Source: Promethearchaeati archaeon (lineage in GTDB: Archaea > Asgardarchaeota > Heimdallarchaeia > JABLTI01). From it: 37,187 nt of DNA. The notes beneath the pieces are model-generated. The model saw nothing but the letters and a program-made list of their open reading frames with translations, ran no database searches and had not been told where the DNA came from. Below are positions 1 through 37,187 of the stretch, piece after piece (position 1 is the first letter of the stretch; the number at the start of each line of letters is the position of its first letter). A program made the position numbers and the translations under genes. Location of the stretch: assembly GCA_013166835.1 (NCBI GenBank), contig JABLTI010000017.1, positions 1 to 37,187 on the forward strand. Reading direction: 5' to 3'.

Positions 1-692
1 TTCTTTGGTGCAGCTGAAATTACTCTGAATGACGCATGCTTCAATTTATTTAATTTGTTTATATTTATAACAAAAGCAGTCATTTGCTCAGTTGTTCTAG
101 AGAAAGCTAAAGGTCCAGCATCAAGAACCCGTAATCCATCAATTTTACAAATAATTTCTTGTATTTCGTTTTTTGCTTCTTGACTATTTGATGTGAGGAA
201 AACATCAACATCTAATGGATGATTTAGTCTATTGAGTTTCGCTGCTGATATGGTTTTGAAAGCTCCAACTACAGCTACTCCTTCTGGAACTGTTGCTTGT
301 ATATACTCACTTACTGAGGGATAATCGAATTGATCCATACACATGTCCTCAGAACAATAAGCTAACCCAGCTTCAAAAGTTAAAGGAACAATAACATCAA
401 TAATTATCGCATCTGTTTTGATATCAGAACCTAGATCTTCTAATGTGCTACAAGTATATTCAGGTGGAACTACAAAGAACAAAATATCACATTGTTTTAC
501 TACTTCTTTATTTTCATCACCATAAAGACTACTCACTGAAAGTTTTGCATTCAATTCTTCAGCAATTTTCTTTGCTTTTTCTGATGATCTTGAACCAATC
601 ATTACTTTGTTTCCGGCTTGTGCTAATCTTAAAGCAATTCCTTTACTTTGCTTACCGGTTCCAGGAATCATACCAATTTTCTTCTTAGTCAT
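1..692 (-). CDS. npdG: F420-dependent NADP+ oxidoreductase (NpdG/Fno family), runs off the window start
   Basis: Not in the ORF track. Hand translation from ATG at 692 gives MTKKKIGMIPGTGKQSKGIALRLAQAGNKVMIGSRSSEKA...VVGAFKTISAAKL...VLDAGPLAFSRTTEQMT. The Rossmann start and the GSR, AFK and DAGPL motifs are typical of NpdG. Confidence 0.85.
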   Translation of the reverse strand, partial: MTKKKIGMIPGTGKQSKGIALRLAQAGNKVMIGSRSSEKAKKIAEELNAKLSVSSLYGDENKEVVKQCDILFFVVPPEYTCSTLEDLGSDIKTDAIIIDVIVPLTFEAGLAYCSEDMCMDQFDYPSVSEYIQATVPEGVAVVGAFKTISAAKLNRLNHPLDVDVFLTSNSQEAKNEIQEIICKIDGLRVLDAGPLAFSRTTEQMTAFVININKLNKLKHASFRVISAAPK

Positions 693-786
693 TTCACTTC
701 ACACACTCTGGTTCAAATAACGATTATTAATATAGTTAATCACAAGTTAGTTGTTATAAAAATTCCCCAGAATGTTAATCTCAAGA

Positions 787-794
787 TTTATAAA
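787..794 (+). promoter_or_regulatory. Putative TATA box for aRF1
   Basis: TTTATAAA about 65 nt upstream of the aRF1 ATG, lying within an ATGTTAAT/ATTAACAT inverted repeat (772-801). Confidence 0.5.
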
Positions 795-859
795 TTAACA
801 TAGAAATCGAATGTACTGCTGTTTGTTAGAAAGACAAACAAAAGCAGCTTTGCTGGAGT

Positions 860-2122
860 ATGAAATACATGTCACAGACTGCATCTTCGTTCGAGAATTA
901 TAAAATTAAACAAAGTATTGAACGACTTGAAAGAAAGAGATCATTTAACGGTGCAACCTGTTTAGTTTCTCTTTACATGCCTAATGGCATATCAATTCCT
1001 GATGTTACTCAACAACTAGTTGATGAAAGAGGTACAGCTGCGAACATTAAAAGTAAACAAACAGGAAAAGCAGTCATAGCTGCCCTTTCAAGCATTCTCA
1101 CCCGGTTAAAACAAGTAAGGCAATTACCGGATAACGGTTTAGTTATTTTCTGCGGTATGACTCAATCAGGTAAAGTAGAATATTTTCCTGTGACACCAGT
1201 CCAACCTCTCAGCAGAAAAATGTATGTTTGTGATTCCAGATTTCACACAGAGCATTTACGAGACCAGCTTGAAGTAAAAGAACAGTTTGGATTAATGGTT
1301 GTTGATCGAGAATCAGCTGCTTATGCTTTACTTCGTGGAAACCATATGACTTTCCTCCGGAATCTTCATTCATTTGTTCCTGGAAAACATGGTAAGGGTG
1401 GTCAATCACAGAGACGTATTCAAAGAGGGACTGAAATCTTAGCTAAAGATCATTTGAGAAGAGCTGGAGAAGCAGCAAGCGAACTCTTTCTGGAAGTTCC
1501 AGATCTCAAAGGAATAGTTGTTGGTGGCCCGTCTCTTGCTAAAGATAATTTTGTTAGAGGTGATTTCATTGATTTTCGTCTTAGAGACAAAATAATGGGT
1601 ACTGTTGATACTGGATACACTGGAGAACAAGGCATACGAGAATTAATGGAAAAATCAACTGAAATTTTGAAGGATGTTCGATATTTAGAAGAAAAGAAAC
1701 TAGTTCAAATATTTTTGAGTGAGCTTGGAAAAGACACTGGTTTAGTTGCTTATGGTCAAAAAGAAGTGCTAAAGGCAATGGAATTAGGTGCTGTAAAAAC
1801 CTTGCTCATAAGCGAAGAACTAGATGTGATTCAAACTAAAATAGCCTGTCCTCAATGTAAATATGAAAAGCAAGAAGCTGTAAAAGCTCGTGAATTTGTT
1901 GAATTCGAGGATGAAATCATTAAAAGTAACTGTCCTGAATGTGGAAGTTCTAAATTATCAATCGAAGATACTCAGGATTTCGTTGAAGAACTTGGAAAAC
2001 AATCTACCGAAACAGGGGCATTGATAGAAATCATCAGTATAGATACAGAAGAAGGTGTGATTTTATTCAAATCATTTGGTGGTCTTGTAGCAATACTACG
2101 TTATCCTATACGTGAAATGTAG
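860..2122 (+). CDS. prf1: Peptide chain release factor aRF1 (eRF1 family)
   Basis: NIKS, YxCxxxF (YVCDSRF) and GGQ (HGKGGQSQRR) motifs, a CPQC..CPEC zinc mini-domain and C-terminal FGGLVAILRY. Confidence 0.97.
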   Translation: MKYMSQTASSFENYKIKQSIERLERKRSFNGATCLVSLYMPNGISIPDVTQQLVDERGTAANIKSKQTGKAVIAALSSILTRLKQVRQLPDNGLVIFCGMTQSGKVEYFPVTPVQPLSRKMYVCDSRFHTEHLRDQLEVKEQFGLMVVDRESAAYALLRGNHMTFLRNLHSFVPGKHGKGGQSQRRIQRGTEILAKDHLRRAGEAASELFLEVPDLKGIVVGGPSLAKDNFVRGDFIDFRLRDKIMGTVDTGYTGEQGIRELMEKSTEILKDVRYLEEKKLVQIFLSELGKDTGLVAYGQKEVLKAMELGAVKTLLISEELDVIQTKIACPQCKYEKQEAVKAREFVEFEDEIIKSNCPECGSSKLSIEDTQDFVEELGKQSTETGALIEIISIDTEEGVILFKSFGGLVAILRYPIREM

Positions 2123-2144
2123 AAAAAAAGTAGAAAAAGATAAT

Positions 2145-2546
2145 TTAGTATCTCCTTCTTTGTTTCTTTTTAAAAGGGGGTCTATAATCCTCTGGTGGTT
2201 TTGGAAAATTATTTGGGATTTTCTCACTTGGTGGAATATCAGAGTCCTCCTCTAATTTAGTCAATTCTCCGTATTTTCCTATATTCAAGCGTAGCTCATT
2301 ACGAACTACTTTGATAAATCCATTACTTACTTCTCCGATATCTCCATTGTCGAGTAATTCTATATTTTGATCCCATAATGAAAGATAAATTCTCCCGGTA
2401 CTATCTCCCACTTCTACTTCTGATAAATTAAGTTCTTTTCCTTCCCTAGACTGTATTTCACGAATCTCTCCTTTTGTTATTACACGAAATCGAACATCAA
2501 CATTTCTCATATCAGCTTTTAAATCAACAATTTTCATTTTCATCAC
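2145..2546 (-). CDS. Single OB-fold ssDNA-binding protein (crenarchaeal SSB/RPA-like) with basic C-terminal tail
   Basis: VGDSTGRIYLSLWD and LNIGKYG OB-fold motifs; tail PFKKKQRRRY. Confidence 0.85.
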   Translation of the reverse strand: MMKMKIVDLKADMRNVDVRFRVITKGEIREIQSREGKELNLSEVEVGDSTGRIYLSLWDQNIELLDNGDIGEVSNGFIKVVRNELRLNIGKYGELTKLEEDSDIPPSEKIPNNFPKPPEDYRPPFKKKQRRRY

Positions 2547-2764
2547 TTTTAAAATAATATGTCACAGATTTCCAGTCATTCATTAATATAACTAGTGGTT
2601 CCACGTTTAATTATTGCTCAAGTAATGAAACTCTTGTTATTGAGGCAAAAAAAATCTTCTACATATAGGGGGGTATCTTTGACATTTCGTAAATCAAAAA
2701 GAAATGAATAACTATATTAAGAATTTTTCATAACAGTTTTTCGCTGTTTTATAGAGGATTAACA

Positions 2765-3799
2765 ATGAACCAATCTGACTCAAAATCTACTTTGGATGAT
2801 TGTGAGTGGGCTAAAGAAATAAAACGCTGGAAAGTAGTGCCCCGTCCTTATCCCTTTAAAGAGTCAGTAGTTTTCTTAAAAAACTGGGTATTAGGACCAT
2901 CTAAAAAATATAAAGGATCGGCAGAATTCATTCCTAAATCTAGTACAATTAATGATATTACACCATCCATTAAACTCGGATTCATTGGCGATATAATGAG
3001 AATGGCTAACCATCAACTTGTTATTGATAGTTCGATAAAAGATTTTTTCAAAGATATTGATTATCTAATCGGCAATTTTGAAGGAATTATTACTACAAAA
3101 TATAAGAGAGGAGCAGTTGGATCACAAATATTTGCTGAAAGTGATCTTGAAGCAATTAAACAACTCTTCCCACCAGAAAAAATTCTCTTAAGTTATTCTA
3201 ATAATCATGCAGGGGATTTTGGTTGGGAAGAATTTCAAAAAAGCTATAAAATAGTGAAAGATCATGGTTTTATGGTCATTGGTAGAAGAGATGAACCTTC
3301 CATCCTTCTTGACAAGAAAGTAAATGTGGCAGGTGCTTCATTTCTTAGTGATCAAAGATGCTCGTTCATTTCTAATAAAGAAGAAATTTCTAGTTATTAT
3401 AACAAAGATGCGAAATTCAACATATTATATCCACACTGGGGTTTTGAATTACAATTCTATCCTTGGCCAACTCAAGTTGAATTAGCTAAGAAATTACTAG
3501 AAACTTGGGACTTGATTTTAGGTCATCATACCCATACTCCACAGCCAATATCATTATATCCTACAACAAAAGGAAACAAAGCTGTCGCATATTCTCTAGG
3601 TAATTTCTGTTATGGACTTAAATGGAAGAAGTATCATCATAATGGATTAATTGTAAAAACAGAAATAGGTCCAAATAAGAAACAAGTTTGGCAAACTGGA
3701 CAATTAGCTTGGGAGTTTATCCAAGTATTTTTCGAAAAACGAAAACAAGCTAGAGTATCAATTATAGACCATTATATGCATTTTAAGCATTTAAAATAA
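2765..3799 (+). CDS. CapA/PgsA-family metallophosphoesterase
   Basis: GD, NFEG, NNH, HWG, GHH and YSLGNF motifs in CapA order. Confidence 0.85.
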   Translation: MNQSDSKSTLDDCEWAKEIKRWKVVPRPYPFKESVVFLKNWVLGPSKKYKGSAEFIPKSSTINDITPSIKLGFIGDIMRMANHQLVIDSSIKDFFKDIDYLIGNFEGIITTKYKRGAVGSQIFAESDLEAIKQLFPPEKILLSYSNNHAGDFGWEEFQKSYKIVKDHGFMVIGRRDEPSILLDKKVNVAGASFLSDQRCSFISNKEEISSYYNKDAKFNILYPHWGFELQFYPWPTQVELAKKLLETWDLILGHHTHTPQPISLYPTTKGNKAVAYSLGNFCYGLKWKKYHHNGLIVKTEIGPNKKQVWQTGQLAWEFIQVFFEKRKQARVSIIDHYMHFKHLK

Positions 3800-3820
3800 A
3801 AATAGAATTTTAATGTTTTT

Positions 3821-4642
3821 TTATTTTCCATCTGTTTTTGCAGAACCTTTAGCAATAACATCGTGTTTGTGAATGCTCTCGAGACTCTTTGCACTGGCAG
3901 TTAACTCCAGTTTCAAATTGCTAAATTCTTGTAGAGCTTTTGCTAAGATGCTACGACAAACATCTTCAACAAACATGGGATTGTCATGCATACAATCAAT
4001 TACGCATTGCTCATCTTCTGTTTTAAGTATGGAATATGTTTCTGCAGGAAATGATTTTCTTAGTACCTTTACCATTGATTCAAACGAAGGTAATTGATTT
4101 ACTTCCCCTAAGACGCTTAATTTGCCAAGGGCTCGTTGAACATGTGTTCTATTCTCGGGATTGTTTTCCAATGCATGTGGGCAAACTGTGTTGCCGATAT
4201 ATTCAACTGATATACTTATTTTATCTTCCTCACCTTCTTCTAACCAAGTTCCCACAGTAACATTGGTTACCTCAAAGGTTTTTTTCTTACTTTTAGGTGT
4301 TTCAGTTTCATAAAAGAAATCAAAATTGAGTGAGAGATGTGCTTTTGTGTATGGGTGTTTTTCTTTCAATTTCCTTAAAACTTGTAAAGACAATTCCTCA
4401 ACAGAATGGTGAGCATTCCTTTCGTCGTTTATGATTTCTACAACGGATTCACTTATACGTGACATATGTGCTCCTTTCATGTTTGCCGGAAGATTTATTG
4501 TAGCTTCAATTATAGGTGCTAGATGAAATGTTCTGCCATTTCTTGTTATTATTAATAAAGTCTTGAAATTAGTTATACCAACATAATCAAGTGAAATTTC
4601 ATCTTTTGGTCGTTCGTTTTGTGTTTCTTTTTGCTTCTTCAA
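3821..4642 (-). CDS. mptA: GTP cyclohydrolase MptA/FolE2 family
   Basis: KGAHMSRI, TVCP, THVQRA, NPMFVEDVCR and ESIHKHD motifs; TTG start. Confidence 0.9.
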   Translation of the reverse strand: MKKQKETQNERPKDEISLDYVGITNFKTLLIITRNGRTFHLAPIIEATINLPANMKGAHMSRISESVVEIINDERNAHHSVEELSLQVLRKLKEKHPYTKAHLSLNFDFFYETETPKSKKKTFEVTNVTVGTWLEEGEEDKISISVEYIGNTVCPHALENNPENRTHVQRALGKLSVLGEVNQLPSFESMVKVLRKSFPAETYSILKTEDEQCVIDCMHDNPMFVEDVCRSILAKALQEFSNLKLELTASAKSLESIHKHDVIAKGSAKTDGK

Positions 4643-4813
4643 ACTAATTCACTCATGTAACTATAATTATGATTACTATATTCGATGTCTAGATTTAAGA
4701 ATTAAAACTCTTTCTTTTGATTTTCAGATTAACCATTAGAAATTCTCACGGATTTGGTTAATTTATGTAAAATAGGAAAAGCTTTTCATTTAGATAATTG
4801 CTGATAATAGTAT

Positions 4814-5590
4814 TTGCCAGTTAATTTGGAGATGACTATGACTATAACAACAGTTCTCTTTGATATGGACTCAACGTTAAATTCAATCGATGAAATTGAA
4901 TTCAGTCATAAATACTTCAAGATGCTGCACGAACGTTTTTTTTCCGAATTTGAGTTACAATTTTTTTACGAATCATTGACAAACATTACAAAAAATGTTA
5001 TGCTTAGTAAATCACCACGGGAATTAGCAATTAAAACCTTCATGAAGGAAATGTCAAAATGCTATAAGAAGCCACAAAAGAAACTATATCAAGATTTCAA
5101 AGATTTTTATGCTAATGATTATAATCAATTGGAGGAATTTGTTAGACCTGCTGAAGGTTCACAAGAAGCAGTTCAGACATGTTTTGATAAAGGTTTCAAT
5201 GTTGTTATAGCAACTACTCCTGTTTTTACTGAAGCAGCAATTATGAAACGGTTGACGTGGAGTGGAATGGGAGCGTTTACGTTTAAATTAGTTACTCATG
5301 CTGAGAACATGCATTTTTCAAAACCGTTAGGAGAATACTATACCGAAATCTTGAAGAAAATCAAGAAAAAATCCTTTGAGTGTATAATGGTTGGTAATGA
5401 ATTCATGGGTGATGTCGTAAGTCCAACAAGAATAGGCATCAAGACATTTTATGTTCCAATAAGACCTGATAATGAGGATCTATTCATCTCACCTGAATTA
5501 AAACGCTTTAGTAAGATTAAACCAACGTATAGAGGGAAATTGCTTGATTTTACAAAGATTATAAAGAATGATTTTCAGAAGCTAGACTAG
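4814..5590 (+). CDS. HAD-superfamily hydrolase
   Basis: LFDMDST motif I, ATTP motif II, SKP and MVGN motifs III/IV. The true start is probably a downstream ATG. Confidence 0.85.
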   Translation: MPVNLEMTMTITTVLFDMDSTLNSIDEIEFSHKYFKMLHERFFSEFELQFFYESLTNITKNVMLSKSPRELAIKTFMKEMSKCYKKPQKKLYQDFKDFYANDYNQLEEFVRPAEGSQEAVQTCFDKGFNVVIATTPVFTEAAIMKRLTWSGMGAFTFKLVTHAENMHFSKPLGEYYTEILKKIKKKSFECIMVGNEFMGDVVSPTRIGIKTFYVPIRPDNEDLFISPELKRFSKIKPTYRGKLLDFTKIIKNDFQKLD

Positions 5591-6106
5591 ATCAATTAGA
5601 CTATTTTCTTCTATTTCCTTTTCTGATATAATCCGTAAACCATTTTCTAAGAGTAAAGCAGTAGTTACCCCTTTACCTGAGGTTTTAAACTTTTGATTTT
5701 GTTTTACATTATAAATGAAATGAACTCCACATGAAGGACTATTTTCTTTGAAAATTGCTATTTTCACTTTATTCAGCTTTGCTACATCTAAAACTTCTGA
5801 TGCTCCTTTTTTGAAATTTACAGTTACATCATTACCATTTATCGTTACCACATTTGCTTTTCCTAGTAAAACATCTTCACCTGATCCTTGAATAATGTCT
5901 TGTGGGTCTCTCGGAGTTGATAAACCACCTAATTGTTCAGAACAAACTGGAATCAAAATGTATTTCTCCATTAATTCCAAAATTCGTATATTTATATTAC
6001 TTGAACCATCAAAGACACAATTAATTCCTAACAAGCAAGCACTAACAATTATTGGCCCAATATTTACTTGTTCATCTTTTTCTTTGTCTTTTTTATTGTG
6101 ATTCAT
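5582..6106 (-). CDS. DUF523 / 2-thiouracil desulfurase family Fe-S protein
   Basis: VSACLLG, PVCSEQLGGLSTPR, KENSPSCG and GVTTALL motifs. Confidence 0.88.
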   Translation of the reverse strand: MNHNKKDKEKDEQVNIGPIIVSACLLGINCVFDGSSNINIRILELMEKYILIPVCSEQLGGLSTPRDPQDIIQGSGEDVLLGKANVVTINGNDVTVNFKKGASEVLDVAKLNKVKIAIFKENSPSCGVHFIYNVKQNQKFKTSGKGVTTALLLENGLRIISEKEIEENSLIDLV

Positions 6107-6237
6107 AAAATATACCTCGTTACAAAATTCATCTTTTGTTTAAATTTTACTCTGACTTATCTTAGAGTGATTTAAATCTTAGTAATTTATTAGTAATTTG
6201 TTAGTATAGGTATACCTTCTCTGGAGAAAGTATTCAG

Positions 6238-6912
6238 GTGAGATCTCGTAACATCAATTATGACATAGTAGCACATCTTTACAGTTTTATTACAGGATTC
6301 TTGTACATATTAGGTGGTGGTCTCACAGAAAAAGCCTTTAGGAGAATTTTTTTCACCGAATTCATAAAAGCGAAGGGAAACGAAGAAGTATTAGATATCT
6401 GTTGTGCAAATGGTAAAGGAACTCAATTTTTGGCTTCCTATTTCAAGCAAGGAAGGATTACGGGAGTTGATCTAAATCCTGCAATGATTAGTTTTGCTAT
6501 TAAGAACACAAAGAAAACATCAAATGTAAATTTTCGTGTTGGTGATTGCACAAAAATGGATTTTCCTGACAAATATTTTGATTTTGTGAACTCTTTCCTA
6601 GCACTTCACGAAATACCAACCCAATTAGTAAAAGTCGTGCTCAAAGAAATAAAACGTGTTTTAAAAGACACAGGTCGTTTACTTGTTTTTGATTTTAAAG
6701 TACCAGAAAAATCAACTTTTGACTTGAATTTTATGTATTATGTTTTAAGATTAATAGAAGATGAATCTGCTGCAAGGTTTATGATGATTGACCAAATAAA
6801 GTATATAGAAAACCAAGGATTCAAACTTGTACACAGTAAAGAATACCATAATGGTTTTACTCGAGCATATCTCTTCAAAGTAGATAAAAGCGTTTCATCT
6901 AGCTTAGTTTAA
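6238..6912 (+). CDS. Class I SAM-dependent methyltransferase (UbiE-like)
   Basis: VLDICCANG, GVDLNPAM, FPDKYFD, ALHE and RVLKDTG. Confidence 0.85.
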   Translation: MRSRNINYDIVAHLYSFITGFLYILGGGLTEKAFRRIFFTEFIKAKGNEEVLDICCANGKGTQFLASYFKQGRITGVDLNPAMISFAIKNTKKTSNVNFRVGDCTKMDFPDKYFDFVNSFLALHEIPTQLVKVVLKEIKRVLKDTGRLLVFDFKVPEKSTFDLNFMYYVLRLIEDESAARFMMIDQIKYIENQGFKLVHSKEYHNGFTRAYLFKVDKSVSSSLV

Positions 6913-6985
6913 AATAAAGAAGTATTTTGTTGGGATAATAACTAACCTATTTTCAAGGGAATAAATAAGCAATTTTAACGAGGTA

Positions 6986-7867
6986 TTACACTAAACCTCG
7001 TTCAACAAGCATACTAAATTCTTCTAAGGAAAGCTTCTTGCCTTCTTTATACTTCTCTAATGCTTTCTCTGCTCGAGCTTCAATTGTTTCTTTAACTTCT
7101 CTGAAATGGTCTACTCTTGCTTTTTGTCTAATATTCTGTAATGATTTTTGATGCTTCTCTTTTGCCTTGATGCGTTCAATGAATTGTTTGTGAGTTTCAT
7201 CAGCAACTTTTTTTGTTTCAATGAAATCTTTATGACACTGGTCAGCTTCTTTTCGAATTTCATCTATTTCAGCGAATAATTTGGTCATCTCATGATGATG
7301 TCTTTGAGAAGATTTTGCAGTTCTAATGACTGCTTTATGATAATGATTCATTTCAGCTTTTAGTCCTTCAAAAGTACTGAATCGAGCATTTCTTTCCTGA
7401 CGAAGAGCTCTTATGGCTTCTGCTTCTTCAAGTTGTTCTTGTAGGGCAGCAATTTCTGTAACAAGTCGTTTTTCTTCATCTGCAGGTAGAATCTCAGTTT
7501 GAATTTTCCATTCTAGTTGCTTGAGATTTCTGCGTAGAACTTTCTCTGGGATAGGTGGTTTGGGTAATGGTTCTAATTCTTCGGTTTCTTTGATTTGATC
7601 GACTTCTTTCTTTGCTTCAGCAAGATTCTTACGAACTTCTTCACGTTTCACTTTGTATTCTTGGACTTTATTGTTTTCATCGTCTCTTTGAATTTGATGA
7701 TCTTTGACTTTAGCTATAAGTTCAGCCATTTTCTTATTTAATTCGTCTCTTCTATCAGCTTTTTCTCGAGCTTCTGTGTTGAGTTTATCTCTAGAGACTC
7801 TAAGCTCACTTGCTTCTTTCTCGAGTTCTGATAATTTTACGACGATTTGATCGACTTCTGATATCAC
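6986..7867 (-). CDS. Conserved archaeal coiled-coil protein (COG1340-like)
   Basis: Long heptad helices, LEWKIQTEILPADEEKRLV core and C-terminal KYKEGKKLSLEE, as in this archaeal family. Confidence 0.7.
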   Translation of the reverse strand: MISEVDQIVVKLSELEKEASELRVSRDKLNTEAREKADRRDELNKKMAELIAKVKDHQIQRDDENNKVQEYKVKREEVRKNLAEAKKEVDQIKETEELEPLPKPPIPEKVLRRNLKQLEWKIQTEILPADEEKRLVTEIAALQEQLEEAEAIRALRQERNARFSTFEGLKAEMNHYHKAVIRTAKSSQRHHHEMTKLFAEIDEIRKEADQCHKDFIETKKVADETHKQFIERIKAKEKHQKSLQNIRQKARVDHFREVKETIEARAEKALEKYKEGKKLSLEEFSMLVERGLV

Positions 7868-7907
7868 GGGGATCTCCTTTTATAATTCGTTTGGGATTTA
7901 ATATTAA

Positions 7908-7930
7908 AGTTAAAACTAAAAGTTTTAACT
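7908..7930. promoter_or_regulatory. Perfect 10-bp inverted repeat (operator or leader hairpin)
   Basis: AGTTAAAACT-AAA-AGTTTTAACT between the divergent coiled-coil gene and secY. Confidence 0.45.
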
Positions 7931-8167
7931 CGCAATCTTATTCTTTACTCAAATTCCACTGAGTAATAAACGAAAATGAAATGTAAACTTTTATAAATTC
8001 TTCGTCTAGACCTCTTTAAAGAAATATGAAATAATTAGGTCAATTTAAAGCAAAAAGTTTTGAATAATAAAAGCTCAAACTCTCCGAAATGCTAAAAAAC
8101 CTAAAGGTTTCGAAATACTATATTATAATGAACATTAAGATAAGGCATCGATATACTAGCATAAGAC

Positions 8168-9601
8168 GTGAACCCTATGACAAGTAGATTCCTGAGAATA
8201 TTCAAACCATTCACTCATCTTACGTTTGAAGTAAAAAAACCTGATCGAACAGTTTCCTTTAAGGAAAAATCTGTTTGGACGATTGTCTGTTTAGTGGTTT
8301 ATTTCATCATGATAAGTGTTCCATTGTATGGAATTGAAACAACCGCTGGTCAAGCAGATCCATTCTTTGCTATGAGAGCAATTCTCGCCTCACAAAGAGG
8401 AACATTAGGAGAATTAGGAATAGGACCAATCGTAACTGCTGGTTTGATCATGCAGTTATTAGTCGGTAGCCAAATCATTAAAGTTGATTTTAACAATCCT
8501 GAAGAACGAGCCCTCTATACTGGTGCCCAAAAAGTTTTGAGTGTCGTAATGATTCTCTTCGAGGCTGGTGCCTACATCTTCGGTGGCGCTTATGGAGAAG
8601 ACATCTCCTTAACAACTGGTTCACTCATCTTCTTACAACTGCTGGCAGCTGGGTTATTGGTTATGCTGATGGATGAGCTGATACAGAAAGGCTATGGGTT
8701 AGGTTCAGGAATATCATTATTCATTGCAGCTGGTGTTTCGTTTAATATCTTAAATGGTTTATTCGCTTTCACAGAAGGGATTGGTGCAAATCCCGCTGGA
8801 AAATACTATGGTGCTGTCATAGCATTCTTCTACGGTTTAACACATAATGAGAAATTCATCAATGTAATCTATCGGCCTATAAATCCCGATATTATTGCTT
8901 TTCTGGCTACGATTATTGTTTTCGGTCTGGTTATCTATGTTGAATCGATGCGGATTGAGATACCGATATCGCACGCGAAGTACAAGATACCGGCTCGGTA
9001 TCCCATCAAGTTTCTGTACACGTCTAACATACCGGTAATACTGGCGTCGGCGTTGTTTGCGAATGTGTACTTTATCTCCCAGATTCTGGCAAAAAGGATG
9101 GAAAAAAATCCGATAGTAGATTTACTAGGACGGTGGAATTTCCAGGGTGAACAGCCAATGCCAGAAGGAGGTCTGGTTTATTATACTACGGCTCCGCGGG
9201 GAATCTCACAAGTCATAGATGATCCTATACGGGCTGTAATTTACATCGTAATACTGGTAGGTGCCTGTATGATCTTTTCGGCTATTTGGCTAGAAACAGC
9301 TGGCATGGGTCCGAGAGATGTTGCGAAGCAGCTGTTAGATGCTGATATGCAGATTCCTGGTTTCAGACGAAATCCCAAAGTATTAGAGAAATACCTTGAA
9401 AGATACATTCCTATCGCAGCTTTACTGGGTGGTTTCTTTGTCGGAATTCTAGCAGGAGTTGCGGACTTCCTGGGTGCTCTGGGAACGGGCACGGGTATTC
9501 TGCTGACTACGGGTATTATCAAACAGTATTCAGAAATTATCGCTAAAGAAAGATTAGCAGAAATAAGTCCTGCTGTGCGGGGCTTCCTGGGCATGGAGTA
9601 A
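8168..9601 (+). CDS. secY: Preprotein translocase SecY/Sec61alpha
   Basis: GTLGELGIGPIVTAGLIMQLL, KGYGLGSGISLFIA, YPIKFLYTSNIPVIL and GTGTGILL motifs; about 10 TM segments. Confidence 0.97.
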   Translation: MNPMTSRFLRIFKPFTHLTFEVKKPDRTVSFKEKSVWTIVCLVVYFIMISVPLYGIETTAGQADPFFAMRAILASQRGTLGELGIGPIVTAGLIMQLLVGSQIIKVDFNNPEERALYTGAQKVLSVVMILFEAGAYIFGGAYGEDISLTTGSLIFLQLLAAGLLVMLMDELIQKGYGLGSGISLFIAAGVSFNILNGLFAFTEGIGANPAGKYYGAVIAFFYGLTHNEKFINVIYRPINPDIIAFLATIIVFGLVIYVESMRIEIPISHAKYKIPARYPIKFLYTSNIPVILASALFANVYFISQILAKRMEKNPIVDLLGRWNFQGEQPMPEGGLVYYTTAPRGISQVIDDPIRAVIYIVILVGACMIFSAIWLETAGMGPRDVAKQLLDADMQIPGFRRNPKVLEKYLERYIPIAALLGGFFVGILAGVADFLGALGTGTGILLTTGIIKQYSEIIAKERLAEISPAVRGFLGME

Positions 9602-9663
9602 TCTCCATAGCTCTTTCACCCTTTTTTCCCCTTATGGGAATATCTTTGCGAGGGTAAATAAAA

Positions 9664-9830
9664 GCGGAAGTAGCCAAACTCGGACACTTTTGTGTTCAGG
9701 GGCTAAGTGGTCAACGGCGAAGGACTCAAGATCTCTGGTGATTTCACTGGAATAAAAAAAGTCGTTGATTAAAGGATGAGTAATCCTTTCTCGTAGGAGT
9801 TCGTGCGTTCGAATCGCGCCTTCCGCACCA
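9664..9830 (+). tRNA. tRNA-Leu(CAA) with two introns (9678-9706 and 9731-9782), CCA encoded
   Basis: Acceptor GCGGAAG/CTTCCGC, A73-CCA, anticodon stem AAGGA/TCCTT with loop CT-CAA-G^A, long variable arm TCTCGTAGGAGT, T arm GTGCG-TTCGAAT-CGCGC. Both inserts form BHB-type motifs. Confidence 0.92.
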
Positions 9831-9925
9831 ATTGTTTTTTATAATTTCTACATCATTAATCAGTAGATAGTAAAAGAGAGAAAAGTATATTACAAGTAAT
9901 TATTCATTTATAGTGGGTTATTCAA

Positions 9926-11020
9926 ATGGTGAGTAAGAAAACACTTAGTGTTACTTTGCTAATATTATTATCAACTTTAATTTTTGTTCAATTTAGCATT
10001 TGTGCACAATCAATAAGCAAAACCTATATTCCAAATGGATACAACCAAAATTCTGTTAATCCAACTTTCGATCAAATACACACAAATCAGTTCAATGAAT
10101 CCGCAGAACCAATTACTTGGTTCTATTTGAATATTGGTGTTGTAGTTCTAATTCCTATAGTAATGATTGTACAAACAATTATTGATAAAACAAGAAAGAA
10201 ACCTGATGTTTCGAAAAAGCTAGAAGAAGTGGAAGAAGAAGAAGAAGAAATTGAGGAAATAGAAACAAGAGTAGAACCCTCTAATAAATTCAATCCATTA
10301 CTTCTTAGAATTGGATTTTTTACACTTTTTGTCCAAAACATTATGATTTTACCAATGTTATTAATCTTTATGGCAATGGGTTTAGCTATAACTGTGGGCG
10401 GTCCAGGAGCAAATCCTGGTTTGGAATCCGCTACAACTAGTCTTTTCAGAGCATTCTCAATCGTATACTATCTAGACTTCACTGCAGCATTATTATGTGT
10501 TGTAGGTTTGATATTGTTTTCATTATCAATTAAAGAAAAAGTTCAAGGTTTTGTTGCTTCAAGTTTTTGGCTCCTATGGATTGGAGTTGGAATATATCCA
10601 AGAATCAACTTTGTGACTAGTTTAGGTCTCTTTAATCCAGCACCTGCTGGTGGAGACATCTTTGAGTTCTTTTTAGGCTTCTTTGGTAACACTACATTCC
10701 TATTGACTTGTGGATATGGTTTATTTGCTTTAGCATTATTTTATACAGCAAAAGTATTGGTTTCAAGTGGTAAACTTCAACGTGGTGGTCTTCTTAATGC
10801 TTTTGGACTTGTGAATTTCGTTATAGGTGCTTTTGCAAGTATCTTACTCTTACTTCTATTGACATGGGGATTTCAAATGACTATTGAAGCAATTACAAGT
10901 TTGTCATTTATACTAGCTGCATTTTGGGCATTGAAATTCTTAGCATCACCTATTCTTGGCATGGTTACTGGAATTATAACATTTAATCGTATAGGAAAAG
11001 CAACCAAAATCACGAAATAA
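9926..11020 (+). CDS. Hypothetical polytopic membrane protein with N-terminal signal-like segment and acidic loop
   Basis: Hydrophobic N-terminus, one TM, a poly-Glu stretch (EEVEEEEEEIEEIE), then about 6 TM helices. No family recognised. Confidence 0.75.
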   Translation: MVSKKTLSVTLLILLSTLIFVQFSICAQSISKTYIPNGYNQNSVNPTFDQIHTNQFNESAEPITWFYLNIGVVVLIPIVMIVQTIIDKTRKKPDVSKKLEEVEEEEEEIEEIETRVEPSNKFNPLLLRIGFFTLFVQNIMILPMLLIFMAMGLAITVGGPGANPGLESATTSLFRAFSIVYYLDFTAALLCVVGLILFSLSIKEKVQGFVASSFWLLWIGVGIYPRINFVTSLGLFNPAPAGGDIFEFFLGFFGNTTFLLTCGYGLFALALFYTAKVLVSSGKLQRGGLLNAFGLVNFVIGAFASILLLLLLTWGFQMTIEAITSLSFILAAFWALKFLASPILGMVTGIITFNRIGKATKITK

Positions 11021-11117
11021 ATTCAATTTAAAATGCGAGGAAATTTTCCTCTATTTTCTATTTTTTTTTATAAAATAGATGTTTTCATTTTCAATTAACA
11101 CATCTGTTACTATTTTT

Positions 11118-12314
11118 CTAAAAGAAGGTTCTAAGTCTTGTGAATCGTTTTGGAAATACCTTATCGAATTTTTCCAAATCTTTTTTCTTTATTTTCACTT
11201 TCTTAATTGCCTGTAAATCATATATGGTTCGATATCCAACGAATAATTGAGTAAAAGCTTTGATTTCAGTGGTAAGATCAATATTCTCATCAGTTGTTTC
11301 TGTAACCTTTACTTTTCCGTTCTTAATTGAAACCAATATTGGTTCTGAATTCCATGGGGCATATTCGTCATCAATTTTCATTGAAAAAGTGATGTCTAAT
11401 TTCTGATCGAATTCAAGTAGTTCCATTGCTTTCTTAACATCAATAACTCTAAACATTGGACCGCCAGTCATTTGATACTTAAATTCTCCTTCCCAAAGAT
11501 CATCAAAGTAATCAGTAATCCGTTCATCACCGAGTAAGGGGTAACTGAAATCCTTGTTCTGATCAGTATGTTTTTTAATGTAATCAAAAACAGTAAGACG
11601 AGCTACTTCACTATCCACAATCACGTTTCGCATATTCAATCGAACATTCCAGGGACCTTCTCGTTTCTCTAAGCGAGTTGTAAAGTATCCAATGTATTCA
11701 TCTTCATCCTTGATAACAAATACTTTAGTCTTCTTGCTGGCATGATGATACTTCCAAAATTTTAGGTCATCAAAAATTGTCAAATTAAATTTCGAACCTA
11801 TTTTCTCTCTGATTGGCATGCATATTTTGAATGACTCATCTTGTGAGATTTCTTCAATTTTAAATGGTTTGAAATCTTTTGGAAGTAAAATATTCTTAGG
11901 TGAAGAAATGATCCATTCAAAATCAGCACAATTCTCATAACCATATCTTCGATAAAATGAAAATTTGAAAGGATAAAGTACTGAAATATATTCCTGATTT
12001 CTCCTCATAACCTTGAAAGATTCTCTAGTTAATTCTGTAATTTGTCTTTGTTTGCGAAATTCAGGTTTTGTGGCTACTGCACCAATCCCGCCCATTTTCA
12101 TTAAAACACCCCGAACGAACATTTTGTAACTATGAATTACATAGGTGCTTGCGATTTTACCATCAATAAAGAAACCCAGACAATTATCAAAATCAAGAAT
12201 TGAGAACCACCTTTTCCAATCTTCCTCTGAGGTTTCTCCTCCACCTGCAAAACAGTAGTCCCATAAATCCATGAGTTCTTCTTCGTATTCTTTGGATAAC
12301 TTCTTTATTGTCAA
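11118..12314 (-). CDS. Eis-family GNAT acetyltransferase with C-terminal SCP2-like domain
   Basis: GGIGAVATKPEFRKQ, SVLYPFKFSFYRRYGY, MFRVIDV, DEYAPWN and AFTQLFVGY. Confidence 0.88.
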   Translation of the reverse strand: MTIKKLSKEYEEELMDLWDYCFAGGGETSEEDWKRWFSILDFDNCLGFFIDGKIASTYVIHSYKMFVRGVLMKMGGIGAVATKPEFRKQRQITELTRESFKVMRRNQEYISVLYPFKFSFYRRYGYENCADFEWIISSPKNILLPKDFKPFKIEEISQDESFKICMPIREKIGSKFNLTIFDDLKFWKYHHASKKTKVFVIKDEDEYIGYFTTRLEKREGPWNVRLNMRNVIVDSEVARLTVFDYIKKHTDQNKDFSYPLLGDERITDYFDDLWEGEFKYQMTGGPMFRVIDVKKAMELLEFDQKLDITFSMKIDDEYAPWNSEPILVSIKNGKVKVTETTDENIDLTTEIKAFTQLFVGYRTIYDLQAIKKVKIKKKDLEKFDKVFPKRFTRLRTFF

Positions 12315-12447
12315 CTTTCTAATCTCCGAGTTTTCTGAGGAGATGGTTTTAATAAAATTTATCCAAAATCTGTATATTTCCAGTATTAACTGACTTTGCG
12401 TAAGATTTTTAATGTGAAAGTAAAAACTCAGATATTACTGAATAACA

Positions 12448-12524
12448 GCCGTCGTAGCACAGCCTGGTAGTGCGACTCCTTGGTAAGGAGTAGGTCGTGG
12501 GTTCAAGTCCCATCGACGGCTCCA
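12448..12524 (+). tRNA. tRNA-Thr(GGT), intronless, CCA encoded
   Basis: GCCGTCG/CGACGGC acceptor, GCAC/GTGC D stem, ACTCC-TTGGTAA-GGAGT anticodon arm, GTGGG-TTCAAGT-CCCAT T arm. Confidence 0.96.
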
Positions 12525-12537
12525 GTTCTTTTCTTCT

Positions 12538-12864
12538 TTAATCTCCTTTACTTTCCAAGCTCTGTGGTTCAAACATCAAAACATATGACTTCATAGGACT
12601 TACCGGTCTATGTTCAATTCCTTTTTCAACAACGATCATATCTCCTTCATTCAGTAGCAAGTCCGGAAAACCTTTTCGATGTAAGATGAAGGAACCTTTT
12701 ACCACAAAAAATAATTCATCTTCTTCTTCATGCTTATGGAAAGGATATTCTCCTTCGAATAATGCAAGTCGAACAATTTGATCGTTTAGTTTAGCAACTT
12801 CTACTGGTGTCCATGGTTTTTTGATTTCGAAACGCTTTTGATCTATATTTATTGGTTGATTCAT
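12538..12864 (-). CDS. Cupin domain protein
   Basis: GEYPFHKHEEEDELFFVVKG and GIEHRP cupin motifs. Confidence 0.88.
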   Translation of the reverse strand: MNQPINIDQKRFEIKKPWTPVEVAKLNDQIVRLALFEGEYPFHKHEEEDELFFVVKGSFILHRKGFPDLLLNEGDMIVVEKGIEHRPVSPMKSYVLMFEPQSLESKGD

Positions 12865-13010
12865 AGATTTTTATTCTCTCTTGTTTGTTATAAGATTTCC
12901 TTGAATATTTGCACAAAAAACTCCTTCTATGTATAAGAATTCACTCTATTGGAGTTTTTAACATAAGAATTGAAATTATGATTAAACAGATTTCTGTCGG
13001 TTGATGAAAA

Positions 13011-13967
13011 ATGGTTCATAATATTAATGGCGTTACTAAATTTTTGAAGACAAAAGAAGTCTATAAACAGCATCAACAACAAAACCAATACAACGAAATT
13101 ATTATTTCTCTTAAGCAAAAGAATGAATTTGAATTATTAGAAATTGCAAGAAAAGCAAAGAACCGTCACCATAGGGTTTTTGCTGTCCATCTTTTGGGTA
13201 AGCGAAATAGGAAGAAAGCTGAAATTATTTCTCATCTGCGTAAAATTGTTGCTTATGAGCATCGCTCTGTGAAAAATGAAGCTATTTGGGCTTTAGCAAA
13301 GCTTGGTGATAGAAGCATTCAATCTTTATTATTTGAAATTTACTCCACAAATCTTTCTGAATTAGAAAAAAGCCTGACTGTAAAAATGCTCGGAAAAATT
13401 GGTGATGAAAAATCTATAGAGTTTCTTTTAGAAGTAAGTGCTAATTCCCGGAATTTAACAGGTTTGAATGCAGGTGCTGCCGTACATGAAATAATAGACA
13501 AAATTGGTATACAACCGTTAATATGCTCATTAGAAAATGAAACTGATTTAATACGACAGGAAGCAATTTGGATTCTCTGTGCAAGGTGCAAATTTCTGAG
13601 CAAAAAAAAGGAAAAAAATATCATAATCGAATCGCTAAAAAATAGACTAGATTATGAGAACTCAATTCCTACAAGATTAGCACTTTGTTATAATCTTTCT
13701 ATTCTTAATATTCCTGAGGCTTCACAAGAATTGCTTGTTTTATGTGTTTCCGGAAAAATCCCAACTGAAAGGCAATTATTCTTCCTAAATGAAGTAATTC
13801 GCGCTTTTGTTTATCGTCAAAAAGAATCTTCTCTGAGATTAGTTAAGAAACTAAATACTGCTATCGAGACCGTTGATGCTCGAGGCAGAAATGTTACCAC
13901 AACAAAACTTATTTCTAGATTGGAGAAATCAATAGGAAATTTGGATAAAATATTTGAAATTCTTTAG
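13011..13967 (+). CDS. HEAT/PBS-lyase-like repeat protein
   Basis: Repeated helical motifs VKNEAIWALAKLGD, MLGKIGDEKSIEFLL and LIRQEAIWIL. Confidence 0.75.
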   Translation: MVHNINGVTKFLKTKEVYKQHQQQNQYNEIIISLKQKNEFELLEIARKAKNRHHRVFAVHLLGKRNRKKAEIISHLRKIVAYEHRSVKNEAIWALAKLGDRSIQSLLFEIYSTNLSELEKSLTVKMLGKIGDEKSIEFLLEVSANSRNLTGLNAGAAVHEIIDKIGIQPLICSLENETDLIRQEAIWILCARCKFLSKKKEKNIIIESLKNRLDYENSIPTRLALCYNLSILNIPEASQELLVLCVSGKIPTERQLFFLNEVIRAFVYRQKESSLRLVKKLNTAIETVDARGRNVTTTKLISRLEKSIGNLDKIFEIL

Positions 13968-14008
13968 TACTGAATTATCTCTGAATTCATGGTACAGGAA
14001 AACAAAAG

Positions 14009-14081
14009 GATTAACACAATCATGTTAACTAAGATTTCTTTCTACTAGCTAATCATTCCGCTGATTAACACATCCATGTTA
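14009..14081. repeat. Two 19-bp direct repeats, each a TAACA-N6-TGTTA palindrome
   Basis: GATTAACACAATCATGTTA (14009-14027) and GATTAACACATCCATGTTA (14063-14081), 54 bp apart. Confidence 0.75.
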
Positions 14082-14119
14082 TATTTAACTATTTAAAAGA
14101 TGGTTACCATATATAATAT

Positions 14120-14271
14120 GGCGAATAGGAAGCTATTGTATCTACAAAAAATCAGCAAGGGTATTGGCGTTGATTTTTATGGGGGTGCAATAGAAAAAGA
14201 TGATAAGAAAATAGTCAAGTCTTCCGTACCCATAGAAGCTTGATGACATTCGGAATCGTCGACTATTCGCC
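14120..14271 (+). ncRNA. Candidate structured ncRNA of unknown family
   Basis: 9-bp closing stem GGCGAATAG/CTATTCGCC encloses three hairpins. G-U wobbles favour the + strand. TTTAAA lies about 25 nt upstream and a T-run follows. Confidence 0.55.
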
Positions 14272-14293
14272 CCTTTTTGGTTATGGGGTATTT

Positions 14294-15154
14294 TTACTTG
14301 GTCTTGGTTTCCATACCAAATTCTTTGATTTTCTCTATTACTCGAATTGTCTCGAGAGTTTCTCTCACATCATGAGTTCTAATTAAGCTGGCTCCATGAA
14401 GAATAGCAATACTGGTAGCTCCTAATGAACCATAAAGACGATCTTTTGGGTCTTTTATATCTAATATTTTACCAATGAATGATTTCCTTGAGAGACCTAT
14501 ACAGATGGGTTGCTTCAATTTATCAGTTAACGATTGTAAATGTGTTAAAATATGTGCGTCTATTTTATACCATTTATAATCTTCAATTCTATGAAAACCA
14601 ATATCTGGATCTACGATTATTTTGTCTAATCCGATTCCTGCTTCTTGAGCTACTTTTAGTGAATGTTCTAAAGATGCAATAACTCTCTCTGTAGGATTTC
14701 CTTGAAAACGGTGTAATTGTGTTGCTCCAAGAATTATTGGCACATCAAATTCCACAGCAACCTTTGCCAGCTTAGGATCATCATTTAATCCTGTAACATC
14801 ATTAATCATTGAAGCACCAATTTCTATAGCTGCTTTAGCAACTTTCGCTCGAGTAGTATCTATTGAAAGCGGTTTTTTTACTTCATCGAGAATGATCTTT
14901 AATCCTTTTACAGCTCTTTCACTTTCTTCTTCTGGGGTAATTTCTGTCTTGAGATAAGGTGCGGTACTTTTTGCCCCAACATCAATAATATCTGCTCCTT
15001 CCTTTACTTGTCTTATAGCAGATTGCAGAATACTCCCCGGACCTGTTTTAATTGATCCTTTATAGAAAGATTCAGGACTGAGATTTATTACTCCCATAAT
15101 TTTTACTTGCTCATCTAAACCAATTCTCAATCCATTAGCTTCAACGATTTTCAT
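14294..15154 (-). CDS. folP: Dihydropteroate synthase
   Basis: IMGVINLSPESFY, GADIIDVGAKST, SIDT, MINDVTG, IIVDPDIGF, SRKSFIG and IRTHDV. Confidence 0.93.
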   Translation of the reverse strand: MKIVEANGLRIGLDEQVKIMGVINLSPESFYKGSIKTGPGSILQSAIRQVKEGADIIDVGAKSTAPYLKTEITPEEESERAVKGLKIILDEVKKPLSIDTTRAKVAKAAIEIGASMINDVTGLNDDPKLAKVAVEFDVPIILGATQLHRFQGNPTERVIASLEHSLKVAQEAGIGLDKIIVDPDIGFHRIEDYKWYKIDAHILTHLQSLTDKLKQPICIGLSRKSFIGKILDIKDPKDRLYGSLGATSIAILHGASLIRTHDVRETLETIRVIEKIKEFGMETKTK

Positions 15155-15270
15155 AGATATTACACCTTGTTATCATACAAGAACTAAGACAATAAAAATG
15201 AAACGGATAGCTTTCAAAAGAGTTTTAAGATTCACAACATAACTCATTATCGTCTCTTGAAAGAACAAAT

Positions 15271-17295
15271 GTGATAGCAATGGTGAAGAAACAACCAAAG
15301 TATTTTGATGATACACTAGAGATAGAAGAACGAATTGATAGCCTTTTGATGCAATTAACACTAAAAGAGAAATTAAAATTACTTTCTGGACGTCGATTCT
15401 CTTTATGGACTACAAAACCAATTCGAAGATTGAAAATAAAACGACTTGGGATGACAGATGGTCCGATAGGTGTTGCTACTCACTCCAGTTATAGATTTAA
15501 CACCAAATTTCCATGTAGTAAGAATCTAAGCTCCACATGGAATCGCACACTTGCATTTGAGTATGGTTTAGCAATAGCAAAAGAAACAAGAGCCGTAGGA
15601 CGCCACATAGTGTTAGGTCCAGGAATAAACATAGATCGAACCCCTATTAATGGTAGAACATTCGAATATTTTAGTGAAGACCCATATCTAACTAAAGAAT
15701 TAGCAATCCCATTTGTAAAAGGAGTGCAAAGCCAGAGGATTGGAGCTTGTGTAAAACATTATGCAGCAAATAATCAAGAGAAGAATCGATTTCATGTAAA
15801 CGCAGTTATCGATGAGAGAACCCTAAATGAAATCTATCTAAGAGCGTACAAAGATGTAGTTGAAGATGCCGATCCCTGGGTGTTCATGAGTTGCTATAAT
15901 AAAGTGAATGGTGTTTTTGGTTGTGAGCACTCTGGATTACTACGGGACACATTGATGGATAACTGGGGATTCAAAGGATTCGTCGTAACAGATTGGTGGG
16001 CTACAAGAAGAATAACAAATCCGGAGAATAGTATTCTTGCTGGATTATCCTTAGAAATGCCTAAAATCAATATCTATAAACCGAAATTTCTGAAAAAAGC
16101 ATTAGCTGAAGGTAAGATTACTAAAGAAGACATAAACTTTGTTGTAAGACGATTACTTAGAGTTATGTTTCAAGTAGGACTTTTTGATAATCCAGAGAAG
16201 ATACCGAAGGGCGAAAGAAACACTCTGCAACATAAAGAACTTGCAAGGAAAGTAGCTGAAGAAGGGATTGTTCTCTTAAAAAATGAAAAGAAAATCCTCC
16301 CATTAGATAAAAATAAAATTAAGACCTTAGCAATCCTCGGACCAAATGCAAACAAGAAGATGAGCGGAATTCTTTACGGTGGAGCAGCATCTGTTGTACC
16401 TTTCTATGAAATTACTCCACTTCAAGGATTGAAGGAAAAATGTGGTGATAAAATTCAAATTACATCCAATGTGGAATCTGCAGATGCTTGCATACTTGTT
16501 CTGGGATTAAATCACGCACGAGGAAATGATTGTGAAGACGTTGACAGAACCAGATTAGAGTTGCCAGAAAAACAAATTGAATTAATTAAGAATACAATAA
16601 AACGAAATCCAAACACAATTGTAGTTTTGATAAATGGAAGTCCAATCGCAATGAGTGAATGGATTGATTCTGTTCCAGCAATTGTAGAAGCATGGTATCC
16701 TGGACAAGAAAGTGGAAGAGCAATAGCGAATACACTATTTGGTGATGTAAATCCAAGTGGAAAACTACCGATAACTTTTCCAAGAAAACTATCGGATTCA
16801 CCAGCACATAAATCAGAAAAAACATATCCTGGTGCTGAAAATGTTTACTATGAAGAAGGAATTTTTATTGGATATCGTCATTTCGATAAAGAAAACATTG
16901 ACCCACTGTTTCCATTCGGATTTGGTCTATCTTATACTTCCTTTGAATATAGTAACTGCAAAATAGACAAAGACACAATGACTTCTAAAGATAAAATTAC
17001 AGTTTCAGTAGATATCAAAAATTCGGGAGATAGAGAAGGCTCAGAAATAACACAATTGTACATAAAGGATGAGAAATCATCCATAAAACGACCGGAACAA
17101 GAACTGATGAATTTTGAAAAAATCACCTTGAAACCTGGTGAAAAGAAGACCATCAAATTCAAACTCTCAGTAAATGATTTGGAATTCTATGACGTTGAAA
17201 GTCATTCATGGAAATCTGAAAAAGGAATTTTTACAGTTTTAATTGGTAGTTCTTCTCGAGACATACTTTTCAAGCAAAAAATTGAATTAATGTAG
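15271..17295 (+). CDS. GH3 beta-glucosidase (cytoplasmic, with C-terminal Fn3-like domain)
   Basis: TDGPIGV, GRTFEYFSEDP, KHYAANNQE, VVTDW nucleophile motif, NPSGKLPITF and FPFGFGLSYT. Confidence 0.93.
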   Translation: MIAMVKKQPKYFDDTLEIEERIDSLLMQLTLKEKLKLLSGRRFSLWTTKPIRRLKIKRLGMTDGPIGVATHSSYRFNTKFPCSKNLSSTWNRTLAFEYGLAIAKETRAVGRHIVLGPGINIDRTPINGRTFEYFSEDPYLTKELAIPFVKGVQSQRIGACVKHYAANNQEKNRFHVNAVIDERTLNEIYLRAYKDVVEDADPWVFMSCYNKVNGVFGCEHSGLLRDTLMDNWGFKGFVVTDWWATRRITNPENSILAGLSLEMPKINIYKPKFLKKALAEGKITKEDINFVVRRLLRVMFQVGLFDNPEKIPKGERNTLQHKELARKVAEEGIVLLKNEKKILPLDKNKIKTLAILGPNANKKMSGILYGGAASVVPFYEITPLQGLKEKCGDKIQITSNVESADACILVLGLNHARGNDCEDVDRTRLELPEKQIELIKNTIKRNPNTIVVLINGSPIAMSEWIDSVPAIVEAWYPGQESGRAIANTLFGDVNPSGKLPITFPRKLSDSPAHKSEKTYPGAENVYYEEGIFIGYRHFDKENIDPLFPFGFGLSYTSFEYSNCKIDKDTMTSKDKITVSVDIKNSGDREGSEITQLYIKDEKSSIKRPEQELMNFEKITLKPGEKKTIKFKLSVNDLEFYDVESHSWKSEKGIFTVLIGSSSRDILFKQKIELM

Positions 17296-17323
17296 TGGCA
17301 TTTCTTTATGAAATAACACTGAG

Positions 17324-18736
17324 TTGGCATGGTTGAATAAAATAAAGGAGACTAATTCCGAAAAACAACTTGTTTCTCCTCGTCAGCGAACATATATGGG
17401 TTTAACGAAAGCTGGTGGGGATATTCTTGGTGTTATGTTTACCGGAGCTCTCCTCACTTTTTATGTCGATATTTTGCATATGGATCCAGAACTCTTTGGA
17501 ATAGTTATGATAATCTTCGCAGTCTGGAATGCAATAAATGATCCAGTTTTCGGATTCATCTCAGATAAAAAGAGCATGGATTCAAAAGGTAAAAGATTGT
17601 ATTTTATAAGACTTTCAGCACCAATTTTTCTGGTGGGATTCCTTATGTTTTGGGTGGCGTTTCCTTCTTGGTCACAACCTTCGTTATTCATTTTTCTATT
17701 AATTGCACTAATAATTTTTGATACAGGATTAACAATTTATGGTTTAAATCTAAGTGCAATACTAACAGGTCAAACTACAAGCACAACAGAAAGAACAAGA
17801 ATCTCAGTAATAGCCTCTGTAATCAGCTTCTTGCCAGTAGGAATAGCTGCTATCTTACCAAATCTTGTGTTAACATCATCAATGGCTATTGTCTACATGA
17901 GAATAATTTTCATAAGTATGGCAATTCTCGCAGCAATTTTTATGCTCATTGGAACAGTGAAAATGAAGGAACATTCTATCGAGAAAGAAAAAACAGAACC
18001 ATTGCCAATTTGGCCAGCAATAAAAGAAACATTTAAGTCAAAAGCATTTATTTTCTTTGTCATAATCAATTTCATGTTTACAGCTATTTCTACAAATCTT
18101 GTAGGAGTAATGCCTCTTTACTTCAAATACATAGCACAACTAGATCAATTGGAAATTCTGTTAGTTAGCTTACCATTAGGCTTGCTGCAAATTCCATTTT
18201 ATTTTCTATATGGTTACTTGCAAAAGAAGTTAGGTTTGAGAAATTCAGTATTTATCATTATTAGTGTTATGTTAATCGGTCTCCTAGGGTTGTTCTTCCA
18301 AATCCATATTGTAGTCATTGCTATTTCCTACGCATTCTGTATGTCAATAATCTCATTCTGGTTTGTGATAGTAAATCCACTGGTGGGTGATATAGCAGAT
18401 GAGGACGAATTAAAAACAGGTCGAAGACGAGAAGGTATGTTCTTTGGTATTAATGCCTTAATAACTAAACCAGCGTCCTCTTTGGTTACATTCTTTTTCA
18501 CACTAATAATTGGCTTTTATGGCTATGATTCAACAAAAGATATTCAATCTATACAAGCACAATTCGGGATAAGGCTGGGATTAAGTATTCTCTCCTTGGC
18601 GTTTCTAGTACTAGCAATAATTCCACTGATTTTATACCCATTATATGGCAGTAAAATAAAAGGAATAAAGAAAGAATTAGCAAAAAGACATGAAGAAAAA
18701 CCAGAAACAAAGAATGGAGAGAAAAACTATCTATAA
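17324..18736 (+). CDS. MFS transporter, GPH (glycoside-pentoside-hexuronide) family
   Basis: WNAINDPVFGFISD and DIADEDELKTGRRREGMFFG motifs; about 12 TM; directly downstream of the GH3 gene. Confidence 0.9.
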   Translation: MAWLNKIKETNSEKQLVSPRQRTYMGLTKAGGDILGVMFTGALLTFYVDILHMDPELFGIVMIIFAVWNAINDPVFGFISDKKSMDSKGKRLYFIRLSAPIFLVGFLMFWVAFPSWSQPSLFIFLLIALIIFDTGLTIYGLNLSAILTGQTTSTTERTRISVIASVISFLPVGIAAILPNLVLTSSMAIVYMRIIFISMAILAAIFMLIGTVKMKEHSIEKEKTEPLPIWPAIKETFKSKAFIFFVIINFMFTAISTNLVGVMPLYFKYIAQLDQLEILLVSLPLGLLQIPFYFLYGYLQKKLGLRNSVFIIISVMLIGLLGLFFQIHIVVIAISYAFCMSIISFWFVIVNPLVGDIADEDELKTGRRREGMFFGINALITKPASSLVTFFFTLIIGFYGYDSTKDIQSIQAQFGIRLGLSILSLAFLVLAIIPLILYPLYGSKIKGIKKELAKRHEEKPETKNGEKNYL

Positions 18737-18779
18737 TAAATCTTAAATAATGATGCAGAACAATTCTAAAAAGAAAAAA

Positions 18780-18868
18780 GCCAAGGTAGTCAAGCACGGA
18801 CCACGACGCTGGTCTTGAAAACCAGTTCCTTCACGGGAGCGCGAGTTCAAATCTCGTCCTTGGCACCA
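18780..18868 (+). tRNA. tRNA-Ser(TGA), long variable arm, CCA encoded
   Basis: GCCAAGG/CCTTGGC acceptor, CTGGT-CTTGAAA-ACCAG anticodon arm, variable arm TTCCT-TCAC-GGGAG, GCGAG-TTCAAAT-CTCGT T arm. Confidence 0.93.
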
Positions 18869-18991
18869 TTTTCATTTAATTAATTTAAGTTTTATTTTAT
18901 TGTATTTTTTTTCTCAATAGAGGTCTTTTTATTTCTTTTTTTAAACATCTTTTTGTTCTAATGTTAGAGTAAATAGGTTTTTTAAAAATCT

Positions 18992-19588
18992 GTGGGATTT
19001 GAATTAATGAAAGAAAAGGGGAATCAAACTATCTTTTTAACAGGGAACAATACAAAATACTATCGCGAAATAGAAAATGAATATCAGAAACAAAAGGAAA
19101 TAGTAAAGAATTTTGTTAAAAATAATTTTCGTCCAACAAATGATTTATGGGTGGCAGCAATCTCACAAGCTGTTGGAAAAATTGCAAAAGCTACAGAAAA
19201 CAATGATAATCAAGTTCTAGAGAAACTAATTCTAAAGTTTATTTCGCAATTACTGGTTTGGTTAGAGGTTTTTGAAAACCCAAATTTTGATGAAGTGACT
19301 CTTCCAAAAACTCATATCCACAATCCCTCATTTAATACGATTCTTGTGAAATTAGTTGGAGAACTATCTCGAGCAATTCTAAGTAATGATAACCTGAAGG
19401 TGCGAAACAATATAGCTGTTTTTCGATCATTTTGTGATCGATGGATTGAAAGAATAGATAACACAGAGAATGAGCAACTAAAAAGAAAGACTTCATCAGT
19501 TAGAATTATAGAGGAATTTTGGGAAAAAAATGACTCACTGTCCGAGAAACTAGAGGAAATCTTCTCAGAAGTTAAGAGTGAGACTTGA
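18992..19588 (+). CDS. Hypothetical protein with two degenerate MazG-like (all-alpha NTP-PPase) repeats
   Basis: Internal repeat SQAVGKIAKATENND..WLE / VKLVGELSRAILSND..WIE resembles the EEVGELAKA helix. Confidence 0.5.
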   Translation: MGFELMKEKGNQTIFLTGNNTKYYREIENEYQKQKEIVKNFVKNNFRPTNDLWVAAISQAVGKIAKATENNDNQVLEKLILKFISQLLVWLEVFENPNFDEVTLPKTHIHNPSFNTILVKLVGELSRAILSNDNLKVRNNIAVFRSFCDRWIERIDNTENEQLKRKTSSVRIIEEFWEKNDSLSEKLEEIFSEVKSET

Positions 19589-19670
19589 ATACTAACAAAT
19601 TGTTAATATTAATCACTAATTATCAGACTTATGTCTATTTTTATATTGTTTAATGTCCATATATTATCTT

Positions 19671-19808
19671 GAACCTATCTCGGCCAAATCAAGGGTTCCT
19701 AGCCGGCTCCGTGTTGGCTAAACCTTCTTTCATCATTCAACACCCTCCCTTTATAAGAAGGAATTTAACTCTTCCCTTATTTTTCCAGCACGGACCGACT
19801 AGTCTTTT
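19671..19808. ncRNA. Candidate structured ncRNA upstream of archease
   Basis: GC-rich long stem 19699-19717 pairs with 19785-19802, with a 5' hairpin GAACC/GGTTC and a pyrimidine-rich interior; ends GACTAGTCTTTT. Confidence 0.5.
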
Positions 19809-19880
19809 AATTTTCTTCGTCTAAAGCTTTTTAATTTGGTTTTAGCAGTTAGGGTATTACCAATTTATGAGGGTGTAGCT

Positions 19881-20297
19881 GTGAGTTACGAATACTTAGA
19901 TCATACAGCAGATACTATTGTTCATGCAAAAGGATCTGATTTGAAAGAAGCTTTTGAACAAGCAGCTTTAGGTTATTATAACGTTTTATCAGATACAGCA
20001 ACAGTCGAACCCAAAATCACGAAAGAAGTAACTTTTGAATCTGAGGATTACAAAGCATTACTTTTTGACTGGATTGATCATTTAATTTATTTCTTTGGTA
20101 CAGAATTTTTCATTGCAAGTGAAATTCATATTACAAAAATGGAAAAACTTGAGAGTAATATGATTACTTTGTCTGCTATTTTGCATGGTGAGGTTTTCGA
20201 CTTGAAAAAACATCCACAAGAAAGTGAAGTAAAAGCTATGACTTATTCTTTCATGAAAATTGGTGAAAATTACGTTGAATTTACACTTGATTTATGA
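19881..20297 (+). CDS. Archease (RtcB tRNA-ligase cofactor)
   Basis: YEYLDHTAD, EVKAMTY and terminal LDL motifs. Likely start is GTG 19881 after GAGGGTG (the ORF track starts at 19836). Confidence 0.92.
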   Translation: MSYEYLDHTADTIVHAKGSDLKEAFEQAALGYYNVLSDTATVEPKITKEVTFESEDYKALLFDWIDHLIYFFGTEFFIASEIHITKMEKLESNMITLSAILHGEVFDLKKHPQESEVKAMTYSFMKIGENYVEFTLDL

Positions 20298-20401
20298 TTC
20301 AATGAATTAACAAGGTAATAATATATTATTAACATAAAACAAATACACTATTCTGCTGTTAAATGGTAATAACAAAACTCATTAGGTAATTATACTGAGC
20401 T

Positions 20402-22036
20402 TTGAAGAGTGAGAATATGGCTAAAAAGAGAGATCTAGTAAGAGAATTACTGGATAGACATTGTCTGATTACCCCAGAATCTTATGAAATTCTTGAAGAT
20501 TTGGATGCTGATGTAGTCGATATTGATAAATTAGCTGAAGCTCTAAAAGATGAGATTGTTGTTTCTCCTGATAAACTAAGAGAAGCACTAGCATCATTCG
20601 AGGAGTTATTATCTGAAGGGAGTCTTGAAGAAAAGGAATTTAGTGAATTAGTAGTAGGAAAATCTGAAACTAAAATTTCTGGTCCTGAACCTGAAATAGT
20701 AGTATCTAAAGAAGTAAAACTCACACCTATTATAAAAAAGCGAAAAACTGAATTTAAGCCAATAGGTAAGCAAATCAAAACAAAGATGAAAGTATTACAA
20801 GAATCATCGGGAAAAACAACTGTCGATGGTTCTATCAGTGATTTTAAGCAATATTTCACCAGTCGTTATAAACAATTATTTGCTATCTTAAGAGGAAGAG
20901 GGGATGTTTCTGGGTCTATTGGAATAAAAGATCTTGAGAGAGCAAAACTAGAAGCAAATGAACGAATTACTATTACTGGCATTGTAACTAGTAAACGAAC
21001 GCTAAAGAATGGAGGAATATTATTAGAGCTAGAAGACCCAACAGGCAAACTTACAGCAACTATCCCTGCTAAAATGCAGGAATTGTTGGTTAAAGCAGGT
21101 GCCTTACTTGAAGATCAAGTAGCAGGATTTTTTGGTCGTCTTTATGAAGGAAGGTTTATCTTAGATGATTTTGTTTTTCCGGATATTCCAATTTCTATGA
21201 GAAAAACGACGATAGATGACCCAATTAGTGTTTGTATGACTAGTGACTTACACATAGGAAGTAAGGAATTTCTAGAAGACTCATTCAATGATTTACTTGA
21301 TTTTCTTAATGGTAAAGTGGATGATCCTTATCAACAGACTTTAGCTAGCCAAGTTAAGTATTTGATAATAAATGGTGATTTGGTAGAGGGTATTGGTGTT
21401 TATCCGAAACAGGAAGATGACCTTCTCATAACAGATATTTATGATCAATACAAACATGCTGACCAAATACTGTCAAAAGTACCTAAGTGGATACATATCA
21501 TAATTACTTCTGGAAATCACGATGCTTGCCGACTTGCATTACCACAGCCTGCAATAAGTAAAGAATATGCTCCTGATCTTTGGAAACGATCAAATGTTAC
21601 ATTTCTGTCAAATCCTACAACAGTAGATTTACACAAAAAGACATTCTTAATTTATCATGGAAATTCTTTTGAAGATGTTGCATCACTCACACCCGGACTC
21701 AGCATGAATGATCCAAATGGCCCAATGCTTCATACATTAAGATATAGACATCTTGCCCCAACATTTGGTAGAAGAACAAGTATCGTTCCAAGTATGAAGG
21801 ATGAATTAGTAATAGAGAAAGTTCCAAATGTGTATCATACTGGACACATTCACATTAATTCTCATACACAATATCGGGGTGTGGATTGCATAAATTCAGG
21901 AACTTTTCAATCCCAAACAGAATATATGAGTTCAAAAAATATCATTCCGACTCCAGGAAGAGTTCCAATATTAAACTTACATACGAATAAGCTTCATGAG
22001 CTTGTCTTCTTTGATGAAAGCGAAGAAAGAAAATAA
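20402..22036 (+). CDS. polB: DNA polymerase D small (exonuclease) subunit DP1
   Basis: OB fold (LEDPTG) then calcineurin-like motifs SDLHIGS, GDLVEGIGVYP, GNHD, YHG and HTGHIH, and INSGTFQSQT. Likely start is ATG 20417. Confidence 0.95.
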   Translation: MKSENMAKKRDLVRELLDRHCLITPESYEILEDLDADVVDIDKLAEALKDEIVVSPDKLREALASFEELLSEGSLEEKEFSELVVGKSETKISGPEPEIVVSKEVKLTPIIKKRKTEFKPIGKQIKTKMKVLQESSGKTTVDGSISDFKQYFTSRYKQLFAILRGRGDVSGSIGIKDLERAKLEANERITITGIVTSKRTLKNGGILLELEDPTGKLTATIPAKMQELLVKAGALLEDQVAGFFGRLYEGRFILDDFVFPDIPISMRKTTIDDPISVCMTSDLHIGSKEFLEDSFNDLLDFLNGKVDDPYQQTLASQVKYLIINGDLVEGIGVYPKQEDDLLITDIYDQYKHADQILSKVPKWIHIIITSGNHDACRLALPQPAISKEYAPDLWKRSNVTFLSNPTTVDLHKKTFLIYHGNSFEDVASLTPGLSMNDPNGPMLHTLRYRHLAPTFGRRTSIVPSMKDELVIEKVPNVYHTGHIHINSHTQYRGVDCINSGTFQSQTEYMSSKNIIPTPGRVPILNLHTNKLHELVFFDESEERK

Positions 22037-22074
22037 ACATCAATCAATTTGTATCGAAAACTTTTTCTTTATTA

Positions 22075-23028
22075 GTGTATGCGAAAGAATGGAGACTGAC
22101 AATGACAAATCCATGGATTCGTATAATGCGCCCTTTCAATTGCTTACTTTTAACAATGTGTGCAATAGTTGGAATAATGGTCAGTAATCCCGAGGAATTT
22201 CAAGTTGCTTCTCAGTTACTAGCTCACTTGCCATCCCTAATTATGATTTTTATTGGAGGTTGGGCTCTAAGTGCTTCTGCTATGGTGTTAAATGATTATT
22301 TTGATATTGAAGTAGATAAAATAAACGATCCAAAAAGACCTATTCCTTCAGGTGAAATCACACCTAAACAAGCATTAACTTTCGGTATTATTTTGATTAT
22401 TATTGGTATTTTGATGGGGATTGGAATAGATTTATATGAATTCCTGAATGGATCTGGTTTACAAATTGGTGTTTCTATTGTTACTTCTGTGATTTGTGCT
22501 ATTATGGCAGCTGCGTACACTAGATATATGAAAAGATTCTCCATCATAGGAAATTTAGCGGTTTCAGTTGGAGTGTGGATGGGTTTTCTATACGGGGATT
22601 TGGTTTTAGATTTCCAAATATCTCCATTAACTCAATGCATGGCTGCTGCAGCATTTTTCCTTAATTTTGGAAGAGAAGTATCAAAAGGAATTATGGATGT
22701 CGAAGGAGATAGGGAAAACAATGTGACAACAGTTGCGACATCATTGGGACCAAAATGGACTGCAATAATTTCTTCAGCAATTATATTTTTAGCAATTCCT
22801 GCTTCAATAATCCCGATATTCATAGCTGAAGCAAGTTGGGTATATTTATTTTCAATAAATGTAATTCAAGCACTAGTACTAGCTGTAAGTATTTGGATGC
22901 TAATTGATTACCGACCTGAAACAATTAAAAAGATAAAATATATGGTTCTTGTAACAATGCTTCTCGCTTTGATAGCATTTTCATTAGAAGCATTTTTGGG
23001 TTTAATTGTTTCTCCAGTCATTCCTTAA
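22075..23028 (+). CDS. UbiA-family prenyltransferase, likely digeranylgeranylglyceryl phosphate synthase
   Basis: RPFN, NDYFDIEVDKINDPKRPIPSG and REVSKGIMDVEGD motifs; multiple TM segments. Confidence 0.88.
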   Translation: MYAKEWRLTMTNPWIRIMRPFNCLLLTMCAIVGIMVSNPEEFQVASQLLAHLPSLIMIFIGGWALSASAMVLNDYFDIEVDKINDPKRPIPSGEITPKQALTFGIILIIIGILMGIGIDLYEFLNGSGLQIGVSIVTSVICAIMAAAYTRYMKRFSIIGNLAVSVGVWMGFLYGDLVLDFQISPLTQCMAAAAFFLNFGREVSKGIMDVEGDRENNVTTVATSLGPKWTAIISSAIIFLAIPASIIPIFIAEASWVYLFSINVIQALVLAVSIWMLIDYRPETIKKIKYMVLVTMLLALIAFSLEAFLGLIVSPVIP

Positions 23029-23059
23029 GCATAAAAAGAAAATTTTTTTTTGAGATGTA

Positions 23060-23878
23060 TCACATCTCAGTTAAACGTTTTTGGTTATCAGAACCTTCAA
23101 TTACAGTTGGTTTTGGCTTTAATTGGTTCTCAAGATTTGTTAATCTTTGACTAATTAAATCTAAAGCTCTTGAAAGCCTTCCTAAATCATCTCTATAACC
23201 ACTAACATCTGCTGTAGGCGCGACTTGTACTTCTAAAGAACCACTCTCAGTTGTAACTGCTTTACCTTCAAGCTGAGAAACTTTACTCTCTAATGCATCA
23301 ATAGCAGTTAAAATTGATGGAACTCTATCATCCCCAGAAGTTGCTACATGAGATTCTTCTAAAGTATCTAAACGACTAGCAAGGCTTGTAAACATTTCCT
23401 CGTCTCTTTTATCTCCTTGCTTGGAAAGTTCTGCTTCTAATCGTGCAACACGATCGTTTTCTAAAGCGTCAAGTCTTTCAGTAATGCCATTAATCATTTC
23501 TTTCAATTCTTCGTTAACGTTTTCCAGTGTGTTTTCTAAAAGATCGATTTTCTGTTTCATTTCTTCAAGTTCAATTGTATCAACGACTTCTTCAGGAGCT
23601 GAAGCGGTTATAGGTAAACTACGCTCTGCTTCTGCAAAAAGCTGATCACAGACGTTTTTCAAGGGATATTTATCAATTACTAATCGTGAATTATTCAATA
23701 ACTCATTAGCAGCTTTGACAATACCGCTCTTGGAGAATACTGGAACAATAACTTCATTCTCAACATCGCCACGTAATAATAGAGCCAAGATCCATCTTCC
23801 TCTATCAGCAGTTAGTTGCAAATGATACATTGTGCCAGGTATTTGCACATCCACTTTATCGATATTTGGTTGTGACAT
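23060..23878 (-). CDS. Hypothetical protein: small N-terminal domain plus segmented coiled coil
   Basis: Repeated RLDALE/RLDTLE/AIDALE/RLTNLE heptad segments. Confidence 0.7.
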   Translation of the reverse strand: MSQPNIDKVDVQIPGTMYHLQLTADRGRWILALLLRGDVENEVIVPVFSKSGIVKAANELLNNSRLVIDKYPLKNVCDQLFAEAERSLPITASAPEEVVDTIELEEMKQKIDLLENTLENVNEELKEMINGITERLDALENDRVARLEAELSKQGDKRDEEMFTSLASRLDTLEESHVATSGDDRVPSILTAIDALESKVSQLEGKAVTTESGSLEVQVAPTADVSGYRDDLGRLSRALDLISQRLTNLENQLKPKPTVIEGSDNQKRLTEM

Positions 23879-24007
23879 AGTTAAATCATTCCTTGCAAAA
23901 TTCTAAATCATTTCTTATTTATCTCAGCTTTACTACTTTGGAAATGTATATAAGAATTATTAAGAGGGTAAAAAAAAGAGAAAAGAGTGTAATCTAAACT
24001 ACTTTGA

Positions 24008-24931
24008 TTACAGCTGCTCAACATAACTTTGTGCGTTAGTTGCTGCTATACAACCATCACCAACTGCAGTAGCTATTTGTTTTATTCTACCACACACATC
24101 TCCTGCAGCATAAACACCAGGTATATTTGTCTCAAGCGTTTCAATTTTTGTTACAATAAATCCTCGATCATCAACTTCAATTCCAAGTTGATTAGCAAGA
24201 AGGGTATTTGGAACACTACCATACTCAATAAAAACACCTTCAACTTTAATATCTGATTCTTTTCCACCTTCTTTGTAAGTCACAGAGGAAACAAATTCCT
24301 CGCCTGATATTTTTGTTACTCGAGAGCTATAATGAATTTCGAGGTTCTCTTTACCTTCCAATCGACTTTCATAGATAGCATCTGCGCCAAGCCCTTTCTT
24401 TGTGCAAATCAAGTATACTTTCGATGAAAGATTAGCCATATATAGTGCTGATTTAGCAGCTCCGTTACCATAGCCAATAACTACAGTTGGTTTTCCTTGG
24501 TATAATGCCCCATCACAAACACTACAGTACGAGACCCCTTTCATGTAATATTCTTCTTCACCAGAAATGCGCATCTTTCTGTGTCGTGCTCCCATTGCTA
24601 AAATAACTGCTTTTACTTTCAAAGATTCATCATCATCTGTTTTGATAATGAAATCCTTGTCTTTTTTTACAATTTCAATTACGTTATCATAAATGACTTC
24701 AGCACCATTTGCTTTTGTTTGATTCTCCATAGCTTCCATTAATTCTAGACCCTCAACTCCTTTTGCAAAACCAGTATAGTTTTCAATCAAACCTAGTTTA
24801 GCTACTTGGGATTCATATGGATTACCAATAACAATAGTTGAGAACCCAGCTCGAGCAGTATATATTGCTGCTGTTAATCCTGCTGGACCTGCTCCTATAA
24901 TTGCAATCTGATATTCTTTAATTTCCGACAT
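24008..24931 (-). CDS. trxB: Thioredoxin reductase-like flavoprotein
   Basis: GAGPAGLTAAIY, GVSYCSVCDG redox motif and TNIPGVYAAGD; the NADPH-site residues are atypical. Confidence 0.88.
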   Translation of the reverse strand: MSEIKEYQIAIIGAGPAGLTAAIYTARAGFSTIVIGNPYESQVAKLGLIENYTGFAKGVEGLELMEAMENQTKANGAEVIYDNVIEIVKKDKDFIIKTDDDESLKVKAVILAMGARHRKMRISGEEEYYMKGVSYCSVCDGALYQGKPTVVIGYGNGAAKSALYMANLSSKVYLICTKKGLGADAIYESRLEGKENLEIHYSSRVTKISGEEFVSSVTYKEGGKESDIKVEGVFIEYGSVPNTLLANQLGIEVDDRGFIVTKIETLETNIPGVYAAGDVCGRIKQIATAVGDGCIAATNAQSYVEQL

Positions 24932-25054
24932 AATCTTGCATCCTTTGTTAAATTGAAGTGAATGAACTTTATTGTATAATTAGCAAAAGAATTTCTATTT
25001 TTAAATAATTATTGTTATACTAATTTAAATTTTAGCGCACTTTTGACCAATATT

Positions 25055-26680
25055 CTAAGGTTTAGGAGGTAACTTCTCATAGTAGATTTTTGTTATTTTT
25101 CCGATCCCTTTTGTTCTACCTTCTCTAAAGAGAATTTGTCTATCCGTTTTCAAAAATTCAGGATAATAAAGAAATCGAAATCTCACTTTTGCTTTATCGC
25201 CTGTACGAATTACTTCCTTATTCATTTTTGTTATTTTTGCTGTTTGTCGAATCGTACCACAATGAATAACTGCTTGATAATTCTCCTGTATTGTTGTAGA
25301 ATGATATAAAACTAAAACTTCAGCTTCAAATTCCCTAGCAACTTTGATTTGTGCATCTTTTCCTAGTAAAACCATTCCTTTTCTAAAAGCAGATCTTTGG
25401 ATTCTTCTCAAAGCAAAAGTAGCTGTTTGGCCTGCAACAACATGTTTTACTTGTAATCTTTTGTTATGAATACTCTTTATTTTCACTTCCTGGAAGTTTC
25501 CAAATTCATCTGGTCCAAGTAATAACTCATCATCAATTGTAACAGTACCACTCATTAGCGTTCCAGCAACAACAGTACCCACACCCGTGACTGAAAAAGT
25601 CTCATCGATTTGAAATTCAACTGGTTCATCAATAAATTCATCCCACATCTTATAAGCAGGCACTAAATTCAAGAATTTTCTCAGATTATCTAGATTTTCA
25701 CCAGTGACATTAGAAACTAAGAAAACAGGAGCAATACGTCTTGAAATTATATTTTTAGCACTGACCACAACATCATCAACATTTCTGACAATGATTGGTA
25801 TTTTGTTTGAACCAGGCATTTTGAGAAGTTTTGCAAGATTATCTAGAGTTTGTTTTAGAATATGTTCCGGACAAATGTCAATTTTTGTAACCACAATGAT
25901 TATTGGAACCTTCAAAGCTAGAGCAATGCCTAGATGCTCTTTTGTCATGCCAACAATGCCCATATTTGCTCCTATAACAAGCAAGACATAGTCAGGTTTA
26001 TGACCTGTTAATCCGAACAAAGTCGTTTTCAAATATTTCTCGTGTCCACCAAGATCAATAAAAGCAAGAACTTTTGAGCTGCCTTCTATGATTTTAGTCC
26101 ATGAGTGTTCATTCAACGACTCATAATTTACTATTCTTCCTTTACTATCATAACCCATTATTTGCTGGCTAATACTTGATGTTCTGCCAGTTTCAATTTC
26201 ATGTTTATGACGGAATACATTAACTCGAGCAAGCCCTCGTCCATTATCTAATTTACCTTGTGTTAAAACACCCACAAGTGTGCTTTTCCCGCTATCAACA
26301 TTACCAGCAACAGCTATCCTAATTTCTAGAAAATCCTCTTCAGCGAGTTTTCGCACTAAAACTTCTGTAACTTTTCCAATATCCCCTTCACGTTCTCTAA
26401 GAATAGTAATGTCTGCGTTTAATTCCAGTGCCATTTTCTTTAACGTTTCAATTGAAAGTTTCAATTCTTTTTCAGAAAGGCCTTTAGGATAACCATTGTC
26501 CTCAATACCAATTTCGTAAATTGCTTCCCCTAGTCCTTCTTGTAATCTGAATTTCATCTGAGTAACTAAATGTTCAAATCTTGTGGCAGTAGGATCGATT
26601 AGCTTAAGCTTATATTCGATATTACCTTCTTCGGATTCTTTCTCTAGTTTTTCAGCTTTTTTATTCTTTTTTGAAGACAT
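25055..26680 (-). CDS. GTPBP1/GTPBP2-family translational GTPase
   Basis: N-terminal EGNIEYKLKL domain, GNVDSGKST, RHKHEIETGRTSSI, DLGGHEKYLKTT, TKID and C-terminal FREGRTKGIG. Confidence 0.93.
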   Translation of the reverse strand: MSSKKNKKAEKLEKESEEGNIEYKLKLIDPTATRFEHLVTQMKFRLQEGLGEAIYEIGIEDNGYPKGLSEKELKLSIETLKKMALELNADITILREREGDIGKVTEVLVRKLAEEDFLEIRIAVAGNVDSGKSTLVGVLTQGKLDNGRGLARVNVFRHKHEIETGRTSSISQQIMGYDSKGRIVNYESLNEHSWTKIIEGSSKVLAFIDLGGHEKYLKTTLFGLTGHKPDYVLLVIGANMGIVGMTKEHLGIALALKVPIIIVVTKIDICPEHILKQTLDNLAKLLKMPGSNKIPIIVRNVDDVVVSAKNIISRRIAPVFLVSNVTGENLDNLRKFLNLVPAYKMWDEFIDEPVEFQIDETFSVTGVGTVVAGTLMSGTVTIDDELLLGPDEFGNFQEVKIKSIHNKRLQVKHVVAGQTATFALRRIQRSAFRKGMVLLGKDAQIKVAREFEAEVLVLYHSTTIQENYQAVIHCGTIRQTAKITKMNKEVIRTGDKAKVRFRFLYYPEFLKTDRQILFREGRTKGIGKITKIYYEKLPPKP

Positions 26681-26783
26681 ACTCTCAAACTCAAATTTAA
26701 TACAATCTACTTGGTAATATTCTGAATGAATTTATAATATATTAACGCTCAGTAATATTTGTATAAAAAGAAGAAAAATTTGT

Positions 26784-28001
26784 TTATTCTTTAATGTTTA
26801 TCTTAATATCTTGTTTTGTTAATTTTCTGATATTTCTCTGTGTATTTGCTGCTAAACTGGCAATTTCTTCATTCAATTCTTCGAGATTATCTTTGAGACT
26901 ATTTATCCTTCGTCTTTGGATATCCTTATTCTTCTCAAGATTCTCTTGTTTATCTTTGAATTCCATAATTTGATCATTTAGACCTGATTCCTCAACCTTT
27001 ACTTCAATATCCTTTCTTTTCTTAGAGTGTTGAAGAAGATCTGTATGTAGTTCTTTGATAGCACCATTCATAATTTCTTGTGATAGAGAGATTGTTTTGT
27101 TTCGCATTGCTGGTTTCAATTTTAATTTCTCTTTTTCAGCAGCCTCTTTTAAAATCTCTAATAAATCATTGAGATCCTTATGACCCACGGGCATGTCTTC
27201 AAATGCCTTTAGTGGATTTTCACTTAATTGGCTTATAAGATCAATTAAAAATGGTGGAACTATTACTTTTCCATCTTGATGTCGAGAAGTTAATTTTCTT
27301 AATGGTTTATCAAGACCACTCAAATGTAGTTTTATTTTGTTAACAATAATGTGCAATTCATTGTTAATTACATCAAGTTCCTTAAGAATTGTACCAGTTT
27401 CTAAATCAGCTGTATTCTCATTTAAATCAGTTATTCGTTTATCGAGTTTACTGAGTTGATTAGATTCTGATTTGATTTCTTCTTTTAATTTCTCTCGCGC
27501 TTCTACTTTTTCAAGAAGTAATGAAATATTCTCAGAAGTACTATCAACGTCTTTAAGAAGAACAGTTCTGTCTTCCAAAAATTCTTTAAAATCCTGATAA
27601 TTTTTCTGAATACGTGTTAAAGCTCTATTCAAGACAAAAATTCGTGTTTTATATTTCTTCTTGAGATTAGGAATGAATCGTTGACCAAGTTTCAAAACTC
27701 TTAGTAGGAATTTTTCTAAATCCTTTGAAAACTCCTCAGCAGTTTTATATGTGATTGTATTTGGGAATTCAAATTCTTCAACCATTTCAGTCATTTTTTC
27801 ATAGATATTTTGTGAAGATCTAGTCTCCGAATCAACAGTATCACTCATTTCGAAATCTTGTGCAGCGATTTTAAGCTCCTTGAAATTTTCTGCGATATAA
27901 TCCATTCTTTTTTTAATTTCTGAGCGAACTTTTTTTACCCTATTTTCTGATTCGTTATCAAACCATACCTTCATTTTACTAAGTGAAATCACTTTGAACA
28001 T
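26784..28001 (-). CDS. Hypothetical coiled-coil protein
   Basis: 405-aa K/E-rich helical ORF; no catalytic motif recognised. Confidence 0.7.
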   Translation of the reverse strand: MFKVISLSKMKVWFDNESENRVKKVRSEIKKRMDYIAENFKELKIAAQDFEMSDTVDSETRSSQNIYEKMTEMVEEFEFPNTITYKTAEEFSKDLEKFLLRVLKLGQRFIPNLKKKYKTRIFVLNRALTRIQKNYQDFKEFLEDRTVLLKDVDSTSENISLLLEKVEAREKLKEEIKSESNQLSKLDKRITDLNENTADLETGTILKELDVINNELHIIVNKIKLHLSGLDKPLRKLTSRHQDGKVIVPPFLIDLISQLSENPLKAFEDMPVGHKDLNDLLEILKEAAEKEKLKLKPAMRNKTISLSQEIMNGAIKELHTDLLQHSKKRKDIEVKVEESGLNDQIMEFKDKQENLEKNKDIQRRRINSLKDNLEELNEEIASLAANTQRNIRKLTKQDIKINIKE

Positions 28002-28274
28002 CCCATAAGTAATGATTAAATACTAGTAGCTTTAACGAAATTTCTGTGTATTTTCGTTCATTCCTAGGTTTTATTTATCTTTCTTAATATCTTAACTTTG
28101 TTCATCATTAAATAGCTTAACTCTATTTTTAAATATTCCAAAACATTTCAAAACAAAATAAAGCTTAGGAAAACTATTTAAGGAATATTTTCTGTGACTT
28201 CTAAGCTAACATTACATTTAATTATTAGAAATGATTATAGTATTTTGGTACAATTAACGTTATAGAGATGATTT

Positions 28275-29162
28275 ATGGTGCCTTCAAAGCAAGTTGATAA
28301 AACAAATCTAAAAGAATCTGTAGAAGCAATAAAGAAGAAATTTGGAATTATTGGTAGAACTGCTGAGCTAATGAAAGCTCTGGCTGCAAAAGCTGCAGGA
28401 AGACATATTCTATTAGAAGGACCGGTTGGAGTAGGAAAAACAGAAATTGCTCACGCGTTAGCAGCATATTTAAACACTGAGTTTGTCAGATTTGATGGAG
28501 ATGAGCGATATCATCCAGATAAATTAGTTGGTCACTTCGATCCTCCAGTGGTTTTAGAGAAAGGTTATTCCTTTGATTCTTTTGTCTCAGGTCCTTTGAT
28601 TCGCGCTATGAAAGAGGGGGCAATTCTTTTTGCTAATGAAATTAATCGTTGTCCGGAATCCACTCAAAACGTTTTACTATCTGCAATGGATGAAGGACAT
28701 ATTGTTATTCCAAAATTAGGAGAAGTTAATGCAAAACCTGGTTTCTTTATAATAGCAACACAGAATCCAGTTGAGTTTATAGCTACTACCCCACTTGGAG
28801 AAGCTATTAAAGATCGATTTGTTTGGATACGACTTGATTATCAATCAGAATCTGAAGAAAAACAAATTGTGGCTGCAAAGGTTAAAGACGCTCCCGAAAA
28901 TGTTACGGATTATTCTGTTCTAATTGTACGAGAAACAAGACTTTCAACTGATCTCAGAAGAGGTGCGAGTATAAGAGGAGCTATTGACTTGGCTGCGATT
29001 ATAAATGAATTTGAAGAACGCTCCATTACTACTTGGATAGACATCAGCATTATGGCTTTAGCAACTAAGATAGAATTGGAAGACGGGGTAGAAGATAAAA
29101 TAGAAACCATAATAGAAAAAATAGTAAGGAAGGTTATTGGGAAGTTTTTTCGGTCCCAGTGA
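28275..29162 (+). CDS. MoxR-family AAA+ ATPase
   Basis: Walker A GPVGVGKT, Walker B variant FANEINR, QNVLLSAMDEG, IATQNP and AIKDRF. Confidence 0.92.
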   Translation: MVPSKQVDKTNLKESVEAIKKKFGIIGRTAELMKALAAKAAGRHILLEGPVGVGKTEIAHALAAYLNTEFVRFDGDERYHPDKLVGHFDPPVVLEKGYSFDSFVSGPLIRAMKEGAILFANEINRCPESTQNVLLSAMDEGHIVIPKLGEVNAKPGFFIIATQNPVEFIATTPLGEAIKDRFVWIRLDYQSESEEKQIVAAKVKDAPENVTDYSVLIVRETRLSTDLRRGASIRGAIDLAAIINEFEERSITTWIDISIMALATKIELEDGVEDKIETIIEKIVRKVIGKFFRSQ

Positions 29163-30228
29163 AGTAGAAATGCCCAGATCTTCTGGACATACGCCACCTC
29201 AAATAGGACGAATGACTCCGGAAAAATTGGTCCAAGCTGAGATTGTTTCTGGTACTAGATCTTCGAAAGATTTTAACCAGATGACACTAGGCATGAAATA
29301 TCCGACTTTAAAGAAAATGTCCGAGTTAGCAATTGAATATGATAATATCCCCGCATTAAGAGGAATAGCTAAGAGTAACCAATATGCTGTAGCTGAAGCC
29401 ATGCAATCAAAAGAGGGCATAAGGATGATTGAACGCCGAGCTGCAAGAGGGGAAGGTAGCGCTCCGGAACTCTTCTTTATGTTGAGAAGCAATTTTGACC
29501 CCCAATATAAGAAAATCTATAGACGATTAGCAAGAATCTCAGTTCTCAAATCATCCTATAGAGTTGTGGGTAGAGGATTGAAAGGAGAAATACAAGTAAG
29601 ATCAGAATATGAACCAGGAATGAGTGATTTTGATATGGATTTGCTTATTGAAAAATATCTAGTCAATCGCTATATACAGTATTCTGATATTGTTGCAATA
29701 GAAAGAAGAAGTAGAGAAAATATCGGAGTATTAATGTTTGATACTTCAGGATCACTTTATGGTGAAAAATTCAGAAATGCTGCCATGGCTGTTGCGATTT
29801 TGGCTTACCATTTAGCTAGAGAAAAATATGCTGTTATTCTATTTAATACGAAAGCAACGGTCATAAAACATATGGATGAAAAGGTGAAAATCGATACTTT
29901 GATTGATAGGGTCCTTGAAAGTGAATCTGCAGGATATACGAATATTTCTGCTGCATTGAAGAGTGGCTTACAAGAATTAAATAAAGAAAAGAGAACTGAG
30001 AAATTTGGAGTACTTATTAGTGATGGGTGCTTTAATAGAGGAGATGATCCACGACCCTTCGCAAAAAACTTCTTCAATTTACATATTCTTAGTTTACCAA
30101 CAGAGAAAGTTTGGGGAGAAGCTGTTTGTAGAGATTTAGCTCGTTTAGGTAAAGGAAGATATATGGCTGTCAAAAGTGTGAACCAAATACCTAGGATTTT
30201 AATGAGGTTATTACGTAAGAAAAGCTAA
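29137..30228 (+). CDS. VWA-domain protein (MoxR partner, CoxE-like)
   Basis: MIDAS DTSGS...GYTN...ISDG. The true start may be ATG 29170. Confidence 0.88.
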   Translation: MGSFFGPSEVEMPRSSGHTPPQIGRMTPEKLVQAEIVSGTRSSKDFNQMTLGMKYPTLKKMSELAIEYDNIPALRGIAKSNQYAVAEAMQSKEGIRMIERRAARGEGSAPELFFMLRSNFDPQYKKIYRRLARISVLKSSYRVVGRGLKGEIQVRSEYEPGMSDFDMDLLIEKYLVNRYIQYSDIVAIERRSRENIGVLMFDTSGSLYGEKFRNAAMAVAILAYHLAREKYAVILFNTKATVIKHMDEKVKIDTLIDRVLESESAGYTNISAALKSGLQELNKEKRTEKFGVLISDGCFNRGDDPRPFAKNFFNLHILSLPTEKVWGEAVCRDLARLGKGRYMAVKSVNQIPRILMRLLRKKS

Positions 30229-30287
30229 TCTCAAAATGCTTTCAATAAATAGAAATATTATAAAATAAGAAATTGACTGACTAAGAA

Positions 30288-30593
30288 TCAGAGATTAAAC
30301 ATCTTAGAGAAATCTTCTTCCTCATCTTCTTCTTTAGGTTTCTTTTTGCGGGCGTAAGCTGCAATCAATTCTGGATGACTTTCTTGAACATGTGCACGCC
30401 AATCTTTAATCATTCGTCCACAATAACCACAAATACTTAAAGCTTCTTTTTCTTCTCTCTTTTGCAAATATTCAGCATATTTAGGATGCTTTCTATTCAT
30501 ATGTTCCTCTACATCGTCTACTAAGCACTGACAGATTTTACAGAACTTAAGACCCTGACGTTTGTTTTGTATTATCGATGATTTAGCACACAA
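30288..30593 (-). CDS. Small protein with two C2H2-type zinc fingers
   Basis: CKIC-x8-H-x4-H and CGYC-x9-H-x4-H-like motifs followed by a basic then acidic tail. Confidence 0.7.
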   Translation of the reverse strand: MCAKSSIIQNKRQGLKFCKICQCLVDDVEEHMNRKHPKYAEYLQKREEKEALSICGYCGRMIKDWRAHVQESHPELIAAYARKKKPKEEDEEEDFSKMFNL

Positions 30594-31051
30594 ATTGAAA
30601 TCCTCAGCAGATATTTTGAATGAGTTAAAGACCTCTGAGAGAAGTAAAACTACTACAACTCAGTATACAGACTTAATTCTGCTGTTATGTCTTAAAAACC
30701 TTACTCATGTGTTATTAATTCAATCTGGCGGTAGAAACTTTGCACCATTTTTTGATGAAAAGTTGACATTATGTTAAGAAAATTCGAATCGTAATATCTA
30801 ATTATTACCTTTTTTCCTCAAATTATGTCATTAATTTAGACTTTTTTAAAATTTTATTTATTTTATTTTTGTCAACATTAATCCTTCAATTAATTTATAA
30901 ATAAAAAATCTATTTATTTTAATAATTGCTTCGCCATTCCTTTTTCACCTCTCCAAAAAGTACTAAAAAAAGCAATTAACAAGTAGAGGGAAAAAATTAA
31001 ATTAAGAACAAAGAGAATTTAAATTGTTTATCCAGGAGAAAACAGAAACAC

Positions 31052-31951
31052 ATGACTATAAAAATAGCCTGGGGGATAACAGGCGCTGGATGTTGGTTAT
31101 TAGAAAGCTTCGAGATATTGGGACGGTTTCTGAGAGATTCAAACGTAAAAGTAGATCTTTTTTTCAGTGAAGCTGGAAGAGAAGTGGCACAAAATTATGG
31201 AGTATTTGAATCTCCAGTACCTTTGAAAACCCCATTTATTGATAAAGTAAGAGAAATCCCTAATTTCAATCAAGATATATTTCGCAAAGGTTTTAGAGAG
31301 AAATACAACTGGTTGGGAATCCATGAATCTCGAGAAATTGAAAACTTCTTACATGATATTGTTACTGATGAATCAGAAGAGGAATTTGATTACGAAGAAG
31401 TTCTAAATGATGTAATTTTCGAGATAGATGAAGGATCAAGTTTTCCTACCGGAGCACGTGCATCTAATAATCGTTATGATTTCATTGTAATAAGCCCTGC
31501 AACTGGAAATACTGTCGCAAAAATAGCTAATGGAATTGCTGATAACTTGATTACGAATTTAGCTATTATGGGAAATAAAAGCAAAAAATCCAAAGTAATT
31601 TTTGTTCCGACAGACTTCAAACAAGGAGAAGTTAAGAGTTATCTGCCAATCATGCTTCATCAAGATACCTGTAAAAAATGTAAGGAATGTTCAGCCTTAT
31701 GGGCCTGCAAACCTGGTGCTATAAGGAGAAAAAGAGGTAAAATTAGAATAAACCGATTGAAATGTATTGGTTGTTTAGACTGTGTTAAGTTTTGCAGACA
31801 TGGTGTTGTAACATTTCTAGAAGAAACGAAAGTAATAGTTAGAAATAGGGAAGCAATTGCAGCAGATCTTCTTAGTAAACAAGAAGGGTTTATTGTTTTA
31901 GAAACACCAGAGAAAGCATATGATTACTTGGTTAAAGAAATGAAGAAGTAA
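31052..31951 (+). CDS. dmrX: Archaeal iron-sulfur flavoprotein, dihydromethanopterin reductase (DmrX/MJ0208-like)
   Basis: IAWGITGAG, SPATGNTVAKIANGIADNLITN and two CxxCxxCxxxC-type ferredoxin motifs. Confidence 0.82.
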   Translation: MTIKIAWGITGAGCWLLESFEILGRFLRDSNVKVDLFFSEAGREVAQNYGVFESPVPLKTPFIDKVREIPNFNQDIFRKGFREKYNWLGIHESREIENFLHDIVTDESEEEFDYEEVLNDVIFEIDEGSSFPTGARASNNRYDFIVISPATGNTVAKIANGIADNLITNLAIMGNKSKKSKVIFVPTDFKQGEVKSYLPIMLHQDTCKKCKECSALWACKPGAIRRKRGKIRINRLKCIGCLDCVKFCRHGVVTFLEETKVIVRNREAIAADLLSKQEGFIVLETPEKAYDYLVKEMKK

Positions 31952-32021
31952 CACAAAATTCAACTTTTATTTAGTAATCTCTAAAAATTGTATTCACTTA
32001 TTTATAGTAGAGGTATTTTCT

Positions 32022-33644
32022 TTGAAAAAAAATACTAAGGATAATACACTGCCAAAAATCTTAGTATTAACTGGTAGAGCAGCTGAACCTATTGTTAGAA
32101 AATATATTCCAGAAAATGTGGATTTATTAGTGCTTCCAGTTGATGTAGCAGCTTTTATCACTAGTGAAATGATTTTAGAGAATCTAAACAAAAAAACAGC
32201 TCAAAACTATGAGCTTATTGTTACACCAGGCTTAGTACAAGATGATTTAACGTATTTGAAAAACAAACTTGGGATTCTAGTCGTAAAAGGACCAAGATAT
32301 GCTAGCGATATCAAAATGGCAATAATTGATACTGATCCATTTACTTTATCACCTGTAGTTTCTGCTGATAAATATCTAAAAAAACAGAAAGCTACAATAT
32401 CTCGAGATATTATTGAACAAGGATTTACTGCTCCTCTTGAGAAAAATGAGTACTATATTGGATTCAAGAAGAAATTTCCTGTTGGTTTGAATAGACCCCC
32501 TCTTGTAATGGCAGAAATCGTAGATGCTCCAAAACTATCAATGGAAAAAATAACTGAGAGAGCTCTATATTATCTAAGAAATGGAGCAGATATTTTAGAT
32601 ATTGGTGCATTAGCTAATGAACCTGAACCTCAAAAAATCTCAAAAATTGTTAAGAAATTAAAATCACTGCAAGAACAACATGGTTTTGCAATTAGTGTTG
32701 ATACACTAGAAGTTGAAGAAATACAAGCAGCAATAAAAGAAGGTGTTGACCTCATTTTGAGCATTGATCATGGAAATGTAGACTATTTGATCGATGATAT
32801 ACCTAAAAACGTAGGAGTTGTATTTGTCCCAACAAATGTTGAAAAAGGTTATTTGCCAAAAACTTCACAAGAAAGAGTTAAGTCATTAATACAGTTGAGA
32901 GACAAATTAAAAGCAGCTGACCTAACAAAAATTGCTGCTGATCCAATAATTGAAATGCCAATTTATCCTGGTTTTACAAATTCGCTCTCACATTATATTG
33001 AATATCGGAAAATTGATTCCGAAACTCCAATGATGACCTGTGTTGGTAATGTAACTGAGTTTATTGCAGCAGATCCAATTGGGATCAATGCCTTATTTAG
33101 TTGCATTTCAGTTGAACTTGGGATTCAGTTGTTATTAGTAACAGATGTTAGTGCAAAGTGTAGAGGTGGAATAAAAGAAATTGTAAAATCTAGAGATCTA
33201 GCGTTTGTGGCAAAACAAAAAGATACTCCGCCAAAAGGACATGGAATAGAAATTTTAATGGCGAAAAGTCGTACTGCCAATGATATAGAGATTGTCGGAT
33301 TCAAAAATATTGAAACTTTAGAAATCACAACGAAAGATGAAAATAAACTTTATCGCTTAGATTACGAACCTGATCCTAAAGGAAGCTTCACAATCTGGAT
33401 TGATTATCACAAACAAAAGATCTACACCGCTCATCTTAAAGTTGGAACGAACAAACCAGACCTATTATTAATCTCAAGTAAAGCAAGACTGATCTATGAA
33501 GAAATCATAAAAAGGAATCTCATAACAAAAATTGACCATGCTTTCTACATGGGAAGAGAATTAGAGCGAGCTGAAGTCTGTTTATACCTTGGAAAAACGT
33601 ACATACAAAATAAACAAACATTTTGTGATGAAAAAATAATTTAG
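32022..33644 (+). CDS. Dihydropteroate synthase-like protein (MJ0107-like) with C-terminal DUF4346-like domain
   Basis: VLTGRAA, DVAAFIT, KGPRYASD, MAEIVDA, GNVTEFIAADPIGINA, DPKGSFTI and DHAFYMGRELERAE. Confidence 0.85.
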   Translation: MKKNTKDNTLPKILVLTGRAAEPIVRKYIPENVDLLVLPVDVAAFITSEMILENLNKKTAQNYELIVTPGLVQDDLTYLKNKLGILVVKGPRYASDIKMAIIDTDPFTLSPVVSADKYLKKQKATISRDIIEQGFTAPLEKNEYYIGFKKKFPVGLNRPPLVMAEIVDAPKLSMEKITERALYYLRNGADILDIGALANEPEPQKISKIVKKLKSLQEQHGFAISVDTLEVEEIQAAIKEGVDLILSIDHGNVDYLIDDIPKNVGVVFVPTNVEKGYLPKTSQERVKSLIQLRDKLKAADLTKIAADPIIEMPIYPGFTNSLSHYIEYRKIDSETPMMTCVGNVTEFIAADPIGINALFSCISVELGIQLLLVTDVSAKCRGGIKEIVKSRDLAFVAKQKDTPPKGHGIEILMAKSRTANDIEIVGFKNIETLEITTKDENKLYRLDYEPDPKGSFTIWIDYHKQKIYTAHLKVGTNKPDLLLISSKARLIYEEIIKRNLITKIDHAFYMGRELERAEVCLYLGKTYIQNKQTFCDEKII

Positions 33645-33778
33645 AAAAACTGGAATGATTCATTTTTATCTCAGATATTTTTAATTAAAAAAAAAGAAAT
33701 AAAGTTTTAAAAGAGAACATATATTCAAAATATGAATAAGTTCTTATTACCAAAACTAAAAAAGAACATCGGTTAACG

Positions 33779-33795
33779 AAAAAAAAAAAAAAAAA
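33779..33795 (+). repeat. A17 homopolymer
   Basis: 17 consecutive A ending 6 nt before the first gcvH ATG. Confidence 0.85.
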
Positions 33796-33801
33796 TTAGA
33801 A

Positions 33802-34209
33802 ATGAAAGAGGTTGACCAAATGAAACTTGATGAGAATGCTAAATATACAAAAACTCATGAATGGGCAAGAAAAGAAGACGATGTTATTGTTATTGGAATT
33901 TCTGATTTCGCTCAGGGTTTGCTAAAAGATATTGTTTATGTTGAGTTGCCTACAGAAGGCACTACATTCCAAAAAGGAGATAAAACTGCAGATATTGAGT
34001 CCGTTAAAGCAGTTGAAGAACTAAAAACACCAGTTGCAGGGGAAATCGTAGCTGTGAATAGTGTTCTCGAAGATTCTGCAGAATCTATAAACGAAGATCC
34101 ATTTGGCGAAGGATGGTTTATAAAAATTAAGCCAAGTAATCCAGCAGAATTAGATGAATTAATGTCTCCTGAGGAATACGAAGAGTATGTGGAAACTCTC
34201 GATCATTAA
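33802..34209 (+). CDS. gcvH: Glycine cleavage system H protein
   Basis: YTKTHEW, GISDFAQ, IESVKA lipoyl-lysine motif and INEDPFGEGW. Confidence 0.96.
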   Translation: MKEVDQMKLDENAKYTKTHEWARKEDDVIVIGISDFAQGLLKDIVYVELPTEGTTFQKGDKTADIESVKAVEELKTPVAGEIVAVNSVLEDSAESINEDPFGEGWFIKIKPSNPAELDELMSPEEYEEYVETLDH

Positions 34210-34233
34210 ATTAACTGGAGTACTGATCTTTTC

Positions 34234-35616
34234 ATGAATACTGAAAATGAAGGATCAGCAAACGACATTCAGAAGGAAATGGAGAAATTCCTTGGAATAG
34301 AAAGTGTAGACGAATTATTCAAGGATATTCCAGGTTCTGTTCGTTTAAAAAATCCTCTCAAACTTCTTGGACCAATGTCCGAAAGAGATTTGTCAATATA
34401 CATTGATAAAATTCTCGCTTTAAATAAACCAGTAGTTTCTTTTCTGGGTGGTGGAGCACAAGACCACTATATCCCGGCAATAGTACAAGAAGTTATCACA
34501 AAACCAGAATTACTCAATGCATATACTCCATATCAACCTGAAGTAGCTCAAGGCATGTTACAAGGAATGTTTGAATTCCAAAGTTTAATCAGTGAAATAA
34601 CTGGCCTAAATGTAACTAATTCCTCAATGTACGATTGGGCTACAGCTATTGGAGAAGCTCTTTTGATGTCAGTCAGAATCATGAAGAAACGACAAAAGGT
34701 TTTGATTTCAAAAAGCATTCATCCTGATAGACTATCAGTTATCAAGAATTATTTAGCAGGACCACAGGTTGAGTATGAAATGGTGAATTTCGATTCAGAA
34801 ACAGGGGAAGTCGATTTAGCTGATCTAAAAAAGAAATTAACTGAAGATATTGCTGCTTTCTATTTTGAAAATCCAAACAGCTTTGGTGTAATTGAAAGTA
34901 AAGCAGAGGAAATCTGCACTCAAGTACATGAAGTCGAAGCAAAAGCAGTTGTTGGTGTAGATCCTATCTCATTAGGAATAATGAAACCACCAGGGAAATA
35001 TGGTGCAGATATCGCGGTTGGTGAAGGGCAAGGTTTAGGCACTCCCATCAGTTTTGGTGGACCTCACTTTGGATTTTTCTCCACAAATTATAATCCTAAA
35101 ACAATACGACAAATGCCCGGAAGACTCGTTGGGTTAACAAAAACCCAAGATGGAAAACAGAGAGCCTATGTCTTAACACTATCAACACGTGAACAACACA
35201 TACGAAGAGAACGAGCAACCAGTAATATTTGTACGAATCAAGCTATCCTAGCATTTGGTGCTGGGGTGTATTTATCGCTATTAGGTCCTGATGGCTTAAA
35301 GAAAACAGCGGATTATTGTATTTCAGCTGCAAATTACCTTGCCAGCAAGATAAATGAGCTTGAACATTTTGATGCTCCAATATTTACAGGAGCACATTAC
35401 AATGAATTTATCGTTCGGGTTAAGAAAGGAACAATGGCGAAACTAGAAACAAAACTCATTGAACAGGGTTTTGTTGGAGGATACACACTTGAAAAGTGTC
35501 ATCCAGAATTTGGTGAAACAGCAATATTCTGTGTCACTGAAATGCATACTATGGATGAATTGAGTAAACTCTTGGAAGTGCTAAGTGTGTATGATAAAGA
35601 ATTAGGAGGAAAATAA
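34234..35616 (+). CDS. gcvPA: Glycine dehydrogenase (decarboxylating) subunit 1
   Basis: [26 protein letters not shown] and [19 protein letters not shown]. Confidence 0.96.
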
Positions 35617-35617
35617 A

Positions 35618-37159
35618 ATGCCAGAAGAAAAAACAACTACACTTGCATTTTACAAAGAACCTTTAGTTTTTGAATTAGAAGAAACAAAATATGAGAGATA
35701 TTCTCCTCCTAGCATTCCTAAAGAAATCAAGAAATCGGTGAAAAAACCGCTTGCATTAATTCCTAAGGAAATGCAAAGAACTGATCCTCCTAACTTGCCT
35801 AAATTAGCAGAATTCCAATTAGCTAGACATTACTTACATTTAGCACAAATGAATTTCACCGTGGATAGTGGGTTTTATCCACTTGGGAGTTGTACAATGA
35901 AATACAATCCAAAAATAAATGATTTCATTTCCACTGACAAACGCGTAGCTATAGCACATCCATTCCAACCTGCAAGAACTGTACAAGGTAATATTAGAAT
36001 ACTTTACGAAACCGAGCAAATGCTTAACGAATTAGCAGGAATGACAAGGACAACATTGCAACCATCTGCCGGAGCACACGGAGAATTAACAGGGATAATG
36101 GTAATTCGTGCATATCATATCGATAAAGGAGAAGGAGAAACAAGAACAGAAGTTATCATCCCAGATAGTGCTCATGGAACAAATCCCGCAACATCAGCAA
36201 TGGCAGGATACAAAACAGTAGTAATCAAATCAAAGAAAAACGGTTTAGTGGATCTCGAAGCTCTGAAAGCAGCAGTTAGTGAAAAAACTGCAGCACTTAT
36301 GCTTACAAATCCAAATACCTTAGGATTATTCGAAGAAGAAATTATTGAAATAGCAAAAATAGTTCATGATGTTGGGGGATTGCTGTATTATGATGGAGCT
36401 AACTTCAATGCAATAATGGGTATTTGTCGACCTGGTGATATGGGATTTGATGCAATTCATTTCAACCTACACAAAACCTTTGGTACTCCTCACGGAGGGG
36501 GAGGACCTGGTTCTGGTCCAGTAGGTGTTGTTGAAAAGCTTGTACCATATCTGCCAAAACCATTGCCTGAATTCAGCAAGAAAACTGGCAAATATTATTT
36601 GAATTTCGACATACCAAAATCGATCGGAAAAATCAAAGGCTTCTGGGGTAATTATAGCGTAATTGTCAGAGCATATGCTTATATGCTTTCGTTAGGAGCT
36701 GAAGGACTTAAGCGAGTATCAGAACAAGCTGTTCTAAATGCTAATTATCTCAAGAAAAAGCTATTAGATTTAGGTGGCTGGGATTTGCCTTTCGCACCTG
36801 AAATTCCACGAAAACACGAATTCGTTTTAGATGGGGAAGAACTCAAGAAAGAAACTGGTATATCCACACTAGATGTTGCTAAAAGACTTCTAGATCTTGG
36901 TTATCATGCGCCGACTATCTATTTCCCATTAATAGTTCATGAAGCACTTATGGTTGAACCAACAGAAACTGAAACAAAACAAACTTTAGATGACTTCACA
37001 GATGCAATGAAACAGATCTTGAAAGAAAGCAAAGAAAATCCTGAAATTGTTCTTAGCGCTCCACAAAATACTCCCGTTGGTCGAATTGATGAAGTCTTAG
37101 CAGCGAAAGAACCAATTCTGACTTGGCGAATGTTGAAACAGAAGGAAGAAGAGAAGTAA
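35618..37159 (+). CDS. gcvPB: Glycine dehydrogenase (decarboxylating) subunit 2
   Basis: [38 protein letters not shown] (PLP lysine) and MVEPTETE. Confidence 0.96.
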
Positions 37160-37187
37160 TTCACTTCTCATTCACTTATTTTTTTAT

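Follow-up and report, generated by a model that had tools for sequence, protein, structure and literature searches.

The window analysed here, the whole stretch of 37,187 nt of archaeal DNA, raises the question of what is encoded on the + strand around positions 14118–14278, between converging genes. The original prediction, made from the letters alone, proposed a stand-alone, regulated multi-helix RNA of undescribed class, or else a dual-function RNA or leaderless small ORF, and every string that it quoted is present in the window where it was placed. Comparison with homologues answers that positions 14120–14273 (+) are a genuine ncRNA gene of ~153 nt, 'type A' of a previously undescribed family. 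No described RNA class corresponds to this family.

Fold of the RNA and its comparative support

The + strand of the locus folds with −49.1 kcal/mol (z = −5.07), and 0/200 shuffles are equally stable, whereas the − strand reaches −29.5 kcal/mol (z = −1.38); the fold signal is therefore strand-specific and rich in G–U pairs. The overall fold is a three-way junction, in which a 9-bp terminal stem (P1) carries two arms of approximately equal length, P2 and P3–P3b–P4 (Table 1). Over 24 homologues, 91.2% of the pair cells are paired; shuffling lowers this value to 68.1% and sliding to 45.8% or less. Of the 49 pairs, 36 change on both sides. None of 500 shuffles of these 24 sequences reaches any of the five measures, and among the 11 type-A sequences alone 23/49 pairs are compensatory. 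These homologues and their compensatory changes bear out the multi-helix RNA that had been proposed.

The same holds for individual helices of the original prediction. The closing stem, P1, is paired in 99.5% of cells and shows changes on both sides in 4/9 pairs, and the long hairpin, P2, shows such changes in 18/20 pairs (24 sequences each); in the hairpin TCAAG..CTTGA, which is now P4 (14214–14244), 11/12 pairs change on both sides. The second arm runs in the order P3 (GATGA/TCGTC), internal loop TAA/GGAA, P3b (GAA/TTC), internal loop AATA/GACA and P4. P3 is a long-range helix, in which GATGA at 14199–14203 pairs with TCGTC at 14256–14260; its fourth pair (111–176) is doubly changed in 13/24 sequences, and 2/3 pairs of P3b have double changes (24 sequences). 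Other proposed elements had to be given up. The short 3′ hairpin GAC/GTC, which had been described as loosely T-loop-like, has zero covariation and a first pair that is broken in 7/24 sequences, and its GTC belongs instead to P3. The competing pairing AATAGTC/GACTATT stays at the shuffle level (66.1% versus 65.5%).

Conservation across all paralogues is found in the junction strands, helix P3 and both internal loops of the P3–P4 arm. Alignment A1 shows no variation at A11, A12 and G13 of J1/2, and both paralogue types keep these residues. The internal loop TAA/GGAA may have a UAA/GAN-like form. Readings of the conserved loops as kink-turn, loop-E, T-loop or hammerhead core, made by eye, were dropped because key letters are lost in type B, and inspection by eye recognised none of the known protein-binding signatures (kink-turn, ACA box and others) in the RNA.

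Table 1. Coordinates of the RNA gene elements and of the flanking signals in the window
Feature	Position	Strand	Basis or remark
Distal operator palindrome TTAACACAATCATGTTAA	14011–14028	+	−109 from first base of the RNA
Proximal operator palindrome TTAACACATCCATGTTAT	14065–14082	+	−55; 7 nt upstream of TATA-like box
TATA-like box TATTTAAAAG	14090–14099	+	−30 to −21
41-codon frame, not a gene	14118–14243	+	no conservation
P1, 5′ strand GGCGAATAG	14120–14128	+	pairs with 14263–14271
Junction J1/2, GAAG	14129–14132	+	AAG conserved
P2 arm, long G–U-rich hairpin; apical loop AAGGGTATTGGC at 14157–14168	14133–14193	+	minimum-free-energy fold and covariation
Kissing element GGGTAT, P2 loop	14159–14164	+	complementary to 14226–14231
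Junction J2/3, AAAAA	14194–14198	+	A-rich, near-invariant across all types
P3–P3b–P4 arm	14199–14260	+	covariation, 24 sequences
Kissing element GTACCC, P4 loop	14226–14231	+	partner of 14159–14164
P1, 3′ strand CTATTCGCC	14263–14271	+	partner of 14120–14128
Oligo-T run TTTTT, putative terminator	14274–14278	+	homologue comparison

Probable contact between the two arms

The tips of the two arms are complementary (GGGUAU/GUACCC), and this complementarity is maintained with different letters between paralogue types. By eye, GGGU is matched with ACCC in type A, GGAUUG with CAAUCY in type B1 and GGGA with UCCC in types B2/B3, and the B copies of genomes G009 and G011 have AGGA with UCCU and GAGAGA with UCUCUC, respectively; type B1′ loops are complementary over up to 9–10 bases. 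The mean complementarity score is 12.39 for cognate and 10.74 for non-cognate loops, and the cognate value is reached in 79 of 20000 permutations. In genome G006, types A and B carry the identical GGGU:ACCC pair, which fits an intramolecular contact. The arms of the 14120–14273 copy are 24–26 layers high each. In B2/B3, the GGGA element is located in a side bulge of P2, ~10 layers below the P4 loop, and thus simple parallel arms fail to fit all paralogues.

Upstream and downstream signals

Position 14120 lies at a constant distance from both the operator and the TATA-like box. In every upstream region examined by eye, the A/T-rich TATA-like box stands at an equal distance, and archaeal promoter geometry, which is the basis for this reading, suggests that it is the promoter of the RNA, with transcription probably starting at or near 14120. 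Further upstream, the distal palindrome matches TTAACA-N6-TGTTAA at 12/12, as no other site in the 3.56 Mb of the genome does. Among 30 distinct upstream regions of family members, 27 have a site of at least 11/12 between −97 and −115, and a site of at least 10/12 occupies −55 in 14/14 regions of type A and in 2 of type B1. When the regions preceding 20 tRNA genes and the genes of RNase P RNA, SRP RNA and 5S were inspected by eye, none showed a comparable element. Among the 4 matches of a composite 'operator plus TATA' scan, only the 14120–14273 RNA gene was convincing; a loose search of the genome with 'TGTTW-N8-10-TATA' returned 44 uninformative matches. The conserved palindromic operator had escaped the original prediction, and it adds support to the word 'regulated' used there.

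On the downstream side, P1 is followed by at least 4 T in 28/29 distinct homologues, and the exception reads TTTCTT. Archaeal RNA polymerase terminates at oligo-T. The transcript would begin at the first base of P1 and end at the T-run immediately past P1, and therefore the primary transcript would itself be the mature RNA.

Coding potential and known RNA classes

The 41-codon frame of the original prediction does exist in the window, but its start, frame and peptide are unconserved. Its ATG is kept in 4/29 distinct homologues, and an in-frame stop occurs before codon 41 in 21/29. A leaderless small ORF, or a dual-function RNA for a 41-residue peptide, was suggested by the window itself, where the ATG at 14118 opens 41 codons with tandem stops; however, the homologues have frame-shifting indels, their peptides are unrelated past the first residues, and substitutions track base-pairing rather than codons. 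We regard a coding role as highly improbable.

Searches of the whole window with Rfam 15 at gathering scores gave no match at the RNA locus, and a permissive search of 361 nt (E up to 10) returned only sub-threshold matches that were judged to be chance. No family recurred when 12 homologous loci were searched. Thus Rfam assigned no family, in agreement with the proposal of a stand-alone ncRNA of undescribed class. ARAGORN called neither a tRNA nor a tmRNA at the RNA locus, and together with Rfam it found only two tRNAs in the window, at 12448 and 18780. A tRNA or tmRNA reading was rejected on this result, on the unconserved frame and on the 'T-loop' hairpin without covariation, and the tmRNA-like idea also loses its tandem stops, which are unconserved. 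Motifs of SRP RNA, RNase P RNA and 5S rRNA are absent, as had been noted, and the genome carries those RNAs elsewhere. RNase P RNA (RF00373) and SRP RNA (RF01857) occur in full length elsewhere in 5/5 genomes and have no match at the RNA locus; in the genome that contains the window they score 109 bits and 110 bits (308 nt), respectively. The Y RNA models (RF00019, YrlA) gave no match at E up to 10.

Some weak candidates were considered and rejected. The purine riboswitch model RF00167 reaches 23.9 bits (E = 0.21), well short of its gathering score of 37, and the match aligns to 14089–14199, which includes promoter sequence and is in a different register from the structure of the RNA. There is no ORF downstream of the RNA on the same strand. 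Box C/D and H/ACA guide RNAs were also rejected: UGAUGA at 14241–14246 is confined to type A, with GCAAGAC in type B, neither CUGA nor ACA is found near the 3′ end of the RNA, and snoRNA matches reach 14–17.5 bits against gathering scores of 37–44.

The 5S rRNA requires separate mention. In this class of archaea the 5S genes prove to be circularly permuted, and this is why 5S was not found in the published closed Heimdallarchaeum genomes. The genome's own permuted 5S (G000:C173, ~37007–37158) has the canonical loop motifs GGAAGUUAAGCC, GGGAAC and CCGAUCCCGGAA and compensatory changes in 21/36 pairs. Weak RF00001 matches in the genome (13.8–16.4 bits) all lie on C173, a contig other than that of the RNA, and RF00001 has no match at the RNA locus (361 nt, E up to 10). 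Permuted 5S genes illustrate that known RNAs can escape detection; moreover, 5S shares the three-way topology, and the Rfam 5S model finds nothing above cut-off in this archaeal family. The RNA might then be a divergent or permuted copy of 5S rRNA, the SRP Alu domain, RNase P RNA or tRNA, or a repeat or MITE, the last of which had been named as an alternative from the beginning. This is largely refuted, because a permuted 5S, an RNase P RNA and an SRP RNA are encoded elsewhere in the genome, and no tRNA or tmRNA is called. Nor does the locus resemble a mobile repeat: BLASTN finds one copy in the genome, and the 2–3 diverged copies per genome are syntenic and carry the compensatory changes described above. 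We give such an origin a next to negligible chance.

Distribution and genomic context

The RNA family is present in 12/12 genomes of one Heimdallarchaeota-labelled family with two genera (27 covariance-model matches), and each genome has 2–3 diverged paralogues (types A, B1 and B2/B3). In the genome that contains the window, a paralogue lies at G000:C72:6279–6438. Searches of 71 other genomes of the class and 149 others of the phylum found no member, and metagenome contigs provided 12 further copies. A pattern scan of a genome collection gave 14 true matches among 34, all within one and the same Heimdallarchaeota-labelled lineage. As to the labels of the true collection matches, two records are named Bathyarchaeia and one Promethearchaeati. 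Among viral contigs, 0/5 pattern matches were true. A proteobacterial match reached 27.6 bits but contains many non-pairs, and we take it for chance. In five genomes of other families, covariance model R2 gave three matches of at most 18.5 bits in which the conserved core is absent, and the core pattern GGCGA..AAGAC..GTC..TCGCC had one match outside the family among 83 genomes of the class (in G036), which is unlike the RNA. The narrow distribution could reflect a lineage-specific, dispensable role.

At 13/13 loci with sufficient downstream flank, the second genus included, type A and the 3′ end of a pterin-binding gene that converges on it are separated by 16–25 nt; 3 further type-A loci end too early to judge. 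Considering all loci with a flank showing the gene, the downstream gene is convergent and starts 13–72 nt past the RNA at 30/33, and is co-directional at a distance of 137–729 nt at 3/33. The paralogues lie next to different genes (for a pterin-binding enzyme, a PolX-like polymerase and glycosyltransferases), which do not point to any function, and no transcription factor or RNA-binding protein was found among the neighbouring genes of the RNA loci.

A related palindrome, matching at 11/12, lies at G000:C49:4810–4827, upstream of rtcB, the gene of the RtcB RNA ligase. Within the genus, such a palindrome (at least 10/12) precedes rtcB at 10/10 loci, and its proximal copy has the 7-nt spacing to a TATA-like box that is seen at the RNA gene; rtcB and the RNA genes are not adjacent. 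In the second genus, the rtcB palindrome matches at only 10/12 and lies at a different position. Genome-wide there are 14 TTAACA-N6-TGTTAA sites of at least 11/12, about half of them within ORFs. Judged from motif similarity only, the RNA and rtcB may be under common control.

Discussion

The best explanation in our view, with a probability of about one half, is that of a factor-controlled, trans-acting RNA that may work through its fold by protein binding, as a scaffold or decoy. According to this model, a dimeric transcription factor would recognise the two TTAACA-N6-TGTTAA sites, at −109 and at −55, and exert joint control over all paralogues, and probably over the RNA ligase gene rtcB as well. 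The loop–loop contact would lock the two arms side by side and lead to a 'tuning-fork' shape, in which the conserved junction and internal loops would form a protein-binding surface. The RNA would then act in trans as a ribonucleoprotein scaffold or decoy, and would be neither coding nor simple antisense.

Different roles have been weighed against this one. Bacterial and methanogen sRNAs pair with target mRNAs, and the A-rich J2/3 together with the 5′ side of P3 (AGAAAAAGAYNAYAAGAAAAUA) might likewise seed U-rich mRNA sites, with a fold that serves stability only. The longest conserved unpaired sequence common to all paralogue types is located there, and a set of paralogous RNAs that share one dedicated transcription-factor site is reminiscent of sRNA families in bacteria. 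However, part of the stretch is itself engaged in P3 and P3b, where compensatory changes occur; an A-rich seed of such low complexity would lack specificity in this genome, with its G+C content of 34%; and a junction, two internal loops and a co-varying loop contact exceed the needs of seed-type sRNAs; we consider such a regulator unlikely. Equally doubtful is a partnership with an RtcB-centred RNA ligation or repair regulon, either as an analogue of the Y RNAs YrlA/YrlB or as a substrate or regulator of RtcB. Within the genus, the same type of palindrome with the same 7-nt TATA spacing stands before rtcB, and terminal-stem ends, paralogues and a loop–loop 'elbow' module are features that Y RNAs also have. 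On the other side, the Ro60/TROVE domain (PF05731) occurs in 0/5 genomes searched, with Deinococcus and Bacteroides as positive control, the Rfam Y RNA models stay unmatched even at the permissive threshold, and the regulon is deduced from a single motif, which at rtcB is poorly preserved in the second genus; moreover, these genomes have RtcB as their sole tRNA ligase, presumably with a housekeeping role. A bolder version, which we hold to be a tentative possibility of low probability, would make the family the RNA arm of a factor-controlled RtcB regulon in a heimdallarchaeial lineage, i.e. an archaeal, Ro-independent counterpart of the bacterial Y-RNA/RtcB module for RNA repair, or the core of a new ribozyme or RNP with kissing loops and junction as active or binding site.

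Covariation is blind to whether loops pair within or between molecules, and the RNA might therefore assemble with itself into dimers or rings, as phage phi29 pRNA and RNA-only assemblies do. The long complementarity in type B1′ and the different arm height of the partner in B2/B3 would suit such pairing, but the common GGGU:ACCC of types A and B in G006 means that paralogues are not kept orthogonal, the type A arms are equal in height, and the viral contigs with their false matches offer no viral context. We find self-assembly quite improbable. The predominance of convergent downstream genes at short distance, and a layout of three-way junction and kissing loops that resembles the purine riboswitch, could also point to cis or antisense control, in which a ligand-sensing fold would gate read-through of the T-run into the pterin-binding gene on the opposite strand. 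Yet the convergent genes are unrelated between paralogues, the 3 loci with a distant co-directional gene depart from the arrangement, and the orientation bias is not significant with only ~3–4 independent contexts. Furthermore, the weak purine match falls on promoter sequence and not on this fold, and archaeal termination requires no hairpin switch. The chance of such control appears very small, and the protein-binding, trans-acting RNA is preferred in what follows.

Few structured ncRNAs have been described in Asgard archaea beyond the universal ones, and our literature searches brought up no similar one. The evidence for the present family is unusually clear, comprising compensatory helices, a co-varying tertiary contact, paralogues and a dedicated promoter operator, and the family is a ready experimental target in a lineage near the eukaryotic root. 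Should the link to rtcB prove true, it would suggest that archaea possess a regulated system of RNA ligation or repair that includes a dedicated RNA.

Comparison with known systems shows where the RNA stands. It is like the purine riboswitch ('tuning fork') in its P1, in two side-by-side, loop-paired hairpins and in conserved nucleotides concentrated in the junction strands; in contrast, its arms are ~24 layers high against 7 bp, and it probably forms a gene by itself, served by a promoter and a terminator of its own, unlike a riboswitch in a 5′ leader. With 5S rRNA it has in common a three-way junction, a 9-bp end helix, two irregular arms with conserved internal loops and a similar size. However, none of the 5S loop motifs is present in the RNA, and 5S rRNA is not known to have a loop–loop contact. 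The SRP RNA Alu domain also has a stem-closed pair of hairpins with tertiary G–C pairs between loops, but the arms of the present RNA are much longer, and a UGUAAU-type turn, helix 5 and the S domain are missing. Phi29 pRNA likewise combines a terminal stem of both ends, a three-way junction and two co-varying complementary loops; the present RNA differs in being chromosomal and syntenic, not viral, and in having loop pairs that are not orthogonal between paralogues.

Bacterial Y RNAs are similar in length (~100–150 nt), in paired ends, in coexisting paralogues and in a loop–loop module. YrlA and YrlB are co-expressed with rtcB in an rsr-yrlBA-rtcBA operon, whereas the present family shares no operon with rtcB and has no recognisable tRNA-like T or D arm. 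GlmY and GlmZ belong to another domain of life and have no sequence or structure homology with the family. In common with it they have structured homologues of ~150–200 nt within one genome, with conserved transcription-factor sites upstream of their promoters, and one member of the pair acts as a protein decoy; it is from such paralogous structured sRNAs of the GlmY/GlmZ type that our working model for the RNA family is taken.

Fold, homologues and covariation

The sequence strings on which the original prediction was built were all found in place. They lie in a ~153-nt non-coding RNA gene at window 14120-14273. On the + strand, 14121-14272 folds with -49.1 kcal/mol (z = -5.07; 0/200 shuffles equally stable) against -29.5 kcal/mol (z = -1.38) for its reverse complement, and this difference indicates a + strand structure that relies on G-U pairing. 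Its G+C content is 40.5%, compared with 27.6% in the adjacent upstream intergenic DNA and 33.7% in the genome.

In BLASTN searches the RNA was single copy in its own genome and had clear homologues in all 11 other genomes of f1, its Heimdallarchaeota-labelled family of two genera (71-98% identity, E 7e-17 or better), and 29 genomes of other families gave short chance matches only (best E = 0.0018). RNAalifold on the type-A alignment of eleven sequences and 164 columns predicted 49 pairs, 23 of them with compensatory changes. The covariance model R1 then revealed a second, strongly diverged paralogue in the same genomes, for example at contig C72:6279-6438 of the window's genome (89 bits), and model R2, built from both paralogue types, gave 27 matches across 12/12 f1 genomes, two to three in each. 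Outside f1, R2 had no match in any of 149 genomes drawn from the phylum, nor R1 in any of 71 from the class; these wide searches used stricter filters and incomplete genomes are numerous, so the proper statement is that no copy was found in the genomes searched. A degenerate pattern returned 68 stretches from a metagenome collection (12 confirmed by R2), 34 from a species-genome collection (14 true, every one in the same lineage) and 5 from viral contigs (none true). Three loci, L259 and L268 (record DATKZI01...) and L252 (JAYEJY01...), carry the Heimdallarchaeial RNA with syntenic genes under the titles 'Candidatus Bathyarchaeia archaeon' and 'Promethearchaeati archaeon', which are probably imprecise labels.

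Covariation bears out the structured RNA that had been predicted. In the 24-sequence alignment, standard pairs fill 91.2% of pair cells, against 68.1% after shuffling and at most 45.8% when partners are slid, double-sided changes occur in 36/49 pairs, and 0/500 shuffles match the observed value for each of five measures. All paralogue types share the first five P1 pairs (GGCGA/TCGCC), the junction strands, P3 GAC/GTC and both internal loops; the lower half of P2 is kept within each type and differs between types. Two elements of the original fold did not survive. Its short 3' GAC/GTC hairpin never covaries, is broken in 7/24 sequences and gives way to P3, where pair 111-176 changes on both sides in 13/24, and the competing pairing AATAGTC/GACTATT is no better than shuffle level.

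Features of the type-A RNA gene and its flanks in the window (negative positions are counted from the first base of the RNA, 14120)
Feature	Position	Strand	Remark
HEAT-repeat gene	13011-13967	+	upstream flank of RNA
Operator TTAACA-N6-TGTTAA, 18-bp palindrome	-109, 14011-14028		perfect match
Operator TTAACA-N6-TGTTAA, second copy	-55, 14065-14082
TATA-like box TATTTAAAAG	-30 to -21	+	with T-run, exactly brackets RNA
P1	14120-14128 with 14263-14271	+
J1/2		+	GAAG
P2 long hairpin	14133-14193	+	apical loop 14157-14168
J2/3		+	AAAAA
P3	14199-14203 with 14256-14260	+
Internal loop		+	TAA/GGAA, between P3 and P3b
P3b	14207-14209 with 14249-14251	+	GAA with TTC
Internal loop		+	AATA/GACA, between P3b and P4
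P4 hairpin	14214-14244	+	loop 14225-14234
J3/1		+	GA
CC, then TTTTT run	14274-14278 (T-run)	+	directly 3' of P1
Pterin-binding-enzyme gene	14294-15154	-	downstream flank of RNA, convergent

Promoter and operator

A similar TATA-like box lies at the same distance in every homologue inspected; the first G of P1 is the probable transcription start, and the primary transcript would be the mature RNA. Further upstream, the -109 site is the sole perfect operator match in the 3.56-Mb genome, and three of the 14 genome-wide sites matching at least 11 of the 12 half-site letters precede the two RNA genes. A site of at least 11/12 occurs at -97 to -115 in 27/30 distinct upstream regions, covering all paralogue types, and the -55 site is present in 14/14 type-A upstream regions. 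By eye, nothing operator-like precedes 20 tRNA genes, RNase P RNA, SRP RNA or 5S of the genome. This positional conservation in all types, together with the absence before other RNA genes, points to a dedicated dimeric transcription factor that would act on all paralogues; its likely role is suggested to be activation by the location of the sites immediately before the BRE/TATA region. The type B1 paralogue at C72:6279-6438 (L045:1501-1660; R2 131.9 bits) carries this operator pair too, at -108 and -55, and faces a PolX-like gene in convergent orientation. An 11/12 operator-like site at C143:4911-4928 of the same genome is 121 nt away from the start of the SBF-family transporter gene that follows it, about the distance of the -109 site before the RNA genes; this gene may be a further regulon member or a chance occurrence. 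Just past the T-run, at window 14279-14287 and before the stop codon of the convergent gene, GGTTATGG is kept among type-A loci, and type-B loci keep ACTTTGG or ATGTAC instead.

Probable loop-loop contact and possible modes of action

The P2 loop is complementary to the P4 loop, and the complementary letters vary with paralogue type. GGGU(AU) in P2 matches (GU)ACCC in P4 in type A, GGAUUG matches CAAUCY in type B1, AGGA matches UCCU in the B copy of genome G009 and GAGAGA matches UCUCUC in that of G011; type B1' reaches up to 9-10 pairs. In types B2/B3, GGGA, placed in a 3' bulge of P2, was matched by eye to UCCC, and for B2 the top-scoring loop pairs of the script differ from this choice. The cognate score, taken over 18 distinct combinations of loops, was 12.39 versus 10.74 for non-cognate ones. 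It was reached by 79/20000 permutations, which is not a true probability because the sequences are related. Both arms of the window copy are 24-26 layers high and genome G006 has GGGU:ACCC in common to its types A and B; an intramolecular contact holding the arms side by side is therefore favoured, rather than the pairing between molecules that a self-assembling RNA would involve. The GGGA bulge of B2/B3 sits lower on the arm and misfits a simple parallel-arm model.

We consider it about an even chance (roughly 0.5) that the RNA adopts a compact 'tuning-fork' shape, that its conserved junction and internal loops would bind a protein, and that it would work in trans as a scaffold or decoy. Rival readings of the same molecule are a seed-pairing sRNA, a self-assembling RNA and antisense control of the convergent gene. 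Type A lies 16-25 nt from the end of the pterin-binding gene at 13/13 loci with enough downstream flank, B1/B1' copies mostly face a PolX-like gene and B2/B3 copies a GT4 glycosyltransferase. Being unrelated between types, these neighbours offer no clue to function and speak against a role in cis regulation. The leaderless sORF of the original prediction fares poorly: of 29 distinct homologues, 4 keep the ATG at 14118 and the rest carry TTG, CTG or CCG in its place, 21 run into an in-frame stop before codon 41, and indels shift the frame. In three other genomes the type-A RNA is preceded on its own strand by a tRNA gene, at a distance of 270-620 nt (L039:884-987, L041:1128-1230, L042:2178-2251), two of them probably intron-containing, judging from matches of 103-104 nt; the nearest tRNA in the window is tRNA-Thr at 12448-12524.

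Another rival, a Y-RNA-like cofactor linked to RtcB, comes from another intergenic 11/12 site, 232 nt before the genome's only rtcB gene (PF01139, 571 bits). Among rtcB loci of the genus, 10/10 have a site of at least 10/12 and 8/10 one of at least 11/12. A second, weaker copy ~33 nt downstream stops 7 nt short of a TATA-like box, which is also the spacing of the RNA gene's -55 site; the second genus has a 10/12 site only, elsewhere in position. Tens of 11/12 sites are expected by chance in such an A+T-rich genome (an estimate), so the link is based on positional conservation and may serve as a lead, not a result. Ro60/TROVE protein was found in 0/5 genomes, and any Y-RNA-like role would hence be Ro-independent. 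The rtcB gene itself (region C49:4810-5041 of the window's genome, L283:1311-1542; also rtcB loci L288-L295 and L297) has a leader of ~130-170 nt with a conserved ~60-nt element. This element consists of a closing stem GUGAG/CUCAC, which has compensatory variants, and an inner hairpin CGG-UCUUU-CCG, and it includes the sequence GAGUCUGAWAC, also conserved. In 7 sequences, six of its 12 predicted pairs show compensatory changes, and the element may be an RNA that regulates the ligase gene in cis.

Known RNAs and apparent circular permutation of 5S rRNA

No Rfam family matches the RNA at gathering scores; the sole Rfam 15 matches within the window are two tRNAs. A permissive scan gave six sub-threshold matches, the best of which, Purine, was rejected (23.9 bits where the gathering score is 37, and aligned so as to take in promoter DNA), and no family recurred over 12 homologous loci. 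ARAGORN reports neither tRNA nor tmRNA at the locus, and RNase P RNA and SRP RNA are located elsewhere in 5/5 genomes tested. In full-text search, listings and abstracts we found no description of the RNA, although supplements might list small RNAs, and no report of permuted 5S rRNA in Asgard archaea; the available part of PMC12918454 contains nothing on either.

The 5S rRNA genes of the class appear to be circularly permuted. The gene of the window's genome was found from weak paired hits at C173, about 37007-37158 (L149:1516-1667), and further ones are L146, L147, L148 and L150 in f1, L139, L140, L141, L143 and L145 in family f2, L137, L138 and L142 in f6 and L144 in f4. Their order is the 3' half (GGAAGUUAAGCC ... 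GGGAAC), the helix I 3' strand, a tetraloop (UUCG, UGCG or CUCG), the helix I 5' strand and the 5' half, which ends in loop C, and a new terminal stem closes the molecule. From 9 sequences RNAalifold predicted 36 pairs, 21 compensatory, with helix I as a capped hairpin. The Rfam 5S model exceeds its cut-off in only 4/83 genomes of the class, and two of these four matches (about 80 bits) look bacterial by eye. PMC8813620 states of two closed Heimdallarchaeum genomes that their 5S genes 'could not be predicted', which a permuted 5S would explain.

The comparison with 5S rRNA was pursued because the topology of our RNA resembles it and the Rfam 5S model finds nothing in f1. The separate permuted gene at C173 disposes of the 5S reading for our RNA.
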